Part shown: positions 1 through 64,000 of the stretch, piece by piece | Numbering within the stretch: position 1 is the first letter of the stretch | How the letters are laid out: every line of letters starts with the position of its first letter | Assembly (NCBI GenBank): GCA_036401015.1 | Contig: DASWWD010000003.1 | Location: 37,912 to 101,911 of the forward strand | DNA: 64,000 nucleotides | Reading direction: 5' to 3' | DNA from: Lacunisphaera sp. | GTDB lineage: Bacteria; Verrucomicrobiota; Verrucomicrobiia; Opitutales; Opitutaceae | The notes under the pieces: model-generated | Told to the model about the DNA's origin: nothing | Database searches by the model: none | The model's input: the letters and a program-made list of their open reading frames with translations, nothing else | Position numbers and translations under genes: made by a program

Positions 1-1103
1 GGGAGGGTCACGAGCGTGCCGTTGCTTGCCACGCGCTTGGTGGCCGGCTTCGGCCGCTGGCGGCGGTCGAGCACGGGCTGGCCGGCCACATCGAGCTCCA
101 CGGAGCGGACCTCCTTGTAGTAACGCTGGCCCGCGTCCACGAAATCGGTCGTCAGCACCCCGATACGGTAGTCGAGCTGCTTCTCGTCGAAGAGCTGGCG
201 GAAACGCCGGAGGTTGTCGGCGATGCGGCCCTGGTGCGCCGCCATGGACGGCGAGTTGTTGATGACAAACACGAGGTCGACCTCGCGGCTCTTGGTGCGG
301 TCCGCGGTGAGGTGCTTGAGGTCGCGGATCGGCTCCACGTTGACCACGATGACGTTCTCCACGCCGAGCGCCGGGTTGTTCTCGTCCGAGGTGTAGTAGC
401 CGAACCGGTCCTCGCCGATGAAGCCCGGATTGGGCGCATAGGTCAGCCGCCCGGTGCTCCGTTCGAGCCGGGCGGTGCCGTGCTGCGGCCGGGCCTTGTC
501 GTCCAGGGCGTAGATCACCTTCGCGTCGGTGATTTCGGCGCGGTCCGCCTCGGTCATGAAGTCCTGGTGATTCGGGACCTGATGGACGACATTGGTGTTC
601 GGCCGGGTCGTCAGCGTGACCGGCAGCACGTTCAGGGGGCGCTCGCGGTCCTTCTCGACGACGAATTTTTCGAGCTGCAGCGGCGCCAGGGGCGTCACGG
701 TGATGACCACGCGGTTCCGGAAGACCAGGCCCGAGTTCTCGTTGCGCACGGTGTAGGTGAACGAGTCCTCGCCGACGTAGTTCTCCCTCGGCTGATAGGC
801 GAAATAGCCCAGGCGCGAGGTCTTGTTGTTGTAGAAATTGTCCTCATCCGCCCCACCCGCCAGTCCCACGCGGCCGGACTGCGGCTCGGCGATAATCGTG
901 TAGACCAGGTCGCTGGACGACCCGGTGCCGGCGACCTCGGGGCCGACCACGAGCTGCCCGGACACGCCGGTGCCCGGGGCCTCGAGCTTCATGGGTGTCG
1001 CGGAGACGATCTCGGTGTCCTCGGCGAAGGCCGGCGCCGCGGCCAGCAGGGAGACGAGGCAAAACGCGCGCAGCCACGCAGAGAAATGGGTTTTGAGATT
1101 CAT
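1..1103 (-). CDS. Secreted protein with two Ig-like/cadherin-like repeats followed by a vWA domain; runs off the window edge
   Basis: Translated by hand (absent from the ORF track): ATG at 1103; signal-like MNLKTHFSAWLRAFCLVSLLAAAPAFA; repeats YFAYQPRENYVGEDSFTYTV and LTYAPNPGFIGEDRFGYYT; vWA start VDLVFVINNSPSM...DYRIGVLTTD; no stop before position 1. Confidence 0.8.
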   Translation of the reverse strand, partial: MNLKTHFSAWLRAFCLVSLLAAAPAFAEDTEIVSATPMKLEAPGTGVSGQLVVGPEVAGTGSSSDLVYTIIAEPQSGRVGLAGGADEDNFYNNKTSRLGYFAYQPRENYVGEDSFTYTVRNENSGLVFRNRVVITVTPLAPLQLEKFVVEKDRERPLNVLPVTLTTRPNTNVVHQVPNHQDFMTEADRAEITDAKVIYALDDKARPQHGTARLERSTGRLTYAPNPGFIGEDRFGYYTSDENNPALGVENVIVVNVEPIRDLKHLTADRTKSREVDLVFVINNSPSMAAHQGRIADNLRRFRQLFDEKQLDYRIGVLTTDFVDAGQRYYKEVRSVELDVAGQPVLDRRQRPKPATKRVASNGTLVTL

Positions 1104-1163
1104 GGTGTTGAAGCTAACGGCTTTAGTGTCTGCCAACATTCACAAGTTCCGCCAAGCTTAGTG

Positions 1164-1327
1164 TCTCACGCAGAGGCGCGGAGACGCGGAGAAATATTTT
1201 TTTAACCGCAAAGAACGCAGGGAGCTCAAAAAGGATAACCAAGGCAGTTTAACGCAAAGGCGCAAAGACGCCAAGAAGACGGGCTCTTGCCCCAATCCCT
1301 TTGCGCCTTCGCGTCTTTGCGTTGAAT
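1164..1327. repeat. Cluster of 8-nt periodic repeats, including a full hairpin at 1247-1327
   Basis: CGCAGAGG CGCGGAGA CGCGGAGA at about 1169; GTTTAAC-GCAAAGG CGCAAAGA CGCCAAGA ... CTTTGCGCC TTCGCGTC TTTGC-GTTGAAT. Confidence 0.75.
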
Positions 1328-1358
1328 TCAGACAGGCCTGCGGCAGGCCAACCCTGAC

Positions 1359-1904
1359 TCAATCCTGTTCCTTGGTCCGTGATGTCTTCGACTTTTTCCA
1401 CGGTCCGGGCGCGCCGGTCGAGGTATGCGGCGCGCGCGTCACGGTCCGGTGCGGCTTGGCCGCGGCTCCCGGGTCCTTGCTCCCGGCTCCCTGCTCTTGC
1501 AGCGCTTTGAGGAGCTCCGCCGGGAAATCAGCCATCTCGGCCACCTGGCGGATCTCGATCACGTCGCCGTCCTCCGCCGGGCAGCGCTTCCACCAGTCAA
1601 CGACCTGCTGCTTGGTCTTGGCCTCGACCAGCCAGTAGCCGCCAACCACTTCCTTGGAGTCCACCGCCGGGCCGTCCGTCACGGTCGGCTTGCCTCCGGC
1701 AAAGGCCAGACGCGCGCCCTTCGCCAGCGGCGCGAGGCCGTCCACGTCGCGCAACGCGCCGGCCTGCTTGAGCTCGTCGTTAAACCGGCCCATGGCGGCC
1801 ATCAGCCGGGCCGTCTTCTTCGGATCGGCGGAAAAGTCCGGGTTCTGCTGCTTGCCGTCTTTGGGCTGATAACCCGCGGGGATCATGAATACGAGGAAGC
1901 GCAT
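1359..1904 (-). CDS. YciI/DGPF-family protein with low-complexity C-terminal tail
   Basis: MRFLVFMIP start; TDGPAVDSKEVVGGYWL (DGPF-like motif); IEIRQVAE. Confidence 0.85.
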   Translation of the reverse strand: MRFLVFMIPAGYQPKDGKQQNPDFSADPKKTARLMAAMGRFNDELKQAGALRDVDGLAPLAKGARLAFAGGKPTVTDGPAVDSKEVVGGYWLVEAKTKQQVVDWWKRCPAEDGDVIEIRQVAEMADFPAELLKALQEQGAGSKDPGAAAKPHRTVTRAPHTSTGAPGPWKKSKTSRTKEQD

Positions 1905-1941
1905 ATAATTTCAGGGGGTTGGAGGAGACCTTCACCTATTC

Positions 1942-1967
1942 AACGATGGAAGACCACCAAACGGACA
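1942..1967 (-). promoter_or_regulatory. Putative ECF-sigma-type promoter upstream of the YciI gene
   Basis: Minus strand TGTCCGT-N15-CGTT, resembling the TGTC...CGTC motifs recalled upstream of YciI genes; inference only. Confidence 0.35.
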
Positions 1968-2082
1968 TCCCGTAACGTTGAAACTAACGTAAAGCCGCGG
2001 AGCCACAGGGCTCTTCGGCCCCACTCACCCGAGGAATTGACCACGGATGGAAGGCATCCCGGGAATTAACGCGCCCGGCCAT

Positions 2083-2170
2083 ATTGTTCATTTTTCAATG
2101 TTCATCGTTCGTTGTTCATTAGGTTCCGAGCCAATGAACATTGAACATTGAAAAATGAACGATGAACAAT
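2083..2170. repeat. Heptamer-periodic palindromic element with ATTGTTC...GAACAAT termini (copy 1)
   Basis: ATTGTTCATTTTTCAATGTTCATCGTTCGTTGTTCATT ... AATGAACATTGAACATTGAAAAATGAACGATGAACAAT; abuts the rhomboid stop codon. Confidence 0.8.
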
Positions 2171-2917
2171 TCAGGCGGGCCTCGCCGCCGCGGCCCGCTC
2201 GCGCCACAGCAGCATCAGCAGGAAACCGATGGCCGCGCCGCCCAGGTGGGCGAAGTGGGCCACGCCGGCGCCGAAGAGGGAAAACCCCGTGACGCCGGAC
2301 AGCAGGTCGAGGCCGAGGAGGACCGGGATGAAGTATTTCGCCGCCACCGGCACCGGCACGAACATCAGGGCGAGCTTGGCGTTGGGATGGAGCACGCCGA
2401 ACGCGACCAGCACGCCGTAGATCGCGCCCGAGGCGCCGACCATGGGGCGCGAGAAAATCCCGTAGAGCTCGACGAGAACGGCCCGCACCGCCGGGTCGGT
2501 CGGCAGCCGGCCCTTTCCGGCCAGGAGCAGCGCCTTGATTTCGGGGGCGGTCATGCCCGCCGCGACGAGGCGTTCGTGGAGCCCGGCAAACTCATACGCA
2601 TAGACGCCCAGCTGGACGAGGCCGGCGCCCACGCCGCAGAGGAAATAGAAGAGCAGGAAGCGCGGCGCCCCCCACTCCCGTTCCAGGATCGCCCCGAAGG
2701 AGACGAGGGCGAACATGTTGAAGAAGATGTGGCCGATATCCGCGTGCAGGAACATGTAGGACACCACCTGCCACGGCTGAAAAAGGGGGTTCTGCAGGAA
2801 CCAGACCGCGCCCTGCTCGAGGACCATATTGTGCCAAGCCGGCACGAAGGGACCCGGGGCAAACACCAGGATATTGATGATGAGCAGGCCTAGGGTCGCC
2901 CGGGGGATTCCGTTCAT
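2171..2917 (-). CDS. Rhomboid-family intramembrane serine protease
   Basis: SYMFLHAD..HIFFNM, GASGAIYG catalytic Ser motif, AHFAHLGGA; start taken at MNGIPR. Confidence 0.92.
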   Translation of the reverse strand: MNGIPRATLGLLIINILVFAPGPFVPAWHNMVLEQGAVWFLQNPLFQPWQVVSYMFLHADIGHIFFNMFALVSFGAILEREWGAPRFLLFYFLCGVGAGLVQLGVYAYEFAGLHERLVAAGMTAPEIKALLLAGKGRLPTDPAVRAVLVELYGIFSRPMVGASGAIYGVLVAFGVLHPNAKLALMFVPVPVAAKYFIPVLLGLDLLSGVTGFSLFGAGVAHFAHLGGAAIGFLLMLLWRERAAAARPA

Positions 2918-2966
2918 GTCCCCAACGTGGCACCCACCCCGCCCGGCGACGAACACAAATCGGGAG

Positions 2967-3099
2967 ATTGTTCAGCGTTCATTTTTCAATGTTCAGTGTT
3001 CATCGGCCTGAACCCTTGGACCCGAGCGTGGGAGGGGTTTTATACCCCGCCGTCCATATGCTCGAACCGCTGAGCATTGGATATTGAACGATGAACAAT
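2967..3099. repeat. ATTGTTC...GAACAAT palindromic element (copy 2) enclosing a GTGG-headed hairpin
   Basis: ATTGTTCAGCGTTCATTTTTCAATGTTCAGTGTTCAT ... ATTGAACGATGAACAAT; internal GTGGGA-GGGGT-TTTAT-ACCCC at 3028-3048. Confidence 0.75.
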
Positions 3100-3108
3100 G
3101 GCCCTTCG

Positions 3109-3134
3109 GTAGGGGCCGTTGCCCTCAACGGCCC
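3109..3134 (+). repeat. REP-like GTAG-headed hairpin
   Basis: GTAG + GGGCCGTTG-CCCT-CAACGGCCC (perfect 9-bp stem). Confidence 0.65.
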
Positions 3135-3147
3135 AGGCGGTTGGGGG

Positions 3148-3255
3148 CATCCGCGCCCCCTCGGGATCAAGCTGGTGCTCAAAGAGGATGAGCAGGTCGT
3201 CGGAGCGAACCTCGCGGAGAGAAACCCTAGACGTGATGACAGGTGTCGTGTCCAC
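3148..3255 (-). pseudogene. 5' fragment of a RimJ/RimL-type GNAT acetyltransferase
   Basis: VSLREVRSDDLLILFEHQLDPEGARM resembles a GNAT N-terminus; the frame then runs into REP/palindrome sequence and stops at 3040. Confidence 0.6.
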
Positions 3256-3341
3256 AGTTTGAGCCGGCAGGCGGCCCTGAAGGTAAATCCCAGAAAATCA
3301 GTTGCCCAAGCACCAAAACCTGACCCTTAGGCCTCTCTTTC

Positions 3342-4121
3342 TTATGCAAGCCACAATAGGGACATGACTACACCGTAGTTGTGAAACCTTATCGACTGTT
3401 CATACAAATCTCCTGAGCGCCTGGGCAGGTGGGGAAACCATGCGCCCCAATCAACTGGACGCATGTCGCCGCTAGAAATCCCGGTAACTGCAACGTCTGC
3501 CGCACAAGATCCCTTCTGTAGCTTCTGTGCCTTCTCTAGGTAAACATACTCCATGGTCTCTTCATTCCGTCGCCACCAATCAACTGTGCCAGCGCTCGAG
3601 AAGACGACAATGACCGGATGTCCAAATTTCGAAACATAGCGAAGCGCTGCCGCGGTCATGGAAACATTAAAGCGCTCCGCAAGGCTTTCTATTAAAGCCA
3701 AGCTGGGTTCGGCTGTTCTGTGCTGCGGCAACATCATTTTCATTGGGAGTAGTAAGGAAGAAGCGAAAGCATTGGCTTCGATTTCCTCTACACTTGAGTC
3801 ATAGTCATGCATGTTCTCCGCGGTGCACATGAACACTTGAGTCCTTCCCTTGTGCAGCACCCAATGACCAAGCTCGTGCGCCAGAGCAAAGCGGCGCCTC
3901 CCAACGTCATCCAATGCGGCATTAATTGTGATCCCACCCTTATCACCGACTCGGACAAGGTGTGCATCTGCGCCCGAAAGAGGCCTATAGGTGACTTCAA
4001 TCCCTAACGCATATGCGAGATCCTCTAAGATGATTTCAGATGGCCTGTGAATGGAATACTCATCTAAAAGGCTCTGTGCCTTGGTCTCGGCAAGGAACAG
4101 TCTCGGTTGCGCAGCGCTCAC
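3342..4121 (-). CDS. ImmA/IrrE (PprI/CapP-like) Zn metallo-endopeptidase
   Basis: RRRFALAHELGHWVLH (HExxH) plus EEIEANAFASSLLLP third-ligand motif; C-terminal extension as in IrrE-type proteins. Confidence 0.9.
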   Translation of the reverse strand: MSAAQPRLFLAETKAQSLLDEYSIHRPSEIILEDLAYALGIEVTYRPLSGADAHLVRVGDKGGITINAALDDVGRRRFALAHELGHWVLHKGRTQVFMCTAENMHDYDSSVEEIEANAFASSLLLPMKMMLPQHRTAEPSLALIESLAERFNVSMTAAALRYVSKFGHPVIVVFSSAGTVDWWRRNEETMEYVYLEKAQKLQKGSCAADVAVTGISSGDMRPVDWGAWFPHLPRRSGDLYEQSIRFHNYGVVMSLLWLA

Positions 4122-4552
4122 TTGTTATCGTTTCGCTTAGCCTGTCGTTTCAACTGCTCGTAAATCGCAATCAGATCTTCAGGAGGACTATTCTCCCAAT
4201 TCCGTCCGAACACTGCAGCTGCATCCGAAGGTTCAAGTGACTCCAGAAATTTTTTAATCTCTGCAACAATGGTTTGCGCCGAGCGCGCGGTAAATGCCTT
4301 TTGCTCAGGTTGTGCGGCCGCAAGTCTTTCTTTTCGCACAAACTCCAGAGGTTTTTCTGCTGGTTTGGGATAAAGATGTGACTGAAACGCCTTCCATGTC
4401 GCCTCAGGATCAATACCTGCCTCAACCAATGCTTGAGCCACCTCGGCTGATGAAAGCTTTTCTGTTCCGTCCTGCGTTCCATAAGCGAGATCGAATACCG
4501 ATTTCGCGAAATTACTGGGATTAGTAACCGGACGTTGATGCGGATTATTCAT
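4118..4552 (-). CDS. Small soluble helical hypothetical protein (candidate anti-sigma / protease substrate)
   Basis: 144 aa, no TM segment; ATGA-type 4-bp overlaps with both neighbours. Confidence 0.75.
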   Translation of the reverse strand: MNNPHQRPVTNPSNFAKSVFDLAYGTQDGTEKLSSAEVAQALVEAGIDPEATWKAFQSHLYPKPAEKPLEFVRKERLAAAQPEQKAFTARSAQTIVAEIKKFLESLEPSDAAAVFGRNWENSPPEDLIAIYEQLKRQAKRNDNK

Positions 4553-5193
4553 TGCTGTGCCCTCTCAAATTTTCGCAGAGCCGTAGCCAAGCGACGACGA
4601 GTGTTATAGACCTCTCCTTCAGAAATGCCGATCCGTTTTGCGATCGTTTTTGCGGGACGATCGATGCCTTCGTCACGAATCAGCATGAGCATGGCGACCA
4701 GATTTTTGTCCTTTTTACAGAATTCAATAAAGCGAGTCGCCCGCGCACTAGATTGTGCCAGCTGCTCGGGAGTGAATTTTTCAGTGCGCGGATCCCAATA
4801 GGGAGTTGATGTATCGAGCAGGTCTACTTCGCGACCAAACTTGTCTTCACTGACGTGATCGGAGCGATGAGTATTTTCATAACCAGTCGCAAGATGGTTT
4901 GCTAGGCTGCGCGCAATGCATCGAAAAGCGACGTCTACGGAAACGTCAGCGGCGAAAGTGCGGACACCAGACATGACCGACATATAAATACGGCCAAAAA
5001 GATCCACGGCCGCCTGCCCTCCAGGTGCGCAGCGATCAGCAGTAGAGACACACCAGTGCTTGGTGTGAATCATTCGTTCAATTTCCAGCAGCAGGTCAAA
5101 ATATCTCTGTTTGCCTTCAGGAGCCTTGAAAAAGGCTTCGACACGTTGGGGGCACGTTAAATGGATTTCTTCCATAGGTTGGCCCGAATGCAT
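4549..5193 (-). CDS. Divergent ECF-sigma-like protein with C-terminal HTH
   Basis: C-terminal AKTIAKRIGISEGEVYNTRRRLATALRK is a sigma region-4-like HTH; weak region-2-like segment FRCIARSLANH; start could be 5175. Confidence 0.7.
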   Translation of the reverse strand: MHSGQPMEEIHLTCPQRVEAFFKAPEGKQRYFDLLLEIERMIHTKHWCVSTADRCAPGGQAAVDLFGRIYMSVMSGVRTFAADVSVDVAFRCIARSLANHLATGYENTHRSDHVSEDKFGREVDLLDTSTPYWDPRTEKFTPEQLAQSSARATRFIEFCKKDKNLVAMLMLIRDEGIDRPAKTIAKRIGISEGEVYNTRRRLATALRKFERAQQ

Positions 5194-5264
5194 AAGATGG
5201 CATCGGGGAATGCGTTGGCAATGGGATTCTGGAGCACATGAGGGATGTGAGGCATATTCAGTAA

Positions 5265-5345
5265 TACCGGCGAAATACGCGAATTTACCGTCTTAGCTGA
5301 AATTTTCCGCGAATTCTGCAAAAACAGGAAGTTCGCCGGTAGAAT
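5265..5345. promoter_or_regulatory. Divergent control region: 10-bp inverted repeat, direct repeat, and possible sigma70-like promoter for the Ubl operon
   Basis: TACCGGCGAA (5265-5274) / TTCGCCGGTA (5332-5341); CGCGAATT at 5278 and 5308; CTGCAA-N18-TAGAAT (5316-5345). Confidence 0.45.
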
Positions 5346-5414
5346 ACATCAGGCCGAAGCCGGATTCACTGGCTTCAAGCGAAGTCGAATCACCAACAAC
5401 CAAACTACAAATCC

Positions 5415-5699
5415 ATGAGTAATCCCAATCCCCAGGAACCCCCTGGTCATAACAAGCCTGTCACCATCACCGTCAACGGCCGGTCGGTAACAGTCACCAA
5501 AGACCGTTACACCTACGAGGAGATCGTCGCCATCGCGTTTCCTTCGCCGGACTTCGGGAACAACACCTACAAGGTGACCTATTTTAAGGAGGCCGACAAG
5601 AAGGGCGAGCCGCCGCATGAGCGCACCCTGACGCCGGGTGAATCCGTAAACGTCAAGGACGGCATGGTTTTTACCGTTGTCCGTTCCATCAAGTCCTAA
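5415..5699 (+). CDS. Multiubiquitin-domain (beta-grasp) ubiquitin-like protein
   Basis: VTITVNGRSVTV...YTYEEIVAIAF...YKVTY...LTPGESVNVKDGMVFTVVRSIKS matches the Multi_ubiq pattern; ends in Ser, no Gly. Confidence 0.85.
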   Translation: MSNPNPQEPPGHNKPVTITVNGRSVTVTKDRYTYEEIVAIAFPSPDFGNNTYKVTYFKEADKKGEPPHERTLTPGESVNVKDGMVFTVVRSIKS

Positions 5700-5701
5700 A
5701 C

Positions 5702-6886
5702 TTGGCTACCTCCGCCGAAATTATCACGGCCAGCCCTGATCTCAAGGCCCTCTTCGATGATGGCTTTGAGGTCGGGGTAAAGGCTTCATATCTGCTGGTG
5801 AGAAATGTCCCTTACCTGGACGACCGGCGGGCCGTCTGTCGTGGCACCCTGATTATGGTATTGCCCATGGCCACCGACATCATCGTTGGCAAACCACCGG
5901 ACCATGTGACCTTCTTTGCCGGTAAGATGCCGCACTTCTCGAATGGCGACCCTATTAATGCCATTCTTCATGAGAAAAACAGCTTTAATCTTGCCGACGG
6001 CGTCGCAGCTTCCTTCCGCTTTTCAAGTCGGCCGGAGCCCGCTGATCCTGACTTCAATGCGAAAGTCCGTCGCTATGTGGATCTCCTTTCCGGCCCCGCT
6101 CGGGTGATTGACCCTCACGCCACTGCTCAGACCCGCCAAATCCTAGAGGTAACAGATGAAGACTCACCTTTCGTTTACGCCGACTCCCACTCTGCCAGAG
6201 CGCAGATTGTGCCCATTACAGCCAAACTCAAGGGCGGCATCATCGGCATCGTGGGATTGGGTGGCACTGGTTCTTATGTCTTGGACGCTGTCGCCAAGTG
6301 CCCCGTGCAAGAGATTCACGTATTCGACGACGATGAATTTTCCCTGAATAACGCCTATCGATCCCCGGGGGCCCCAACCCTTACCGAGCTGCGCGCTCGG
6401 ATGACAAAGGTCGCCTACCATACGGCGATTTACCTTCGCATGCATCGTCGCGTTCATCCTCATGAGACGCGTATCACCGCGGCCAATGTAGAGGAGCTCG
6501 CCAAGTTGAGCTTTGCATTCCTTTGCATGGATCCCGGGCCGGATAAAGCGGCCGTCGTCGCTTTTTTGGTCGATAGGAAAATTCCTTTCATCGACACGGG
6601 CCTGGGCGTAGAGGCCGGGAATGATCAGCTGCACGGCATCGTCAACACCATCACGGTAACCCCGGCACACCACACGCACATCGGCAACGTGCCGGTGAAA
6701 TCCGGCGGCGCCGACGAGCTCTATGCCAGCAACATCCAGATCGCCGAGCTCAACATGCTCAACGCGGTCATGGCCGTAATACGGTGGAAGAAGCACATGG
6801 GCTTCTATGCCAATGATCGCCATGAGCATGAGAGCAGCTACAGCATCGGCCCCAACATGCTCACCAATGAAGAAATTCACCGTTGA
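5702..6886 (+). CDS. E2-like (DUF6791-type) - ThiF/E1 adenylyltransferase fusion
   Basis: TTG start 2 bp after the Ubl stop; N-terminal LLVRNVPYL...DHVTFFAG...FSSRP; IVGLGGTGS nucleotide-binding loop, FDDDEF..NAYRSPG, FIDTGLG, NIQIAELN. Confidence 0.9.
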   Translation: MATSAEIITASPDLKALFDDGFEVGVKASYLLVRNVPYLDDRRAVCRGTLIMVLPMATDIIVGKPPDHVTFFAGKMPHFSNGDPINAILHEKNSFNLADGVAASFRFSSRPEPADPDFNAKVRRYVDLLSGPARVIDPHATAQTRQILEVTDEDSPFVYADSHSARAQIVPITAKLKGGIIGIVGLGGTGSYVLDAVAKCPVQEIHVFDDDEFSLNNAYRSPGAPTLTELRARMTKVAYHTAIYLRMHRRVHPHETRITAANVEELAKLSFAFLCMDPGPDKAAVVAFLVDRKIPFIDTGLGVEAGNDQLHGIVNTITVTPAHHTHIGNVPVKSGGADELYASNIQIAELNMLNAVMAVIRWKKHMGFYANDRHEHESSYSIGPNMLTNEEIHR

Positions 6887-7253
6887 ATTCGTTGAGCACA
6901 TGCCGCAGCCGCTTGAGACAGGCGTGCTGTATGTTTCGATCCGCTTTCGTCTGGTAGCCCACAACTGCCCGTGTGGTTGCGGCAATGAAGTGGTGACGAA
7001 TCTCTCGCCCACCGGATGGCGGCTGACTTTTAACGGCCACACAATTTCTCTGCACCCTTCGATCGGCAACTGGGATTTCCCCTGCCGCTCTCACTACTGG
7101 ATTCGGCAAAATACTGTGCAATGGGCCGAATCATGGACCGACCGGAAAATCGCACAGGCAAAGCGCGAGCAGGACCACGCCAATTCGGACCTCGGTCTTA
7201 AGGAGCCAGTCCGCCGTCGCCCATTTTGGCAGCGTTTGTTGGGTAGCGAATAA
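6867..7253 (+). CDS. DUF6527-family protein (putative Ubl-processing protease)
   Basis: ATG at 6867 overlapping the E1 3' end; GVLYVS, HNCPCGCG, ISLHPSIGNW, PCRSHYWI motifs. Confidence 0.85.
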   Translation: MKKFTVEFVEHMPQPLETGVLYVSIRFRLVAHNCPCGCGNEVVTNLSPTGWRLTFNGHTISLHPSIGNWDFPCRSHYWIRQNTVQWAESWTDRKIAQAKREQDHANSDLGLKEPVRRRPFWQRLLGSE

Positions 7254-7264
7254 CCTCGCCTCTC

Positions 7265-7777
7265 GTGATACCCAATCCCACAGAGGTCGAAGAAACCGAA
7301 GTCACAGGCCAATTAATCGATCGGATTGGTCAGGGATACCGCTATGTGCTGACTATGGACCGCCGCGCGCGCTACTGGCACGTATTCGCCGGCTCTGCAC
7401 GGATTGCTGAGGCGCTGTGCACCCTGCTTGATGACGATGTCTTTAATATCGGCGACCTACATGTCCGTCACAACATCGCTGTCCCACAGACCTTCCTCCA
7501 GAGCTTTTTTTGCCAACCCGTCCGGCAAATCGATTATCGGCGCCGCGGACTAGGTGCTGCGTTGCTCGATCAGGTCCTAGTTCACGCACGGGAGTGTGGC
7601 TGCCGCAAGGTGACAGGCATAATCTCCATCTTCGACCTAGAAGAATTTTCGGAACTCATCGCCTGGTATGAACGCTTTGGATTCCAATATATTCCTGAAA
7701 CGCCAGGCACTCGGGTCGCTGGTAATCTCACATTAGATATAAACTCGTTGCCAGACGTTTCCAAAATCGTCGCATGA
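7265..7777 (+). CDS. GNAT-family acetyltransferase
   Basis: GTG start 11 bp after DUF6527; acetyl-CoA motif A YRRRGLGAALL; WYERFGF. Confidence 0.75.
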   Translation: MIPNPTEVEETEVTGQLIDRIGQGYRYVLTMDRRARYWHVFAGSARIAEALCTLLDDDVFNIGDLHVRHNIAVPQTFLQSFFCQPVRQIDYRRRGLGAALLDQVLVHARECGCRKVTGIISIFDLEEFSELIAWYERFGFQYIPETPGTRVAGNLTLDINSLPDVSKIVA

Positions 7778-7941
7778 AGACATATCACTGCTATCGCTGC
7801 AGCCTACCGATTGTGATGCGCGCTTCGTATCGGCAGAAGGCAACCAAGCGCGTGGTCCATCGCATGGGTAAAAAGGCGTTCCCAATCCACGTTGGAGGCC
7901 ATTGCGGCCAGACTTATTGGCCTTCGATCCTCAAAAACTGA
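7774..7941 (+). CDS. 55-aa basic mini-protein with CxxC and HxxxHC (possible Zn-binding)
   Basis: Hand translation MKTYHCYRCSLPIVMRASYRQKATKRVVHRMGKKAFPIHVGGHCGQTYWPSILKN; ATGA overlap with GNAT stop; below the ORF-track cutoff. Confidence 0.5.
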   Translation: MKTYHCYRCSLPIVMRASYRQKATKRVVHRMGKKAFPIHVGGHCGQTYWPSILKN

Positions 7942-8090
7942 AGAAAGCCGGAACGGGTCAGATTTTAATTCTTTCGATTGCCCCGATTGGCCTCGGTGCG
8001 GGCGACACGCACTTCCCAGGCGGCATGCTCCGGCCAATAGGCGATGGCTACGCGGTGAAGAACCGGATTCCTGATCAAGGCAGTGGACCT

Positions 8091-8148
8091 ATTGTTCGTT
8101 GGTTCGGATAAGTGGACGATGACCATTGAAAAATCAGTGATGAACAAT
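8091..8148. repeat. ATTGTTC...GAACAAT palindromic element (copy 3, short)
   Basis: ATTGTTCGTTGGTTC ... CATTGAAAAATCAGTGATGAACAAT. Confidence 0.7.
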
Positions 8149-8173
8149 CGCGGCGCTGACCAATGTCCGCGCC

Positions 8174-8713
8174 CTACCCTCGCGTCTTCGCTTGAACCTG
8201 AATGCGATCCAGTGCCGTCTTGATCGCTTGCAGATAATTCGGGTGCCAGAGTTCGTGTTCGGCGTCTGGGACTACGGTGTAGGTGTGCTGGCGGTAGAAA
8301 TCGCGTAGGGCCGTGGCGCGGCGGTGCATCTGGGCGTCTTCCTCGCCGCCGACCAGGATGTCGGCGGGGGTGGCGGCGTTGCCAGCGCGGTAGGAGATCA
8401 TCCAGCGCTCGGGCTCGTCGTCATCCTCAAGGAAGAACGGCGAGACCGAGCCGAGGATCAGGTGCCGGGCCCGCAACGCACCGAGGTGCGAGTAAAGCGC
8501 ACCGAGCGAGAACCCCATCACGACCTTGCCCTCTGTCTGGGCGTCGACCTGGGGAAAAATCTCGGTCGATCCGAATGGCGGCACCCGGCCGCCGAAGTCC
8601 AGGCGGACGAACTCCGTCTCCCACCCCGCGGTATGCACGAAATCGACAAACGGCTTGAAGCGACGCTCAGCGCCAGGCATCGGCGGGACAATCGTCAGGA
8701 GAGGCATGGGCAT
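8174..8713 (-). CDS. Alpha/beta-hydrolase-fold protein
   Basis: MGFSLGA (GxSxG), ILVGGEED, AEHEL. Confidence 0.7.
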   Translation of the reverse strand: MPMPLLTIVPPMPGAERRFKPFVDFVHTAGWETEFVRLDFGGRVPPFGSTEIFPQVDAQTEGKVVMGFSLGALYSHLGALRARHLILGSVSPFFLEDDDEPERWMISYRAGNAATPADILVGGEEDAQMHRRATALRDFYRQHTYTVVPDAEHELWHPNYLQAIKTALDRIQVQAKTRG

Positions 8714-8718
8714 GGAGA

Positions 8719-8829
8719 AGCTGTAAGCGATCAGCGGTCAGCTGTCAGCTCTCCAGACACACAGTTAAGCTGAGAGCGACTTATTGCTCCTCTTGCTGAC
8801 AGCTGAACGCTGAATGCTGACGGCTTTAA
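8719..8829. repeat. Heptamer-periodic palindrome (AGCnnTC arm / GCTGAnn arm)
   Basis: AGCTGTA AGCGATC AGCGGTC AGCTGTC AGCTCTC ... GCTGACA GCTGAAC GCTGAAT GCTGACG. Confidence 0.85.
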
Positions 8830-10310
8830 ACCAGCTTGAGCTGTTTTCGGGCGGCGAGGGCCAGGTCGTTGAATTTCACGGCCAGCTCGGGCTTCCGGTA
8901 ATCGGTGCCATACGTGGGCACGATCTCGGCCATGCGGGGGCTGGTCATCAAATGCGGGAAGCTCTTGTTGATCACTTCGAGCACGATGTTGACGCAGACC
9001 GAGGCCCCGGGGCTCGCACCGAGGAGGGCGGACATGCTCTTGTCGGCGCTGGTGAGGACCTCCGTGCCGAAATGCACGATGCCGGCCTCGCCGTCGGTCT
9101 TCTTGATCGCCTGCACCCGGATGCCGCCGTCGACCAGCTTCCAGTCCTCGGCCTTCGCGTTGGGATAGAAAATGTGCATCACCCGCATGCGGTCGGCCAT
9201 GCTTTGCGTGCCCTGCTGCAGCAGATACCTCACCAGCGGGAAGTTGGTGGCGGCGATCTTGAGCAGCGTCATCACGTTGTGCGGCTTCACCGTCGCGGGG
9301 AGATCGGTCCAGCTGCCGGTGCGGTGCAGGAAACGGGTCGTCCACGCGGCAAAGGGCCCGAAGAGGAGTGTCTTCTTGCCGTCGAGGATGCGGGTGTCGA
9401 GGTGCGGCACGGCCATGGTGGGCGCCTCGGGCAGGTTCTGCCCGTAGACCTTGGCTTGGTGGCGGGCGACGATCTCGGGCTTGTCGCACACGAGCCAGTG
9501 GCCGCCGATGGGGAAACCGCCGAGGCCCTTCGCCTCGGGCAGGCCGGCCATCTGCAGGAGCGGCAGGCTGCCGCCGCCGGCGCCGACGAAGACGAACTTC
9601 GCGTTCACCGTGCGCTCCACGCCGGTCTTGAGTTCGCGGGCGGTGACGGACCAGCCCGCCCCGCTCTTCTGCAAGCCGACGACCTTGTTGCCGGCGGCCA
9701 CGGCGCAGCCTTCCTGGTTGGCGAGCCAGGTGAGGAGCTTGCGACAGAGGGCGCCGAAATTGATGTCGGTGCCGCCGTCCATCTTGGTCGCGGCGATGAG
9801 CTGCTTGGGGTCGCGGCCCTCGGTGAGCAGCGGGGCCCAGGCGCCGACCTTGGCGTGGTCGGTGGTGAACTCCATCGAGCTGAAGAAGTGGTGCGCCTTC
9901 ATGCCGTCGTAGCGCGACTTGAGGAACTTCACCTGGTCCTCGCCGTCGACGAAGCTGATGTGCTGGACCGGATTGATGAACTCCTTCGGGTTGTCGATCA
10001 TGCCGGTCGCGACGGCGTGGGCCCAGAACTGGAGCGTCTGCTCGAACTCCTGGAAGATATCGATGACCTTCTGGACCTTCACCGGGCTGCCGTCGGCGGG
10101 CTTCGGCGTGTAGCTGACCTCGCAGATGCCCGCGTGGCCGGTGCCGGCGTTGTTCCAGCCGTTGGAGCTCTCAAAGGCCAGCTCCTCGGCCGCCTCATAC
10201 ACCTGGATGCGCAGCTTCGGGTCGAGGCGCTTCAGGATGGCACCCAGGTTGGCGGACATGACGCCGCTGCCGATGAGGACAACGTCGGGATTTTCGATGT
10301 GGGTGGTCAT
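8826..10310 (-). CDS. mqo: Malate:quinone oxidoreductase
   Basis: DVVLIGSGVMSA FAD motif, ESSNGWNNAGTGHA, APTMAVPHLDTR, LLGASPGAS. Confidence 0.95.
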   Translation of the reverse strand: MTTHIENPDVVLIGSGVMSANLGAILKRLDPKLRIQVYEAAEELAFESSNGWNNAGTGHAGICEVSYTPKPADGSPVKVQKVIDIFQEFEQTLQFWAHAVATGMIDNPKEFINPVQHISFVDGEDQVKFLKSRYDGMKAHHFFSSMEFTTDHAKVGAWAPLLTEGRDPKQLIAATKMDGGTDINFGALCRKLLTWLANQEGCAVAAGNKVVGLQKSGAGWSVTARELKTGVERTVNAKFVFVGAGGGSLPLLQMAGLPEAKGLGGFPIGGHWLVCDKPEIVARHQAKVYGQNLPEAPTMAVPHLDTRILDGKKTLLFGPFAAWTTRFLHRTGSWTDLPATVKPHNVMTLLKIAATNFPLVRYLLQQGTQSMADRMRVMHIFYPNAKAEDWKLVDGGIRVQAIKKTDGEAGIVHFGTEVLTSADKSMSALLGASPGASVCVNIVLEVINKSFPHLMTSPRMAEIVPTYGTDYRKPELAVKFNDLALAARKQLKLV

Positions 10311-10326
10311 GGGAGGAGGAGCAGGG

Positions 10327-10438
10327 AGCTGTAAGCTGTAAGCTTTAGGCTTTAAGCCCTGGACTAAGGCAGTGGGTGGCTGGAATTGGTTGGGTGGTTC
10401 GGAGCTTAAAGCCTATCGCTTATAGCTTAGTGCTCTGG
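10327..10438. repeat. Heptamer-periodic palindrome (AGCTnTA family)
   Basis: AGCTGTA AGCTGTA AGCTTTA GGCTTTA ... GCTTAAA GCCTATC GCTTATA GCTTAGT. Confidence 0.85.
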
Positions 10439-10518
10439 CTGACGAATGGTAGCGAATGGCGGCGGGGGCGGCTGCGCATTATGTGGTTTTTAGTGGCTGT
10501 AATTTCCCGGGCAGGAGC

Positions 10519-10607
10519 AGCGGTAAGCAGTAAGCCATAAGGTGGTGGGCGACTGGAATTGGTTCGGTGGTTCGAAGCTTACTGCCTATCGCTTATAGCC
10601 TAAAGCT
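10519..10607. repeat. Heptamer-periodic palindrome, near-duplicate of the 10327-10438 element
   Basis: AGCGGTA AGCAGTA AGCCATA ... CTGGAATTGGTTCGGTGGTTCGAA GCTTACT GCCTATC GCTTATA GCCTAAA. Confidence 0.8.
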
Positions 10608-10611
10608 GCCG

Positions 10612-11871
10612 TCAGGTGCGTTTCGACTGCACCTGACGCTCGTAGCGGGCGACGTCCTTGAGCCACTGGGCGCCCGGGGGGACGCCGTCGCGTTCGCAGA
10701 GTTCGTCCCACACGGCGCCCCAGGGCAGCGCGCGGGCGTTTTCCATCAGCGCGAGGCGCTCGTGACCCTTGCCGGCATTCTCGGCGGCCTTCATCCCGGC
10801 AGACGGGTCGAGCAGGCCGCAGAGGATGGCCTGGCGGGTGGCGCGGGCGCCGATGACGTAGGCGGCGACGCGGTTGATCGAGGCGTCGAAGAAATCCAGG
10901 GCCACGAACATGCGGTCCCACGCGTCGCCGCGGGCGATCTCGAGGAAGAGGTTGCGCACGGCGTCGTCGAAGATGACGACGTGGTCGCTGTCCCAGCGGA
11001 TCGGGCGGCTGGTGTGGAGCAGCAGCTTCTTGTGGAACGCGAGGTGGGCGGAGACCTTGTCGGCGACCGATTCCGTCGGGTGGTAGTGGCCGAGGTCGAG
11101 GCAGAGCACGAGGTCGCGGCTGAGGGCGTAGTTGGAATAGAACTCCTGCGAGCCGACGACGTATTCCTCGGAGCCGATGCCGAAGAGCTTTCCCTCGACG
11201 GCGTCGACGCAGAGCTTCCGGTTCACGGACTTGTCGGCGAAGATGGCGTCGTAGGACGCGGCGAGGCGTTCGCGCGGGGCCCAGCGGTCGGCCGGGGCGT
11301 CCTTGGCGCCGTCCGGCACCCAGTGGTTGTTCACGCAGGGCGTGCCGAGGGTCTTGGCGAAGCTCTCCGCGATGTGGCGGCTGGCCTTGGCGTGGCGGAT
11401 CCAGAACTTGCGGACGGCCGGGTCGGCGTCGGAGAGGGTGAAGCCCGAGTTGGCCATCTCGTGGGCGAAATAGGTCGGGTTGAAATCGAGGCCGACGCGG
11501 CGGGACTTGGCCCAGCCCAGCCAGCGCGCGAAGTGCTCGGGCTGCAGCTCGTCGCGGTCGACGACCTTGCTGCCGGTCTCGGCGTAGAAGGCGTGGAGGT
11601 TGAGGCGCTGCTTGCCGGGGAGGAGCTTCAGCGCGAGATCGAGGTCGGCGCGCATCTCGTCGCCGTTGCGGGCGCGGCCCGGGTAACCGCCGGTGGCGAG
11701 GGTGCCGCTGCCGGTGAGGCCGGCCTTCGGCGTCTCGAGGCCGCGGACGTCGTCGGCCTGCCAGCAGTGGAGGGAGATCGGAATGCGCAGCGCGGCGCGG
11801 ATGGCGGCTTCGGTATCAACGCCATGGGCGGCGTAGGCGGCACGGGCGAGTTTGTAGGCGGGGGAGCTCAT
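10612..11871 (-). CDS. rhaA: L-rhamnose isomerase
   Basis: ISLHCWQADDV, YPGRARN, LDFNPTYF, KLFGIG.E.YVVGS, RPIRWDSDHVV, LDFFDASINR. Confidence 0.95.
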   Translation of the reverse strand: MSSPAYKLARAAYAAHGVDTEAAIRAALRIPISLHCWQADDVRGLETPKAGLTGSGTLATGGYPGRARNGDEMRADLDLALKLLPGKQRLNLHAFYAETGSKVVDRDELQPEHFARWLGWAKSRRVGLDFNPTYFAHEMANSGFTLSDADPAVRKFWIRHAKASRHIAESFAKTLGTPCVNNHWVPDGAKDAPADRWAPRERLAASYDAIFADKSVNRKLCVDAVEGKLFGIGSEEYVVGSQEFYSNYALSRDLVLCLDLGHYHPTESVADKVSAHLAFHKKLLLHTSRPIRWDSDHVVIFDDAVRNLFLEIARGDAWDRMFVALDFFDASINRVAAYVIGARATRQAILCGLLDPSAGMKAAENAGKGHERLALMENARALPWGAVWDELCERDGVPPGAQWLKDVARYERQVQSKRT

Positions 11872-11886
11872 GGAATCAGGAGGGGT

Positions 11887-12004
11887 GAATTAAGAATTAA
11901 GAACTAACCAAGAATTTTCACCACAGAGGCACCAAGTCACAAAGGAGAGAAACATTCATGAACCATGAGTTGTCTTTCTCTGTGTCTCTGTGCCTTCGTG
12001 GTTA
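11887..12004. repeat. GAATTAA heptamers plus an 8-nt periodic hairpin (CACAGAGG/CACAGAGA) whose end contains the rhaB stop codon
   Basis: GAATTAA GAATTAA GAACTAA; TTTCAC CACAGAGG CACCAAGT CACAAAGG ... TCTCTGTG TCTCTGTG CCTTCGTG GTTAA. Confidence 0.75.
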
Positions 12005-13432
12005 ACGATTCGGTCGATAGATTGTCGGTTTGAGTTGTTTGGAAAAATACTCGCGGAAGGTCTTCAGGTTCTTCACGGCGCGGAGGCCGATGAGCTGGCT
12101 GGCGATGTTGCCGACCGCGGTGCCCTCGAGGGTGAAGGCGTGGACGGGCAGACCGCTGGCGTCGGCCGTGGCCTGGCAGAGGAGGCGGTTCTTGGAGCCG
12201 CCGCCAACAATGAGGATGCGCGAGAACTTGCGGCCGGCGAGCTTCTCGAAGTTGCGGATGGCGTCGGCGTGCCCCTGCCCCAGCGAGTCGCAGATCAGGC
12301 GGACATAGCCCGCGAGGTTCTTCGGCAGCGGGAGCTTCCGCTTCTTCAGCTGCGCGTCGATGGCGGCCTTCATGGACGCGGGGTTCACGAAGGCGGGGTC
12401 GGTGCAATCCAGCTTAAAGCTTAAAGCTGTAAGCTTAGAGCTGGCAGCGATGAGCTGCCCCCACTCCTTGTCGTTCTTGGGGCGGGCGGCGAATTCCTTC
12501 AGCGTGCCCTCGAGCAGCCAGAGGCCGATGACGTTGGTCAGCGGGCGGTAGCGGCCGTCGCCGATGCGCTCGTTGGAGATGCGGGCGGCCAGGGCGCCAG
12601 CGCCGAGGACCGGCGTGTCGCTCTCGAAGCCGACCAGCGACCAGGTGCCGGAGCTGATGTAGAGGTCGCCGCCGGCCGGGTTGGCGGGCATGGCGTCGTA
12701 GGCCGCGGCGGTGTCGTGACCGGGGACGGCGACAACCTTCACGCCCTTCAACTCGGGCAGGCCGGTGACGGGGCCGAGCACGGTGTTGGCGAGGATCGGC
12801 GTCGAGAACCAGTTGGCCGGGATGTGGAAATGGTCGAGCGTGGCGCGCGACCAGTCCTTGCCGTGGACGTCCAGCAGCTGCGTCGTGCTGGCGAAGGAGA
12901 TCTCGTTCTCCATGCGGCCCGAGAGCAGGTAGTTGAAGTAATCCGGCAGGAAGAGGCAGCGCGTGGCGATGTCGGTCACGGCCGGGCAGCTCGCGACCGT
13001 CTCGGCGAGTTGGAGGCTGGAGTTGTAGAAGACGTTCGGGATGCCGGTGGCCGCGTAGATGCGCTCGAGCGCGGCGCGGGTGTTGGCCAGCTTCCGGAGG
13101 CCGGGCTGTGTGCGGGCGTCGCGGTAGGCGTGGGTCGGGAAGACCATGCGGCCCGCGTCATTGACCAGCACGTGGTCCACGCCCCAGGTGTCCACGCCCA
13201 CGGAGACGAGCGCCGGGAAGCGGCGTTTCGCCTCGCGCAGGCCGGTGGTGATCTCGGACCAGAGGCCCGGAATGTCCCAGTAGTCGTGGCCGCCGGCGGA
13301 CTTGAAGGCGTTGGGGAAGCGGTGGACCTCCGTCAGCGTGAGCTTGTTCTTCGCCCACGTGCCGACGATGACGCGGCCGCTGGTCGCGCCGAGGTCGACG
13401 GCCGCACAATGGATGGTTTTCAGGGAAGACAT
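12002..13432 (-). CDS. rhaB: Rhamnulokinase (FGGY family)
   Basis: AVDLGATSGRV, SVGVDTWGVD, HDTAAA, YISSGTWSLVG, IVGGGSKN; context. Confidence 0.93.
   Translation of the reverse strand: MSSLKTIHCAAVDLGATSGRVIVGTWAKNKLTLTEVHRFPNAFKSAGGHDYWDIPGLWSEITTGLREAKRRFPALVSVGVDTWGVDHVLVNDAGRMVFPTHAYRDARTQPGLRKLANTRAALERIYAATGIPNVFYNSSLQLAETVASCPAVTDIATRCLFLPDYFNYLLSGRMENEISFASTTQLLDVHGKDWSRATLDHFHIPANWFSTPILANTVLGPVTGLPELKGVKVVAVPGHDTAAAYDAMPANPAGGDLYISSGTWSLVGFESDTPVLGAGALAARISNERIGDGRYRPLTNVIGLWLLEGTLKEFAARPKNDKEWGQLIAASSKLTALSFKLDCTDPAFVNPASMKAAIDAQLKKRKLPLPKNLAGYVRLICDSLGQGHADAIRNFEKLAGRKFSRILIVGGGSKNRLLCQATADASGLPVHAFTLEGTAVGNIASQLIGLRAVKNLKTFREYFSKQLKPTIYRPNR
12411..12445. repeat. Heptamer run inside the rhaB coding sequence
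   Basis: AGCTTAA AGCTTAA AGCTGTA AGCTTAG AGCTGGC, AT-rich against the surrounding codons; encodes ASSKLTALSFKL. Confidence 0.75.
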
Positions 13433-13439
13433 TTGAAGA

Positions 13440-13538
13440 AGCGGTCAGCTCTCAGCGATCAGCTATCAGCAAGGGAGACTTTTCGGAATCTTGAATTGCT
13501 CTGGCTGAACGCTGACGGCTGATGGCTGACAGCTGGTT
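13440..13538. repeat. Heptamer-periodic palindrome (same family as 8719-8829)
   Basis: AGCGGTC AGCTCTC AGCGATC AGCTATC ... GCTGAAC GCTGACG GCTGATG GCTGACA. Confidence 0.85.
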
Positions 13539-15727
13539 TACCGCAGGAAGGCCTCGTGGAGGCCGCCGTCGACGGTGACGATCTGGCCGGTGGTCTTGCT
13601 GAGGCGCGAGCTCACGAGCAGGAAGTAGGCCTCGGCCTGGTCGGCCGGGGTGATCGGGGCCTTGGTCAGCGTGCGGTCGGCGTAGAACTGCGCCAGCTTG
13701 TTGACCAGCGACTCCGTCGCCTCGTCGTCCTTGTAGGGGATGTTGTATTTGGCGAGCGAGCCGATGACGCGGTCGCGCGGGAACATCGCGCTCCCCTGCA
13801 CCACCGTGGCCGGGGCCACGCCGTTGACGCGGACCAGCGGGGACAGCTCGATGGCCAGCTCGCGCACGAGGTGGTTGGCGGCGGCCTTGGAGGTGTCGTA
13901 GGCGACGGAGCCCTTCTTCGCGACGGCGGCGTTGGCCGAAGTCGTGAGGACGAGGTTGCCGCGCAGGCCCTGTTCCTTCCAGGTCTTGAACGCCTCGTCG
14001 CCGACGATGTAGCTGCCGGTGACGTTGACGCCGAAGGTGAAGGCCCACTTGTCGTCGGGGATGTGGCCGGTGGTGTCGCTCGGCCAGAAGACGCCGGCGG
14101 TGACGCAGATGGAGTCGAAGCCGCCGTAGGCCAGCGCGACCTGGTCGAGCATGGCGCGGACGCTGGCGCGGTCGGTGATGTTGCAGGCGAGGCCGACGGC
14201 CGGGCCGCAGCTGGAGATGCCGGTGCCGGCGACGCCGATGCCCTGGCCGAGCTTGGCGGTGATCTCGTTGGCGGTGGCCTGGGCGGTCTCGAGCTTCATG
14301 TCGACCGAGACGATGTGCGCACCGTCCTTGACGAGGCGGTGGGCGGTCTCCTTGCCGATGCCGGAGCCGGCGCCGACGACGATGATGACCTGGCGGGCGA
14401 GTTCCTTCTCGGCCGGCATGCGCTTGAGCTTGGCCTCCTCGAGGAGCCAATACTCGATGTCAAAGGCCTCCTGCTGCGGCAGGGCGATGTATTTGTCGAT
14501 CGCCTCGGCGCCGCGCATGACCTCGACGGCGCAGTTGTAGAACTCGGCGGTGACGCGGGACTCGGACTTGTCCTTGCCCCAGGCGACCATGCCGACGCCC
14601 GGGATGAGGACGACGGTCGGGTTCGGGTCGCGCATGGCCGGCGAGTTGGCGTGTTTGCACTTCGCGTAGTAGGCCGCGTAGTCCTTGCGGTAGGCCTCGA
14701 GGCCGGCGGCGAGCTTCTTCTTCAGCGCGGCGGTGTCCTCGGCCTGCGGGTTCCAGTCGACGTAGAGCGGCTTGATCTTGGTGCGGAGGAAGTGGTCGGG
14801 GCAGCTCGTGCCGAGCTCGGCGAGGCGGGCGGCGTCCTTCGAGTTGACGAAGCGCAGGATCTTCTCGTCGTCCTGCACGGTGCCGATGAAACGCTTCTGC
14901 TGGGAGACCTGGCCGCGGAGCCAGGGCAAAATGGCGGCGAAGACCTCGTGGCGCTTCGCAGCGTCGAGGGTCTGGTATTTCGCGCCGCCGAAGGCCGTGG
15001 CGTCGCCGCCCTTGGCCTGGTATTTCGCCTCGATGTAGGCCGCGGCCTTCTCGATGCAGTCGAGCGTCCACGTGTAGCACTTCTTCTCGTCGTCGTCCCA
15101 CGAGATGAAGCCGTGCTGGCCCATCATGATGGCCTTCATCTTCGGGTTCTTCCTCGCAATTTCCTGCATGGCGAGGCCGAGCTCGAAGCCCGGGCGCATC
15201 CACGGCACGTAGGCCATCGCGCCGCCGAAGATCTCCTGGGTCAGCTTCTCGCAGTTCTGCGAGGCCGCGATGGCGATGATCGCGTTCGGGTGCATGTGGT
15301 CGACGTGCTTGCCCGGCAGGAAGGAGTGCAGCGGGGTGTCGATCGAGGACGGGCGCGGGTTCAGGTTGAAGGTGGTGTGGTTATACATGCCCACCATGTC
15401 GTCCTCGGCCGGGGCCTTGAGGCCCTTGTCGGTGCGGGCGGCGTAGAGCTTCTGGAGGTCGAGCAGCTTCTGCTGGTAGAGGGACGAGAAATTCTCGCGG
15501 GTGCTGGTGCGGAGGTCGCCGCCGGAGCCCTTGACCCAGAGCACCTCGGTCGGCTGGCCGGTGAGCGGATCCTTCTCGGTGATCTTCGACGACGTGTTGC
15601 CGCCGCCGGTGTTGGTGATGCGCTGGTCGCTGCCGAGCAGGTTCGAGCGGTAGATGAGACGACCGACGGGGTCGAGGGACGCGGCCTTGGCATCGTCCCA
15701 GGCGAAGTTGACGTATTTGTAGCTCAT
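13538..15727 (-). CDS. rhaD: Bifunctional rhamnulose-1-phosphate aldolase / short-chain dehydrogenase (RhaEW/YuxG-type)
   Basis: YRSNLLGSD.RITNTGGGNTSSK, SIDTPLH, HVDHMHP; SDR half VVGAGSGIG, AYDTSKAA, VNGVAP. Confidence 0.93.
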   Translation of the reverse strand: MSYKYVNFAWDDAKAASLDPVGRLIYRSNLLGSDQRITNTGGGNTSSKITEKDPLTGQPTEVLWVKGSGGDLRTSTRENFSSLYQQKLLDLQKLYAARTDKGLKAPAEDDMVGMYNHTTFNLNPRPSSIDTPLHSFLPGKHVDHMHPNAIIAIAASQNCEKLTQEIFGGAMAYVPWMRPGFELGLAMQEIARKNPKMKAIMMGQHGFISWDDDEKKCYTWTLDCIEKAAAYIEAKYQAKGGDATAFGGAKYQTLDAAKRHEVFAAILPWLRGQVSQQKRFIGTVQDDEKILRFVNSKDAARLAELGTSCPDHFLRTKIKPLYVDWNPQAEDTAALKKKLAAGLEAYRKDYAAYYAKCKHANSPAMRDPNPTVVLIPGVGMVAWGKDKSESRVTAEFYNCAVEVMRGAEAIDKYIALPQQEAFDIEYWLLEEAKLKRMPAEKELARQVIIVVGAGSGIGKETAHRLVKDGAHIVSVDMKLETAQATANEITAKLGQGIGVAGTGISSCGPAVGLACNITDRASVRAMLDQVALAYGGFDSICVTAGVFWPSDTTGHIPDDKWAFTFGVNVTGSYIVGDEAFKTWKEQGLRGNLVLTTSANAAVAKKGSVAYDTSKAAANHLVRELAIELSPLVRVNGVAPATVVQGSAMFPRDRVIGSLAKYNIPYKDDEATESLVNKLAQFYADRTLTKAPITPADQAEAYFLLVSSRLSKTTGQIVTVDGGLHEAFLR

Positions 15728-15732
15728 AGTGG

Positions 15733-15819
15733 TAAGGTTTAAGTTTTAAGGTTTAAGGGAGGTGGAGTGAAAGCGGAGAGATGGTTTGGAGGCTTAAACC
15801 TTACAGCTTAAACCTTACA
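15733..15819. repeat. Heptamer-periodic palindrome (TAAGGTT family)
   Basis: TAAGGTT TAAGTTT TAAGGTT ... GCTTAAA CCTTACA GCTTAAA CCTTACA. Confidence 0.8.
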
Positions 15820-15825
15820 ACGGCG

Positions 15826-16596
15826 CTAGAGCCCCAGCGCCTTTTGGCGGTAGTGTTCGTCGGGGCGGCCGGCGATGCGGGCGGCGACGGCGGGGGACAG
15901 GAAGCGCGGGGAACCGAGCGCCACGGCGCCCACGAAGATCTCGGCGGCCTTGTTGGCCATGAGGGTCGCGGCGAGGACGGCCTCGGGCGTGGCGCCGAGG
16001 GCGATGAGACCGTGGTTCTCGAGGAGAATGACGCGCGGCGGACGGGCCAGGCGCTTGATGTAGGCCTTCACGGCGGCGCGGATGCCCTGGGCGAGCTTCA
16101 GGCCCGGGTCGATGTAGGGCACGAGGACGAACTCGGCGCCGCAACACACGATCTCGTCGGGACAGAGGCGCCGCGTGGCGAAGGTTTTCGCGTGTTTCGT
16201 GGCGAGGATCTTGTTCACCTCGACCGCGTGCGTGTGGCCGACGAAGTTCACGCCCGGCAGCGTGAGCAGCCACGCATGGAACATCGCCTCGACGGAAGGC
16301 TTGCGGGACGACGGATCGACGCGCGCCGCAAAGAGCGCCTCGTCGATGGCGGCGTCGGTCATGACCTTGCGGTCGAGCAGCGGCAGCAGGGCGTCGAAGC
16401 GGCAGGTGGCGGTGCCCTTCTCGCTCAGCGAACCGAGGTTCGAGCCGCTGGCCTTGACGACAAAGGTGTCCGCGGTGAGGCGGGCGGAGGTGTTCCCCTC
16501 CCCCAAAATGGCGAGCTTGCGGTCCTCGCGCCCCAGCTGGTGAGAGAGGTCGAGCATCCGCTCAAGGACATTGGACTGGGCGGTGGCGGGGTTCAT
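15826..16596 (-). CDS. Class II aldolase/adducin-family protein
   Basis: GEGNTSAR, VKASG, PSVEAMFH, VGHTH, LLENHGLI. Confidence 0.88.
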   Translation of the reverse strand: MNPATAQSNVLERMLDLSHQLGREDRKLAILGEGNTSARLTADTFVVKASGSNLGSLSEKGTATCRFDALLPLLDRKVMTDAAIDEALFAARVDPSSRKPSVEAMFHAWLLTLPGVNFVGHTHAVEVNKILATKHAKTFATRRLCPDEIVCCGAEFVLVPYIDPGLKLAQGIRAAVKAYIKRLARPPRVILLENHGLIALGATPEAVLAATLMANKAAEIFVGAVALGSPRFLSPAVAARIAGRPDEHYRQKALGL

Positions 16597-17375
16597 CAGG
16601 CGCGGAGGAGTTTGGCGGCGGGCAGGACGATGCTGTTTTCGGCGAGGGCCTTGGCGGAGGCGTCGGTGATGAGCGCGGAAACCTGGGACCAGGCAGCGGC
16701 GCGGTGCGGCGTGGCGCGGCCGAGCTTGGTGGCGTCGAGGCAGAAATAGGCGCGCGTCGCGTGCGGTAGCAGGGCCTGCTGGAAGGCCGCGATGTGGTCG
16801 TGGGAATTCGTGATGCCGGCGGCGTCCATCCCCTCCCCCGCCAGGAAAGCCGCGTCAAACTTCCAGTCGCCGAGCGCGGACACGGCGCGGGCGCCCATGA
16901 GCGCGGCCTGGCGGTTCAGGAACTGGCCGCCGAGGACGTGCAGCTCGAGACCCGCCACGCCGCCCAGCACGGTGGCGGCGGAGAGGCTGTTGGTGACAAC
17001 CGCGAGGCCGGCGAAGTCCCGGCGGCGCGTCAGGGCGCGGGCCACAGCCTGGATGGTCGTGCCGGCGTCGAGGAAGATGGTGCCCGTGCGCGGGATCTGC
17101 GCCACGGCCTTGCGGGCGATGCGGGCCTTGGCCGAGCGGGCGCGGCCGGAACGCTCGTCGACCGAGTCGAAGGAGCTGTTGTAATCCGCCAGCGCGCCGC
17201 CGTAGGTGCGGGTGATGTGGCCGTCGGCCTCGACCGCCGCCAGGTCGCGGCGGGCGGTGGCCTCGGAGACACCCAGGCGCCGGCAGATCTCGACCACCGG
17301 CAGGAAACCGTCGCGCCGGATCAGGCTGCGAAGCTCCTCGCGGCGAAGGTCGACGATGTGCTGGGGCACGCGCAT
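16596..17375 (-). CDS. DeoR/GlpR-family transcriptional regulator (rhamnose regulon)
   Basis: LGVSEATARRDL HTH, RTYGGA, IFLDAGTT, VVTNSL. Confidence 0.93.
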   Translation of the reverse strand: MRVPQHIVDLRREELRSLIRRDGFLPVVEICRRLGVSEATARRDLAAVEADGHITRTYGGALADYNSSFDSVDERSGRARSAKARIARKAVAQIPRTGTIFLDAGTTIQAVARALTRRRDFAGLAVVTNSLSAATVLGGVAGLELHVLGGQFLNRQAALMGARAVSALGDWKFDAAFLAGEGMDAAGITNSHDHIAAFQQALLPHATRAYFCLDATKLGRATPHRAAAWSQVSALITDASAKALAENSIVLPAAKLLRA

Positions 17376-17393
17376 GGAAGAACAGTGACGGAA

Positions 17394-17421
17394 TTTATAT
17401 GATTGGGGTCAATCATATAAA
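17394..17421. promoter_or_regulatory. Perfect 12-bp inverted repeat, probable DeoR operator
   Basis: TTTATATGATTG-GGGT-CAATCATATAAA, 18 bp upstream of the DeoR start. Confidence 0.7.
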
Positions 17422-17426
17422 AAGGA

Positions 17427-17490
17427 AACCTGAAACTTGAGACCTGAGACCTGAAATTAACGCAAAGGCGCTAAGGCGCAGAGAGATGCG
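17427..17490. repeat. Heptamer run followed by an 8-nt periodic arm
   Basis: AACCTGA AACTTGA GACCTGA GACCTGA then TTAA CGCAAAGG CGCTAAGG CGCAGAGA. Confidence 0.7.
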
Positions 17491-17660
17491 AGATGATCCT
17501 TATCAAAATGGCTGTGCTTTCGGATATTGGCGTTAATGAGCGAACCTCAGAAATCCACTTTTTCCGCCAGCTCGTGCCTGGCATCGGCCACACGGGACGG
17601 CGGACGAGAGGCCGTCCTGCGCGCTGCGGAACACAAAGACCTGAACGGAGGCGGGACGGA

Positions 17661-19256
17661 TCATGGCAGCCTGAGTCCGGTGATCCTGAGGACGCTGGCG
17701 AAATCGCTGGGGCGCCAGGGTGGCAGGGTGACATGCAGCCCGGTGGCGTCGCGGGTGAATTTGACGGCCTGCGTGCTGCCGAGCAGGGACACGGCGGTGA
17801 TGTCGCCCGCGAGGCCCGGCGCACCCGTGGCGAGCGAGGTGATCGTGACCTTGTTGTCCTGCGGCCAGGCGAAGAGGGTGGCGTAGAGCGTGTAGGTGCC
17901 GTCGGCCTGCTTCTGGACGGTAAAGCGCATGTCCTGCGGCGTGTAGGAGACGAGGGCGGCATTGGTGATGCCGCGCTGCGGGCTGCGTTCGTTGATCCGC
18001 TCCTCCGTCGGCCCCTCGCCAAAGCGGTGCCAGGGACGGGAGCCGTAGATGGCCTCGCCATTCACGCCGAGCCACTCGCCCATCTGGAGGAGGCGCAGCT
18101 GCTGGTCCTCCGGAATGGTGCCGTCGGCGCGCGGCGCGAGGTTGAGCAGGTAGGCGCCGTTCTTCGAGACGCAGTCCACCAGCTCGCGGATCAGCTCGCC
18201 GGCATTGCGCAGCACGAGGCCGTCGATGTAACCCCAGCTGTTGTGGGCGATGGAGGTGTCGCACTGCCAGAACTGCTCGCTGATGCCCGCCGGCCGGCCG
18301 CGCTCGTAATCCTTGATGGTGCCGGCGAGGTAGGCGTCACTCTTGGTGGTGACGCTGGCGGCGAGGCCCCACTCGGCGGCGCGGTTGTAATAATAGGCGG
18401 CGAAGCGGAGCTTCACCTCGTCGAGGGCGCGGGCATTGACGCCGTTGTCGAAAAAGACCATCTGCGGCCGGTATTTGTCCACCAATTCCTGGTTGCGACG
18501 CAGCCACTCCTCGAGGAACTCCCGGCTTTGCGGCGCGGCGCGGCCCTCGAAGACCTCCTGGCCGCCCTGCGTGCGCTCGACCGGCGGCTGCGGCGGCCCG
18601 TAGAAGTCGGCGTAGGCGGGATCGAAGATATCCGAGGCCAGGCCCGCCATCGGATACATGAAGTTCCAGTGCTCCATGCGGTGGTTGGAGAGACAGAAGA
18701 CGAGGCCCTCATGCCGGACGGCCGCGGCCAGCTCGCCGATCAGGTCGCGCCTCGGCCCCATATCCTTGGCGTCCCAGCGCGTGAGCGCCGAATCATACAT
18801 CGCGAAGCCGTCGTGGTGCTCGGCGACGGGCATGACGTATTTGGCGCCGGCCCTGCGGAAGAGCCCGGCCCACGCGGCCGGGTCGTATTTCTCGGCCCGG
18901 AAGAGCGGGATGAAATCCTTGTAGCCAAACTTGTCCTGCGGCCCGAATTTCTGGCGGTGCCAGTCGGCGACCGCCCGGGTGGCATACATGTGGCGCGGAT
19001 ACCACTCGCTGTTGCGGGCCGGCACGGCGTAGAGGCCCCAGTGCAGGAAGATGCCGAACTTGCCGTCCAGCAGCCAGGCCGGCGGCTGGTAATTGGCCCG
19101 GATCGATTCCCAGGTCGGGACGAAGGGTCCCGGTGGGATGGGCAGGGCCGGGCCCGGCAGGGTGACGCGGGGCACGGCCGGGTGCGGCGCCGGGGAGGAG
19201 GGCTGGGCGCTGGCGACACCGGCAGCCAGCAGGGAAAGCAGGATATGGCGTTTCAT
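17661..19256 (-). CDS. GH29 alpha-L-fucosidase-family glycosidase (secreted)
   Basis: Signal peptide; WLLDGKFGIFLHWG, AEHHDGF, VFFDNG, VSKNGAYLLN, NGEAIYGSRPW. Confidence 0.92.
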   Translation of the reverse strand: MKRHILLSLLAAGVASAQPSSPAPHPAVPRVTLPGPALPIPPGPFVPTWESIRANYQPPAWLLDGKFGIFLHWGLYAVPARNSEWYPRHMYATRAVADWHRQKFGPQDKFGYKDFIPLFRAEKYDPAAWAGLFRRAGAKYVMPVAEHHDGFAMYDSALTRWDAKDMGPRRDLIGELAAAVRHEGLVFCLSNHRMEHWNFMYPMAGLASDIFDPAYADFYGPPQPPVERTQGGQEVFEGRAAPQSREFLEEWLRRNQELVDKYRPQMVFFDNGVNARALDEVKLRFAAYYYNRAAEWGLAASVTTKSDAYLAGTIKDYERGRPAGISEQFWQCDTSIAHNSWGYIDGLVLRNAGELIRELVDCVSKNGAYLLNLAPRADGTIPEDQQLRLLQMGEWLGVNGEAIYGSRPWHRFGEGPTEERINERSPQRGITNAALVSYTPQDMRFTVQKQADGTYTLYATLFAWPQDNKVTITSLATGAPGLAGDITAVSLLGSTQAVKFTRDATGLHVTLPPWRPSDFASVLRITGLRLP

Positions 19257-19258
19257 GA

Positions 19259-21073
19259 TCAAAAGGAAAGTTGGTCGGTGGAATCGTGGCGGGCATCGGC
19301 CACGCCGGGGCTGCGGGAGATGCTGAAATTCTTCACCGCGCGCAGAACAAAGGCCTTTCCCTCCCCCGGATGGGCCACGTCGAGTTCGTCGAAACGGGCG
19401 TCCGTCACTTGATCAAGGACCACGCGCGGGCGGGTGTCGGGTTTCTCGTAGGCGTAGGTCACATCGCGCACGACCAGACCGGTGACGTGGCGGGCATAAA
19501 TCGCCGAGGCGGGCAGCAGGCCGAACATGCTCGGCTCGGGATAGGACGGCTCGCGCGCCGGCACGGCAAAGGGGTCGCGGGGACCGGTCACGCCCGGCTC
19601 GTTGCCGCGCAGGAAGAAGGCGTTCACCAGATCGGCCGGCTGCGCGGCGACCTGCTCCAGCGAGATGCCGCCGCGGGAAAGCACGTGGACGCCCTCGATC
19701 GTGACGTCCTCGATCGGGTGGCCGGGCAGGCCGGCCAGCAGGATCGGGAAGCGGCCGTCGGCACCGTTGACGGTGATGCCGCTGAGGCGCACGCGGCGCA
19801 CGGCGCCGACAGGCGTGCCGGCCGGGCCGCGTGCGCGGTTGCCGAGGCGGATGAAGATCGGGGAGTTCGAGACATCGCGCATCGTAATGTTCGAGATGAC
19901 GACATCCTCGATCACGCCACCGTCGACCGTCTCGAGCGCGAGGCCGCGCGAGCGGTCGAAGACGATGTTCGAGATCGTGATGTTCTTGAAGCCGCCGTTG
20001 GACTCGGTGCCGAACTTGATGCGGCCGGTCGGGCCGTCGCGGTCGGGGGCGCGCTCCTGCGTGCGCTTGAAGGTGGCGTCGAGCAGCGAGCCGACGTCGA
20101 AGCCGCTGACGAGGCAGTTGGTGATGGTGACGTTCTCGGTGGCCCGGGCCTCCCCCAGCCCGAAGCTGCTCTTGAGGACGATGGCGTCGTCGTTCGGGGC
20201 GTTGACGCTGCAGTTGGACACGCGGACGTTGCGGCAGGCGTCGATGTCGAAGCCGTCGCGATTGGTGTCGACCTTGAGATTGTCGATCGTCAGGTGATCG
20301 ACCCCGGTCGCGAGCAGGGCGAAGTGGCCGCCGTTGAGGACGGAGAAGTCGCGGAGGGTGACGTTGCGGCAGTTCTTGAGGCCAATGGCCTTGTTGCCCT
20401 GGCCAACGGGGCTGCGCGGACCGGGACCGCCGGCGGCCGGCGCACCCGGAGGCGGCGGGCCGGGCGGAGTGACTGACACCGGGGCCGGGGTCGAGCCGGG
20501 CGGCAATGTTCCGTCGGGACCGATGGCGCCGCGGCGGCCGCCGCCGTAACCGGCGTTGCGCACGAGGCCCTTGGTGCCGTCGATCAGCCCGGGACCGGTG
20601 ATGGCGATGTTCTGCAGGCCATCGCCCCAGATGAGGCTGTTCTGCCAGTGGCTGTGGCCGAAGTCCTGGTATTGAAGCTTGTCGCCCCAGTCGTTCGGCT
20701 CAGGCGGATCGTAGGCACCCAAGCCCTCGGCCGGCACGGCCGCGAGCAGCACGGCGCCGGCGTCGAGGTGCAGCGTGATGTTGCTCTTGAGGCGGATCGA
20801 GAAACTCAGGTAGGTGCCGGCCGGGAGCACGACCGTGCCCCCACCCTGTTTCGCAGCCGCTTCAATCGCGGCGTTGATCGCCGGCGAATCGAGGGCGACA
20901 CCGTCGCCCTTGGCGCCGTGGTCGCGGACGTTGAAGACCGCGGCAAATGAAGAAACGGTCATCGAGCAGCCAAGTCCCAGAATAATTAACCGCAAAGAAA
21001 CGCAAAGAGCGCAGAAAGCCGATGCGCGCCTGGTCTTTGAGTTCTTTGCGTTCTTTTGCGGTAGAAACTGCAT
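19259..21073 (-). CDS. GH28 polygalacturonase/rhamnogalacturonase-family protein
   Basis: FNVRDHGAKGDG, NRDGFD, NDDAIVLKS, GRIKFGTES; start uncertain (ATG 21073 or TTG 20995). Confidence 0.9.
   Translation of the reverse strand: MQFLPQKNAKNSKTRRASAFCALCVSLRLIILGLGCSMTVSSFAAVFNVRDHGAKGDGVALDSPAINAAIEAAAKQGGGTVVLPAGTYLSFSIRLKSNITLHLDAGAVLLAAVPAEGLGAYDPPEPNDWGDKLQYQDFGHSHWQNSLIWGDGLQNIAITGPGLIDGTKGLVRNAGYGGGRRGAIGPDGTLPPGSTPAPVSVTPPGPPPPGAPAAGGPGPRSPVGQGNKAIGLKNCRNVTLRDFSVLNGGHFALLATGVDHLTIDNLKVDTNRDGFDIDACRNVRVSNCSVNAPNDDAIVLKSSFGLGEARATENVTITNCLVSGFDVGSLLDATFKRTQERAPDRDGPTGRIKFGTESNGGFKNITISNIVFDRSRGLALETVDGGVIEDVVISNITMRDVSNSPIFIRLGNRARGPAGTPVGAVRRVRLSGITVNGADGRFPILLAGLPGHPIEDVTIEGVHVLSRGGISLEQVAAQPADLVNAFFLRGNEPGVTGPRDPFAVPAREPSYPEPSMFGLLPASAIYARHVTGLVVRDVTYAYEKPDTRPRVVLDQVTDARFDELDVAHPGEGKAFVLRAVKNFSISRSPGVADARHDSTDQLSF
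20986..21064. repeat. 8/9-nt periodic hairpin overlapping the GH28 5' end
   Basis: TTAACCGCAAAGAAACGCAAAGAGCGCAGAAAG ... CTTTGAGTTCTTTGCGTTCTTTTGCGGTAG. Confidence 0.75.
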
Positions 21074-21086
21074 GGGAGCGAAGCGA

Positions 21087-23876
21087 TCAGGGTTTCGGCT
21101 GCGCGGCCGCGGCTTTTTCCCAGTCGGCGAGCCAGGGTCTGGCCAGCTCGAGGGTCTCGATGGCGTTGAGCGCCCACTGGACGCTGGCGACGCCGTGCAG
21201 CTGCCAGCCGACCGGCGCGCCGAGGAAGGCGGGGTCGGTCACGGGTTTCACGAGGCCGGCATCACGGACCGGTTTCGGCACCGGCAGCGGCGAGAGCGAC
21301 TTGCCGATGAGCTTGTCCCAGGCCAGGCGACCGAGTTCGGCGTTATTCTTCTTGTGCGCGGCGTAGGCGAGCAGGCGCGGGCCGGTCATCTGGCCGCCCT
21401 CCACCTGGCGTCCGACGTGCTCGAAGGTGTTGGCCAGCGCGTTCCAGAACTCGGGAATGTCATACTGCGGCTCCATCTCCCAGAGGTTCTCGGGGCCGCC
21501 GAAGATCATGTCGAAGTAGCGGCCGCCGAAGCGCCCGTCCTGGTCCACGTTCGCGGCCATCGTGCGCATATCGGCCTCGATGCGCGGGCGCCACGACGGG
21601 TCAAGGCCGCGCTCCCACTCGGTGGTCCAGTTGAGCGCGTAACACATCCATTCGAGGCCGAAGCGTGTGAAGGGCTTGCGGTCGGCCGCCAGCGGGCGCG
21701 GGCCGAAGTCCTTCGGCTCGGGCGCGGGACCGCTGGCGCGCGGCGCGAGCGTGTAACCGCCGGCGTCGTCGGTGGGCATGTAATGCGAGCCGTTGAACTG
21801 CACGAGATACTCGTAGGCCAGGTCGGCGTCGACCTGGGCGCGCAACAGGTCGCCGGTGCGCTCGTCGCCGCCGGAGAGGAAGTAGAACTGCCGCTTGAGA
21901 CCCGCGTGGCTGATGCGCGGCTGCTTGGCGCCGTCGCCCCAGTGGTTGACGTTGTGGCGCGAGCCAAGCGGGGCGAAGGGGCCGACATGGTGCACGTCCA
22001 CCTCGCTGGTGTGACGCGTCATCGCCTCGGCAAAGCGGTAGAGGTCGGCGCGGCCGGTGCGGAGGAAGGAATACCACAGCAGCATGTCCGGCATGAGCTC
22101 GGTGTTCACCCAGGCCCAGCCGCCGATGTCGTAACGCCACTCGTGGCGGCCGAAATCGTAGTTGTGCATGATGTCGCCGAAATCCCAGAAACCATACCAC
22201 GAGCGCTCGTCCACCTGCTGACGGTAAAAATCCACGAGGCCCTGCACCTGGGTCTCGATCCAGTCGAGCGTCGGGGTCGAGCGGTCCGGCAGGCTCCAGC
22301 GGCCGAAGACCTGCAGGCGGTGGTAGTATTGCGGGGTGGCGACGAGGATCGGCGGCGCGCTGGCGGCGCGCGCGAGGGCGCCGAGCTCCGCGTTGGGCGG
22401 GATGGCGGCGAAGGCGCGCAGGGTCAGCTCATGGGTGTTGGCGATGCCGAGAGCGGTCCCCCAACCCGGCTTCCAGTCCTCGTAGCTGACGGGCAGGCCG
22501 TGCGGCGTGTCGTCGTAGCGGCGCAGGTCCATCGCCGGCGCGTCGGGCGACCAGAGCCAGACGCGGATCTCGCCGGTGGCGGCGTCGCCGTTGAGCACCT
22601 CGAGCGCAGCCGGGTGTTTCTGCCAGAAATCCTTCACGCCCACGGCGAGGCCGCCGCTGACGTCGCCCAGCACGGCGAGCCCGACGGCGCGTTTGCCGTC
22701 GGTGAAATGCAGCCACGAGGCGTGGTCGCCGGTGCGCTTGTGGATGGACCAGGAATTCGGTCCGGTCTGGGCGAGCTTGGCGTCCGGCCAGAGCGCAACG
22801 CCCACCGTGGCGTTGCGCGCCGGCGGGCTGAGATCGGCGAGGTTGGGCACCCGTTGCCCGGCGAGATGCGCGGCGTAGAGTTCGCCCACCTGGGCGCCGG
22901 CCTGCGGGCGGTAACCCGGCATCATCTGCACGGGCTGCGTCCAGATGCCGCCGTCGTCGCCGGCGAGGCGGATGTGGCGGTTGTGCATCTCCTCCCGGAA
23001 CGGCACGCTGAAGACGAGGCCGAGGCCCTTGATGAAATCCTGCTCCGGGTTGCCGTCGTAGACAAAGGTATGGACCAGACGGACGTCCGCCGAGCCCGCG
23101 TGGAAATACAACCGGACCGTGAACGGCAGCCAGGTCCGGCCGCCAGCGGCGGCATGCACGCCCTCCACCTTGACCACGGCGCGGCCGGGACCGGATTGCT
23201 CCAGCGTCACCTGCGTGACGCGGCTGGTGAACGATTCCTCGCGGAGCACACCCTTCGCCTGCTCGGTGCGGTCCTCGCGGAGGGCGATGAGCCGGCCGTG
23301 GGTGCCGACGGTGCGGTCGCCGATGGTGAGCGACTCGAAGAAAGTGTCACCCGACTTCGCGATGCGCGCCTTGAGCGCGCCGGTGTCGAGGGTGAGGCCC
23401 GTCGCATCGTCGGCGTATTTGATTTCGGTGCGCGGCCCGCGCTCCTCGTTGAGCCCCGGCTGCGGGGTGAGCGTGAACGGTCCGGCGAGGCCGGCCGGGG
23501 CGGTGATGGCGTGGCCGGTCCACTTGAGGGAACCGTCCGGCCAGTAGGCCAGCGGCCAGGTTTGCACCTCGACCCGCTGCCCGCCGGCGGCGGACAGGCG
23601 CATCGGGGTGTTGGCCGGCACGGCTCCCTTCGGCCAGGGCACGCCCCAGGTGACATTGGCGCCCGTGGCGGGCGGCGTGCCGCCGAGCCAGTTGAGGGTG
23701 ACGGCATCGGCCGCAAAAGCCGGAACTGAAACCAGACAAAAAAGCCAAAGGCCCAGATTTTTTAGCCATAAAAAGTCACAAAAGGCTTTCGTCCGGCAGG
23801 AGGACCATTGCCGCGCGCCTATAGGCGCCTTGAGAGTCTCATTCGCCGCCGGGGTTTTGCGCCTTTTTGTGGCCAT
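21087..23876 (-). CDS. Exo-rhamnogalacturonan lyase-like protein (PL26 / YetA-like)
   Basis: VTWGVPWPKG, TWPLAYWPDGSLKWTGHA, SWYGFWDFGDIMH, RYDIGGWAW.NTEL, SRHNVNHWG; start uncertain. Confidence 0.8.
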   Translation of the reverse strand: MATKRRKTPAANETLKAPIGARQWSSCRTKAFCDFLWLKNLGLWLFCLVSVPAFAADAVTLNWLGGTPPATGANVTWGVPWPKGAVPANTPMRLSAAGGQRVEVQTWPLAYWPDGSLKWTGHAITAPAGLAGPFTLTPQPGLNEERGPRTEIKYADDATGLTLDTGALKARIAKSGDTFFESLTIGDRTVGTHGRLIALREDRTEQAKGVLREESFTSRVTQVTLEQSGPGRAVVKVEGVHAAAGGRTWLPFTVRLYFHAGSADVRLVHTFVYDGNPEQDFIKGLGLVFSVPFREEMHNRHIRLAGDDGGIWTQPVQMMPGYRPQAGAQVGELYAAHLAGQRVPNLADLSPPARNATVGVALWPDAKLAQTGPNSWSIHKRTGDHASWLHFTDGKRAVGLAVLGDVSGGLAVGVKDFWQKHPAALEVLNGDAATGEIRVWLWSPDAPAMDLRRYDDTPHGLPVSYEDWKPGWGTALGIANTHELTLRAFAAIPPNAELGALARAASAPPILVATPQYYHRLQVFGRWSLPDRSTPTLDWIETQVQGLVDFYRQQVDERSWYGFWDFGDIMHNYDFGRHEWRYDIGGWAWVNTELMPDMLLWYSFLRTGRADLYRFAEAMTRHTSEVDVHHVGPFAPLGSRHNVNHWGDGAKQPRISHAGLKRQFYFLSGGDERTGDLLRAQVDADLAYEYLVQFNGSHYMPTDDAGGYTLAPRASGPAPEPKDFGPRPLAADRKPFTRFGLEWMCYALNWTTEWERGLDPSWRPRIEADMRTMAANVDQDGRFGGRYFDMIFGGPENLWEMEPQYDIPEFWNALANTFEHVGRQVEGGQMTGPRLLAYAAHKKNNAELGRLAWDKLIGKSLSPLPVPKPVRDAGLVKPVTDPAFLGAPVGWQLHGVASVQWALNAIETLELARPWLADWEKAAAAQPKP

Positions 23877-23879
23877 AAA
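23758..23879. repeat. Periodic hairpin overlapping the PL26-like gene 5' end
   Basis: TTTAGCCATAAAAAGTCACAAAAG ... TTTTGCGCCTTTTTGTGGCCATAAA. Confidence 0.7.
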
Positions 23880-23894
23880 TTCCGTGAGTTCGGA

Positions 23895-25016
23895 TCAGTT
23901 CTTAAATTGCACGTCCCAGATCTTCGAGCGGCGCGACGTGCCGTCGGGGCCGGTGACTTCCAGGAGGACCACGTAGTTGCCGGCCTTGGCGTAGGTGTGC
24001 TGCGGGTGTTGCTCGGTGGAGGTCGTGCCGTCGCCGAAATCCCATTTCCAAGCCGTGACCGTGCCGACCGACAGGTCCTTGAACGCCACGAGCCGGCGGT
24101 CCATGTCGACCACGGTCCAGGTCCACTGGGCGCCGATCTTCGGCCGGAGCGAGGGCTCGAGCGGCATGAGGCGGAAGGCGCACAGCCCGGAGGCGTTGCC
24201 GAGCGCCATGCGCTTGGGCGAAAGCATCCAGAAGCCGCGCGGGGTCTTGCCATCGTAATCCAGCACGATCCACGAGAGGCCGATGAGCTTGTTCTCCGTC
24301 AGGGCCGACTCGACCGCGCGCGCCGGGCCCTCGGGGCCGGCGTAGTCGAAGGGCGTGATCCAGAACTCGAGCGTGTATTTGCCACCCTCCCCGTGCTTGA
24401 AGTTGAACGCCTGGGCCGCGTTGGCCCACGGCAGCTCCTTGGTCCAGGTGGCGGCGCCCCAGGCCATGGTCCAGTCCTTGTCCACGGCGGGCGTCATGAT
24501 GTGGTAGTTCTGCGCGTGGACGCCGTGGACCGCCCACTTGAGCTCGCTGTCGCTGAGGCGGGCCTCGGGGGCCGCCAGCGCGCCGATGTTCTCCGCGGTC
24601 CAGTAGCGGTTGTTGTCCCGCCCGACAAAAGTCCCGCCCGAGGCGTCGCCGTCCACCATGAGCTCGAAGGTATCGTTGCGCAGGCCCGGCTCGGCAAAGT
24701 CCCAGAAATCGTCCTCGGCCTCGTAGAGAAAATAGAGGCGGTTGAGCCCCTTGACCCAGCCGACCTTGACCCGCACGGCGAGCGACTTGTCGCCGGCCGC
24801 GGGCGGGGTCTTCACATCATTGGTGAGCTGGTCCTTGCCGATGACGTAGCTCTCCGGGACCATGGCCCAGTCGGCGGTGTCGCCGTCGATGCGCGGGATC
24901 TTGTCCGCCGGGAACTGGAACACCTGGTAGGTGACGTCGGGTTTTTCGAGGGCCTGGGCGGCCGGCGCGAGGAGGAGCGCCAGCGCCACGGGGAGCAACG
25001 GGACAAAGCGGGACAT
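23895..25016 (-). CDS. Secreted protein: CBM9/DOMON-like domain plus C-terminal PKD domain
   Basis: Signal peptide; PRIDGDTADW, YTLEFWITPFD; PKD motif FKDLS.G..TAWKWDFGDGTTSTEQHPQHTY. Confidence 0.8.
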   Translation of the reverse strand: MSRFVPLLPVALALLLAPAAQALEKPDVTYQVFQFPADKIPRIDGDTADWAMVPESYVIGKDQLTNDVKTPPAAGDKSLAVRVKVGWVKGLNRLYFLYEAEDDFWDFAEPGLRNDTFELMVDGDASGGTFVGRDNNRYWTAENIGALAAPEARLSDSELKWAVHGVHAQNYHIMTPAVDKDWTMAWGAATWTKELPWANAAQAFNFKHGEGGKYTLEFWITPFDYAGPEGPARAVESALTENKLIGLSWIVLDYDGKTPRGFWMLSPKRMALGNASGLCAFRLMPLEPSLRPKIGAQWTWTVVDMDRRLVAFKDLSVGTVTAWKWDFGDGTTSTEQHPQHTYAKAGNYVVLLEVTGPDGTSRRSKIWDVQFKN

Positions 25017-25028
25017 AAGATGCGGGGG

Positions 25029-25871
25029 TTACTTGCGGACCGAAGAATGCGGAATGTCATCGGCCACGATCTTGAGCGGGCCGAGGGTGACCGTGCCGCG
25101 CCGGGCGCGGCGGTGCAACGCCACCGGCTCGGCGGTCTCGCGGCCGAAATAGGGCCCGGCGGTCAGGACGAGCGGCGGCAGGCTGTCCTTCATCGACACG
25201 CCGTTCGTCGCGACGGTCATCATTGTGCGCCAGAGCAGCCGGCGTTCGCCCGCGGCGAGGGCCGCGTAGTCGTAGGCCGAGACGATGACGAAATAGATGT
25301 CGTCGCTGACCTGGTTGATCAGGAAATTCTTGCGCGGCGTGCGGTCGGCGAAGGTGTAGCCGTAGTTGAACTGGTTCATGATCTCGTGCCGGAAGGCGCG
25401 GCCGCCCACGAGATAGGCCCGTTCCATGAAATACTGCCGGTTGCGCTCGGGAAACAGGGCCCCGAGGTCCGGATCCATGCTCTGGTGCGAGCCCCAGTAA
25501 TAAATCAGCGCCAGCCCGGCCGGCCGGCCTTCCGGCGCCGGCTGGTAGCCGCCCTCCGCGAGCGCCTGGAACAGCGTGTCCTGCAGCACCGCCGGCGTGG
25601 GTGAGATCACCCCGCTGATCGGCTCGCCCTGCGACTGCAGGCCCCGGTCCACGGCCACGAAATAAACGGGCGCCGCCGCCGAGGCTGGCGGCACCTTCCG
25701 GCCAAGCTCGGTCAGCTCGGTGTAGACGGTCATGGACAGGCTCGGATTCCGGGAAAAGGCGTTCGGGATGAGGCTGAAGCCGAAATCCTCCGGCACCGGC
25801 TCGGCCGCGCCGGCCAGGGTCAGCAGGCTGCCCAGGGCGGCGGTCGGCAGCAGGCAGGCGGAGGCTTTCAT
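25029..25871 (-). CDS. Secreted hypothetical protein
   Basis: ATG at 25871, signal-like N-terminus, GC3-biased frame, operon context. Confidence 0.65.
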   Translation of the reverse strand: MKASACLLPTAALGSLLTLAGAAEPVPEDFGFSLIPNAFSRNPSLSMTVYTELTELGRKVPPASAAAPVYFVAVDRGLQSQGEPISGVISPTPAVLQDTLFQALAEGGYQPAPEGRPAGLALIYYWGSHQSMDPDLGALFPERNRQYFMERAYLVGGRAFRHEIMNQFNYGYTFADRTPRKNFLINQVSDDIYFVIVSAYDYAALAAGERRLLWRTMMTVATNGVSMKDSLPPLVLTAGPYFGRETAEPVALHRRARRGTVTLGPLKIVADDIPHSSVRK

Positions 25872-25887
25872 GGCGGCGCGACGTGGC

Positions 25888-27333
25888 TCAGAAATGAGAC
25901 GGGGACGGGGCGAACTGGACGGAGCTGTCGTTGATGTTGGCGGTGGCGCCCTTGCCCTGGCGCAGCGTAAGCACCTCGGCACCGGCGAGCAGCACCGGGC
26001 CGTAGCCGTGCGCGGCAAACGGGCTGACGGGCCGGTAATAATAAAACATCGGGTCGAAGCCCATGCCGGTGCCGACGCAGGTGTTCTCGACCTGGCCCTG
26101 CGCGTTGACCTGTTTCGCGACCGCGTTCCAGCCGAGCGAGACCATCGGGCCGTAGGCGAGCGGGTCGAGCCAGCCGCGGTTGATGCCGCGCGCGATGGAA
26201 TAGACGAACATGGCGGAGGCGGAGGTCTCGAGGTAGGAATCGTTGCGGTCGAGCAGCTGGTGCCAGAGGCCGGTGCGGCCCTGGGTGGCGGCGAGGCCCG
26301 CGACGTGCGCCCGGTATTGGGCGAGCACGGCGGCGCGGCCCGGGTGGTTTTCCGGCAGGACGGAGAGCAGCTCGGTCATGGCGACGACCGCCCAACCGTT
26401 GGCGCGGCCCCAGTGGAACGCGGGATGCGGATCCATCGCCTCGACCCAGCCGTGGCGGTAGAGATTGTTTTCCGGCAAAAACATCCGGGAAGAGAACTGC
26501 AGGATCTGCTTCACGGCGTCGTCGAAGTATTTCACCTCGCCGGTCAGCGCGCCCATCTGGGCCAGCGCGGGGACGCTCATGTAGAGGTCGTCGAGCCAGA
26601 GCGTGTTGTGCAGCGGGCGGCTGCGCGACAACGTGCCGTCGGCGAGGCGTTCCTGGCCGGTGTGGATCCACTTCAGGTAGTTGTCGATCCACGGGCGGAG
26701 CGTGGCGGGCTCGATGCCGGCGCGGGCGGCCTTGATGAAGGCGGCCGCCATCGAGCCGGAGTCGTCGAGGCTGCGCGGCGCGATGACCGCACGGAGCGCC
26801 ATCGCGCGCTGCGGGCCGGTCGCGTCGGCGGGCGGCGGCGGCAGGGTCTTGATGTGCGCCGCGACGGTGGCGATGGCGTGCAGGCGGGTGGCGGCGTAGT
26901 CCTTGTAACGCGCGTCGCCCGTGGCCTCGGCCGCGAGCAGCATGCCGGCGTAGGTGACGCCCCACTCGTAGCTGGTGATGAGGAAGTCGGTGCGGTCAAA
27001 GGCGACGGGGCCAGAGAGCTTGGTCAGGTCGGTGACGGGTTCGCGCGTGTTGCGGTCGATGATCCTGACCACCTTGACCGGGCTGGCCGTCTCCAGGTAG
27101 CCGACGATGCGGGTGAGCACGGCCTTGATCTCGTCGGGCGTGGCCGGGGTGTAGGGCGTCGGGTAGGCGGGCGCGACGCGGCCGGCGAAGGCCTGGGCCG
27201 CCTGGGCCGGAGGCAGGGAACTGGGTGCGGCATGGGCCGGGGGCAAAGCGGTGGCCGCCGGCGGGGGCGTGGTTTGGGCGAGGAGCGGCGCGGCAAGCAG
27301 CAGGCCGAGGGTGAGCAGGAAGGGGTGTTTCAT
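25888..27333 (-). CDS. GH105 (GH88/105) unsaturated rhamnogalacturonyl hydrolase
   Basis: SYEWGVTY, LWLDDLYMS, HWGRANGWA, GLWHQLLD, YLETSASAMF, HGYGPVLLA. Confidence 0.92.
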   Translation of the reverse strand: MKHPFLLTLGLLLAAPLLAQTTPPPAATALPPAHAAPSSLPPAQAAQAFAGRVAPAYPTPYTPATPDEIKAVLTRIVGYLETASPVKVVRIIDRNTREPVTDLTKLSGPVAFDRTDFLITSYEWGVTYAGMLLAAEATGDARYKDYAATRLHAIATVAAHIKTLPPPPADATGPQRAMALRAVIAPRSLDDSGSMAAAFIKAARAGIEPATLRPWIDNYLKWIHTGQERLADGTLSRSRPLHNTLWLDDLYMSVPALAQMGALTGEVKYFDDAVKQILQFSSRMFLPENNLYRHGWVEAMDPHPAFHWGRANGWAVVAMTELLSVLPENHPGRAAVLAQYRAHVAGLAATQGRTGLWHQLLDRNDSYLETSASAMFVYSIARGINRGWLDPLAYGPMVSLGWNAVAKQVNAQGQVENTCVGTGMGFDPMFYYYRPVSPFAAHGYGPVLLAGAEVLTLRQGKGATANINDSSVQFAPSPSHF

Positions 27334-27359
27334 GGATGCGAAGCGGGTTGAGTCGGAAA

Positions 27360-29027
27360 TCAGAGAGCGCCGTCGATCCTCAGGGAGACGGCGTGTTCAC
27401 TGGGCAGGTTGCCGGGCAGGCGAACCGAGAGGCCTTTATCGTCCTGGGACCATTCCAGCGGGCCGGACCCGCCGAGGAGCGTCACGCCGGTGACCCGGCC
27501 CCGGGCGTGGGGCGAGTTTGTGGCGAGGGAGGTGATAACGACGGGCTGGCCGGCGGCGGGCAGCTCCATGACGACGGCGTAGAGCGCCCCACCCTTCGTG
27601 GTGAAGCGGAGGTCGGCGGCGGTGTAGGGCTTGCTGCGGACATCGCGGGCGCCGCCGAACTGGCCGGACTCGTGTTTCTCCACGGTGGAGGGTCCCTCGC
27701 CGTATATCACCCAGGGCCGCGTCGCGTAGATGGCCTCGCTGTTCACGTCCATCCACCTCGCCAGGCCGCCGAGGAAGGCGATCTCATCCTCGTCGAGCGA
27801 ACCGTCGCCGCGCACGGGCACGTTAAGCAGGAGGTTGCCGTTCTTGCTGACGATGTCGGCCAGCATGCGCACGACCTGGGCGACGGTCTTGTATTTGTGC
27901 TGCTCGAAGATCCGCCGGTCGTAATGCCAGGCGCCGATGCAGGTGTCGGTCTGCCAGGGCAGCGGCCGGATCCCGGTGGCGACGCCGCGCTCGATGTCCT
28001 GGACGCCCGCGGCCTCCTGGGCGGGCTCGAGGTGCTTGGTGTTCATCACGGCCTGGACCTTGCCGCCGTGGCGCGCGGCGTTGGCGTTGTAGAAGTGCGC
28101 GACGAACTCGAGGCCGGTCTGGCCGAACGGGATGCCGGTGTCGTCAAAGTAGAAGAGATCCGGCTGATATTTGTCCACGAGGTCCTGGGCGCGGAAGAAC
28201 CAGTTGTCCGAGTATCCCCGGTCGAGCGGCGGGATGATCTCCCACCAGTGGCCGTCGACCTTGCGGTGCCAGTCGTTGGCGTCCTTGACGGTCTGCACGC
28301 TGGCCGGCACCGGCAGGCGCAGGCCGGCATAGAGATCCTGCGGGTCGAGGCCCTCCCACCACTTCCCCGCCCCGTCGGCCTTGGTGAGCGTCGCGGCGTC
28401 ATAGGGCACGCCGGCGAGCGGCCCCTCGCGATCGTGATCATAGGCCGGCTGGAACCAGTGCCAGGTGTGCGAAGCGTGGTTGGTCACGCCGAACTTCAGG
28501 CCGCGCGCGCGGGCGAGCTTCGCCCAGGTGCCGACGATGTCGCGCTTCGGGCCGACGTTGACGGAGTTCCACGCGTGATACTTCGAGTCGTAGGCGTCGA
28601 AGTTGTCGTGGTGGTTGGCGAGCGCCACGAAGTATTTCGCGCCGGCCTTCACATAGAGGTCCATCATCTTCTCCGGCTCCCATTTCTCGGCCCGCCAGAG
28701 GTGGTCGAGTTCCATGAAGCCGAACTTCGAGGGGTGCCCGTAGTGCTCGACATGATATTTATACTGCGGCGAGCCCTCCAGATACATGTTGCGCGCATAC
28801 CAGTCGCCCTGCTCGGGCACGCATTGGGCCGACCAGTGGGCCCAGATGCCGAACTTCGCGTCGCGAAACCAGTCCGGCGCCTGGTAGTTCTGCGTGAGGG
28901 AATCCCAGGACGGCTGGAACGGCCCGGGGGCGACCGTGCGGGTCGCGGGCAGCGGGGCCGGGGGCGCGATGACGGCCCGCACGACGACGGTCAGGGCGAG
29001 CGGAAGAAGCAGCCGGAGGAGGTTCAT
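27360..29027 (-). CDS. GH29 alpha-L-fucosidase-family glycosidase (secreted)
   Basis: WFRDAKFGIWAHW, ANHHDNFD, FYFDD, IVSKNGNLLLN, NSEAIYATRPW. Confidence 0.92.
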   Translation of the reverse strand: MNLLRLLLPLALTVVVRAVIAPPAPLPATRTVAPGPFQPSWDSLTQNYQAPDWFRDAKFGIWAHWSAQCVPEQGDWYARNMYLEGSPQYKYHVEHYGHPSKFGFMELDHLWRAEKWEPEKMMDLYVKAGAKYFVALANHHDNFDAYDSKYHAWNSVNVGPKRDIVGTWAKLARARGLKFGVTNHASHTWHWFQPAYDHDREGPLAGVPYDAATLTKADGAGKWWEGLDPQDLYAGLRLPVPASVQTVKDANDWHRKVDGHWWEIIPPLDRGYSDNWFFRAQDLVDKYQPDLFYFDDTGIPFGQTGLEFVAHFYNANAARHGGKVQAVMNTKHLEPAQEAAGVQDIERGVATGIRPLPWQTDTCIGAWHYDRRIFEQHKYKTVAQVVRMLADIVSKNGNLLLNVPVRGDGSLDEDEIAFLGGLARWMDVNSEAIYATRPWVIYGEGPSTVEKHESGQFGGARDVRSKPYTAADLRFTTKGGALYAVVMELPAAGQPVVITSLATNSPHARGRVTGVTLLGGSGPLEWSQDDKGLSVRLPGNLPSEHAVSLRIDGAL

Positions 29028-29032
29028 GCAGT

Positions 29033-30127
29033 TCAGGGGTTGGAGGGGGAAAGCGAAGGCAGCTCGGGCACATCCGCGAGGTCGCGGTCGAGGGCCGCGC
29101 CGTCGAAGGGGATCACGATGACCTTGTTGCCGTGGCGGTCGTTACCTTTCTCCTCGTTCTTCGGCACATCCAGCACGGCGAGCGTGACGGCGACCACGTG
29201 GCCGTCCTCGATGACGACACCGGGGCGCTCGAGCTTGTCCCAGCGGTTCAAGGTGCCGTCGGTGTAACGGACAAAATCCCGGGTCGGGTCGTAGGCGAGG
29301 CCGCGCAGCGTCCAGCCGGTGATGCCGTCCCGCGAGGTGAGGTGGAAGGCCTTCCGCTGGCTCCAGCTGTTGACGACGATGTGGTAGCGTCCGCCGCTGA
29401 ACCAGATGACGGGATCCTCGAGGGCGCGCTGCTCGAGGCCGGCGATGCCCGGATAGATGCTCGGGCCCTGGGCCTTGTATGGCCCGAGAATGCCGGACTT
29501 GCTGATCAGGATCTGCCCGGAGCGCGGCACGATCTGAAAATCGCCGTCGGGCCGGACCATGACGCTGTAGTTGGAGGCACGCTTCCGCACATCGCCCTCC
29601 GTGACGATGGTGCCGAGTTCCTCCCACAGGCCGTCGAGCGACCTGGACACAAAGACCGTGCCGGGGCGCGTCTCGCTGATCACGATGGCGTAACGGCCGT
29701 CGGGCAGCCGGAGCGCCGTGACGTTGTGCCCCTTGCCGCCCTGATTGTCGGGCCAGCAGAGGCCCTGATCCACATAAGGACCGTAAAGATTCTCGCTGAC
29801 GCCATGGACGGCGACGGAATCAAACCAGCCGTTGTGGCCCTTGGGCTCGTCCCACCGGCTGGCGAAGATATGATAGCGGCCGTCGGGGCCCTTGATGACT
29901 TGGCCGTCCCAGTAGCAATACCGGTTGGCGACGTCCTCGAGGCCGTTGCGCGGGTCGCGCGGCAGGACGCCGGGGGCGCCCCACACCTCGGCCGACAACG
30001 GGCCCTGCGGCGGGATCGGCCGGAAGTAATCGATAAAGGTCTTGCCGGCGGGTGCGGCCGGCGTATGGGCCAGCAACGGCCCGGCCAGCACCAGTCCGAG
30101 GATGGCGGAAGTGAAACGGGGTGACAT
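29033..30127 (-). CDS. Five-bladed beta-propeller glycoside hydrolase (GH43/117/130-like)
   Basis: YWDGQVIKGPDGRYHIFASRW, LEDPVIW, LERPGV; start taken at MSPRFTS. Confidence 0.75.
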   Translation of the reverse strand: MSPRFTSAILGLVLAGPLLAHTPAAPAGKTFIDYFRPIPPQGPLSAEVWGAPGVLPRDPRNGLEDVANRYCYWDGQVIKGPDGRYHIFASRWDEPKGHNGWFDSVAVHGVSENLYGPYVDQGLCWPDNQGGKGHNVTALRLPDGRYAIVISETRPGTVFVSRSLDGLWEELGTIVTEGDVRKRASNYSVMVRPDGDFQIVPRSGQILISKSGILGPYKAQGPSIYPGIAGLEQRALEDPVIWFSGGRYHIVVNSWSQRKAFHLTSRDGITGWTLRGLAYDPTRDFVRYTDGTLNRWDKLERPGVVIEDGHVVAVTLAVLDVPKNEEKGNDRHGNKVIVIPFDGAALDRDLADVPELPSLSPSNP

Positions 30128-30134
30128 GGGGTAT

Positions 30135-32171
30135 TTAGGGACGGACCGAGGGGTAACGGATCTGCGGTCGGGGTGGAAGCGGCGCGGATTCGTCCAGATA
30201 GAAACTCGGGTGCGGCGGCTGGTTGTAGGCGGTGTTCTGCCAGGCCACGGCGACACGATATTGCGCATCGTGCATGAAGGTCACAAGCCGGTGCTTGGTC
30301 GGGATCGTGCTCGTGTAGATGCGCAGCTCCTTCTTGTCACGGGAGGCCCAGATGACCTCCTCGCGCCAGTCGCCCCACAGGTCGGCGCTGACGGCGGGCG
30401 TGGCCTTCGTGCCGTTGCCCGAGGTCGAGGCGTGGGCCACGAGCAGTGGGTCGATGGAGGAGGTTTCCCAGTTCCACTTCACGATGCGGTTGCCATCGAG
30501 GAGTTCGGAGAGGAGGTCGCCGTCCCAGTAGATGCCGAAATTGACGGGCATGCCGCGCGGGCGTTTCTCGATGAATTTCCGGCCGGTGGCGTCGTGGATG
30601 CCGTCCATCTCGGCGCCGGCGGCCCAGGACTCGGCGCCCGGGAAACGCGGGTCGATGTTGAAGGTGTTGCCGCGGCCCGGGCCCTCGCCGGCGTCGCCGC
30701 CCTCGGTGGCGGCCTTGACGGACGGGATCGTGAAGATCGGCTTCCCGGTGCGGGCGTCGCGCAGGCTCAGGCCCTGCTTATCAAAGCGCTCCTGGATGTC
30801 GCCGACCTCGAGACCCGGGTTGTCGGGCACAAAATCGCCGACATGCAACGCGTCACCGTGGCCCCAGCCCGTCGAGTAGAGGCCGGTGCCGTTGTCATCG
30901 ACGACCATGGCGCCGTAGATGATCTCGTCCCGGCCGTCGCCATCGACGTCGGCAACGGAGAGGTTGTGGTTCCCCTGCCCGCGCCACGGGTTGGTCTTGT
31001 CGGGTGGTCCGAGCTTGTCGCTGTCGAAGACCCAGCGCGAGGTGAGCTTGCCGTCGCGCCAGTCCCACGCAGCGATGACCGAGCGCGTGTAATAGCCGCG
31101 GCACATGAGCAGGCTGGGCAGCTCGCCGTCGAGGTAGGCCACGCCCGCGAGAAAACGGTCGGAACGGTTGGCGTAGGCGTCACCCCAGATTTCCTTAAAC
31201 TGGTCGCCGGTCGGGTTGTCCGTGTCCGGATGCCGGCCGGGCAGATACTTGGTCGTGGCCAGCGCGGCACCCGTGAGGCCATCGAAGATCGTGAGGTATT
31301 CGGGCCCGCGCATGATGCGGCCCTCGAGCGGGGCGACGCGGCGGCCATCGGACGTGGTGGCACTGCCCGAACGGTCGCCTGTGGGCGCCGGCGTCGCCGT
31401 GGCCGGTTCGCGCCAGTCAGCGTTCGCGTCGCCGATGATCTTGCCGGTGCCATCGATCGTGCCGTCGGCCGTCTTGCAGGCGACCTCGGCGCGGCCGTCG
31501 CCGTCAAAATCCATCACCATGAACATGGTGTAGTGCGCGCCCTCGCGGATGTTTTTGCCGAGGTTGATCGTCCAGAGCTGTTTTCCCTCGAGTGTGTAGG
31601 CCTGCAACAGCGTCTCGCCGGTCAGGCCGGCCTGGGAGTTGTCCCGCGGGCGCTGCTCCTGCTTGAGGATGATCTCGTAGCGGCCGTCGCCATCGAGGTC
31701 GCCGAGCGAAGCGTCGTTGGGCGTGTAGCCGTCCGGCGTGACAATCGGCACGGCATGATAAGGCAGGGGCGGCGCGCCGGCCGGCAGCGCGAAGGCCGGG
31801 CTTGGCGCGCCCTCGGTGCCGTCCACCACGGGGCGGACAAAATATTTCGTTGCCCGCTCGAGGCGGGCGCCGGGGTCGAGGAACCAGGTGGGGCCGGTCA
31901 GCGGCGCGGCATTGAGCCGGACGACCGGCTCCTCGCGGTTGCGCGGAGCGTTGCCGAAGGCACCGCCGGCCACGGGCGCGGTCTCGCGGTAGAGATTGAA
32001 GGCCGTGCCCTCGGGGTCCGAGGCCAGCAGCCGCCAGCTGACGAAGACCTTGCCGTCCGGTTGGTGGACGGCCACGACGCCGCGGTCGAGCCGTTCCATG
32101 ATGCGGGTGGCGGCCGGGGCGAATACGGACAGGACAAACGCAAACAGGACGACGCTGGATGGACGAAGCAT
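30135..32171 (-). CDS. Rhamnogalacturonan lyase PL11 (YesW/YesX-like)
   Basis: MERLDRGVVA, VFVSWR, GDLDGDGRYEII, NIREGAHYT, CRGYYTR, QGNHNLS, GHGDALH, YNQPPHPSFY. Confidence 0.95.
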   Translation of the reverse strand: MLRPSSVVLFAFVLSVFAPAATRIMERLDRGVVAVHQPDGKVFVSWRLLASDPEGTAFNLYRETAPVAGGAFGNAPRNREEPVVRLNAAPLTGPTWFLDPGARLERATKYFVRPVVDGTEGAPSPAFALPAGAPPLPYHAVPIVTPDGYTPNDASLGDLDGDGRYEIILKQEQRPRDNSQAGLTGETLLQAYTLEGKQLWTINLGKNIREGAHYTMFMVMDFDGDGRAEVACKTADGTIDGTGKIIGDANADWREPATATPAPTGDRSGSATTSDGRRVAPLEGRIMRGPEYLTIFDGLTGAALATTKYLPGRHPDTDNPTGDQFKEIWGDAYANRSDRFLAGVAYLDGELPSLLMCRGYYTRSVIAAWDWRDGKLTSRWVFDSDKLGPPDKTNPWRGQGNHNLSVADVDGDGRDEIIYGAMVVDDNGTGLYSTGWGHGDALHVGDFVPDNPGLEVGDIQERFDKQGLSLRDARTGKPIFTIPSVKAATEGGDAGEGPGRGNTFNIDPRFPGAESWAAGAEMDGIHDATGRKFIEKRPRGMPVNFGIYWDGDLLSELLDGNRIVKWNWETSSIDPLLVAHASTSGNGTKATPAVSADLWGDWREEVIWASRDKKELRIYTSTIPTKHRLVTFMHDAQYRVAVAWQNTAYNQPPHPSFYLDESAPLPPRPQIRYPSVRP

Positions 32172-32188
32172 GGGGTGGGGTTTTGGCA

Positions 32189-32263
32189 AAAGGCCGAAGG
32201 ATGAAGGGAAAATCAAGAAACGCCGGAAGTCTGGATTCCTAATTCTTACTTCATTCTTCCACC
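32189..32263. repeat. Degenerate heptamer palindrome (GAAGG/TTCnT family)
   Basis: GAAGGAT GAAGGGA ... TTCCTAA TTCTTAC TTCATTC TTCCACC. Confidence 0.55.
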
Positions 32264-32276
32264 TTTGAATTGAAGC

Positions 32277-33191
32277 TCACTGCTTGACGGCAGTGAGCAA
32301 CCCACGGTTACGGAGCCACTCGGCGGCACGCGCCGGCCATTCGGATGAAGTGCCGAGGCCGTCCTTCATGCCCATGCCGTGGCCGCCGTGCTCGAACAAA
32401 TACATCTCGGCGGGCACCTTGGCCCGGGTGAGCGCCTGGTAGAAGAGTATGCTGTTTTCGACCGGCACCGACTGGTCCGCCTGGGTGTGGATGAGCAGGG
32501 TCGGCGGCGTGGCGGCGGTCACCTGTTTTTCCATGGAAGCCAGGTTCAGCAGTTCGGGCGACGGGTTGTCGCCGAGCAGGTTCTTGCGCGAGCCGGCGTG
32601 GGCGTGCGGGTCGTCCATGGTGATGACCGGATACATGAGGATGAGGAAGTCGGGCCGCGCGCTGGTGGCATCGAGCGCCGCGCCGGTCTTGCCTTCCGGG
32701 TGATCAAACAACGTGCCGGCGCTGGCGGCGAGGTGGCCGCCGGCCGAGCTGCCCATGACGCCGATACGGGCGGGGTTGACCTTGAAGTCGGCGGCCCGCG
32801 AGCGGACCATGCGCACGGCACGCAAGACGTCCTGCAGCGGCGCCGGGTGGCCGAATTCCTTCATGCGGTATTTCAAGACGAAGGAGGTGACGCCCAGCGA
32901 GCTCAGCCAGTTGGCATATTGCACACCCTCGCGCTCGGTGGAGAGCATGCCGTAGCCGCCGCCCGGGGCGATGATGACCGCGGTGCCGTTGGGCCGGTCG
33001 ATTGCCGGAGCATAGATGGTCAGGGTGGGCTCGGAGACGTTGGCGATGCGACCGCCGGACTCGCTGCGCTCGTCGCCGATGGCCTTGGCGCCGGGCACGC
33101 CTTCCGGCCAGAGGGGAATGACGACAGGCAGGGCGGCTTCACTGAGGGTGACGATGGCAGTCATGAGGAGGGGCAGGATGATCTTTTTCAT
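32277..33191 (-). CDS. Secreted alpha/beta-hydrolase carbohydrate esterase (BD-FAE-like)
   Basis: IAPGGGY, GVMGSSAGGHL, LMYPVI, DQSVP, GGHGMG. Confidence 0.88.
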   Translation of the reverse strand: MKKIILPLLMTAIVTLSEAALPVVIPLWPEGVPGAKAIGDERSESGGRIANVSEPTLTIYAPAIDRPNGTAVIIAPGGGYGMLSTEREGVQYANWLSSLGVTSFVLKYRMKEFGHPAPLQDVLRAVRMVRSRAADFKVNPARIGVMGSSAGGHLAASAGTLFDHPEGKTGAALDATSARPDFLILMYPVITMDDPHAHAGSRKNLLGDNPSPELLNLASMEKQVTAATPPTLLIHTQADQSVPVENSILFYQALTRAKVPAEMYLFEHGGHGMGMKDGLGTSSEWPARAAEWLRNRGLLTAVKQ

Positions 33192-33216
33192 CGCGAGGGT
33201 GATTTTAGCGACCGGC

Positions 33217-34566
33217 TCAGACAAGTTCGCTGAGATGTTTCGCCTCGGGCCGGAGCGGGACCAGGTCCGTGAGATTCACCGGCAGGTTGCGCTTGATCGA
33301 CTCGACGCCGGCGATGCCGACGAGGATGGAGGCGGCGCCCTGCTCATGGCCGGCGAAGCGGCCCCACTGGTCGGTGGACGGGGCGTCCGGCGCGTAGAAC
33401 GACCGGTTGAGGATCTCGTCCGCGCCACCGTGCGCACCGGTGGCGGGCGGCATGGGCACGACGTAACCGGTCTGGAAGTGCGGATAGACCTTGATCCACT
33501 CGCCCTCGGCCTCGGAACCGGGCTTGATCTCAAGCTGGAAATCCTTCGGGCGGACGGCACGGTTCATATGCGAGCCGATGAACTCGTGATACTCGATGCG
33601 GCCGCGGTCGCCGTTGAAGGTGACACGCATGCCCTCGCGCGGCGAGTAGCAGACGAGCGAATAGGTCAGCACCTCGCCGGTGCGGTAGCGGACGTTGAGC
33701 GACATCTGGTCGTAGATGTCGATGCCCTCACGGAACACATTCCGGTCCCGGATGTAGCCGGAATCGGCCTCGCCGGCCCGGTAGATCTTGCGGAAGGACT
33801 CGCTCTCATCGAGGTCGAGGCGGAAGGGGTCGTCCTTGGCGGCGGGCTCGCCGGTGTAGCGCGGGTATTTGGTCAGCGCGCCGTCGCCGCGGGCCTCGGC
33901 GTTCTTCTTGCCGTAGAAGACGAGGTCACCGTAGGCGAAGACCTGGGCCGGGATCGCGTCGAGCCACCAGTTGACGAGGTCGAAATGGTGCGTGCTCTTG
34001 TGGACGAGCAGCGTGCCGGACTCGGCGGCGGACGCGTGCCAGCGGCGGAAGTAGTCGGCGCCGTGGTTGGTATCGAGGAGGTATTCGAGGTTGACCGAGC
34101 GGACCTTGCCGATGGTGCCGTTGGCGATGAGCTCCTTGACCTTGGTGCGAAAGGGGGCCCAGCGGTAGTTGAAGGCCACCCGCACGCGGCGGCCGGTGGC
34201 GCGCTGGGCGTCGAGGATCGCGCGACACTTGGCCGCGTCGGTCGTCATCGGCTTCTCCGTGATGACGTCGCAGCCGGCGTGCAGGGCGCGGACGATGTAG
34301 TCGTGGTGCGTGCTGTCCTTGGTGCAGACAAAGACGGTGTCGGGCTTCTCGGTGCGCAGCATCTCGTCGAAGCGGTCGGCGGGGTAGGCCGGCACGGCGT
34401 GATACCCCAGGTCGCCCGCGAGCAGGCCGTTGTAGTAGGCCATGCGGGCCGGGCTGAGGTCGCAGAGGGCGACGATTTCGTTGGTCGTCCGGTAGGTGGT
34501 GGCCACGGGCTCGATAAAGCTCAGGGCGCGGCCGCCGGTGCCGACGAAAGCAATGCGTTTCTTCAT
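33217..34566 (-). CDS. Gfo/Idh/MocA oxidoreductase (YteT-like)
   Basis: [42 protein letters not shown]; ATG at 34566. Confidence 0.88.
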
Positions 34567-34702
34567 GGGGCGGAGGCCAAGCTGCGGCGTTTCCCGGTCT
34601 GGAGCAAGGCCCGGGCCGCGAAATGATTTCTTACCGTCAACATGCCGCAGAACAAAGCTGCTTTTTGCCGCCGGGTCCGCTAGTTCCCCTGCCCTACCTC
34701 CC

Positions 34703-35017
34703 ATGATCCGTAAAGCCTTCATCATGTCGGTCAACGCCGGCGCCGAGGCGGAATACGCCCGCCGCCACCAGCCCATCTGGGACGAGCTCGCCGCCGTCCT
34801 CAAGAGCCACGGGGCACACAACTACACCATCTTCCTCGACCCGGCCACGCGCCAACTTTTCGGCTACGTTGAGATCGAGGACGAGGCCCGCTGGAATGCG
34901 ATCGCGCGCACCGAGGTCTGCCAGCGCTGGTGGAAGCACATGGGTGACATCATGCCTTCCAACCCCGACCACAGCCCGGTCTCCCGCGGCCTGAACGAGG
35001 TTTTCCACCTGGCTTGA
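34703..35017 (+). CDS. rhaM: L-rhamnose mutarotase
   Basis: [38 protein letters not shown]. Confidence 0.93.
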
Positions 35018-36534
35018 ATCCGTCCGCTTCAGCCCCCCTGCTGACACTGCGGCGCATCGCCAAGAACTTTGGCGGCGTGCGTGCGCTGCGCGGGGTGGAC
35101 TTCGACCTCGCGGCCGGCGAGGTGCATGCGCTGCTCGGCGAGAACGGCGCCGGCAAGAGCACGCTCATCAAGGTCGTGACCGGCGCCCACCTGCCCGATG
35201 ACGGCGAGATCACCGTCGCCGGCCGGACGGTGCGCAGGCTCACCCCCACCCTCGCCCAGCAGCTTGGCATCGCCTGCATCTACCAACAACCCGCGCTCTT
35301 TCCCGATCTCACCGTCGCCGAGAACATCGGCCTACGCCTCGAGCACGGCGGCGCCAGGCGGCGGATCGACTGGCCCGCGCGCCGCGCGCGGGCGAAGGAC
35401 CTGCTGGTGCGCGTCGGGGCCGCCATCGACCCCGAGGCCGAGGTCAACGAGCTCTCGATGCCCGAGCAGCAGCTGGTCGAGATCGCCTGCGCCGTCGGCG
35501 CCGGCGCGCGGATCGTCATCATGGACGAACCCACCGCCTCGCTCACCCAGCGCGAGCAGGCGCGGCTCTTCACCGTCGTGCGCGAGCTGCGCACGGCCGG
35601 CGTCGGCGTCGTCTACATCTCGCACCGGCTGGAGGAGATCTTCGCCCTCGCCGACCGCGTGACCGTGCTGCGCGACGGCGCCAGCGTGGGCACGCACGAC
35701 GTCAAGACCATGGACGAGGCCGGCCTGATCAAGCTCATGGTCGGCCGCGAGGTCGCCCAGCTTTACCCGCCCGCCGAGTCGCCGCCGGGGGACGTCGTGC
35801 TGTCGCTGCAGAATGTCGGCTGTGCCGCGTCCGGCGTGCGGAACGTCAGCCTCGAACTGCGGGCCGGCGAGGTTTTCGGCCTGGCGGGCCTCGTCGGGGC
35901 CGGCCGCACGGAGCTGGCGCGCGTGCTGTTCGGTCTGACCCCCGCCGACAGCGGGGAGATCCGGCTCAACGGCCGCGCCATCACCCTCCTTTCACCGCAA
36001 CAAGCGATCGAACTCGGCCTCGCCTACGTCCCGGAGGACCGGCGCCGGCACGGCGTGATCCTAGAGATGCCCATCGCGCAGAACATGACGATGGCGGTGC
36101 ACCGCCGGATTTTTCCCGGCACCTGGCTGCGGGACGGCGCGGAGCTGGCGCTGGCGCTGGATTATGTCCGCGATCTCGCCGTGAAATGCGCCGGCCCGGA
36201 CGCGCCCGGCGGCAGCCTTTCCGGCGGCAACCAGCAGAAGGTCTCGCTCGCCCGCTGGCTGGCGACCAAGCCGCGCGTGCTCATTCTCGACGAGCCGACG
36301 CAGGGCGTGGACGTCGGCGCCAAGAGTGAGATCCACCGGATCATCCGCCGGCTGGCGAAGGACGGCCTCGCCGTGCTCATGATCTCCAGCGACCTGCCCG
36401 AGGTGCTCGGCATGAGCGACCGCATCGGCGTGATGCGCGGCGGCGCGCTGGCCGCGGTGCTGCCGGGCGGCAGCGACGCCCACACGGTGATGGCGGCCGC
36501 CCTGGGCCAGGAAACCGGCAAGGGGGCCGCATGA
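35014..36534 (+). CDS. Sugar (rhamnose) ABC transporter ATP-binding protein
   Basis: [37 protein letters not shown]; two NBDs. Confidence 0.93.
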
Positions 36535-37460
36535 AGCGCTATTTCCGCGAACTCTCCGTGTCGGCGGCGCTCGGGATCGTGCTGCTCGGACTGGCGGTGT
36601 TCGCCCCGGCTTTTTTCCAGCCGCAACCCCTGCTCTCGCTCGTCACCCGCGAGGCGCCGACCCTGCTCGTGGCCTGCGGCATGGCGCTCGTGATCATCTG
36701 CCGGCAGATTGACATCTCTGTCGGCTCCCAGTTCTCGGTCTGCAGTGTGTGCGCCGGCTTGCTCGCCGCCCGCGGCTGGCCGCTGGCACTCGTGGTGCCT
36801 GCTTCAGTCGGACTTGGTGCACTGATGGGCGCAATCAACGGCGGACTGGTCGCCGGCCTGCGCCTGCCCTCGATCGTCGTGACCCTCGCGACCATGGTCA
36901 CCCTGCGGCAGGGACTGAATCTCGTGCGCCAGGGCGAATTCGTGAACCTGCCCGACAATGTGCAATGGTTCGGCCTCTCCCAGAGCGCCGGCCAGTGGAC
37001 GCTGGTGCTCTCCGCGCTCGCCGTGCTGGTCGTCATCGGTCTGGCCATGCGACACTGGTCGGCCGGTCGCCAGGTTTATGCCGTGGGCACCAACGCCGAG
37101 GCCGCGCGCCTGGCGGGTATCCCGCCGCAACGCGTCACTTTCCTCGTGTTCGTCTTCCTCGGCGCCCTGACCGGACTCGCGGCCATCATGAACATCGTGC
37201 AGTCGCCGCAGGTGCAGCCGCTGTCAGGGGCGGGCCTGGAGCTGAAGGTCATTGCGGCGGTCGTGGTGGGCGGCGTCGCCATCGCGGGTGGCCGCGGCAA
37301 CCTCTGGGGCGCCTTCGCCGGGTTGCTGCTGCTGGCTTGCGTGTCCCCGGCACTGACACACCTGCACATCGAGGCCTATTGGGAAAAGGCCATCCAGGGC
37401 GCCATCATCCTGCTCGCGGTCGTCGCCGACGGCGTGCGGCAGAGGAGGGCCGGCCCATGA
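36531..37460 (+). CDS. Sugar ABC transporter permease
   Basis: IDISVGS, LPSIVVTL, GGVAIAGGRG; multiple TM segments. Confidence 0.92.
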   Translation: MKRYFRELSVSAALGIVLLGLAVFAPAFFQPQPLLSLVTREAPTLLVACGMALVIICRQIDISVGSQFSVCSVCAGLLAARGWPLALVVPASVGLGALMGAINGGLVAGLRLPSIVVTLATMVTLRQGLNLVRQGEFVNLPDNVQWFGLSQSAGQWTLVLSALAVLVVIGLAMRHWSAGRQVYAVGTNAEAARLAGIPPQRVTFLVFVFLGALTGLAAIMNIVQSPQVQPLSGAGLELKVIAAVVVGGVAIAGGRGNLWGAFAGLLLLACVSPALTHLHIEAYWEKAIQGAIILLAVVADGVRQRRAGP

Positions 37461-38494
37461 GCGCGCCCGCGAATCAACCCGGCTGGAAGGCCGTCTTCCT
37501 GCGCTACGAGATGCTGCTGTTCGCCGTGCTCGTGGCGGAGTGGCTGCTGTTCTATTATTTCGGCACGACGACCAACCGCCGCGGCGTGGTCGTGGGTTTC
37601 GGCACCATGGACCGCCAGTTCGACATCCTGCGCCACTCCTGCGAGATCGGCCTGCTGGCGCTCGCGCTGACGCCGGTCATCATCACGGCCGGCATCGACC
37701 TGTCGGTCGGCTCACTGCTGGGGCTCTGCGCCATCTTGTTCGGCAAGCTGTGGTTCGACGGCGGGCTGCCGATCCCGGTCGCGGCGGGCCTGACGCTCGT
37801 GATCGGCGCCCTGGCCGGCGGGCTGAACGCCGGGCTCATCACGGGGCTGCGGCTGCCGCCGTTGATCGTGACCCTCGGCACCTATTCGCTCTTCCGCGGC
37901 CTGGCCGAGGCGATCACGCACGGCGCGATCACCTACACGGATTTCCCGGCGAGCTTCCTCTTCGTCGGCCAGGAACGCTGGCTCGGCCTGCCGGTGCAGG
38001 CCTGGCTGTTCGCTCTCGTGGCCGTGGCCGTCTGGCTGCTGGTGCACCGCACGGTGTTCGGCCGCTCGTTCCGCGCGATCGGCTTCTCACCCGAGGGTGC
38101 GCGCTATGCGGGCCTGCCGGTGGAACGGCGCGTGGCGCTGGTCTATGTGCTGGCGGGACTCATCTCGGCGCTGGCCGCCATCATCTACACGGCCCGGCTC
38201 GGCCAGGCCAAGGCCGACGCCGGCACCGGCTACGAGCTGTTCGCCATCACCGCTGTCGTGCTCGGCGGCACCAGCATCTTCGGCGGCAAGGGCAGCGTGA
38301 CCGGCACCCTGCTGGGCGTGGCGCTCATCGCCGTGCTCAAGAGCGGCCTCGCCACCCTGCCCGTCGTCATCCGCCTGAACGCCGCCGAGGAAATCTCCGG
38401 TCTCCTGACGGGCGCCCTGCTGCTGGTCGCGCTCACCGGGAGCGTTTTGCCAAAAATCTTGTCTGGTCTCCGCGGCCGCCGTCAGGCTGGCTGA
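37457..38494 (+). CDS. Sugar ABC transporter permease
   Basis: ATG at 37457 overlapping upstream TGA; GIDLSVGS, ELFAITAVVLGGTSI.GG.G. Confidence 0.92.
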   Translation: MSAPANQPGWKAVFLRYEMLLFAVLVAEWLLFYYFGTTTNRRGVVVGFGTMDRQFDILRHSCEIGLLALALTPVIITAGIDLSVGSLLGLCAILFGKLWFDGGLPIPVAAGLTLVIGALAGGLNAGLITGLRLPPLIVTLGTYSLFRGLAEAITHGAITYTDFPASFLFVGQERWLGLPVQAWLFALVAVAVWLLVHRTVFGRSFRAIGFSPEGARYAGLPVERRVALVYVLAGLISALAAIIYTARLGQAKADAGTGYELFAITAVVLGGTSIFGGKGSVTGTLLGVALIAVLKSGLATLPVVIRLNAAEEISGLLTGALLLVALTGSVLPKILSGLRGRRQAG

Positions 38495-38515
38495 ATCTTT
38501 CAACCCCTACCCCGC

Positions 38516-39496
38516 ATGAAATCCCTCCGTCTCGGCGTCCTCGCCGCCCTGTTCTCCGCCGTCGCCACGGTCCTGACCGCTGCCGACGCCAAGCTCATGA
38601 TCGCGCTGATGCCCAAGGCCAAGGGCAACGCCTACTTCCTTTCCGTGAAGGCCGGCGCCGAGAAGGCCGCCAAGGAGCTGAACGTCGAGCTGCTGTTCGA
38701 CGGCCCGACCGACACCAACGCCGCCAAGCAGAACGAGATCGTCGAGAACTGGATCACCCTCGGCGTGGACGTCATCGCCGTGGCCGCCGAGAACAAGGAG
38801 GGCATTTCCACGGCGCTCCGCAAGGCGCAGAAGTCCGGCACCAAGGTCATCACCTATGACGCGGACGCCCTGCCCGACGCCCGCTCCTTCTTCGTCAACC
38901 AGGCCACGCCCGAGGGCATCGGCCAGGGGCTGATGGACGAAGCCGCCCGCCTGATGAACAACGAGGGCGAGCTGGCCATCATCACCGCCACCCTCACCGC
39001 CGCCAACCAGCGCGAGTGGATGAAACACATCGAGGCGCGCCTGAAGTCCGCCTACCCGAACATCAAGCTCGTCGCCGTCCGCCCCTGCGACGACCTGAAG
39101 GACCGCGCCCAGTCCGAGGCCACCGCGCTCATGAGCGCCAACCCGAACCTGAAGCTCATCATGGCCATCTGCACCCCCGGCGTCCCGGGCGCGGCCGAGG
39201 CCGTCAAACAGGCCGGCAAGACGGGCCGGGTGAAGGTCATCGGCCTCGGCCTGCCCAACGAGAACAAGCGCTACGTCCACGAGGGCGTGACCGAGAGCGT
39301 GATCCTCTGGAACACGATGGATCTCGGTTACCTGACGATCTACGCCGGCACGGCGCTGGCCAAGGAACAGCTCAAGCCTGGCGCCACCAGCTTCAAGGCC
39401 GGCGCGATGGGCACCTTCGAGATCAAGGGCGACAACATCCTCCTCGGTAAACCCTTCATCTTCAACAAGGGTAACATCGACCAGTTCGACTTCTGA
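38516..39496 (+). CDS. Rhamnose/AI-2-type ABC substrate-binding protein
   Basis: Signal peptide; LMPKAKGNAYF, ITYDAD, FFVNQAT, LGLPNE, LWNTMDLGYL. Confidence 0.92.
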   Translation: MKSLRLGVLAALFSAVATVLTAADAKLMIALMPKAKGNAYFLSVKAGAEKAAKELNVELLFDGPTDTNAAKQNEIVENWITLGVDVIAVAAENKEGISTALRKAQKSGTKVITYDADALPDARSFFVNQATPEGIGQGLMDEAARLMNNEGELAIITATLTAANQREWMKHIEARLKSAYPNIKLVAVRPCDDLKDRAQSEATALMSANPNLKLIMAICTPGVPGAAEAVKQAGKTGRVKVIGLGLPNENKRYVHEGVTESVILWNTMDLGYLTIYAGTALAKEQLKPGATSFKAGAMGTFEIKGDNILLGKPFIFNKGNIDQFDF

Positions 39497-39517
39497 GCCG
39501 GACCATCTCCTGCAAAT

Positions 39518-39549
39518 AAAAAAGCCGGCCCAATCGGGCCGGCTTTTTT
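39518..39549. terminator. Bidirectional rho-independent terminator
   Basis: AAAAAAGCCGGCCC-AATC-GGGCCGGCTTTTTT between convergent genes. Confidence 0.9.
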
Positions 39550-39566
39550 ATTGAATCAAGTCTGGC

Positions 39567-40259
39567 TTATTCGTCGCGACGACCACCCATGATGATCATC
39601 AGGATGTGCAGCAGGCTGCCGAGGGAGGCGACGAACGCGGCCACGTAGGTCAGGGCGGCGGCATCGAGCGTCTGGTTGACGCCGGGCATCTCGTCGCGGT
39701 CGACGATGCCGAGGTTGACGAGCTGGGCCTTGGCCCGGGCCGTCGCGTCGAACTCCACCGGCAGCGTGACCAGTTGGAACACGCAGATGGTCGCCAGCGC
39801 CACGGCGCCAAGCATCAGGAAGATGCCGCCGGCGGCCTGGGCGCCCAGCACGATGCCGATGATGATGAGGAACTGCGAGGCGCCCGAGGCGATCTGCGTG
39901 GCCGGCACCAGGGTCTGGCGCAGCGACATCATGGAGTAGCCGACCTTGTGCTGGATGGCGTGCCCGGCCTCGTGGGCCGCGACCCCGAGGGCGGCGAGGC
40001 TGGTGCCGTCGTAGTTGAACTCCGAGAGCGCGAGGCGCTTCTTGCTCGGGTCGTAATGGTCGGTCAGCTGACCCGGCACACGGATGATCTCAACGTCGTG
40101 GATGCCGGCGCTCTCCATGACGGCGGCGGCCGCCTCGCGGCCGGTGATGTGGCCGCGGGAGGGGATGCGCACGTTCTTGTTGTAGGCGCTGGTGACGCGC
40201 ATCTGCGCGTAGAAGCCGAACAGGAGCGGAACGATGATGAGTAGAGCCCAGATAAGCAT
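39567..40259 (-). CDS. YugP-family zinc metallopeptidase (membrane)
   Basis: LTDHYDP, AAHEAGHAIQH, TLPVEFDATARA, AALTYVA. Confidence 0.92.
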   Translation of the reverse strand: MLIWALLIIVPLLFGFYAQMRVTSAYNKNVRIPSRGHITGREAAAAVMESAGIHDVEIIRVPGQLTDHYDPSKKRLALSEFNYDGTSLAALGVAAHEAGHAIQHKVGYSMMSLRQTLVPATQIASGASQFLIIIGIVLGAQAAGGIFLMLGAVALATICVFQLVTLPVEFDATARAKAQLVNLGIVDRDEMPGVNQTLDAAALTYVAAFVASLGSLLHILMIIMGGRRDE

Positions 40260-40362
40260 GGTTGGATCGGGTTAAAATTGGATGGCAGGAAGGTCGCCAG
40301 CGGCGGGCATTTTTCCAGCGGAAAATGCCCGGCTGGAAACGGACGGAAACGTTGTAAACCCC

Positions 40363-42420
40363 TCAGGCCAAGCCGGCCCGGAGCAGCAGGGCCGACAGGT
40401 CGGGCGGGCGCCCCATGAAGTCGGTAAAAAGCTGCATGGGATCGGCGGCATTGCCCCGGCTGAGGACCTTGGCCACGAAGTCGCGGCCGACCTGCTCGTT
40501 GAAGATGCCCTCGCGCTTGAAGCGCGTGAACGCATCGGCATCGAGCACCTCCGCCCACTTGTAGGAATAGTAGCCGGCGGCGTAGCCCGTCGGGTCCGAG
40601 AAGATGTGAGTGAAACGGTTCTCGATGGTCGGGGCCGGCGGCTCGGTTGGCACGAGGTAGTCGCGCAACAAGGCCTGCAGCCGGGGCGACACCTCACCGG
40701 CCGCGTAATCGGCGGCATGCAGGTGTAGGTCGAGGTCCATGCGGGCAAAGGCCAGCTGGCGCATCGTGGCGGAGGCACTGCGGAAATTCCGCGCGGCGAT
40801 CATCCGCTGGAAAAGCGCGTCGGGGATGGCGGCGCCGGTCTCGTGGTGCCGGGCGAAGAGGTCGAGGCTGGCGCGCTCCCAGCACCAGTTCTCCATGATC
40901 TGCGAGGGCAGCTCGACGAAGTCCCAGGCGACGTTCACACCGTTGAGCGACTTGATCTGCACCTCGCCCAGCAGGTGGTGCAGCAGGTGGCCGAACTCGT
41001 GGAAGACCGTCTCGACCTCGTGGTGCGTGAGCAGCGCGGGCTTGCCGCCCTGGGCGGGCGTCATGTTGCCGCACATCAGGCCGAGATGCGGCGCGCGCGG
41101 GCCGCCGGCGACGGGACCGCCGGTGATGAGGTAGTTCATCCAGGCCCCGCCGCGCTTGGACTCGCGCGGGTGCCAGTCGGCATAAAACGAGCCGAGGTGG
41201 CGGCCGGCGCGGTCATGGACGTCGTAATATTTCACCTCGGGATGCCAGACCTCGACCGTCCCGGCCGGACGCTCCGTCACCCGGATGCCGAACACGCGGC
41301 CCGTGATCTCAAACAGGCCCGCCAGCACGCCCGGCAGCGGGAAATACGGCCGGAGCTGCTCCTCGTCGAAATCGTAGCGCGCCCGGCGCAGCCGCTCGGC
41401 CCAGAAGGCCGTTTCCCACGGCGCCAGGGGCGCCGGGGCGGTCCCGGTCTGTTCCGCCTTGAAGGCTGCGAGTTCACGACTTTCGCGGGCGAAGGCCGTC
41501 TTCACCCTGTCATGGAGATCCTCGATGAAGGCCAGCGCGGCGGCTCCGCTCTTGGCCATACGGCGCTGCAACACGAGGTCGGCGAAATGCGGCTGCCCGA
41601 GCAACGCCGCCTTCTCGTGGCGCAGGGCGAGGATGCGTTTGACGAGATCGCGGTTGTCCTGGGCCCCCTCCCGGCCGACCGCGATGGCGGCAGACCACAC
41701 CTGCCGGCGCAGTTCCGCATCCTCGGCGTAAAGCATGACCGGCTCCTGCGAGGGCCCGTGCAGCGTGAACCGCCAGACCGGGGCGGCCTCCGTCCCCTGC
41801 CCCTTCTTGAGCGCGCTCTGCCGGGCGGACTCCCGGGCATGCGCCGGCAGGCCGGCCAGGCGGGTCGGGTCGGTGACCAGCAATTCCCAGGCATTGGTCG
41901 CATCGAGGACATTCTCGGAATATTTCTGCGTGAGCTGGGCGAGCTCGCTCTGCACGGCCTCCAGCCGCGCCTTTTTTTCCGCCGGCAGATCGGCGCCCTG
42001 CTGGCGGAAGTCGGCCATGGTTTCATCCACGAAGCGCCGGTGCTCACCCGCCAGGGCCGCCGCGGCCGGAAGGTTCGCCGCGGCCTTGAGCCGCAGCCAG
42101 ACCTCCGCGTTGAGGGGGATCTTCGCGAAGAAGGCCGAGACCTTCGGCAATATGGCGTTATGGGCGTCACGCAGCGGCGCCGCGTCGGCCACGCTGGTGA
42201 GGTGGGTGACCTTGGCCCAGGACTCGTTCAGCAGTTCCGTGGCCTGCTCGAGGGCGAGAAAGGTGTTCTGATAATTGACCGATGCGACCGGCAGGGCGGC
42301 GATGCGCGCCAACGCGGCCTCGGCGTCGGCCAGGGCGGCCTCGACCGCCGGTCCCACGCGATCCGCGGTGAGCTGCGACCAGGCAATCTGAAAGGAACGG
42401 TCGAGAAAGGGATTGTCCAT
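40363..42420 (-). CDS. prlC: M3 oligopeptidase A
   Basis: FHEFGHLLH, DFVELPSQIMENW, AGYYSYKWAEVL; start taken at MDNPF. Confidence 0.93.
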   Translation of the reverse strand: MDNPFLDRSFQIAWSQLTADRVGPAVEAALADAEAALARIAALPVASVNYQNTFLALEQATELLNESWAKVTHLTSVADAAPLRDAHNAILPKVSAFFAKIPLNAEVWLRLKAAANLPAAAALAGEHRRFVDETMADFRQQGADLPAEKKARLEAVQSELAQLTQKYSENVLDATNAWELLVTDPTRLAGLPAHARESARQSALKKGQGTEAAPVWRFTLHGPSQEPVMLYAEDAELRRQVWSAAIAVGREGAQDNRDLVKRILALRHEKAALLGQPHFADLVLQRRMAKSGAAALAFIEDLHDRVKTAFARESRELAAFKAEQTGTAPAPLAPWETAFWAERLRRARYDFDEEQLRPYFPLPGVLAGLFEITGRVFGIRVTERPAGTVEVWHPEVKYYDVHDRAGRHLGSFYADWHPRESKRGGAWMNYLITGGPVAGGPRAPHLGLMCGNMTPAQGGKPALLTHHEVETVFHEFGHLLHHLLGEVQIKSLNGVNVAWDFVELPSQIMENWCWERASLDLFARHHETGAAIPDALFQRMIAARNFRSASATMRQLAFARMDLDLHLHAADYAAGEVSPRLQALLRDYLVPTEPPAPTIENRFTHIFSDPTGYAAGYYSYKWAEVLDADAFTRFKREGIFNEQVGRDFVAKVLSRGNAADPMQLFTDFMGRPPDLSALLLRAGLA

Positions 42421-42473
42421 CAGGCGCGTAATGACCGCGCCCGGCACAGGTCTGTCAAACGAATTGACCGCGC

Positions 42474-44330
42474 TTACCAGCGGTAGGCCGCACCGAGGGA
42501 GAACTGCCGCCGGGCCGCCGGCACCTGCGGCACTTCCTGGAAATCATCGCCCCACAGGTTCTCGACCAGCGCGGAGAACTCGAGCCCCCGCAACCCGGGC
42601 GGCAGATAATACAGGCCCGCGGACGCCAGCACCGCCGTGTCCCCGCCCGCGACCCGCAGAAGATTCTTCTCTTGCAGTCGGAATTCATTGTCCACCCGCA
42701 CCTCGAAACCCCGCCCCAGGCGCGCGGTCACGGCGGCGGTCAGCCGGTGCCGCGCGAAGTTGAGCGCGTAGAAACTGGCGTCGATCGTCGCGGCGCCGTA
42801 ATCGGCGTCCTTGTCGAGAAAGGTGTAGCCGAGGACGAAGTCATAGCGCGGGGTCCGGCGCGTCGCGACGATCTCCACACCCAAGGTGCCGATGTCGACG
42901 GCATTGGCCGTGCGGGCGGTGACGCCGCGCGTGAACGTCCAGTCGGTCAGCTCGTCATCCCAGCGGTGAAACACGGCGGCCTCGACCTTCCACCCGGCCG
43001 GCTGGAACGAAAACCCCGCCTCGAGGTTGCGGCTGGTCGCGCGCCCGAGGTTGGGATTGCCGCGAAACAAGCCGGCGGCGGGATTGGAGTTCAGCGCCGT
43101 GTAAGTCGCCACCTGCGTCGTCTCGGAATATTGCGCGTAAAGGCGCGAGCCGTCGGGCCGGGTCAACGCCGCCTCAAGGATCGGCGACAGCGCAGAGTCA
43201 TCGCGATTGGTGTCATCGTAGGCGGCGCCGGCGCGCAGCTTGAGCCGGCCCGTCGCCGTGGCGAATTCACGCTCGGGCACAACGGACGCCTTGTAATATT
43301 CCCTCGTCCGGAAGCGACCGAAGGTCAGCGCCGTGGACTGGAGGCTGTCGCGCATCGCCTGGACGCCGTAAGTGACGGCGTAATCGCCGAACCCCTGGTG
43401 CCCGTCGAGCGCCAGCGCGCGGACATGCGTGGTGTGGATGAAGGGATTCGAGGCTCCCGGCACGGCGCGGTTGAACTCGTAGTCGTCGTCATTGCGCCGG
43501 TAGTAGGCGCCGACCTGCCAGTAATTTTCCGGCGACGTCCAGGCCCGGTGATTGAAGGCATAGAGGGTCGTGCGCAGGTCCTCGGTCTCGTTGAAACCGA
43601 ACGGCGTGTAGAGATTGGGCCAGCCGAAGAACTTCTGCTGCACGCCGGCGAAGAGGTCGGTCTGACTTTGTCCGCCCTGCAACTGCAGGCGCCCGGAGGC
43701 GCGCCGGAAGTCGTGGTCGCCGAACGGCACCGAGCCGTCGGACTCCGACCGCGACAACTCGACATCGGCCGCGAAGGTCTGCCCGCCATGTTCGCCGGGC
43801 AGCACCAGCCCCTGGTAGAGGCTCTGGCGGTTGGTGGCGTAGTCGCCGAACGCGACGGCCGCCTCGCCGCGCTGCTCGATCGGCCGCCAGCCGTAGGCCA
43901 CCGTGCCCACGCCGGCGTTGAAGCCCGCCGCGGCATTGTCCGCCCCCGTGAGCACCCGGGGCGAAAGCAGCATGGCCGGCGCGATGGGGAGCTCCGCGAA
44001 GTAATGCCCCGTCTGCGGATCATAGAGCGACACCGCACCAACCTTGAAGCCGGTGTTCTCAAACACCCCGCCGCGGATCGCGACGTCCGCCTGTCCCTCG
44101 GCCAGGTTGCGTGCCTGCACGTCGACCCGCGGCTCAAAGCGCAGGCCCGAAACCGGCATGGCAAAGGTCGCCACCGGCGTCTGGTTGGCCACCTGCGCGG
44201 AGTAGGTCGCCATTTTCGGCAGCGCATAGGCCGGCTCGTCGGCCCGGGCCGCTGCGAAGGCGAACAGCCAGCCGGCTGAACAAACCACCGCACGACCGGC
44301 GCGAAGGGAAAAATGCGAGGGGGACGGCAT
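42474..44330 (-). CDS. TonB-dependent receptor
   Basis: DVAIRGG plug motif, YDPQTGH, beta-barrel pattern, C-terminal aromatic RQFSLGAAYRW. Confidence 0.85.
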   Translation of the reverse strand: MPSPSHFSLRAGRAVVCSAGWLFAFAAARADEPAYALPKMATYSAQVANQTPVATFAMPVSGLRFEPRVDVQARNLAEGQADVAIRGGVFENTGFKVGAVSLYDPQTGHYFAELPIAPAMLLSPRVLTGADNAAAGFNAGVGTVAYGWRPIEQRGEAAVAFGDYATNRQSLYQGLVLPGEHGGQTFAADVELSRSESDGSVPFGDHDFRRASGRLQLQGGQSQTDLFAGVQQKFFGWPNLYTPFGFNETEDLRTTLYAFNHRAWTSPENYWQVGAYYRRNDDDYEFNRAVPGASNPFIHTTHVRALALDGHQGFGDYAVTYGVQAMRDSLQSTALTFGRFRTREYYKASVVPEREFATATGRLKLRAGAAYDDTNRDDSALSPILEAALTRPDGSRLYAQYSETTQVATYTALNSNPAAGLFRGNPNLGRATSRNLEAGFSFQPAGWKVEAAVFHRWDDELTDWTFTRGVTARTANAVDIGTLGVEIVATRRTPRYDFVLGYTFLDKDADYGAATIDASFYALNFARHRLTAAVTARLGRGFEVRVDNEFRLQEKNLLRVAGGDTAVLASAGLYYLPPGLRGLEFSALVENLWGDDFQEVPQVPAARRQFSLGAAYRW

Positions 44331-44377
44331 TGGGTTAAATCAATATTTAGGTAAACTTAACCAAGGTAAGCCAAATA

Positions 44378-44398
44378 AAGCCGCTCCGGGAGCGGCTT
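44378..44398 (-). terminator. Probable terminator after the ferredoxin gene
   Basis: AAGCCGCTC-CGG-GAGCGGCTT stem followed by a T-rich run on the minus strand. Confidence 0.55.
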
Positions 44399-44423
44399 GG
44401 GAATTGGGGGGGGGAGGCGGGGC

Positions 44424-44660
44424 TTACTCCTCGCCGTCGTTGCCGATGGCCTCGACCGGGCAGCCTTCCAGGGCCTCCATGCAAAGCTGAACGTCTTCCT
44501 CGGTCGTGGGCTGGGTGTGGACGAAGGAATAACCGCCTTCCTCATGGCGCTTGAAAAAAGCCGGTGCCGTCTCGCGACAAAGATCGCAGTCGATGCACTG
44601 CTGGTCCACGTAGAATTTACCGCCGGCGTTGTCTTTCCACTTTTCTGCTTTGTTGGCCAT
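44424..44660 (-). CDS. Ferredoxin (single Fe-S cluster)
   Basis: FYVDQQCIDCDLC ... ALEGCPVEAIG. Confidence 0.92.
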   Translation of the reverse strand: MANKAEKWKDNAGGKFYVDQQCIDCDLCRETAPAFFKRHEEGGYSFVHTQPTTEEDVQLCMEALEGCPVEAIGNDGEE

Positions 44661-44786
44661 TTCGTAGTCAATCAATGGGAATTCACCCTGCTGTCAAGAA
44701 GTCGCACGGGCTTATGCCTGCCTGAAATATCACCCGGGGATGCCGGGGCTTGTCTTCGCGGGCTGGCGACATAAGTTCCGCGCGAG

Positions 44787-45665
44787 ATGCTCTCCGACCG
44801 TCCTTATATGCGTGGCGACTATCCCCGCGGCAACACTTCCGCGGTCATCTGGCTGATCTCCGCCCTGATCGCGGCGTTCGTGCTGGAACTGGTGCTGCTG
44901 TCCCCATGGCTCGGCGCATCCGGTCCGGACCTGGTCGGCAAATTCCCCCTGACGATCGACAACCTGCAGCACTGGCGGCTGTGGACGCTGCTGACGCACA
45001 GCTTCCTGCACAGCACGGCCAACCCCTTCCATATTCTCTTCACGATTCTCGGCCTCGTGTTCCTCGGCCGGGAACTGGAGGCCCAGCTCGGCGCGCGGCG
45101 CCTGCTGGGCGTCTATGCCGGCGCCATCCTGCTCAGCGGACTGGGCTGGACCGCCGTCAACTGGGTGCATGGCGGGGCCCATATCGGCGCCGGCTCGGCG
45201 CTGTTGGCTTTCCTCGTCGTGCTGGCCGGCGTGAACCCTGGGCTGGAACTGACACTCTTTTTCCTTCCGGTCAGCTTCCGCATTCGGCACGTGGTTTATG
45301 CCGTCCTCGCCGTGGACCTGCTGTGCCTGGTTCTCTACGAACTCGGGGGGGCACCGGTGCCGCTCGGGCTCACCCCCTCCGCCCACTTGGGCGGCATGCT
45401 GGCCGGCTGGATCTATTTCCGTTACCTGCATGCCAACAACGGCTGGGACCGTGCGCCCACGCTAGCCTGGCCCAAATGGCTGCGCCGCGAGCCTAAGCAA
45501 CCCTCCCCCCGGTCACCGTCCGCTCCCGCCCGCAAGTCCTCGCCCCAGCTCCGCGCCGAGGTGGACCGCATCCTCGACAAGATCAACAGCCATGGTTTCG
45601 GGGCCCTGACCGACGAGGAAAAGCGCCTGCTCGACGAGGCGAAAGACCTGTTGAGCCGGCACTAA
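44787..45665 (+). CDS. Rhomboid-like membrane protein with C-terminal DUF6576-like helix
   Basis: WTLLTHSFLH, HIGAGS, SAHLGGM, EVDRILDKINSHGFGALTDEEK. Confidence 0.88.
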   Translation: MLSDRPYMRGDYPRGNTSAVIWLISALIAAFVLELVLLSPWLGASGPDLVGKFPLTIDNLQHWRLWTLLTHSFLHSTANPFHILFTILGLVFLGRELEAQLGARRLLGVYAGAILLSGLGWTAVNWVHGGAHIGAGSALLAFLVVLAGVNPGLELTLFFLPVSFRIRHVVYAVLAVDLLCLVLYELGGAPVPLGLTPSAHLGGMLAGWIYFRYLHANNGWDRAPTLAWPKWLRREPKQPSPRSPSAPARKSSPQLRAEVDRILDKINSHGFGALTDEEKRLLDEAKDLLSRH

Positions 45666-45805
45666 GGAATCGGCGCGGAATCGCGCCTGCAGGCCGGCGC
45701 GTTTTTCGGCCGCCTGGGATGAACGCAAAAGCGGTTTGCCGTTTTGTGGAAACAAATCTCGTTTATAGCCCACTAATTGCTACCCATTTCGTCATTCCCC
45801 TTGCT

Positions 45806-48013
45806 GTGAACCTCCCCTTCCGGTCGCCCGCCAAGTTCCTTTCCCTTTCGCTGCTCCTCGTCACCGCCGTCCTGGCGGCGCCCGACCGCGAGTTCAAGAC
45901 CACCCCGGTCATGAAGCTCGAGACCCGCACCTTGGTCCAGCTCCTCGAGGTCTACCACTACAACAAGGATGGCGTCACCCCGGCGGATTTTCCGCAGCTG
46001 ATCGAGGACTACATGAAGGAGGGGCTGGATCCGCAGCGCCTGTTCTTCACCGCCGAGGACCTGACGGCCTTCCGCAACCAATACGGGCCGCGCATCGAGA
46101 CCGACCTCGCCTACCTCGGCAACATCGACACCGCCTTCGTCATCTTCCGGGCCTACGAGGACCGGGTGAAGGCGCGCGCCGCCTGGATCCTCGAGGAGCT
46201 CAAGAAGGACTACGACTTCACCACCCAGGAGACCTACACCCCCGACCGCAGCAAGAGCGAGTTCCCGGCCAACGCGGCCGAGGCCGACGACCTGTGGCGC
46301 CGCCGGATCAAATACGAGATTCTGGCGGATGTCCTGGCCAAGAAGACCCCCGAGGAAGCCAAGGCCACCATCCGCAAGCGCTACGAGCGCATGGTGAAGA
46401 ACGTCGGCGACATCGAGGCCCTCGATGTCCAGGAGATGTTCCTCTCCAGCTTCACGCGGATGTATGACCCGCACTCCGCCTACCTTTCCTCGGACACGCT
46501 GCAGGATTTCAGCATCCAGATGAAGCTCTCCCTCATCGGCATCGGCGCCGTGCTGGGCATCGAGGACGACGGCAACTGCGTGGTGCGCGAGGTCAAGCCC
46601 GGCAGCCCCGCCGACCTCAGCGGCCAGATCCGCATGAACGACAAGATCGTCGCCGTCCAGCAGCAGGGCGGCGAGAACATCGAGGTCATCGGCATGAAAC
46701 TGCGCCGCATCGTCGACATGATCCGCGGCGCCAAGGGCACCAAGGTCACCCTGACCATCCTGCCCCACGACGCCCCCGATGCGACGAAGACCCGCCAGGT
46801 CCACATCGTCCGCGATGTCATCAAGCTCGACGAGGCCCGCGCCTCCGCCTCCATCTACGACCTGCCCGGCGATGACCACCAGACCATCCCGGTCGGCGTC
46901 ATCACGCTCAATTCCTTCTACGGTCCCTCCGAGGATGCCGACACCGCGGCCAACAAGAACGCCGCGACCCAGGACGTGGCCGAGCTGATCGGCAAGCTCA
47001 AGCACGAGGGCATCAAGGCCCTCGTCATCGACCTGCGCCGCAACGGCGGCGGCCTGCTCTCCGAGGCCGTCGACCTCACCGGCCTCTTCATCGACCAGGG
47101 CCCCGTCGTGCAGGTGCGCGACTCGATGGGCCGCCTGCAGGTCGACAGCGACACCGACGCCTCCGTCAGCTACGACGGCCCGCTTGCCGTGCTGACCTCC
47201 CGCTTCAGCGCCTCCGCCTCCGAGATCTTCGCCGGCGCCCTGCAGAACTACGGCCGCGCCGTCATCATCGGGGACAGCACCACCCACGGCAAGGGCACCG
47301 TCCAGGCCGTGCTTGAGATGAAGAATTTCCTGCCCCGCCTCAGCCAGAACATCGCCAACACCGGCGCGGCCAAGCTCACCTACCAGAAGTTCTACCTGCC
47401 CAACGGCTCCTCCACCCAGAAGCACGGCGTCACGCCCGACATCGCCCTGCCCTCCATCAACAACTTCCTGCCGATCGGCGAGTCCGACCTGCCCCATGCC
47501 CTCATGTGGGACGAGATCAAGTCCGCCCCCTTCGAGGGCAAGGCCCTCGCCAAGGCCTTTGTCGAGCCCCTGCTTGAGTCCAGCCACGCGCGCCAGCAAT
47601 CCCTCGAGGAATTTGCCTACCTCAAGAAGAGCATCGACTGGTTCAAGGAGCGCCAGGAACACAAGACCATCTCGCTCAACCTCGCCGAGCGCCAGGCGCA
47701 GAAGCAGGCCGACGACGACTTCAAGAAGGCCATGGACGCGGAGCGCGACCGCCTCGCGAAGAACAATTTTGCCAGCCGCGAGATCAAGCTCGACTCGGTG
47801 CTCAAGACCGCGGCCGCCACGCCGGCCAAGGAACCCGCGCCCGCCGCGACCGACGAGGAGGGTGACACCGACGCGCTCGACGAGGACACCCAGGCCAAGC
47901 TCGACGTCCACCTGCGCGAGTCGCTGCGGGTCGTCACCGACGCCCTGCGGATCAACAAGGATCCGCAGTTCTGGGCCGGCCGCGCTCCGCTCTCGCCGTT
48001 ACCCAAAGGCTAG
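45806..48013 (+). CDS. prc: Tail-specific (C-terminal processing) protease, S41
   Basis: YDPHSAY, PDZ GIGAVL, IDLRRNGGG, SASASEIFAGA, HGKGTVQ; GTG start inferred. Confidence 0.92.
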   Translation: MNLPFRSPAKFLSLSLLLVTAVLAAPDREFKTTPVMKLETRTLVQLLEVYHYNKDGVTPADFPQLIEDYMKEGLDPQRLFFTAEDLTAFRNQYGPRIETDLAYLGNIDTAFVIFRAYEDRVKARAAWILEELKKDYDFTTQETYTPDRSKSEFPANAAEADDLWRRRIKYEILADVLAKKTPEEAKATIRKRYERMVKNVGDIEALDVQEMFLSSFTRMYDPHSAYLSSDTLQDFSIQMKLSLIGIGAVLGIEDDGNCVVREVKPGSPADLSGQIRMNDKIVAVQQQGGENIEVIGMKLRRIVDMIRGAKGTKVTLTILPHDAPDATKTRQVHIVRDVIKLDEARASASIYDLPGDDHQTIPVGVITLNSFYGPSEDADTAANKNAATQDVAELIGKLKHEGIKALVIDLRRNGGGLLSEAVDLTGLFIDQGPVVQVRDSMGRLQVDSDTDASVSYDGPLAVLTSRFSASASEIFAGALQNYGRAVIIGDSTTHGKGTVQAVLEMKNFLPRLSQNIANTGAAKLTYQKFYLPNGSSTQKHGVTPDIALPSINNFLPIGESDLPHALMWDEIKSAPFEGKALAKAFVEPLLESSHARQQSLEEFAYLKKSIDWFKERQEHKTISLNLAERQAQKQADDDFKKAMDAERDRLAKNNFASREIKLDSVLKTAAATPAKEPAPAATDEEGDTDALDEDTQAKLDVHLRESLRVVTDALRINKDPQFWAGRAPLSPLPKG

Positions 48014-48844
48014 CAGATAGCGTTCGCGGCCCGTCAGGTCGCGCAGCGACTCGATCCGCTTGTAACCCTCCGCCGTCGCCAGCGCGGCCAGGGCCTGATG
48101 CTGGGCGATGCCCGTCTCGCACGCCAGCAGTCCGCCCGGAGCCAGATAGGACCGCGCCGCGCGGATGATGCGCTCGAGGTCCGCGGCGCTGTTTGTTCCG
48201 GCCGAGAGCGCCATGCGCGGCTCGAAATCCTTCACCTCCGGCTGCGTGGCCGCCGTTTCCTCGTCGGAGAGATACGGCGGGTTCGCCACGATCAGGGCGA
48301 ACTGCCCGCCGGCGGGCACGCTGGAAAACCAGTCTGAACACACGAATTGCACCCGCTCCGCCAGGCCGCAGGCCGCCGCGTTCTCGCGCGCGAGGGCGAG
48401 GGCGTCCTCGCTTTTGTCCACGGCGGTCACCCGGGCCTCCGGCCAAGCCTTGGCCAGCGCCAGCGCGATCGCCCCGCTGCCCGTGCCCAGGTCGAGCACC
48501 GTGGCCGGTGGCGCGGCGAACTGCTGCAGCACCAGTTCGATCAACCGCTCCGTCTCGGGCCGCGGGATGAGCGCCCGGCGGTCCACCTTCAGCTTCAGCC
48601 CGGAAAACTCCGTCTCGCCCATGACATATTGCAACGGCTCGCGCCCGGCGCGGCGCTTCACCAGCGGGCGGATCTTCTCAAGCTCCGCCTCGGTCAGCGG
48701 CCGCTCGAACTGCAGGTAAAGCTGCATGCGCTTCAGGCCGAGCGCGTGGCCGATGAGCAGCTCCGCGTTCAGGCGCGGCGACTCCACCCCGCGCTGTTCA
48801 AAGAAGCCGGTCGTCCGCTTGATGATTTCGAGCACGCTGAGCAT
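47999..48844 (-). CDS. prmC: Release-factor glutamine methyltransferase
   Basis: REPLQY, ALIPRPETE, LDLGTGSG, VANPPY. Confidence 0.95.
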   Translation of the reverse strand: MLSVLEIIKRTTGFFEQRGVESPRLNAELLIGHALGLKRMQLYLQFERPLTEAELEKIRPLVKRRAGREPLQYVMGETEFSGLKLKVDRRALIPRPETERLIELVLQQFAAPPATVLDLGTGSGAIALALAKAWPEARVTAVDKSEDALALARENAAACGLAERVQFVCSDWFSSVPAGGQFALIVANPPYLSDEETAATQPEVKDFEPRMALSAGTNSAADLERIIRAARSYLAPGGLLACETGIAQHQALAALATAEGYKRIESLRDLTGRERYLLAFG

Positions 48845-48845
48845 C

Positions 48846-49964
48846 TTAATCGTCCTCCGAAGCCCGGGCCCGCACCGGCAACGGCCCACCGGTCAGAGCC
48901 GCCAGCTTCTCCTCGAAATCCGCCCGCTGCAGGGCCTCGATGATCGGGTCAAACTGCCCTTCCATGATGGCGGGTAGGCTGTAGAGCGTCAGGCCGATGC
49001 GGTGGTCGGTCATGCGGTTCTGCGGGAAATTGTAGGTGCGGATGCGCTCGCTGCGCCCGCCGGTGCCGATCTGGCCGCGCCGCTGGGCGGCGTATTTGGC
49101 CTGTTCCTCCTCCTCCTTGAGCTTGAGCAGGCGGGAGCGCAGCACCGCCATGGCGCGGGCCTTGTTCTTGATCTGCGAGCGGTCGTCGGCGCAGTAGACC
49201 ATCAGGCCGCTCGGCTTGTGGACGATGCGCACGGCGGAGTCGGTCGTGTTGACGCCCTGCCCGCCGGGGCCGCTGGCGCGCATGACGCTGATGTCGAGGT
49301 CCTGCGGGTCGATCTGCACATCCACCTCCTCGGCCTCGGGCAGCACCGCAACCGTGACGGTCGAGGTGTGAATGCGGCCGTTGGCCTCGGTCACGGGGAT
49401 GCGCTGCACGCGATGCACGCCGCTCTCGTATTTCAACTGCTTGTAGACGTCCGAACCGGTGATGAGGAAGATGACCTCCTTCAGGCCGCCGCGGTCCGAC
49501 GCGCTCGAGCTCATCGGCTGGATCTTCCAGCCGCGACCCTCGGCGTAGCGCATGTAGGCGCGGTAGAGCTCGGCGGCGAACAGGCTGGCCTCGTCGCCGC
49601 CGGTGCCGGCGCGGATCTCGAACACGGTGTTGCGCGAATCCGCCGCCTCGGGCGGGATCATCGCAAGCAGCACCGCCTGCTTGAGCTGCTCTTGTCTGGC
49701 CTGCAACTCGGGCATTTCATGCTGCGCCAGCTCGCGCAGCTCGGCGTCGGCCGTCGGGTCCTTCAGCAGGGCCTCGTGCTCGGCGACTTCCCGCCCTACC
49801 CGCTCATAGTCGGCGTGCGTCTCGACCAGCTTGCGCAGCGACTGCTGCTCGCGGGAAACCTCGGTCGCCTTGCGGGGGTTTGCATAGAACGACGGCGCCG
49901 CCATCTGCGCATCGAGTTCGTCGAGGCGGCGTTGAAAAAGGGTGATGTCAGGCAGGAGATCCAT
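48846..49964 (-). CDS. prfA: Peptide chain release factor 1
   Basis: GTGGDEA, ESGVHRVQR, PVT anticodon-mimic motif, GGQ, RTYNFPQNR. Confidence 0.95.
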   Translation of the reverse strand: MDLLPDITLFQRRLDELDAQMAAPSFYANPRKATEVSREQQSLRKLVETHADYERVGREVAEHEALLKDPTADAELRELAQHEMPELQARQEQLKQAVLLAMIPPEAADSRNTVFEIRAGTGGDEASLFAAELYRAYMRYAEGRGWKIQPMSSSASDRGGLKEVIFLITGSDVYKQLKYESGVHRVQRIPVTEANGRIHTSTVTVAVLPEAEEVDVQIDPQDLDISVMRASGPGGQGVNTTDSAVRIVHKPSGLMVYCADDRSQIKNKARAMAVLRSRLLKLKEEEEQAKYAAQRRGQIGTGGRSERIRTYNFPQNRMTDHRIGLTLYSLPAIMEGQFDPIIEALQRADFEEKLAALTGGPLPVRARASEDD

Positions 49965-50070
49965 GCGGGAGGAGCGGGCGGGAAATTGTGAATTGCTTCA
50001 GCCGCGGCGCGCGGCTTTATCAAAGGCCAAACCAACGGCAGCACCTGCCGTCTAGTAGAATTTCTCCGCG

Positions 50071-51096
50071 ATGGCTTCCACACTCTTCACTCAGAACATC
50101 ATCGCCTGCGTCTGGGACTTTGACAAGACATTGATTCCGGCCTACATGCAGGCGCCGCTCTTCCGGCGCTACGGCATCGACGAGGCCACGTTCTGGGCCG
50201 AGACCAACGCCCTGGCGGAGAACTACCGCAAGCGCGGCTACAACATCGCGCCGGAGATCAGCTACCTGAACCACCTGCTGACCTACGTCCTCGCCGGCAA
50301 GATGCCCGGCCTGAGCAACAAGGTGCTCCGCGAATGCGGCCAGGAAATAGGCTTCTACCCCGGCCTGCCGAAATTCTTCGAATCCTCGCGCGCCTGGGCC
50401 CGCGCCAAGCCGGAATACGTGAAGCACGAGATCGAGCTCGAGCACTACGTCGTGAGCACCGGCCTGGCCGAGATGATCCGCGGCAGCGCCCTCGCCCCCT
50501 ACATCGACGCGACCTGGGCCTGCGAGTTCATCGAGAACCCGCTGCAGCCGGGCTTCCTGAAGCAGAAGGAATTCCCCCTCGAGGCCGCCAATGAGATCGC
50601 ACAGATCGGCGTCATGATCGACAACACGACCAAGACGCGCGCCATCTTCGAGATCAACAAGGGCACGAACAAGAACGCCGCCATCGACGTGAACGCCAAG
50701 GTCACGCCCGAGGACCGCCGCATCCCGCTGCAGAACATGATCTACATCGCCGACGGCCCGAGCGACGTCCCCAGCTTTTCCGTCGTCAAGCAGGGCGGCG
50801 GCAAGACCTACGCCGTCTACAATCCCGCCGTGCGCGCCGAGTTCGAGCAAAACGACCGCCTGCGCCAAGCCGGGCGCATCGACCACTACGGGCCGGCCGA
50901 TTACAGCGAAAACAGCGCCACGACCCACTGGCTGCACCTGCAGATCGAGAAGATGTGCGACCGCATCGTCGCGGACCGCGAGGCGGCCGTTGCCGCGCGC
51001 GTCGCCCGCCCGCCCCGGCACCTGAACGCCTCGCCGGAGGAAGAGGCGGCCCGCAAGGCCGCCAAGCTGCCCAAGCAGTCGTCGTTCCTGGAGTAG
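50071..51096 (+). CDS. HAD-like hydrolase
   Basis: WDFDKTL (DxDxT), VVSTG, YIADGPSDVP. Confidence 0.85.
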   Translation: MASTLFTQNIIACVWDFDKTLIPAYMQAPLFRRYGIDEATFWAETNALAENYRKRGYNIAPEISYLNHLLTYVLAGKMPGLSNKVLRECGQEIGFYPGLPKFFESSRAWARAKPEYVKHEIELEHYVVSTGLAEMIRGSALAPYIDATWACEFIENPLQPGFLKQKEFPLEAANEIAQIGVMIDNTTKTRAIFEINKGTNKNAAIDVNAKVTPEDRRIPLQNMIYIADGPSDVPSFSVVKQGGGKTYAVYNPAVRAEFEQNDRLRQAGRIDHYGPADYSENSATTHWLHLQIEKMCDRIVADREAAVAARVARPPRHLNASPEEEAARKAAKLPKQSSFLE

Positions 51097-51121
51097 CCGG
51101 CGCTTCCGCCGGCCGGCTGGC

Positions 51122-51670
51122 CTAGTCGGCCGCCAGGACGAAACGCGGGGTGTCCTGCAGGATGCGGAAGCGAACCTGCTCCTCGCCGGTATAGTCATCG
51201 CGACGGGCGGCCGGCTGCGATTCCTCGGCCAGATCGGGCCGGTTGCGGTCCTTCAGGGTCTCGACCAGGTTGCTCACCCGCTCGGCGTAGTGGTAGCTGA
51301 CGCTGGGCGCGCGGCCGGAAAGCACGGCTTCCACACCGCAATTCCAGGCCATGGCGATATTGAAGACATTGGGCTCCACGCCGGCCTTCTGGAAGGTGCG
51401 CTTGATCCATTCGTAATGCTTCACCGCGACCTCATCGGCGGCCTCGCGCTGGATGGCCTGCCGGAAAGGCTTGTCCGTATGCATGCGCCAGGTGGCCGGG
51501 CGGAACTGATACGGCCCCAGTTCACCAAACCGACCCACTTGGGTCTGGTTGGTCGGGTTCTCCACCCAGTTGATGGCGCGCAAGGTTTCCCAACGGTCGG
51601 ACGCCCCGGCGACGGTTGTAAAACCGATTACGGAGAGCAGGAGCAGGAACTTGAGGAGGTGTTGTTTCAT
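51122..51670 (-). CDS. Secreted lysozyme/lytic-transglycosylase-like protein
   Basis: Signal peptide; AINWVE, GELGPYQF...TW, AWNCG. Confidence 0.65.
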   Translation of the reverse strand: MKQHLLKFLLLLSVIGFTTVAGASDRWETLRAINWVENPTNQTQVGRFGELGPYQFRPATWRMHTDKPFRQAIQREAADEVAVKHYEWIKRTFQKAGVEPNVFNIAMAWNCGVEAVLSGRAPSVSYHYAERVSNLVETLKDRNRPDLAEESQPAARRDDYTGEEQVRFRILQDTPRFVLAAD

Positions 51671-51837
51671 ACCTAAGTGGCCGGGAAAAAGGCCATCTTC
51701 GGGACACCGACAAGCTCGTTTTTCTCCCTACTATTTTACTTGGGACGCGCTGTCTCTAGTTTTACCAAACGATTTTATAAACCATTGGAGCGGTAGTTTT
51801 TTACGTGCCGTTCTTGCCCAAAAAAAGTTGAGCAAAA

Positions 51838-54513
51838 TTACCGGTTTTTCTCGAAATTGCCCTCAATCAAGCGGGCAACCAAAGCCGTCCATCCGGTTTG
51901 GTGGCTGGCCCCCAACCCCTGACCGGTTTCACCGTGAAAATATTCATGGAAAAGCACCATCCCCTTGAGGCGGTCGGCATCGGCTTTGGGGCACTCCGGA
52001 CCATGGCAAATGCGCGCTCCGCTGGCAGCGGGCAGGAAGATTTTTACCATTCGTTTGGCCAGTTCCTGGGCGGCCACCTGGAGAGTCACCCGGTTGCCGC
52101 TGCCGGTCGGAAATTCCACGGTAAAGCTGTCGCCGTAGAAATGGTGGTAGCGCTCCAGGGCCTCGATCAGCAGGAAATTGGTCGGAAACCACACCGGCCC
52201 GCGCCAGTTCGAGTTGCCGCCGAACAAGCCTGAGTCCGACTCGCCGGGCACATAGTCCACCCGGTATTCCTGGCCGCCGGCCTGCAGGACAAACGGCTGT
52301 TCCTGATAGATCCGCGACAACGACCGCACGCCATGGGGCGACAGAAACTCGCGTTCATCGAACACATAGCGCAGCATGCGCTGCAGCCGCTCCCGCGAGG
52401 GGATCGCGAGCAGGCGCAGCCCGTTGCCGGATTTGCCCTGGGTCAGGTAGGAGATGTGCGCCGAGAGGTCCTTGCGGTTCTTCAGGAACCACCGGGTGCG
52501 CTTCGCGAAGCCCGGGAGGCGGTCCAGCCGCGACTCGTCGATGAACTCCACCGCGAAGAGCGGGATGATGCCCACCATCGAGCGGAGCCGCAACGGGAAC
52601 GATTTACCCTCCAGCAGCAGCTGGTCGTAATAAAAACCGTCCTCCTCGTGCCACAGGCCGGTGCCGCCGAGATTGTTCATCGCATCGGCGATCGCCACAA
52701 AGTGCTCGAAGAACTTCGAGGCGATGTCCTCGTAGGTCGGGTCGCCCTCGGCCAGCTCGAGCGCCATCGCGAGCATGGTGCTGCAATAAAACGCCATCCA
52801 GGCCGTGCCGTCCGCCTGCTCCAGCTGGCCGCCGGTCGGCAAAGGTTTCGAGCGGTCGAACACGCCGATGTTATCGAGTCCGAGGAAACCGCCGGAGAAC
52901 AGATGCCGCCCGCCCGGATCCTTGCGGTTCACCCACCAGGTGAAGTTGACCAGCAGCTTCTGGAACACCCGCGCCAGGAACAGCCGGTCGCGCGCGCCGC
53001 GCGGCCCGGTCATCTTGTAGACGCGCCAGCAGGCCCACGCGTGCACCGGCGGGTTCACGTCGGAGAAATTCCACTCGTAGGCCGGGATCTGGCCGTTCGG
53101 GTGCATATACCACTCGCGCAGGAACAGGTTCAGCTGCTCCTTGGCGAAATGCGGGTCGATCCGCGCAAACGGGATCATGTGGAACGCGAGGTCCCACGCC
53201 GCGAACCACGGATACTCCCACTTGTCCGGCATCGAGATGATGTCGCGATTGAACAGGTGCGGCCAGTCGCTGTTGCGCCCCCGGCGCCGCGCCGCCGGCG
53301 GGGGCGGCTGCTTGCTGTCGCCCTCGAGCCAGTCGGCCACCACAAAGTGATAAAACTGCTTCGACCAGAGCAGACCGGCAAAGGCCTGGCGCGCCACGTT
53401 GCGCTCCTCCTCGTTCACCCCCGCCGGCAGCACCGCGGCATAAAACTCCTCCGCCTCGGCCCGCCGCGCGGCGAAGGTCCGGGCAAACTCCTCGCCAAAC
53501 GGCCGGCCAGGCGCCTCGGTCTCGGCGCTGAGCCGCAGGCGCATCACCGCGGTCCCGCCGGGCGCGAGGTCGAGCACGCGATGGGCCGCGACCTTCGTGC
53601 CGGTGCGCTTGGCGTTCACGGCGCCCGCCTGCCCGCGCACCACATGGTCGTGGAAGGCGTCCTTCACGAACGGCCCGGCATTCTCCGCGTCGAAGAGCCG
53701 GGCGGCGTTGGTCTCGTTGTCCGTGAAAAGCAGCGGATCAGCCCGGCCGGGCGCCGCCGGCTCGATCTCCCAGAAGAACCGGCCGAGCGACTCGTGGTGG
53801 GTCTGCACATGCCCGGGCGCCAGCTGCTGCATGCGGGGCTTGAGGTCACTGCCCTCGTTCCGGCTGCCCCAAGACCAGTTGTTGCGGAACCAGAGCGTCG
53901 GCAGCAGGTGCAGCGGGGCGCGCTCAGGGCCGCAGTTCCTCGCGGTGATCTCGATCAGGATGTCGTTCGGCCCGCCCTTGGCGTATTCGACCGCCACCTC
54001 GAAGTAGCGGTTTTCGGCGAAGACGCCCGTGTCCTCCAGCTCGAACTCCAGCTGGTGGCGGCCGCGCCGGCCGTTCTCCTCGCGCAGCCGCGCGTAGGGA
54101 AACTCGGCCTGCGGGTAGTGATAAACCGCCCGCATGTGGCTGTGGGTCGGCGTGCTGGCCGTGTAGAAATACGCCTCCTTCACGTCCTCGCCGTGGTTGC
54201 CCTCGGGCCCGGTCAGGCCGAACAGGCGCTCCTTGAGCCGCGGATCCCGGCCGTTCCACAACGCGAGCGCAAAACACAGGCGGCATTCGCGATCCGTGAT
54301 GCCGAGCAGGCCGTCCTCGCCCCACCGGTAGGCGCGGCTCTCCGCCTGCTCGAACGGAAAATACTTCCACGCCTCGCCGTCCACCGAGTAATCCTCGCGC
54401 ACGGTGCCCCACTGCCGCTCGGCCAGATACGGACCCCAGCGTTTCCAGTTCTTACCGCGGTCGGCGTCCTCGGACAGGCGCAAGTGTTCCGCGGTGGACG
54501 GGACCGGCTTCAT
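51838..54513 (-). CDS. GH63 / MGH1-like glycoside hydrolase
   Basis: WKRWGPYL.ERQWGTVREDYS, MPDKWEYPWFAAWDLAFH, NSNWRGPVW, EYFHGETG.GLGASHQTGWT. Confidence 0.93.
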   Translation of the reverse strand: MKPVPSTAEHLRLSEDADRGKNWKRWGPYLAERQWGTVREDYSVDGEAWKYFPFEQAESRAYRWGEDGLLGITDRECRLCFALALWNGRDPRLKERLFGLTGPEGNHGEDVKEAYFYTASTPTHSHMRAVYHYPQAEFPYARLREENGRRGRHQLEFELEDTGVFAENRYFEVAVEYAKGGPNDILIEITARNCGPERAPLHLLPTLWFRNNWSWGSRNEGSDLKPRMQQLAPGHVQTHHESLGRFFWEIEPAAPGRADPLLFTDNETNAARLFDAENAGPFVKDAFHDHVVRGQAGAVNAKRTGTKVAAHRVLDLAPGGTAVMRLRLSAETEAPGRPFGEEFARTFAARRAEAEEFYAAVLPAGVNEEERNVARQAFAGLLWSKQFYHFVVADWLEGDSKQPPPPAARRRGRNSDWPHLFNRDIISMPDKWEYPWFAAWDLAFHMIPFARIDPHFAKEQLNLFLREWYMHPNGQIPAYEWNFSDVNPPVHAWACWRVYKMTGPRGARDRLFLARVFQKLLVNFTWWVNRKDPGGRHLFSGGFLGLDNIGVFDRSKPLPTGGQLEQADGTAWMAFYCSTMLAMALELAEGDPTYEDIASKFFEHFVAIADAMNNLGGTGLWHEEDGFYYDQLLLEGKSFPLRLRSMVGIIPLFAVEFIDESRLDRLPGFAKRTRWFLKNRKDLSAHISYLTQGKSGNGLRLLAIPSRERLQRMLRYVFDEREFLSPHGVRSLSRIYQEQPFVLQAGGQEYRVDYVPGESDSGLFGGNSNWRGPVWFPTNFLLIEALERYHHFYGDSFTVEFPTGSGNRVTLQVAAQELAKRMVKIFLPAASGARICHGPECPKADADRLKGMVLFHEYFHGETGQGLGASHQTGWTALVARLIEGNFEKNR

Positions 54514-54567
54514 TGGCGGGCGATGCTACAGTCCGGCGGCCGCTTGGCACGGCAAAACCGCGCCGCC

Positions 54568-55296
54568 TTACAGCAGCTGCTGCAGCGCCGCCCGGCCCGC
54601 CTTGCTGGCCACGAGATAGACGTGCGTCTCGTCCGCCCAGGACGCGACACTAACACCTTCCTTGTCCAGGAAAACCGGGACCGAAGCCAGCGCCGGGAAA
54701 TCCGCACGGCGGCCGATGTAGGCGTGAAACCAGACCCCGCCGCGGTTGAAGCACACCTCCAGCACCTCCCGGCCCTCGTAGGTGACCGTGCGGCAGCCGT
54801 CCTTGCGCAGGGCGGTAAAACTGATCGGCAGTCCGCGGCTGAGCCGGTTGGCCGGGTCGCCGAGCATGGCCTGCAGCGAACCCGTGCCATGGCCGCCATG
54901 GTTCTTATCCGCCACCGCATCCCGCAGCACGAAATCGGCAAGGGCCGTGCCAGCCGCCGCCTGCTTGGGCCAGAGAGCGAACATCGTGGCGAAAATGACG
55001 GCGACACTGGCCGCCGCCGCCAACCAGACCGGTGCACGCCACCAAGCAGTCTGCGTCTGGACGGGCGCCGTCACCCGTCCGCCGGCGAGGATGGCCTCGC
55101 GCAGGCCGGCGGGGGCCGGCACGGCATCGAGCTTCGCGCTGACCGCGGCGTCAAAGGCCTGCTGGCGGGCGAACCACTCACGCAGCGCCGGGTCGCGCTG
55201 AACCTGCTCCAACGCGGCACGAAAGGCCGCATCGCCGGCATCCGCGCCGTTTGGCCGGTAGCCTTGCAGGATGAATTTTGCCTCTTCGTTGTTCAT
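54568..55296 (-). CDS. Membrane-anchored anti-sigma factor (DUF3379-like)
   Basis: Coupled to ECF sigma; single TM VWLAAAASVAVIFATMFALW. Confidence 0.8.
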   Translation of the reverse strand: MNNEEAKFILQGYRPNGADAGDAAFRAALEQVQRDPALREWFARQQAFDAAVSAKLDAVPAPAGLREAILAGGRVTAPVQTQTAWWRAPVWLAAAASVAVIFATMFALWPKQAAAGTALADFVLRDAVADKNHGGHGTGSLQAMLGDPANRLSRGLPISFTALRKDGCRTVTYEGREVLEVCFNRGGVWFHAYIGRRADFPALASVPVFLDKEGVSVASWADETHVYLVASKAGRAALQQLL

Positions 55297-55844
55297 GAAA
55301 GTTTCCTCGCGGACGGGTGGTTGAAGGCCACGACCTTGCTGCGTCCCGCGGATTCCTTGCGGGCCAGGGCCGCGCGCAGCTGCGCCTTCCCGCGCGACAG
55401 ACGGGACATCACGGTGCCGATCGGCACCTCGAGCATCTCGGCGATCTCCTTGTAGGAGAAATCCTGCATATAAAACAGCGTCAGCGGCGCGCGGTAGGTC
55501 TCGTCCACTTCCTGCAACGCCTCGACCACCAGGCCCGCGTCCATGCCGGTCACGACGTCCACCTCGGGTGCCGGCGGATCGGCCTCGACCGGCCCCAGGT
55601 CCTCGAGGGCCGTGACGCGCTCGGCCCGGCGGCGGCCACGGAGAAACTCGCGATAGAGCGTGGTAAAGAGCCAGGACTTGGCCTTGCCGGCCTCGCGCAG
55701 CGCGTGCCCCTGCTTGGCCCAGATGAAGAAGGTCTGCTGCGTGAGATCACCCGCGTCCGACGAGTTTCTCGTCAGGCTGAGGGCGAAGCGGAAGAGCGGC
55801 GTGTAATGCGCGTCCACCAGCTGGTTGAATAGCTCACCGGGCAT
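55293..55844 (-). CDS. ECF RNA polymerase sigma factor
   Basis: DLTQQTF, SWLFT, SYKEIAEML.VPIGTVMSRLSRGK. Confidence 0.95.
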   Translation of the reverse strand: MPGELFNQLVDAHYTPLFRFALSLTRNSSDAGDLTQQTFFIWAKQGHALREAGKAKSWLFTTLYREFLRGRRRAERVTALEDLGPVEADPPAPEVDVVTGMDAGLVVEALQEVDETYRAPLTLFYMQDFSYKEIAEMLEVPIGTVMSRLSRGKAQLRAALARKESAGRSKVVAFNHPSARKLS

Positions 55845-55850
55845 GCGGGG

Positions 55851-55880
55851 ATAAGAGTCGGCCGGCCCGGGGCTTATTCC
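55851..55880 (-). promoter_or_regulatory. Putative autoregulatory ECF promoter
   Basis: Minus strand GGAATAA-N16-CTCTTAT ending 6 nt before the sigma ATG. Confidence 0.5.
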
Positions 55881-55910
55881 AAGAAAAAGAGCCCGGCCCC
55901 GGTAGGCGAA

Positions 55911-56687
55911 TCACTTCTCCGGCACCCACTTGGGCCGCCGTTTCTCGCGGAAGGCGGCAATCCCCTCCTGGATCTCGGCCGACTGCCGGGTCTCCAGGTG
56001 CGTGCCCATCGCCCGGTCGAGGTCCGCCGCCAGCGGGGCAGGCCAGAGTTGGGCGAGCAGCTGCTTGGTGCGCGCCACGGCCTCGGGACCGCCCTGCAGC
56101 ACCTCGGCGGCGGTGTGCAGCGCCGTGGGCATGAGCTGGTCCGCCGCCAGGGCCTCGTTGACCAGGCCGATCACCTCCGCATGACGGCCGGAAAACAGCT
56201 CGCCGGTCAGCAAAATCCGGCGGGCGTCGCGCTCGCGCAGCTGCCGGCGCAAAAAGGTCATCACGAGCGCGGCCACCAACCCGCGCCGCGTCTCCGGATA
56301 ACCGATCTGGGCCGACTCCTCGACAAAGGCGAAATCACAAGCCGACATCAGCCCCGCCCCGCCCGCGATGGCGGCGCCGCGCACAACCGCGATGGTCACC
56401 AGGCGGCTCTCGCTCAGCCGGCGCAATGCCTGCGCGATCAACTCCGCCGACTGGTGCGCCCGGGCGGGATCCGCCGCCTCGGCCAGGTCGAGGCCGGCAC
56501 AAAACACCGGGCCGGCGCCAGTCAGGATCAGCACGCGCTGCGCGGGGTCGTTTTCCACGGCGACCAGCGCGGCCAGCAGCGCCTGCACCAGCTCCACCGA
56601 AAGCGCGTTGCGCTTCTCGGCGCGGTTGAGGGTGAGCTGCGTGATGCCGGGGCCGGCACTTTCGGAAAGCACGAGGGAGGCGGCCAT
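55911..56687 (-). CDS. Enoyl-CoA hydratase/isomerase (methylglutaconyl-CoA hydratase-like)
   Basis: LNRAEKRNAL, FCAGLDL, AIAGGAGL, GYPE. Confidence 0.9.
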   Translation of the reverse strand: MAASLVLSESAGPGITQLTLNRAEKRNALSVELVQALLAALVAVENDPAQRVLILTGAGPVFCAGLDLAEAADPARAHQSAELIAQALRRLSESRLVTIAVVRGAAIAGGAGLMSACDFAFVEESAQIGYPETRRGLVAALVMTFLRRQLRERDARRILLTGELFSGRHAEVIGLVNEALAADQLMPTALHTAAEVLQGGPEAVARTKQLLAQLWPAPLAADLDRAMGTHLETRQSAEIQEGIAAFREKRRPKWVPEK

Positions 56688-56691
56688 GGGG

Positions 56692-57027
56692 TCAGTCGGT
56701 TGAATGGGAATGTTCCGGCAGCAGGTCCAGGGGCATGGCCAGCAGGGCCTGCCCGAGCGTCTTGCCCTGGGCGTCGATGCGCAACGAGCAACTGCCGCCG
56801 CCGGCGAGCACGCCGGGCAGCACGAAGTTCAAGGCCTCAAGGTTGGGCACATCGTAACGAACGACCGGGCCGGGGCCGAGCGGCTTGAACCAGGCCTCCA
56901 CCTGCGCCGCGGTCAGGTGCTCGCGCAACCAGGCATAATCCGCCGGCGTGCGGCCAAAGACCGCGATGTTGGCCGAGGAGCCCTTGTCGCCGCTCCGGGC
57001 GTAGGCGATGCTGCGCAGCGTCTTCAT
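56692..57027 (-). CDS. AtuA-related small ferredoxin-fold protein
   Basis: AYARSGDKG, VVRYDVPNL.ALNFV, LRIDAQGKT. Confidence 0.85.
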   Translation of the reverse strand: MKTLRSIAYARSGDKGSSANIAVFGRTPADYAWLREHLTAAQVEAWFKPLGPGPVVRYDVPNLEALNFVLPGVLAGGGSCSLRIDAQGKTLGQALLAMPLDLLPEHSHSTD

Positions 57028-58379
57028 AACATTTGCCAGACCGGCTTGACCGCGGAGCGCGGGATCAGGCACGGCCAGTAACCGAACACCGGCATCACCT
57101 TGGGGCGGCCGGAGGCGTAGCCGGTGACCCCCTGCGGTCCGCAGGTGACCAGCGGGGCGATCTCGCGGGTGAAGCGCTTGACCGGCTCCGCCGTGTCAGC
57201 CGCCACGCTGACGCGCAGCACGGTTTCGATCAGGTCGTTTTCGGGAACGCGCCGGATGATCCCGCCAACACTCGCTCCCGTGCCGAGGCATTCGACCAGG
57301 GTTTCACGATAGACACAGCCGGCTTCCCGCAGCCGGCGCAGCACGCCCTCGCCTGCCCGCCGGGCCTTGGTGACGGCTTGCTCGCCGAAAATCGTGAGCA
57401 TGCCGTGGGCCTTGTAACCGTGGCGGTAGGTCGCGCTGACCTTGTAGGTGTCCGGCGGCGGCCGGCCGGTGGCGCCGGCAATGCGCACGCGATCCGGCCC
57501 GTCTTGTTCGACGCGCAGGGTCAGGAACGAGACGGTCACGTCCGGGGAAAGATAGTTGCCCGGATCGCCGATCTCATAGAGCAGCTGCTCCTTGACGGTC
57601 TGGACCGTCACCGCGCCGCCCGTGCCCGCCGGTTTGGTCAACACGCAGGTGCCGTCGCCGGAAATCTCGGCCACGGGGAAGCCGATGTCGTGGGAACCGG
57701 GCAACTCCAGCCAGTCGGTGGAAAAGCCGCCGCAAGCCTGGGCGCCACACTCCAGCAGATGACCGGCCACGGTGGCGCCGGCGAGGCGATCATGATCGGC
57801 CGCCGTCCAGGCGAAATGCGCGCAGCACGGACCGACCGTCAGCGACGGATCAGCCACGCGGCCGGTGATGACGATATGGGCACCGGCCTGCAGCGCGGCG
57901 GCGATGCCCTCGGCCCCGAGGTAGGCATTGGCCGTGACGAGACGGCCCGCGACCGTCGCCACGTCCGCACCCGTCTCCAGATTTTTAAAATCCGGGCCGC
58001 CGGCCTGCACGCGGGCAAGCACGTCGTCACCCGCCACCACCGCCACCTTGAGCCGGGTGAGCCCGGCCCTGGCCAGTTCGGCGCACACCGCGGCGCCGCA
58101 GGCGTGCGGGTCAAGGCCGCCGGCATTGGTCACGATTTTTGTGCGGCCGCCGTCCTGCCAGAATTTCACGAGCGACTGGACGACCTCGACAAAGTCGCGC
58201 GCATAGCTGGCGGCGGGATCCTTGGCCCGGGTGATCGCCATGATGGAAAGCGAAACCTCCGCGAGGTAATCGAGCGTCAGATAATCCAGGTCCGGCTGCC
58301 GCGCCACCAGGCGCGCCGCGGCGTCGGGCTGATCACCCCAGAAACCCGATGCATTCGCGATCTTCAGCGGCCGGCTCAT
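57024..58379 (-). CDS. Acyclic terpene utilisation AtuA-family protein
   Basis: IANASGFWGD, DYLTLDYLAE, NAYLG, VITGRVAD, AGHLLECG. Confidence 0.9.
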   Translation of the reverse strand: MSRPLKIANASGFWGDQPDAAARLVARQPDLDYLTLDYLAEVSLSIMAITRAKDPAASYARDFVEVVQSLVKFWQDGGRTKIVTNAGGLDPHACGAAVCAELARAGLTRLKVAVVAGDDVLARVQAGGPDFKNLETGADVATVAGRLVTANAYLGAEGIAAALQAGAHIVITGRVADPSLTVGPCCAHFAWTAADHDRLAGATVAGHLLECGAQACGGFSTDWLELPGSHDIGFPVAEISGDGTCVLTKPAGTGGAVTVQTVKEQLLYEIGDPGNYLSPDVTVSFLTLRVEQDGPDRVRIAGATGRPPPDTYKVSATYRHGYKAHGMLTIFGEQAVTKARRAGEGVLRRLREAGCVYRETLVECLGTGASVGGIIRRVPENDLIETVLRVSVAADTAEPVKRFTREIAPLVTCGPQGVTGYASGRPKVMPVFGYWPCLIPRSAVKPVWQML

Positions 58380-58382
58380 GGC

Positions 58383-59978
58383 TCAGACCTGGATCACACC
58401 GGTATGGAACGACGCCTTGGCGGACGGACGGGTGGCCAGGGCGAAGGCCCGCAGCAGCGTGGCGCGTGTTTCGTGGGGCTGGATGACGGCATCAACCCAG
58501 CCGCGGGCCGCGGCATAGCGGATGTCGGCCTGTTCGACGTAATTCTCCTTCACCTGCTGGCGCAGGCGGTCGAGTTCCTCCTTGGGCCGGTCCTTGGCCG
58601 CCCGGGCGAGGATGTTGTAGACCACGTCGCTCGCCTGCGCCGCGCCCATCACGGCATACCGGGCATTCGGCCAGGCGAGGATGAAACGCGGGTCAAAGGC
58701 CTTGCCGCACATCGCATAGTTGCCGGCGCCATAAGAGCCGCCGGTGATGACGGTGATCTTGGGCACCGTCGAGTTGCTGAGTGCGTTGACCATCTTGGCG
58801 CCGGAACGGATGATGCCGCTCTGCTCGGCGTCCTTGCCGACCATGAAACCGGAGACGTCCTGCAGGAACAGCAGCGGCAGGCGCGTCTGATTGCAGTCCA
58901 TGATGAAGCGCGCGGCCTTGTCGGCGGAGTCGGCGTAGATGACGCCCGGCATCTGCAGGCCCGTCGCCTTCGACTGCACGCGCATGCGCTGGTTGGCCAC
59001 GATGCCGACGGGGCGGCCGCCCAGCCGGGCGAAGGTGGTGACGAGCGACTTGCCGTAGTCGGCCTTGTATTCGTCGAGCGAACCCGCGTCGACGAGGCAA
59101 CGCAGCAGGTCGCGCACGTCGTATTCCCGGCGGCCGTCGAGCGAGACGATATCGAGGATCTTGGTCGCGGAAAACTCGGGCTCGATCGCCGGCGGCAGCG
59201 CGACCGGCGCCTCCGCCGGCAGCAAGCCGACCAGGCTGCGCAGGCGCTTCAGGCAGGCCTCGTCGTTCTTTTCCTTGAAGTCGACCGTGCCGGAAAGCTC
59301 GGCGTGCATGGCCGCACCGCCCAGCGTCTCCTGGTCGGTCTCCTGGCCGATGGCCGCCTTCACCAACTGGGGCCCGGCGAGGTAGAGGCCGCTGCCCTCG
59401 GTCATGAGGATCTTGTCGCACAGCACCGGCAGGTAGGCGCCGCCGGCGACGCAGTTGCCCATGATGGCGGCGTATTGCGGGACGCCGGCCGCGGAGAGCA
59501 CGGCGTTGTTGCGGAAGATCCGGCCGAAATCGTCCTCGTCGGGGAAGATCTCGTCCTGCATGGGCAGGAACACGCCGGCCGAGTCCACGAGATAGACGAG
59601 CGGCAGGTTGCACTCGAAGGCGATGCGCTGTGCGCGCAGCACCTTCTTGCACGTCATCGGGACGAAGGCGCCCGCCTTCACGGTGGCGTCGTTCGCGACG
59701 ATCATGCACGGATGGCCACCGATGTCGGCGATGCCGGTCACCACGCCGGCGCCGGGAAAAGTGCCCCAGTCCTGATACATGCCGTGGGCGGCCCAGAGCC
59801 CGAGCTCGAGAAAGGCCGCGCCCTGGTCATCCGCCAACGCCGCGATCCGCTCGCGCACGAAGAGGCGGCCGAGTTTGTGCTGGCGGGCCTGGCCGTCCGC
59901 TCCGCCGCCTTCGCGGAGCCCGGCCTCCTGCCGGGCAAATTCGTGATAATAATCGAGCAGGGTTTTCGGGGAAGACAC
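58383..59978 (-). CDS. Acyl-CoA carboxylase carboxyltransferase (beta) subunit (MccB-like)
   Basis: GKL.VRERI, VANDATVKAG, LVDSAGVFLP.QDEIFPD, GNCVAGGAY, GGSYGAGNYAMCG; GTG start inferred. Confidence 0.9.
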   Translation of the reverse strand: MSSPKTLLDYYHEFARQEAGLREGGGADGQARQHKLGRLFVRERIAALADDQGAAFLELGLWAAHGMYQDWGTFPGAGVVTGIADIGGHPCMIVANDATVKAGAFVPMTCKKVLRAQRIAFECNLPLVYLVDSAGVFLPMQDEIFPDEDDFGRIFRNNAVLSAAGVPQYAAIMGNCVAGGAYLPVLCDKILMTEGSGLYLAGPQLVKAAIGQETDQETLGGAAMHAELSGTVDFKEKNDEACLKRLRSLVGLLPAEAPVALPPAIEPEFSATKILDIVSLDGRREYDVRDLLRCLVDAGSLDEYKADYGKSLVTTFARLGGRPVGIVANQRMRVQSKATGLQMPGVIYADSADKAARFIMDCNQTRLPLLFLQDVSGFMVGKDAEQSGIIRSGAKMVNALSNSTVPKITVITGGSYGAGNYAMCGKAFDPRFILAWPNARYAVMGAAQASDVVYNILARAAKDRPKEELDRLRQQVKENYVEQADIRYAAARGWVDAVIQPHETRATLLRAFALATRPSAKASFHTGVIQV

Positions 59979-60177
59979 GGGGCGCGAGGGGTTAACTTTC
60001 CGCGCGACACTCTCACCACAAATCGCACGCCGGGCAAACTGCAATCCGGCCGCCGGGGCTACGCCATAAGGATGATTATGGGTTTCCGGGGTTGGGAAAC
60101 CTAGGCGCTCGGGCGGGAAAAGAGTATGTTCCGGAAAAACCCCGCCGCGCATTTCCGCCGGCCCGATCCCCCTCCCC

Positions 60178-61365
60178 ATGAGTTCCGATGCCTTCACCGC
60201 GCCCTGGCGCGAGCAGTTGTCCGCGACCGAGATCGCCTTCCTCCAGAAGGTCGCGCATTTCGCCAAGACCGAAATCGCCCCGCACGCCGCCGCGTGGGAA
60301 AACGCGGAGGAGCTGCCGCGCGCCGCCTTCATGAAGGCCGGGAAGCTCGGCCTGCTGGGCATCACCGCCCCGCGCGCGCTCGGCGGCCAGGGCCTCGGCT
60401 ACGCGGCCTACGCGCTCGCGATCCGCGAACTCGCCAAATACCAGGCGGCCTTCGCCATCGACCTCGCCGCGCACAACGCCCTCGGCTCCGGCCATCTCCT
60501 CGCCGCCGGCAGCCCCGCGCAGCACCAGCGCGTCCTGACCAAGCTGCTCAAGGGCACCTGGCTGGCCGCGTGGGCGCTCACCGAACCCGAGGCCGGCAGC
60601 GACAGCGGCGGCGTGCTGACCACGGCCACCGAGGTCAAGCCCGGCAAGTGGGTCCTCAACGGCTTCAAGCGCTACATCACGCTCGGGCGCACCGCGGATG
60701 TCATCATTGTCATGGCCGTCACGGGCAAAACCCCCGAGGGCCGCAAGGAGATCAGCGCCTTTCTCGTGAACCGTTCCGAGATCATCCCGGTGCGCAAGGT
60801 GCCGACCTGCGGGCTCCGCGCCAGCGACACCGCCGAGTTCAAGCTGGTGGACGCCAAGGCCGAGCTGATCGGCCAGCGCGGCACCGGCCAGGTCACCGCC
60901 CTCGCCTGCCTCGACAAAGGCCGCATCGGCGTCGCCGCCGTCTCACTGGGCCTCGCCCGGGCCGCGCTCGACGCCGCGCTGCACCACGCCGTCAACCGCC
61001 GCCAGTTCGGCAAGCGCCTCGCCGATTTCCAGGCGTTGCAGTTCATGCTCGCCGACTGCGAGGTGGAGCTGCGCGCCGCCGAGGCCCTCGTGCTGCAGGC
61101 CACCGCCCTCGCCTCCCGCGGCGAGCGCCACACCATCGAGTCCTCCGTCGCCAAGCTTTATGCCTCCGAGGCCGCCTCGCGCATCTGCAACCGCGCCCTG
61201 CAAATCCACGGCGGCTACGGCTACACCCGCGATATTCCCATCGAGCGTTACTGGCGTGACGCCCGCCTGAGCGAGATCGGCGAAGGCTCTTCCGAGGTGC
61301 AGCGCATCGTCATCAGCCGGACCCTTTTGAAGAACCAGGAAGCGGCGCTGGCTGGCATTCGCTGA
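60178..61365 (+). CDS. Acyl-CoA dehydrogenase
   Basis: ALTEPEAGSD, WVLNGFKRYIT, RRQFGK, IHGGYGY, ERYWRDAR, IGEGSSEVQR. Confidence 0.93.
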   Translation: MSSDAFTAPWREQLSATEIAFLQKVAHFAKTEIAPHAAAWENAEELPRAAFMKAGKLGLLGITAPRALGGQGLGYAAYALAIRELAKYQAAFAIDLAAHNALGSGHLLAAGSPAQHQRVLTKLLKGTWLAAWALTEPEAGSDSGGVLTTATEVKPGKWVLNGFKRYITLGRTADVIIVMAVTGKTPEGRKEISAFLVNRSEIIPVRKVPTCGLRASDTAEFKLVDAKAELIGQRGTGQVTALACLDKGRIGVAAVSLGLARAALDAALHHAVNRRQFGKRLADFQALQFMLADCEVELRAAEALVLQATALASRGERHTIESSVAKLYASEAASRICNRALQIHGGYGYTRDIPIERYWRDARLSEIGEGSSEVQRIVISRTLLKNQEAALAGIR

Positions 61366-61374
61366 GCCAAACAA

Positions 61375-61405
61375 AAACCGCTGATGCTTTGAGCATCAGC
61401 GGTTT
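61375..61405. terminator. Terminator hairpin between the ACAD gene and the tRNA
   Basis: AAACCGCTGATGC-TTTGA-GCATCAGCGGTTT. Confidence 0.8.
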
Positions 61406-61409
61406 AAAG

Positions 61410-61485
<76 letters not shown>

Positions 61486-61528
61486 ATTACCGAAAGGGGC
61501 CGAGTTAAAAGGGCGCCGAAAGAGCGCG

Positions 61529-62062
61529 TCAACGGGGAATTTGCACTTTCGGCGGCGGCACCGGTGTGAGGTTTCCCCGCCACAATTCCCGGTAGATCGC
61601 GCTGGGGGGCGGATCGAGGCGGTCCACGTCGAAATCCCGCGCTTCCACGGCATCCATCCCGTAGTGAAACGCCGCCAGCAGCAGCGGATAGGAGAATTTC
61701 TGCTTCTGGTGCAGGTAACTCCGGCACCAGGCGAGATAATCCACGCCGGCCGCCAGATTCCGCCGCCAGGACCAGACATTGGGTTCGTAAGGATCACGGC
61801 TCACGACGCGCCAGGCGCCGGGCTTGAGCTGCAGCAGTCCCCGCGCCTCGCCGTTGCGCGCACGGGGATCAAAATTCGATTCCGCAGTGACCAGCGCGTA
61901 GATGAACGCCGGATCCATGCGATAGCGTTCCGCCAGCGGCTGGATGGCCACCCACACGGTCTCGCGGGTCGCGGGGTCCGGCGCGGCGGCCTCCCGGCGA
62001 CCGCAGCCGGTGGCCAGCAAAAGGCACAGGGCGGAAACAGGAAAACAGCCGAAGCGTGTCAT
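61529..62062 (-). CDS. SLT-domain lytic transglycosylase lipoprotein
   Basis: Lipobox LLLATGC; ALVTAESNFDP, ARGLLQL, AAFHYG. Confidence 0.85.
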   Translation of the reverse strand: MTRFGCFPVSALCLLLATGCGRREAAAPDPATRETVWVAIQPLAERYRMDPAFIYALVTAESNFDPRARNGEARGLLQLKPGAWRVVSRDPYEPNVWSWRRNLAAGVDYLAWCRSYLHQKQKFSYPLLLAAFHYGMDAVEARDFDVDRLDPPPSAIYRELWRGNLTPVPPPKVQIPR

Positions 62063-62118
62063 TCTGAGCGCAGCGAAGAATGACAAAGCGGGAAGCGGCA
62101 CGATGGGCCGTCTGCGGT

Positions 62119-63369
62119 TCAGTGCCGGCGGAAGACGAGCGCGGCGTTGTGGCCGCCGAAGCCGAGGTTGTCGGTCAGCACGGTGTCGATCTTCGCCTCG
62201 CGCTTGACGTTCGGCGTGTAGTCGAGGTCGCAGTCCGGGTCCGGGGTCTCGTAATTGATGGTCGGGGGCACGATGCCGGTCTCGATGGCCTTGACGCTGA
62301 TGACCGCCTCGATGCTGCCGGCGGCACCGAGCAGGTGGCCGGTCATCGACTTGGTGGAGCTGATGTTCACCTTGCGGGCGTGGTCGCCGAAGATCTTCTT
62401 GATGGCGAGCGTCTCAAACTTGTCGTTGTAGGGCGTCGAGGTGCCGTGCGCGTTGATGTAGTCGACCTGGTGCGGCTCGACGTTGGCGTCGCGCATGGCC
62501 TTGATCATGGACTGCGCCAGGCCCTTGCCCTCCGGATCGGGCGAGGTGATGTGGTAGGCGTCGCAGGTGGCGGCATAACCGGCCAGTTCGCAATAGATGT
62601 GGGCTCCGCGGGCCAGGGCATGCTCGAGGCTCTCGATCACGAGGATAGCCCCGCCCTCGCCCATGATGAAGCCGTCGCGGTTCAGGTCGAAGGGGCGGCT
62701 GGCCTTCGCGGGATTCTCGTTGTTCGTGCTCATCGCCTTCATCGAGCAGAAACCGGCGTAGGCCAGCGGCGTGATGGCGGCCTCGGCGCCGCCGCAGACC
62801 ATGACGTCAGCCTCACCGCGACGGATCATGCGAAGCGACTCGCCGATGGCGTGGGTGGCGGTCGAGCAGGCGCTGACAACGCCGAAGTTCGGCCCGCGCG
62901 CCCCGAGTTCGATGGCCACGAGACCGCCGCACATGTTGCTGATGAGGGCGGGAATCATGAAGGGCGACACCTTGCGAGGGCCGCGCTCCAGGAGCACCTT
63001 GTGCTGGTTCTCGATGGTCCACATGCCGCCGATACCGGAGCCGATGATGACGCCCACGCGGTCGGCATCCTCCTTGGTCATGTCGAGCTTGGCGTCCGCG
63101 ATGGCCTGCTTGGCCGCGCAGAAACCGAAATGCGTGTAGCGGTCGTTGCGGCGGACCTCCTTGGGGTCCATGTGCTGCGCCGGATCCCAGCCCCGCACCT
63201 CGGCGCCGATCTGGCAGCTGTAGTCCTTGGCGTCAAAGAGCGTCACCTTGTCGATGCCGCACTTGCCGGCCACGATGGCGGCCCAGAAATCGTTCACGTT
63301 GTGTCCCAGCGAGGCGACCACGCCCATGCCGGTGACGACGACGCGTTTTTGTGAGGGAGGATTTTCCAT
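62119..63369 (-). CDS. fabF: Beta-ketoacyl-ACP synthase II
   Basis: RVVVTGMG, VSACST, YINAHGTST, GHLLGAAG, NLGFGGHNA. Confidence 0.96.
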   Translation of the reverse strand: MENPPSQKRVVVTGMGVVASLGHNVNDFWAAIVAGKCGIDKVTLFDAKDYSCQIGAEVRGWDPAQHMDPKEVRRNDRYTHFGFCAAKQAIADAKLDMTKEDADRVGVIIGSGIGGMWTIENQHKVLLERGPRKVSPFMIPALISNMCGGLVAIELGARGPNFGVVSACSTATHAIGESLRMIRRGEADVMVCGGAEAAITPLAYAGFCSMKAMSTNNENPAKASRPFDLNRDGFIMGEGGAILVIESLEHALARGAHIYCELAGYAATCDAYHITSPDPEGKGLAQSMIKAMRDANVEPHQVDYINAHGTSTPYNDKFETLAIKKIFGDHARKVNISSTKSMTGHLLGAAGSIEAVISVKAIETGIVPPTINYETPDPDCDLDYTPNVKREAKIDTVLTDNLGFGGHNAALVFRRH

Positions 63370-63459
63370 CGGTATAGTCGTGGGTGGAAATGAAAAAAGC
63401 GCCCTACCAGACCAGCGCCAGGGCCAGACGGTAGAACGCTTCGGTCAAATGGCCAAAAT

Positions 63460-63723
63460 TTATTTCTTACCGGCCTTGTTTTGGATGTAGGCGGTTACAT
63501 CACCGACCGTCTGGAGCTTCTCGGCGTCGGACTCGGGGATCTCTCCCTTGATCTCATCCTTGAACTCTTCCTCGAAAGCCATGATCAACTCGACGGTATC
63601 GAGTGAGTCGGCGCCAAGGTCGTCGAGGAATGACGCCTGCGGAGTGATTTGCTCCTCGTTAACATTCAGTTGGTTAACGATGATTTCTTTGACGCGCTGG
63701 TCGATGGTTTTCTGGTCAGCCAT
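63460..63723 (-). CDS. acpP: Acyl carrier protein
   Basis: [12 protein letters not shown] phosphopantetheine motif. Confidence 0.96.
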
Positions 63724-63761
63724 GAGATTGGAAAGTGGGTCTAAAACGTTGGTGAAAGAGG

Positions 63762-64000
63762 TCACATGACCATGCCGCCGTCAACGGTAAAAACTTGCCC
63801 GGTGATGTAACCCGCTTCCTCAGAACAGAGAAACGCAGTCATGTGGGCGATATCCGCCGCCTCGCCGAGGCGTTTGAGCGGGATAACGGAGGTGATCTTT
63901 TCCGCGGCCTCGGCCGGGAGCGCGGCGGTCATGTCGGTCTTGATGAAGCCCGGGGCGACGGCGTTCGAGGTCACGCCGCGCGCGGCGAATTCCTTGGCGA
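63762..64000 (-). CDS. fabG: 3-oxoacyl-ACP reductase, 3' part only
   Basis: [25 protein letters not shown] ... [13 protein letters not shown]; upstream of acpP-fabF. Confidence 0.93.

Follow-up and report, generated by a model that had tools for sequence, protein, structure and literature searches.

Introduction

The two-gene system CapH+CapP has been described as a controller of adjacent pathways and is related to the DdrO + IrrE/PprI pair of Deinococcus. CapP homologues are activated by ssDNA (Lau et al. 2022, bioRxiv 10.1101/2022.04.27.489752; preprint 10.64898/2026.05.16.725639), and the cleavage site of CapH, F82|R83, precedes a docking helix. According to the literature, CapH+CapP is present in 168 of 544 Bub operons; in 24 CBASS systems a sigma-70-family gene lies beside capH+capP, which was recorded as 'Sigma-70 present' and left unanalysed (Lau et al. 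2022). Apart from this one-line mention, the wiring of a sigma triad is unstudied in the literature: the statement of the initial annotation that the combination reported below is undescribed thus holds for detailed study, but not for the mere record of its existence.

Three further groups of systems are relevant to the locus. The Type II Bub systems (6E.2/DUF6527; Ye, Gong, Chambers & Corbett, bioRxiv 10.1101/2024.11.21.623953) include BubE (DUF6527), a known serine protease (Ye et al.). ECF sigma/anti-sigma pairs regulated by proteolysis include RseA-sigmaE and RsiW-sigmaW, whilst the DdvA-DdvS pair controls a CBASS-CRISPR island (PMC11506125); the known pairs employ membrane site-1/site-2 proteases or ClpXP. 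Finally, ImmR+ImmA from ICEBs1 and the phage-type repressor/antirepressor proteases combine an M78 protease with an adjacent regulatory substrate.

Organisation of the island

The stretch of DNA analysed, referred to as the window, comprises 64,000 nucleotides from Lacunisphaera sp. (GCA_036401015.1, DASWWD010000003.1:37912-101911). Eight ORFs were confirmed in both position and strand, and the overlaps, gaps, spacer and lower GC content of the initial annotation were reproduced to the base, with the start of the sigma-like gene as the only exception. On the minus strand, 4-bp overlaps connect capP with the gene of a 144-aa protein and the latter with the sigma-like gene. Of the five genes on the plus strand, the first two are 2 bp apart, the second and third overlap by 20 bp, the third and fourth are 11 bp apart and the last two overlap by 4 bp. 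The spacer between the two operons measures 221 bp if the sigma-like protein is 214 aa long and 239 bp if it starts at M7. The genes of the island exhibit a GC content of 48-56%, compared to 64-68% for the flanking genes, and in genomes of the same genus the rhomboid gene and the 179-aa gene have no island between them. Its left border carries a heptamer-based palindromic element (2966..3102; TGTTCAn repeats / GATGAACAAT; repeat I1/D2), which pairs with a matching palindromic element at the right border (8113..8151); 9-10-mers of these border elements occur 9-16 times in the genome. The best explanation for the locus is a strain-specific island of ~5 kb, consisting of a Type II Bub operon and a divergent, translationally coupled three-gene module as its probable controller.

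The Bub operon and its appended genes

The first gene of the right operon, bubA (5415..5699, plus strand), encodes a ubiquitin-like protein of 94 aa with a single beta-grasp domain that matches Multi_ubiq (PF14452) with an E-value of 1.1e-16 over residues 16-90 and terminates in ...VRSIKS, the final [KQ]-S being common to three other Type II BubA proteins. It is followed by bubBD (5702..6886, plus strand; 394 aa), a fusion of an E2-like domain (DUF6791, 2.2e-43) and an E1 domain (ThiF, 1.3e-12) that scores 440 bits against NCBIfam NF004805 (cutoff 352). An F-S108-[SN]-[KR]-P motif (F-S108-S-R-P in the window) and Y341 (LYxxNIQ) are conserved across four aligned BubBD proteins; going purely by position, S108 would be the catalytic Ser of the E2 and Y341 the crossover-loop Tyr of the E1 (Y342 in E. 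coli), both in place of Cys. The third gene, bubE (6867..7253, plus strand; 128 aa), encodes a DUF6527 (PF20137, 2.6e-26) serine protease/deconjugase with the residues C34-x-C36-x-C38, S65, C73 and H76 (C4 zinc finger, Ser/His dyad), and none of the eight window proteins contains a JAB/JAMM peptidase domain. Gene order, overlaps, the absence of a JAB peptidase and the conserved residues (Ser of the E2, crossover-loop Tyr of the E1, Cys4/Ser/His of BubE) all agree with Type II Bub, and judged by its sequence the right operon is a canonical, already described system of this type (BubA, BubBD, BubE). The initial annotation had linked such ubiquitin-like operons to anti-phage defence, but Bub is not known to act against phage. 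Two features differ from Type II Bub: the predicted regulator is a sigma triad instead of CapH+CapP, CapW or CapK+CapS, and two genes are appended to the operon.

The first of these (7265..7777, plus strand) encodes a GNAT acetyltransferase of 170 aa, recognised over residues 90-141 only by Acetyltransf_7 (30.6 bits, cutoff 27) and Acetyltransf_1 (28.1 bits, cutoff 20.7), and is probably co-transcribed with the bub genes. It is an orphan: the sole match among 5.8 billion protein clusters was the protein itself and the gene is missing from nine other Bub operons compared, which lends no comparative support to the effector role initially proposed for it. The second appended gene (7774..7941, plus strand) encodes a basic Cys/His protein of 55 aa and is a portable small gene. 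On an unrelated contig with unrelated flanks, a copy with 91% identity is surrounded by other small genes (one of them DUF1737), and the DNA similarity is limited to the ORF, in keeping with its initial count as a real gene. The protein also weakly matches the zinc-ribbon region of Mut7-C (E 0.05).

CapP and its 144-aa partner

The last gene of the left operon, capP (3342..4121, minus strand), encodes an ImmA/IrrE-family (M78) Zn metallopeptidase of 259 aa with a GAF-like C-terminal domain. The protein matches the PADLOC capP model (6.7e-60; residues 12-258 on profile positions 6-241 of 242), Pfam Peptidase_M78 (2.3e-21) and 'CapP' of PDB entry 7T5T (1.6e-22 over residues 65-258): the match is full-length, with the HExxH peptidase, central and GAF-like domains all covered. 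The active site motif is H82-E83-x-x-H86, and the cysteine of the switch, Cys99, is located at HELGH+17, 17 residues past H82 (in Thauera CapP, the equivalent is C113 after H96). At the level of sequence, the protein is established as a true, full-length CapP with cysteine switch, as its initial assignment to the IrrE/CapP kind had anticipated; the remaining domain calls (Multi_ubiq, DUF6791 and ThiF, DUF6527, GNAT) were likewise recovered by profile searches. A match to NCBIfam spr1629 was also seen, and M78 peptidase and partner pairs are sometimes labelled as TA systems.

Upstream of capP lies the gene of the 144-aa partner (4118..4552, minus strand), a soluble, all-helical protein and putative CapP-cleavable anti-sigma factor. 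The protein has no match in Pfam, NCBIfam, PADLOC or the PDB; none of the XRE models, HTH_3 and HTH_31 included, matches any of the 11 members of its family even at E<=10, and the family profile retrieved neither CapH nor DdrO from the PDB chains at E<=10. That the locus lacks an XRE repressor was thus borne out by Pfam, PADLOC and PDB-profile searches, none of which detected an XRE/CapH-type HTH. Alignment shows that the family is nonetheless kept across triads, distant ones included, with a near-invariant [FY]-[GA]-R117-x-W119-E120 motif ~27 residues before the C-terminus, which in the AF2 model is followed by a terminal helix (124-142). This arrangement resembles the cleavage site and docking helix of CapH, although there is no sequence homology between the two. 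The AF2 model is helical with a pLDDT of 69, and a fold search using it returned only noise, which at this pLDDT is a weak test; the low confidence of the stand-alone model is what would be expected if this soluble helical protein folds on a partner. With a maximum hydropathy of 0.44 over 19 residues, there is no TM segment, and the protein contains no Cys and hence no zinc-binding HxxxCxxC motif. Resemblance to known anti-sigma domains (ASD/ZAS) was not found by family, by PDB sequence or by fold using the pLDDT 69 model.

The sigma-like protein

The first gene of the left operon encodes a divergent ECF-type sigma-like protein. The original ORF call, with a start at 5193 (4549..5193, minus strand; 214 aa), was correct as to the ORF, but translation probably starts at M7 (MEEIHL...), giving a protein of 208 aa (4549..5175, minus strand), because homologues and the database gene call start there. 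Sequence similarity to sigma factors is low: TIGR02937 (sigma70-ECF), with a cutoff of 42.9 bits, is matched over residues 51-208 at only 24 bits (E-value 2.5e-5), no Pfam Sigma70 model matches the window protein and Pfam Sigma70_r2 matches only 8 of 70 family members. The AF2 model (pLDDT 92.6) consists of two helical domains, and a Foldseek search of the PDB returned sigma factors for all of the top 50 matches (probability up to 0.99), mostly of the ECF type (AlgU, SigL, SigE, SigH, SigW). Global TM scores were low because the orientation of the domains differs. Compared to minimal ECF sigma factors, the protein exhibits additional N-terminal helices (8-38) and a beta-hairpin insert (108-118). 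The model supports the initial description of the protein as sigma-like, with a two-domain (sigma-2 + sigma-4) ECF-type fold.

Candidate promoters in the spacer

A bipartite ECF-like motif, GGnRAA and CGGTAT separated by ~14-15 nt, is present on both strands of the spacer. The sigma-ward copy P1 (5262..5290, minus strand) comprises a -35 element CGGTAAATT (5290->5282) and a -10 element CGGTATTA (5269->5262) and precedes the M7 start by 90 nt; a second sigma-ward copy, CGGAAAATTT ... CGGTAAAT (5283..5309, minus strand), overlaps P1. The Bub-ward copy (5316..5345, plus strand), also identified by pattern search, comprises CTGCAAAAAC (-35, 5316-5325) and CGGTAGAAT (-10, 5337-5345) and precedes the bubA ATG by 74 nt. 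Using a matrix built from the sites of other loci only, with the window excluded, ~7.7 million genome positions were scored: P1 ranked 1st (28.9 bits), the second sigma-ward copy 3rd (23.8 bits) and the Bub-ward copy 20th (19.5 bits). The next-best match of the matrix in the genome lies antisense inside a gene, and a loose version of the motif pattern gave 11 matches genome-wide versus 17 for a control, i.e. no enrichment; taken together, these sequence results suggest a private regulon.

The sigma-ward motif is found at the same position in seven other loci (L001, L004, L005, L002, L049, L061, L064), making at least eight with the window. In L001, L004, L005 and L049, 65-78 nt separate the cargo-ward copy from the start of the cargo; the distance is larger in L061, and L050 carries a variant. 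The spacers bearing the motif are otherwise unrelated, yet its distances to the start codons are fixed. No sigma-70-type promoter was found in the window spacer, the consensus for this phylum not being established. On sequence grounds, the ECF geometry of these candidate promoters supports a dedicated sigma factor. The -35-like and -10-like boxes are alike, however (CGGnAAAT vs CGGTAtta), and repeat every ~20-21 bp, so that they could instead form an array of operator repeats.

Conservation and cargo of the triad

The sigma-like protein was searched for in 401 species genomes of the phylum, and metagenomic loci were also surveyed. All seven strong matches in the species genomes are followed by CapP on the same strand, and a partner is detectable in six of them; the exception, L052, is an IS-disrupted locus with sigma factor and CapP. 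Metagenomic members retain the full triad down to 24% identity, and in all complete relatives except one the sigma-like gene is followed by CapP and a partner of the same family. Of 16 loci, 14 have a conserved, translationally coupled partner. The triad faces CBASS in six (L001, L004, L007, L049, L053, L061), Bub in two (Type II in the window, Type I in L050) and other E1 operons in two; in three it lies within Tn7-like transposons, and the remaining three show no clear cargo. The triad therefore does co-occur with ubiquitin-like operons, as initially surmised, but is not specific to them: it faces CBASS more often than Bub. In L002 there is no divergent cargo, and in L064 the triad lies at the end of a Tn7-like element and the sigma-ward motif alone was seen, so the triad need not always control its neighbour. 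These results support the sigma/partner/CapP triad as a conserved, portable module placed divergently to defence operons, with a range of cargo that matches that of the known Cap regulators.

Proposed mechanism and alternatives

The triad has much in common with CapH+CapP: the protease belongs to the same family over its full length, cysteine switch included, capP is translationally coupled to the gene upstream, and the operon is divergent from CBASS or Bub. The aromatic-x-Arg motif and terminal helix of the partner also resemble CapH in lying at the same distance from the C-terminus as its cleavage site. In contrast to CapH, however, the protein encoded upstream of capP has neither an XRE HTH nor detectable CapH similarity, a third gene for a sigma-like factor is always present and, where a CapH operator would be expected, the spacer displays ECF-like promoter motifs. 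With ECF sigma/anti-sigma pairs the triad shares a two-domain sigma factor with a co-transcribed partner, a candidate autoregulated promoter (GGAA-like -35 and CG(G)T-like -10, ~16 nt apart) and, as we propose, release of the sigma factor by proteolysis of the partner. The partner in the triad is, however, cytoplasmic and lacks a TM segment, a zinc motif and any recognisable anti-sigma domain. The protease, an M78/IrrE enzyme encoded in the operon, is soluble and by analogy would sense ssDNA. The ImmR+ImmA type is similar in its M78 protease beside a regulatory substrate, its mobile element and its DNA-damage response, the last being predicted for the triad, but there the substrate ImmR represses through an HTH and a sigma factor plays no part.

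The divergent, conserved triad and the ECF-like motifs facing both ways are what would be predicted by the ON switch of the initial annotation, in which a protease acts on an anti-sigma factor and this in turn on a sigma factor. At rest, the helical 144-aa protein would keep a private ECF-type sigma factor inactive; DNA damage or phage replication would generate ssDNA, upon which the cysteine switch of CapP would open as in CapP homologues. CapP would then cut the 144-aa protein, probably near [FY]-[GA]-R117 by analogy with CapH, and the freed sigma factor would bring RNA polymerase to the two back-to-back candidate promoters of the spacer, inducing both its own operon and the Bub operon. Whilst we infer both the cleavage of the 144-aa protein and the activity of the sigma factor, we consider it on balance probable that ssDNA-activated CapP controls transcription in this manner. 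If so, control would be exerted by activation through a dedicated sigma factor and not by derepression as in CapH+CapP.

Derepression is nevertheless how all characterised Cap regulators (CapH+CapP, CapW and CapK+CapS) act, and the sigma-like protein, either by itself or together with the 144-aa protein, could repress both operons by binding CGGnAAAT boxes through its region-4 HTH until CapP removes the repressor. Three minus-strand boxes, arranged as direct repeats ~20 bp apart, and two on the plus strand would suit this explanation; the complete sigma-2 + sigma-4 architecture, with top fold matches to sigma factors only, speaks against it, and the motif geometry with its fixed distance to the start codon suits promoters instead. 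Repression would also require a housekeeping promoter in the spacer, where none was found, albeit with the phylum consensus not established, and we regard this explanation as improbable. That pro-sigma factors are activated by proteolysis is well established, as exemplified by pro-sigma-E and pro-sigma-K of Bacillus. CapP might correspondingly cut an inhibitory segment off the sigma-like protein itself, or the 144-aa protein might be a mere adaptor or co-sensor rather than an anti-sigma factor. The additional helices 8-38 and hairpin 108-118 of the sigma-like protein would suit this explanation; L052, with sigma factor and CapP but no detectable partner, would be compatible with this. We consider such an arrangement unlikely, given that L052 is IS-disrupted, that 14 of the 16 loci have a conserved, translationally coupled partner and that this partner carries the CapH-like C-terminal aromatic-x-Arg motif and helix.

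The occurrence of triads in three Tn7-like elements, beside unknown genes or without a divergent partner, together with the occasional annotation of M78 and partner pairs as TA (NCBIfam spr1629), could indicate a self-contained mobile-element or toxin-antitoxin-like module in the style of ImmA/ImmR, which lies beside defence genes by chance and does not regulate Bub. This appears quite improbable to us: the divergent placement is that of the proven CapH+CapP regulators, and in the window, L001, L004, L005, L049 and L061 cargo-ward copies of the motif point towards Bub or CBASS, as does a variant in L050.

Gene organisation and the Type II Bub operon

The ORF map matched the coordinates, strands and junctions of the initial annotation exactly: on the minus strand, capP (3342-4121, 259 aa), the gene of a 144-aa partner (4118-4552) and a sigma-like gene (4549-5193, 214 aa) are joined by 4-bp overlaps, and across a 221-bp spacer these face five plus-strand genes, bubA (5415-5699, 94 aa), bubBD (5702-6886, 394 aa), bubE (6867-7253, 128 aa), a GNAT gene (7265-7777, 170 aa) and a 55-aa gene (7774-7941); bubA and bubBD are 2 bp apart, bubBD overlaps bubE by 20 bp, and the GNAT gene follows after 11 bp and overlaps the 55-aa gene by 4 bp. 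Since the seventh codon (MEEIHL...) is the start in all homologues and in the database gene call, the sigma-like gene is more likely to span 4549-5175 (208 aa), leaving a spacer of 239 bp.

The first three right-hand proteins were readily assigned: a Multi_ubiq Ubl (1.1e-16), a DUF6791 plus ThiF protein (NCBIfam NF004805, 440 bits; cutoff 352) and a DUF6527 protein. Type II Bub (6E.2) operons are defined by the gene set and order BubA, BubBD E2-E1 fusion, BubE, without a JAB peptidase (Ye et al., 10.1101/2024.11.21.623953); on these matches the right-hand operon belongs to this type and is as such already known. Ye et al. (10.1101/2024.11.21.623953) showed Bub E1 and E2 to act via oxyesters on Tyr and Ser, and BubE to be a serine protease; the residues expected from published Bub are present, namely F-S108-S-R-P and Y341 in BubBD, the Tyr (E. 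coli Y342) being conserved in four aligned BubBD proteins, and C34xC36xC38, S65, C73 and H76 in BubE. In all four Type II BubA examined the C-terminus is [KQ]-Ser and not Gly: SIKS in the window (5688-5699), and TNKS, TDKS and TGQS in three others of the same phylum (comparison contigs L080:7306-8013, L082:10663-11418 and L083:7654-8019), so that the C-terminal Ser of the window Ubl is no anomaly. A Gly-terminal BubA is found in the Type-I-like split operon of L084. Canonical Ubls and Type II Bub may differ in the C-terminal residue that is adenylated. Phage protection by Bub has not been demonstrated in the Bub literature (including Ye et al., 10.1101/2024.11.21.623953). Two further Type II Bub operons have neighbours of their own: a 977-aa UvrD-helicase/PD-(D/E)XK protein lies directly upstream on the same strand (L082:11502-14435), and a 374-aa HTH_3 plus Peptidase_M78 fusion of the fused CapH-CapP type is divergent to the other (L080:5826-6950).

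The GNAT protein had been proposed as the effector of the Ubl module, which our searches do not support. The assignment comes from Acetyltransf_7 and Acetyltransf_1 matches barely over their cutoffs (residues 90-141), a search of 5.8 billion protein clusters returned the protein itself and no further homologue, and nine further Bub operons from the phylum had no match, one of them with a CoiA-like nuclease downstream instead; the role of a conserved Bub component was rejected on these grounds. Co-transcription of the GNAT gene with Bub is suggested by the 11-bp gap and by the composition they share. In the case of the 55-aa Cys/His protein, a 91%-identical homologue occurs on an unrelated 1.4-kb metagenomic contig (L092:307-474) within a row of genes of 55-74 aa, of which one encodes DUF1737; DNA similarity ends at the ORF borders and the differences are mostly synonymous, which marks it as a real, portable small gene and not a Bub component. 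Arg takes the place of His43 in this homologue, so that residue does not qualify as a conserved metal ligand.

A CapP protease, a divergent sigma-like protein and a partner without an HTH

The 259-aa protein matches the PADLOC capP model over its full length (6.7e-60) and the PDB CapP structure 7T5T (1.6e-22, reaching through the GAF-like domain), and carries H82-E-x-x-H86 and a Cys99 at the cysteine-switch position: by these matches it is CapP. For the sigma-like protein the sequence signal was marginal (TIGR02937 at 2.5e-5 over residues 51-208, 24 bits; cutoff 42.9), with a Pfam Sigma70_r2 match in 8 of 70 relatives. An exhaustive profile search of 1.84 billion proteins gave 213 representatives at E<=1e-3, and those checked carry, where annotated, no more than "hypothetical protein". 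The initial annotation had made its reading depend on a sigma fold of the 214-aa protein: the AlphaFold model, built from a 70-sequence alignment, consists of two helical domains (pLDDT 92.6), and each of the 50 best Foldseek matches in the PDB is a sigma factor, mostly ECF (including AlgU, SigL, SigE, SigH, SigW, SigK and BldN; probability up to 0.99). By this model we take the protein of 214/208 aa to be a divergent sigma factor.

The 144-aa partner matched no family in four libraries and no PDB sequence; in searches of PDB, PHROGs, PADLOC and NCBIfam, it and the 214-aa protein produced noise or sub-threshold matches alone. It lacks Cys and is predicted with modest confidence to be all-helical (pLDDT 69), and a PDB fold search with this low-confidence model gave nothing under E=1. 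XRE or HTH signals, weak ones included, were absent from every family member. In the partner-family alignment (A4), a near-invariant [FY]-[GA]-R117-x-W-E lies 27 residues from the C-terminus, before the terminal helix; in CapH, the HTH repressor cleaved by CapP, the F82|R83 site lies 25 residues from the C-terminus, before the CapP-docking helix. We infer that the partner motif parallels the CapH cleavage site, a likeness that is not one of homology.

The triad is shared by loci with different cargo

Among 401 species genomes of the phylum, seven contain a strong match to the sigma-like protein, in all seven with CapP downstream on the same strand, and six also contain the partner family, the IS-disrupted locus L052 being without a detectable partner. 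Metagenomic members retain the full order down to ~24% sigma identity, and the partner family is alignable across distant members (A4). The triad is complete in 14 of 16 loci, the exceptions being L052 and L007, the contig of the latter stopping within the partner gene; three further contigs (L089-L091) are 100% identical to the window and contribute no independent loci. Wider scans yielded one locus from genome contigs and one 1-kb contig from metagenomes, a broader alignment (A5) being too diverse as a query. No match to the sigma-like protein of the window, to its partner or to two distant relatives came from tblastn searches of 72,556 plasmids; a third sigma-like relative matched the Abditibacteriota plasmid pIAD-21 (AP024153.1; L059:8025-12686) at 27% identity, where the order is sigma-like gene, 204-aa hypothetical protein and 1145-aa PcrA-like helicase, with no partner or CapP.

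The neighbours of the triad across the 16 loci are CBASS of Types I, II-short and III in six (L001, L004, L007, L049, L053, L061), Bub in two (the window, Type II; L050, Type I), other ThiF/E1 operons in two (L051, L054), a Tn7-like transposon setting in three (L008, L010-12, L064) and none or unknown cargo in three (L002, L005, L052). This survey argues against the Ubl-specific pairing initially proposed: on gene content the triad is a general controller whose range of cargo equals that of the Cap regulators already published. Three independent Tn7-like elements carry it at their right end (L008:4018-11950; L010:3970-11875, with L011; L064:1515-9878) together with TnsA, TnsB-like, TniB/TnsC and one or two TniQ genes, the element ending just upstream of mraZ-rsmH in L011 and in the L064 family's JGI copy. 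A divergent XRE gene of 95-98 aa occurs in L008 and L010, and common to the spacers of all three are TGTCyGrAAwtyCAGACTTGAA at the start beside the divergent gene and, deeper, GTCyGGAAAACCrGAC. This arrangement suggests that these Tn7-like elements carry a DNA-damage-gated switch.

Putative promoter motifs in the divergent spacer

The spacers of the window, L001, L004, L005 and L049 are unrelated apart from a bipartite motif, GGnRAA(W), 14-15 nt, CGGTAT(ta), present on both strands ~65-78 nt before the cargo start and ~94-111 nt before the sigma start. In L061 it is again on both strands, the cargo-ward copy being set at a greater distance from the cargo gene, with a 38-aa ORF in between; L002 and L064 have the sigma-ward copy alone, and L050 and L008 a CGGCA variant. 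The 684-bp region upstream of the cargo-less triad of L002 also contains ~8 tandem copies of a ~28-30-bp unit (…ACGGAGAGAAATGyCCGsssCG…; L002:7950-8200) ahead of the sigma-ward motif. ECF promoters include TGAAAC-N16-CGTA for sigma-W and GGAACTT-N16-TCAAA for sigma-E, and by this comparison the spacer motif has ECF promoter geometry. A consensus scan of the window spacer for a sigma-70-type promoter found none.

A position matrix built from nine sites of five other loci, the window being excluded, was used to scan both strands of the 3.87-Mb genome. The sigma-ward site (5290-5262, 28.9 bits) ranked first genome-wide, an overlapping copy (5309-5283) third and the Bub-ward site (5316-5345) twentieth. 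The second-ranked site (C16:148060) is antisense within a 736-aa gene and was dismissed, and a looser pattern was not enriched across the genome (11 matches against 17 for a control); the regulon thus appears private to this spacer, and with no other convincing sites in the genome the module appears orthogonal.

A proposed CapP-controlled sigma switch

The reading that we consider best supported, and slightly favour overall, is that ssDNA would activate CapP, activated CapP would cleave the 144-aa partner, and the freed sigma would transcribe its own operon and Bub. It draws on the identity of CapP, the sigma fold, the conserved HTH-less partner, translational coupling, divergent matching motifs and defence cargo, together with published CapP biochemistry. 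Of the protease, anti-sigma, sigma cascade proposed in the initial annotation, the switch itself fits all the evidence gathered; the specific pairing with a Ubl module and the GNAT effector do not fit it. The boxes themselves may be an operator array rather than a promoter, as the two look alike and recur at ~20 bp, and this stands as an alternative for the motif. Control by a repressor seems improbable to us, and we hold a pro-sigma or adaptor role to be unlikely to the same degree, the conserved partner and its coupled gene being among the features on which the switch draws. That the triad is an unrelated mobile module appears less probable still: it does occur in Tn7-like elements, but matching motifs face both the sigma-like gene and the cargo.

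Going further, we would give an even chance to a broader proposal: that the HTH-less 144-aa family is a new cytoplasmic anti-sigma class with destruction by an ssDNA-activated protease of the IrrE/CapP type as its sole role, the triad being a fourth kind of Cap controller and the first to activate, a portable ON switch gated by DNA damage and equipped with a private promoter code, attached by mobile elements to CBASS, Bub, other E1 systems and Tn7-like transposons. All characterised DNA-damage-sensing regulators of immune operons (CapW, CapH+CapP as well as CapK+CapS) act by repressor removal; if the proposal is true, the freeing of a private sigma by CapP would amount to another control logic, one that is positive and amplifies itself while being insulated from the promoters of the host, and would join IrrE/ImmA-type proteases to ECF sigma/anti-sigma signalling, with a soluble protease and a novel anti-sigma fold as the link. 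With a module of ~1.85 kb plus a ~240-bp bidirectional putative promoter region, the compact and apparently orthogonal system would be reporter-testable and might serve as an expression switch inducible by DNA damage, and the triad would offer a way to approach the biological signal that triggers Bub operons.

A sigma-70-family gene beside capH/capP has been noted before: Lau et al. 2022 (10.1101/2022.04.27.489752) give it one sentence and a supplementary table, Table S1, in which 24 CBASS rows are flagged "Sigma-70 present", among them the Type II-short CBASS with phospholipase effector of Bradyrhizobium sp. WSM1417, the same cargo class as in L061, and never characterise it. The Bub papers (10.1101/2024.11.21.623953) count 168 of 544 Bub operons as CapH+CapP-associated, sigma variants not being separated, and the sigma is unmentioned in the 2026 CapP mechanism preprint (10.64898/2026.05.16.725639) and in the CapK+CapS paper. 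In the full-text literature on IrrE/COG2856/CapP with sigma or anti-sigma we found no study of such a switch. The initial suggestion that the combination was undescribed holds as regards characterisation and fails in that the sigma-70 had been flagged and the Bub operon itself was known. In the sigma-controlled DdvS/DdvA defence island (PMC11506125) the anti-sigma is transmembrane, whereas the partner in the window has no TM segment.

Genomic setting and a second triad

The eight island genes have a GC content of 48-56%, against 64-68% in the adjoining rhomboid, 179-aa and mqo genes, which are kept in same-genus genomes where the island is absent. The genome (3.87 Mb, 26 contigs) holds each triad gene in single copy. 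Among same-genus genomes the interval from the rhomboid to the 179-aa gene is a variable hotspot: 1.1 kb with DUF2200 and DUF1801 genes in G013, 4.2 kb in G001 and 10 kb in G009, the last including an OLD-family AAA_15-TOPRIM nuclease (L025:6797-8572). Heptamer-periodic palindromic elements (TGTTCAn / GATGAACAAT) flank the island on both sides (2966-3102 and 8113-8151), related 9-10-mers occurring 9-16 times in the genome; no tRNA or integrase was found at the borders. Between the left element and capP lies a 71-aa ORF (3040-3255, minus strand) that may be a gene fragment.

A second, unrelated triad occurs in the bacterial family of the window (L084:5014-6975, also L085, L086 and L087; three genomes). 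Its 128-aa partner matches no family and is ruled out as a homologue of the 144-aa family (hhalign probability 0.4%). Together with a Sigma70_r2-positive 238-aa protein and a 280-aa CapP-like peptidase, it is encoded divergently to four Type-I-like Bub operons with split BubA/BubB.

What the first reader, a model, noticed from the sequence alone, without database searches (positions are those of the whole stretch)
3342..5193. Sigma-like / small protein / IrrE triad with no XRE repressor
Seen: three translationally coupled genes. The middle protein has no TM helix and no obvious HTH. ImmA/IrrE proteases normally act on an adjacent or fused HTH repressor, so the likely substrate here is the 144-aa protein (or the sigma-like protein). 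That would be a cytoplasmic proteolytic sigma-activation module, unlike membrane anti-sigma RIP cascades.
Basis: partly seen in the sequence, partly recalled or inferred. Interest (0 to 1): 0.7.

Follow-up and report, generated by a model that had tools for sequence, protein, structure and literature searches.

The report
Sigma, anti-sigma-like, CapP defence switch
Three overlapping genes encode a very divergent sigma factor, a small acidic partner with no DNA-binding fold, and the DNA-damage-sensing protease CapP; they sit back to back with a ubiquitin-like (Bub) defence operon and probably switch it on by cutting the partner and freeing the sigma factor, a variant noted once in the literature but never studied.

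Summary
On the minus strand, 5193-4549 (214 aa, probable start 5175), 4552-4118 (144 aa) and 4121-3342 (259 aa) overlap by 4 nt at both junctions.

- **Protease:** a full-length CapP (PADLOC capP, E 7e-60) with HExxH and the cysteine switch.
- **First gene:** a divergent sigma-70/ECF-type protein. It falls below curated cut-offs, but the profile-profile match to this genome's own ECF sigmas has 93% probability.
- **Middle gene:** soluble, helical, no HTH and no known fold. It belongs to a family of at least 131 mostly acidic proteins of about 145 aa.
- **Conservation:** the triad recurs next to Bub, Bil and CBASS operons in Verrucomicrobiota and Alphaproteobacteria. It carries twin outward bipartite promoter motifs that change with the sigma subfamily.
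- **Shared tail:** the small proteins share only a C-terminal motif, two hydrophobic residues then Arg, followed by an amphipathic helix. It aligns with the CapP cleavage site of CapH.

Best reading (about 0.6): ssDNA-activated CapP cuts an anti-sigma-like partner and releases a private sigma factor that drives the Bub operon and its own operon. Lau et al. 2022 mention the arrangement in one sentence. The logic parallels CalpL/CalpT/CalpS. This is a new variant of a known kind, and no biochemistry was done.

The parts
4549..5193 (-). Divergent sigma-70/ECF-type sigma factor gene (214-aa longest ORF; probable start Met7 at 5175, giving 208 aa)
   Evidence: TIGR02937 E 2.5e-5 over model positions 17-163 of 165, below the cut-off. 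hhalign against 14 ECF sigmas of the same genome: probability 93%, E 3e-7, residues 49-205. About 48 of the top 50 Foldseek PDB hits are sigma factors, with weak E-values. Family member L052 passes the Pfam Sigma70_r2 gathering score. PGAP names the Bradyrhizobium homologue 'sigma-70 family RNA polymerase sigma factor'.
4118..4552 (-). 144-aa soluble helical protein: candidate anti-sigma factor and CapP substrate
   Evidence: No family, HTH or TM segment. All-helical AF2 model with pLDDT 67 and no PDB fold match. Family of 131 representatives, almost all 135-160 aa. Family mean net charge -5.7. It always lies between a sigma-like gene and capP.
4199..4213 (-). Codons for V114-F115-G116-R117-N118, the predicted CapP cleavage motif (two hydrophobic residues then Arg), just before terminal helix 124-142
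   Evidence: R117 is conserved in 114 of 128 family members, preceded by Y/F and F/A/Y. hhalign places it on the CapH F82|R83 site: score 15.2 against a column-shuffle null of 7.9 +/- 1.9, reached by 2 of 300 shuffles. The motif lies 20-40 residues from the C-terminus in 4 of 6 unrelated small-protein families (P 5.5e-4). In the AF2 model it lies in a non-helical stretch, 112-123.
3342..4121 (-). capP: ImmA/IrrE M78 metallopeptidase with a C-terminal sensor half
   Evidence: PADLOC capP E 6.7e-60 over the full length, Pfam Peptidase_M78 E 2e-21. The alignment with Thauera sp. K11 CapP and five triad CapPs keeps R75, R77, H82, E83, H86, C99, W182 and W228 invariant.
3825..3878 (-). CapP active site H82-E83-x-x-H86 and cysteine switch C99
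   Evidence: C99 lies 13 residues after the second His, the same spacing as H101/C114 of E. coli CapP described in preprint 10.64898/2026.05.16.725639.
5264..5289 (-). Predicted promoter of the sigma/144-aa/capP operon: GGTAAA-N14-CGGTAT
   Evidence: The same bipartite motif (GGnRAA, 14-16 nt spacer, CGGTAT) lies upstream of the sigma gene in L001 and L003-L007. No sigma-70 consensus promoter occurs in 3000-5700.
5317..5342 (+). Predicted promoter of the Bub operon: TGCAAA-N14-CGGTAG, back to back with the first
   Evidence: Found by a relaxed scan. Among the 15 genome-wide hits of that scan, the two window sites are the only ones lying close together and facing outward. The equivalent outward-facing second copy faces the divergent operon in L003-L007. 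Its -35 element has one mismatch (T for G).
5415..5699 (+). bubA, ubiquitin-like protein (94 aa)
   Evidence: Pfam Multi_ubiq E 1e-16.
5702..6886 (+). bubBD, E2-like/E1 fusion (394 aa)
   Evidence: Pfam DUF6791 E 2e-43 plus ThiF E 1e-12. NCBIfam NF004805 E 6e-132. The architecture is as defined for Type II Bub in PMC11601596.
6807..7253 (+). bubE, DUF6527 serine protease (longest ORF; the real start is probably further downstream)
   Evidence: Pfam DUF6527 E 3e-26. PMC11601596 describes DUF6527 proteins as BubE.
7265..7777 (+). GNAT acetyltransferase gene 11 nt after bubE, probably in the same transcription unit
   Evidence: Pfam Acetyltransf_7 and Acetyltransf_1. It shares the low-GC composition of the island.

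Best explanation
The triad is a sigma-factor version of the CapH/CapP regulator of immune operons. Shown by sequence: the last gene is a CapP peptidase with an intact active site and cysteine switch. The first gene is a highly divergent two-domain (sigma2 + sigma4) sigma-70/ECF-type protein. The middle gene is a soluble helical protein with no HTH; it is near-neutral here, but its family is mostly acidic. Its only element shared with other triads' small proteins and with CapH is a C-terminal tail: two hydrophobic residues, Arg, then an amphipathic helix. The cassette sits between two outward-facing copies of one bipartite -35/-10-like motif, one in front of its own operon and one in front of the Type II Bub operon. 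Inferred: in resting cells the 144-aa protein holds the sigma factor inactive, acting as an anti-sigma. DNA damage or phage replication produces single-stranded DNA, which binds CapP and displaces Cys99 from the zinc, as established for canonical CapP. Active CapP cuts the 144-aa protein just before R117, using the terminal helix as a docking element. The sigma factor is then released, binds core RNA polymerase, and transcribes bubA-bubBD-bubE (probably with the GNAT gene) and, by positive feedback, its own operon. The motif has no regulon-like excess elsewhere in the genome, so the sigma factor appears private to this island.
For: - **CapP identity and catalytic/switch residues:**, with the mechanism taken from papers read.
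- **Sigma homology:**. In a whole-genome scan, this ORF is the only sub-threshold TIGR02937 hit that spans the whole model.
- **Middle protein is not an HTH:**. An XRE control (L057) scores HTH_3 at E 1e-11 in the same search, while nine triad small proteins score nothing.
- **Family is acidic:** mean net charge -5.7.
- **Triad is conserved** next to Type III CBASS (L003, L004), Bil (L010), Type II CBASS (Bradyrhizobium plasmid) and another CBASS (Cereibacter plasmid).
- **Phylum survey:** in 401 genomes of the phylum, all 17 full-length CapP loci have a sigma-like gene plus a small gene upstream, none with an XRE CapH (the nine small proteins scanned in Pfam lack any HTH).
- **Twin bipartite motifs:** 12 sites in 7 loci. 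In the 4 loci not used to derive the pattern, 7 sites were found where about 0.1 is expected. Analogous pairs with different sequence and the same 14-nt spacer occur in the Cereibacter and Bradyrhizobium cassettes.
- **C-terminal tail resembles the CapH cleavage site:**
- **One natural sigma::small-protein fusion:** P0059.
Against: - There is no direct evidence that the 144-aa protein binds the sigma-like protein or is cut by CapP.
- It resembles no known anti-sigma domain in sequence or predicted fold.
- Both AF2 models are of low confidence (pLDDT 67 and 57), and no complex could be predicted.
- The sigma-like protein fails every curated threshold by itself (24 bits against 42.9).
- A cut about 27 residues from the C-terminus does not obviously release a sigma factor. 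An extra step, such as loss of dimerisation or degradation of the remnant, must be assumed.
- The Bub-side -35 element is imperfect (TGCAAA).
- Full-length profile comparison of the family with CapH is not significant (probability 1%).
- The tail similarity rests on a short motif (P about 0.01 and 5e-4, partly post hoc).
- The fusion is a single short metagenomic contig and could be a frameshift artefact.
- A weak SAP/LEM-like helix-extended-helix motif at residues 33-60 leaves DNA binding possible.
Confidence: 0.6

Rival explanations
1. The 144-aa protein is a non-canonical DNA-binding repressor, a CapH that replaced its XRE domain with another DNA-binding element such as the SAP/LEM-like motif. 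It sits on the intergenic region. CapP removes it as in canonical systems, and the sigma-like protein is an additional, constitutively competent activator needed to read the promoters.
For: Lau et al. 2022 list the middle gene of such loci as capH. A weak helix-extended-helix similarity exists: the profile hit to the SAP domain 1zrj has E 0.026, the hit to CW_7 repeats has E 4e-5, and two members hit LEM. The C-terminal tail resembles the CapH dimerisation/cleavage tail. Residues 63-100 are basic.
Against: The family is acidic overall (81% of members negative), and the SAP-like segment itself averages -2.5. No HTH was found in any of 128 members. I saw no operator-like palindrome conserved across loci in the intergenic regions, only the bipartite promoter-like motifs. 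The N-terminal halves of small proteins in different triads are unrelated to each other while the sigma subfamily also changes, which fits a protein partner better than DNA.
Confidence: 0.17
2. The 214-aa protein is not a true sigma factor but a sigma-derived, two-domain DNA-binding activator or repressor that works without replacing the housekeeping sigma. The small protein and CapP still gate it.
For: It is below every curated sigma threshold. The AF2 model is poor in the sigma2-like half. A conserved Cys/His-containing N-terminal extension (residues 1-48) is absent from ordinary ECF sigmas.
Against: Homology covers both sigma2 and sigma4. The structural neighbours are almost exclusively sigma factors. 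The conserved DNA motif is bipartite with a fixed 14-16 nt spacer at promoter-like distance from the start codons. No sigma-70 consensus promoter is found in the region.
Confidence: 0.13
3. CapP's substrate is the sigma-like protein itself (pro-sigma processing or destruction), and the 144-aa protein is an adaptor or chaperone.
For: Pro-sigma processing exists elsewhere, for example Bacillus sigma-E and sigma-K (established knowledge).
Against: The CapH-like tail (two hydrophobic residues, Arg, then a helix) is on the small protein in all triads inspected. I did not search the sigma-like proteins for an equivalent motif, so none is known there.
Confidence: 0.05

Closest known systems
CapH + CapP (Lau et al. 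2022, bioRxiv 10.1101/2022.04.27.489752; Calloji et al. 2026, 10.64898/2026.05.16.725639)
   Same: The peptidase family is the same, with HExxH, the cysteine switch and the C-terminal sensor half. The position is the same: upstream of, and divergent from, an immune operon (31% of Bub operons carry CapH+CapP, PMC11601596). The substrate gene lies immediately upstream of capP and overlaps it. The substrate's C-terminal tail resembles the CapH F82|R83 cleavage helix plus docking helix.
   Different: There is no XRE HTH repressor. The middle protein belongs to a mostly acidic family without an HTH. A third gene encodes a sigma-like protein. The DNA signals are twin bipartite promoter-like motifs, not an operator palindrome. 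The output logic would be activation by release of a sigma factor instead of de-repression. Lau et al. record 'Sigma-70 present' for 24 CBASS loci but did not analyse them.
CalpL / CalpT / CalpS of type III CRISPR-Cas (bioRxiv 10.1101/2024.05.08.593097; Rouillon et al. 2023, from my own knowledge)
   Same: A soluble, signal-activated protease cuts a soluble anti-sigma factor and releases an ECF-like sigma factor as part of an antiviral response.
   Different: There, the protease is a SAVED-Lon activated by cA4, not an M78 peptidase activated by ssDNA. No sequence relationship between the anti-sigmas was detected, but CalpT was not compared directly. The present cassette is a portable regulator attached to Bub, Bil and CBASS operons.
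DdvS / DdvA of Myxococcus xanthus (PMC11506125)
   Same: An ECF sigma/anti-sigma pair controls transcription of a CBASS/CRISPR defence island.
   Different: DdvA is a transmembrane anti-sigma, and no operon-encoded protease is involved. Here all parts are cytoplasmic.
IrrE(PprI)/DdrO of Deinococcus and ImmA/ImmR of ICEBs1 and prophages
   Same: An M78 peptidase inactivates a transcription regulator encoded next to it in response to DNA damage. IrrE binds ssDNA (PMC10904395).
   Different: Those substrates are XRE HTH repressors, and no sigma factor is involved.
RseA/sigma-E type regulated intramembrane proteolysis
   Same: Proteolysis of an anti-sigma factor activates an ECF sigma factor.
   Different: That cascade is membrane-bound, uses site-1 and site-2 proteases and senses an envelope signal. 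Here there is a single soluble protease with an intracellular nucleic-acid signal.

Membership tests
CapP (ImmA/IrrE M78 peptidase regulators of immune operons) | Full-length match to the CapP profile, including the C-terminal sensor half | tested here: met
   PADLOC PDLC04141 E 6.7e-60, residues 12-258 on profile positions 6-241 of 242. Alignment with the crystallised Thauera sp. K11 CapP.
CapP (ImmA/IrrE M78 peptidase regulators of immune operons) | HExxH zinc site plus downstream Glu, and the cysteine-switch loop | tested here: met
   H82, E83, H86 and C99 are invariant in the alignment, and E113 lies at the expected spacing. The C99 spacing (His + 13) equals E. coli H101/C114.
CapP (ImmA/IrrE M78 peptidase regulators of immune operons) | Activation by single-stranded DNA | not testable with these tools
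   The equivalents of the ssDNA-contact residues R90 and W196 (here R75 and W182) are invariant. This is suggestive only.
CapH (substrate/repressor of CapP) | N-terminal XRE-type helix-turn-helix DNA-binding domain | tested here: not met
   No HTH family matches the 144-aa protein or any of 128 relatives. Thauera-type CapH homologues all carry HTH_3/HTH_19/HTH_31. The XRE control scores E 1e-11.
CapH (substrate/repressor of CapP) | C-terminal cleavage helix (F82|R83) followed by a hydrophobic docking/dimerisation helix | tested here: inconclusive
   The motif V-[YF]-[FAY]-R-[KN]-[FLW]-E followed by an amphipathic helix aligns to AFF|RGYQ of CapH. The score exceeds 298 of 300 column shuffles. 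R117 is conserved in 89% of members. The motif recurs in 4 of 6 other small-protein families (P 5.5e-4). The full-length comparison is not significant.
Sigma-70 family, group 4 (ECF-type) sigma factors | Sigma2 and sigma4 domains recognised by curated models above threshold | tested here: not met
   TIGR02937 gives 24 bits against a cut-off of 42.9, and there is no Pfam Sigma70_r2/r4 hit for the window protein.
Sigma-70 family, group 4 (ECF-type) sigma factors | Remote homology and fold of sigma2 + sigma4 | tested here: met
   hhalign probability 93%, E 3e-7 against 14 ECF sigmas of the same genome over residues 49-205. The top Foldseek hits are sigma factors. Family members L052, L050 and L053 pass the Sigma70_r2 gathering score.
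Sigma-70 family, group 4 (ECF-type) sigma factors | Cognate bipartite -35/-10 promoter, typically also in front of its own gene | tested here: met
   GGnRAA-N14-16-CGGTAT lies upstream of the sigma operon and of the divergent operon in 7 loci. Subfamily-specific equivalents occur in two alphaproteobacterial plasmids. This is comparative evidence only; no transcription start data are available.
Sigma-70 family, group 4 (ECF-type) sigma factors | Binding to core RNA polymerase | not testable with these tools
Known anti-sigma factors (ASD class I/ZAS, RskA, NepR, FlgM and similar) | Recognisable anti-sigma domain or zinc motif | tested here: not met
   No Pfam, NCBIfam or PDB-profile hit and no Foldseek hit with E below 1.
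Known anti-sigma factors (ASD class I/ZAS, RskA, NepR, FlgM and similar) | Encoded directly downstream of, and co-transcribed with, its sigma factor | tested here: met
   A 4-nt overlap with the sigma gene here, and the same order in all about 25 triads inspected.
Type II Bub operon (regulated target) | BubA Ubl + BubBD E2-E1 fusion + BubE (DUF6527), without a JAB peptidase | tested here: met
   Multi_ubiq, DUF6791+ThiF (NF004805, E 6e-132) and DUF6527. Definition taken from PMC11601596.

The most novel reading that the evidence does not exclude
The small, mostly acidic proteins of these triads are a new, fast-evolving class of soluble anti-sigma factors. Each is built from a variable sigma-binding N-terminal part and a conserved CapH-derived tail that serves as the CapP cleavage site. 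Together with CapP and a private, highly divergent ECF-like sigma factor, they would form a portable cassette with its own twin promoters. The cassette would turn single-stranded DNA (DNA damage or phage replication) directly into sigma-factor release. It would be the main, and in Verrucomicrobiota apparently the only, form of CapP regulation of Bub, Bil and CBASS immune operons.
Probability: 0.5. Interest if true: 0.7.

Novelty: new variant of a known kind. Interest (0 to 1): 0.6.

Why it matters

If the reading is right, CapP has a second output mode. Instead of removing a repressor, it would release a dedicated sigma factor, giving an OFF-by-default, positively autoregulated switch.

That would have several consequences:
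- It would add an ssDNA/M78 branch to the small set of soluble protease/anti-sigma/sigma pathways, of which CalpLTS is the known example.
- It would define a new anti-sigma family with at least 131 clusters at 50% identity.
- It would correct the annotation of the 'capH' genes in the 'Sigma-70 present' CBASS loci of Lau et al.
- It would supply orthogonal sigma/promoter/protease parts for synthetic circuits.

It also bears on Bub operons, for which no phage protection has been found in E. coli (PMC11601596). If a Bub operon needs its own sigma factor, transplanting it without the cassette may leave it silent.

Tried and rejected
- **Fold assignment of the 144-aa protein.** The AF2 model from a 7-sequence alignment has pLDDT 67 and no Foldseek PDB hit with E below 1. 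PDB profile searches with 7 and 128 sequences gave only weak SAP/CW_7/LEM-like hits to residues 33-60. I considered this as evidence for DNA binding and set it aside, because that segment and the family as a whole are acidic.
- **Full-length profile comparison of the family with CapH.** Not significant. Only the C-terminal block gives a signal.
- **Regulon search.** The promoter pattern occurs 21 times genome-wide, which I estimated to be about the chance number. Among the relaxed-scan hits, no other two lie close together facing outward. I therefore make no claim of further targets.
- **Sigma-70 consensus promoters and terminators around the triad.** No promoters, and terminator-like hairpins at chance level.
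- **Search for the palindrome quoted by another first-reader note (ATTGTTC...GAACAAT, exact).** No exact match. The imperfect heptamer-periodic elements are real, however.
- **tRNA genes as an island border.** None in 1-12000.
- **Structure jobs.** No refolding and no complex prediction were possible.
- **Supplement of the Bub paper.** Not held, so I could not count sigma-type regulators among the 168 'CapH+CapP' Bub operons.
- **Literature searches** for ECF + DUF955, anti-sigma + IrrE, and sigma + anti-sigma + CBASS + peptidase. No study of this cassette was found.
Full report
**Observation**

The window holds three minus-strand ORFs at 5193-4549 (214 aa), 4552-4118 (144 aa) and 4121-3342 (259 aa, GTG start). 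Each overlaps the next by 4 nt. They lie in a low-GC stretch (50-56% against 63-68% around it) from about 3100 to 8100. Close homologues of the first protein begin at its Met7, so the likely start is 5175. All three genes recur in the same order and with the same overlaps elsewhere, so they are real genes and a real operon.

**The protease**

Pfam gives Peptidase_M78 (E 2e-21). PADLOC gives capP at E 6.7e-60 across the whole protein. I aligned it with the crystallised Thauera sp. K11 CapP and five other triad peptidases. R75, R77, H82, E83, H86, C99, W182 and W228 are invariant.
- C99 sits 13 residues after the second zinc histidine, exactly as the 'cysteine switch' C114 does after H101 in E. 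coli CapP.
- R75 and W182 correspond to the ssDNA-contact residues R90 and W196 of that protein (preprint 10.64898/2026.05.16.725639).

So this is a CapP, the ssDNA-activated peptidase that normally cleaves the XRE repressor CapH to de-repress an adjacent immune operon (Lau et al. 2022; PMC13373217).

**The neighbour**

Divergently transcribed from the triad are four genes:
- a Multi_ubiq protein (5415-5699);
- a DUF6791+ThiF protein (5702-6886; NF004805, E 6e-132);
- a DUF6527 protein (6807-7253);
- a GNAT gene.

The first three are BubA, BubBD and BubE of a Type II Bub operon as defined in PMC11601596. That paper reports CapH+CapP next to 31% of Bub operons.

**The sigma-like protein**

On its own it only reaches a sub-threshold TIGR02937 hit (E 2.5e-5, 24 bits, cut-off 42.9), but the hit spans model positions 17-163 of 165.
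- In a scan of the whole genome it is the only sub-threshold hit that spans the model. The others match just a sigma4-like HTH.
- A profile of 11 family members aligned to 14 bona fide ECF sigmas of the same genome gives hhalign probability 93% and E 3e-7 over residues 49-205. That span runs from region 2.1/2.2 through sigma4.
- The AF2 model is poor (pLDDT 57) but has four helices, a linker, then four more helices. About 48 of its 50 best PDB neighbours are sigma factors, with weak E-values from 3e-3 upward.
- Remote members of the same family reach Pfam's own threshold for Sigma70_r2 (L052, 26.4 bits). Sigma genes of other triads score E 5e-11 and 9e-9.
- PGAP calls the Bradyrhizobium homologue a sigma-70 family sigma factor.

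I conclude it is a very divergent group-4-type sigma factor. Binding to RNA polymerase is not shown.

**The 144-aa protein**

It has no Pfam, NCBIfam or PADLOC family and no TM segment. The AF2 model is all-helical (pLDDT 67) with no structural neighbour.
- An exhaustive HMM search found 131 representatives, nearly all 135-160 aa.
- None of 128 members has an HTH family hit. An XRE protein from a conventional ImmA locus scored HTH_3 at E 1e-11 in the same kind of search.
- The family is acidic: mean net charge -5.7, with 81% of members negative. The window's own copy is near-neutral (net charge -1).
- A weak SAP/LEM/CW_7-like helix-extended-helix motif lies at residues 33-60. That segment is itself acidic on average, so I do not read it as a DNA-binding domain.

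**Conservation of the cassette**

The same triad faces several kinds of immune operon:
- Type III CBASS operons in L003 and L004;
- a Bil operon in L010, through a member only 22% identical;
- a Type II CBASS on a Bradyrhizobium plasmid, and another CBASS on the Cereibacter sphaeroides 2.4.1 plasmid.

The middle proteins of the two plasmid cassettes belong to the 144-aa family (E 4e-20 and 2e-13). The Bradyrhizobium case matches the 'Type II short, phospholipase, Sigma-70 present' rows of Lau et al.'s Table S1. The 'capH' listed there is therefore most likely this non-HTH family.

In 401 genomes of the window's phylum, 20 have CapP-like hits. All 17 full-length CapP loci carry a 190-250-aa sigma-like gene and a 116-158-aa gene upstream, none with an XRE CapH; the nine small proteins I scanned in Pfam lack any HTH. 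Only the partial hits, which are ordinary ImmA-type proteins, are linked to XRE domains.

**Promoter motifs**

The 221-nt intergenic region has no sigma-70 consensus promoter. It has GGTAAA-N14-CGGTAT reading towards the triad (5289-5264) and TGCAAA-N14-CGGTAG reading towards bubA (5317-5342).
- The pattern GGnRAA-N14-16-CGGTAT occurs upstream of the sigma gene in L001 and L003-L007. It also occurs on the opposite strand, facing the divergent operon, in L003-L007.
- In the four loci not used to define the pattern, 7 sites were found where about 0.1 is expected.
- The Cereibacter cassette has GTCCGAG-N14-CCGCATA in both directions, and the Bradyrhizobium cassette has TTCTGAAA-N14-GGCATAG in both directions.

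The motif sequence thus changes with the sigma subfamily while the geometry stays the same. Genome-wide, the window's motif occurs at chance frequency, and among the relaxed-scan hits no other two lie close together facing outward. This is what a private sigma factor with an autoregulated operon and one target operon would look like. It is not what a dimeric repressor's operator looks like.

**Link between the small protein and CapP**

The small proteins of different triads have unrelated N-terminal halves. Nearly all carry, 20-40 residues from the C-terminus, two hydrophobic or small residues followed by Arg and then an amphipathic helix.
- In the 144-aa family the consensus is V-[YF]-[FAY]-R-[KN]-[FLW]-E...EDL..LL..L, with R117 present in 114 of 128 members.
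- CapH is cut by CapP between F82 and R83 in a helix that precedes the docking helix. The Thauera CapH reads AFF|RGYQKLEPEAKEQLRKILETF.
- hhalign of the two C-terminal blocks puts R117 on R83, with a score reached by only 2 of 300 column shuffles.
- A motif defined from these two families alone is found in the right place in 4 of 6 further small-protein families (P 5.5e-4 by shuffling).
- In the AF2 model, residues 112-123 are non-helical and are followed by helix 124-142.

This is suggestive, not conclusive, evidence that the small protein is the CapP substrate and that it has kept only CapH's cleavable tail.

**Mechanism proposed**

The following steps are inferred, not shown.
1. The 144-aa protein sequesters the sigma factor.
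2. ssDNA from DNA damage or phage replication activates CapP.
3. CapP cuts before R117.
4. The sigma factor is released and transcribes the Bub operon and its own operon.

One sigma::small-protein fusion (P0059) fits a physical partnership, but it is a single short contig. How a C-terminal cut would free the sigma factor is open; loss of dimerisation or degradation of the remnant are possibilities.

**Rivals**
- The small protein is an unconventional DNA-binding CapH (0.17).
- The 214-aa protein is a sigma-derived regulator that does not bind core polymerase (0.13).
- The sigma-like protein itself is the substrate (0.05).

**Comparison and novelty**

The cassette is a variant of CapH+CapP. The peptidase passes the CapP membership tests. 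The middle protein fails the defining HTH test for CapH. The first protein meets the sigma tests only by remote homology.

Functionally the nearest precedent is CalpL/CalpT/CalpS. DdvS/DdvA shows ECF control of a defence island through a membrane anti-sigma. The only literature mention of this arrangement that I found is one sentence and a table column in Lau et al. 2022. Later Corbett-lab papers treat CapP only with CapH.

Earlier agents of this scan reached the same reading for similar cassettes in other genomes. I treated those reports as leads. I re-tested the promoter-pair and 'CapH tail' claims here. They are not independent evidence.

**Limits**

There is no biochemistry.

Noticed in passing
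window 2083-2177, 2963-3106, 8113-8155: Imperfect heptamer-periodic (GTTCAnn-type) palindromic elements. One pair of arms (2966-3016 / 3064-3106) and a copy at 8113-8155 bracket the low-GC island that holds the triad, the Bub operon and the GNAT gene. They may mark the insertion borders, or they may simply be the genome's usual intergenic repeats.
   Followed up: partly
window 5415-5699: The BubA ubiquitin-like protein ends ...VVRSIKS with no C-terminal glycine, whereas the Bub paper describes a conserved C-terminal Gly in Citrobacter BubA. Whether it is processed or conjugated through another residue is open.
   Followed up: no
window 7265-7941: A GNAT acetyltransferase gene starts 11 nt after bubE. 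A 55-aa Cys/His-rich ORF (7774-7941) overlaps the end of the GNAT gene and has no Pfam match. Both share the island's low GC and may be extra cargo of this Bub operon.
   Followed up: partly
window 5050-5175 (residues 1-48 of the 208-aa form of the sigma-like protein): The verrucomicrobial subfamily of the sigma-like protein has an N-terminal extension and invariant W41-C42 ('HWC') and C153 ('FC'). These are absent from remote members (L010, P0059). It could be a metal or redox site.
   Followed up: no
L009 1452-2471 (protein P0059): A 339-aa ORF fuses a sigma-like N-terminal part to a full copy of the 144-aa family (residues 220-328). The second part begins with its own Met at the junction, so it is either a real fusion or a one-base frameshift in a short metagenomic contig.
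   Followed up: partly
L041-L061 (401-genome survey of the window's phylum): Every full-length CapP found in this phylum (17 loci) is of the sigma + small protein type, and none has an XRE CapH. The small proteins fall into at least six unrelated N-terminal families.
   Followed up: partly
L001 7260-9271 and L002: In these contigs the triad has only the promoter motif facing its own operon and no divergent immune operon; an S9 peptidase gene lies upstream in the same direction. The cassette can therefore occur without an obvious target, or its target lies downstream.
   Followed up: no
window 6807-6886: The longest ORF of bubE overlaps bubBD by 80 nt. An internal Met (MKKFTVEF...) is a more likely start.
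   Followed up: no
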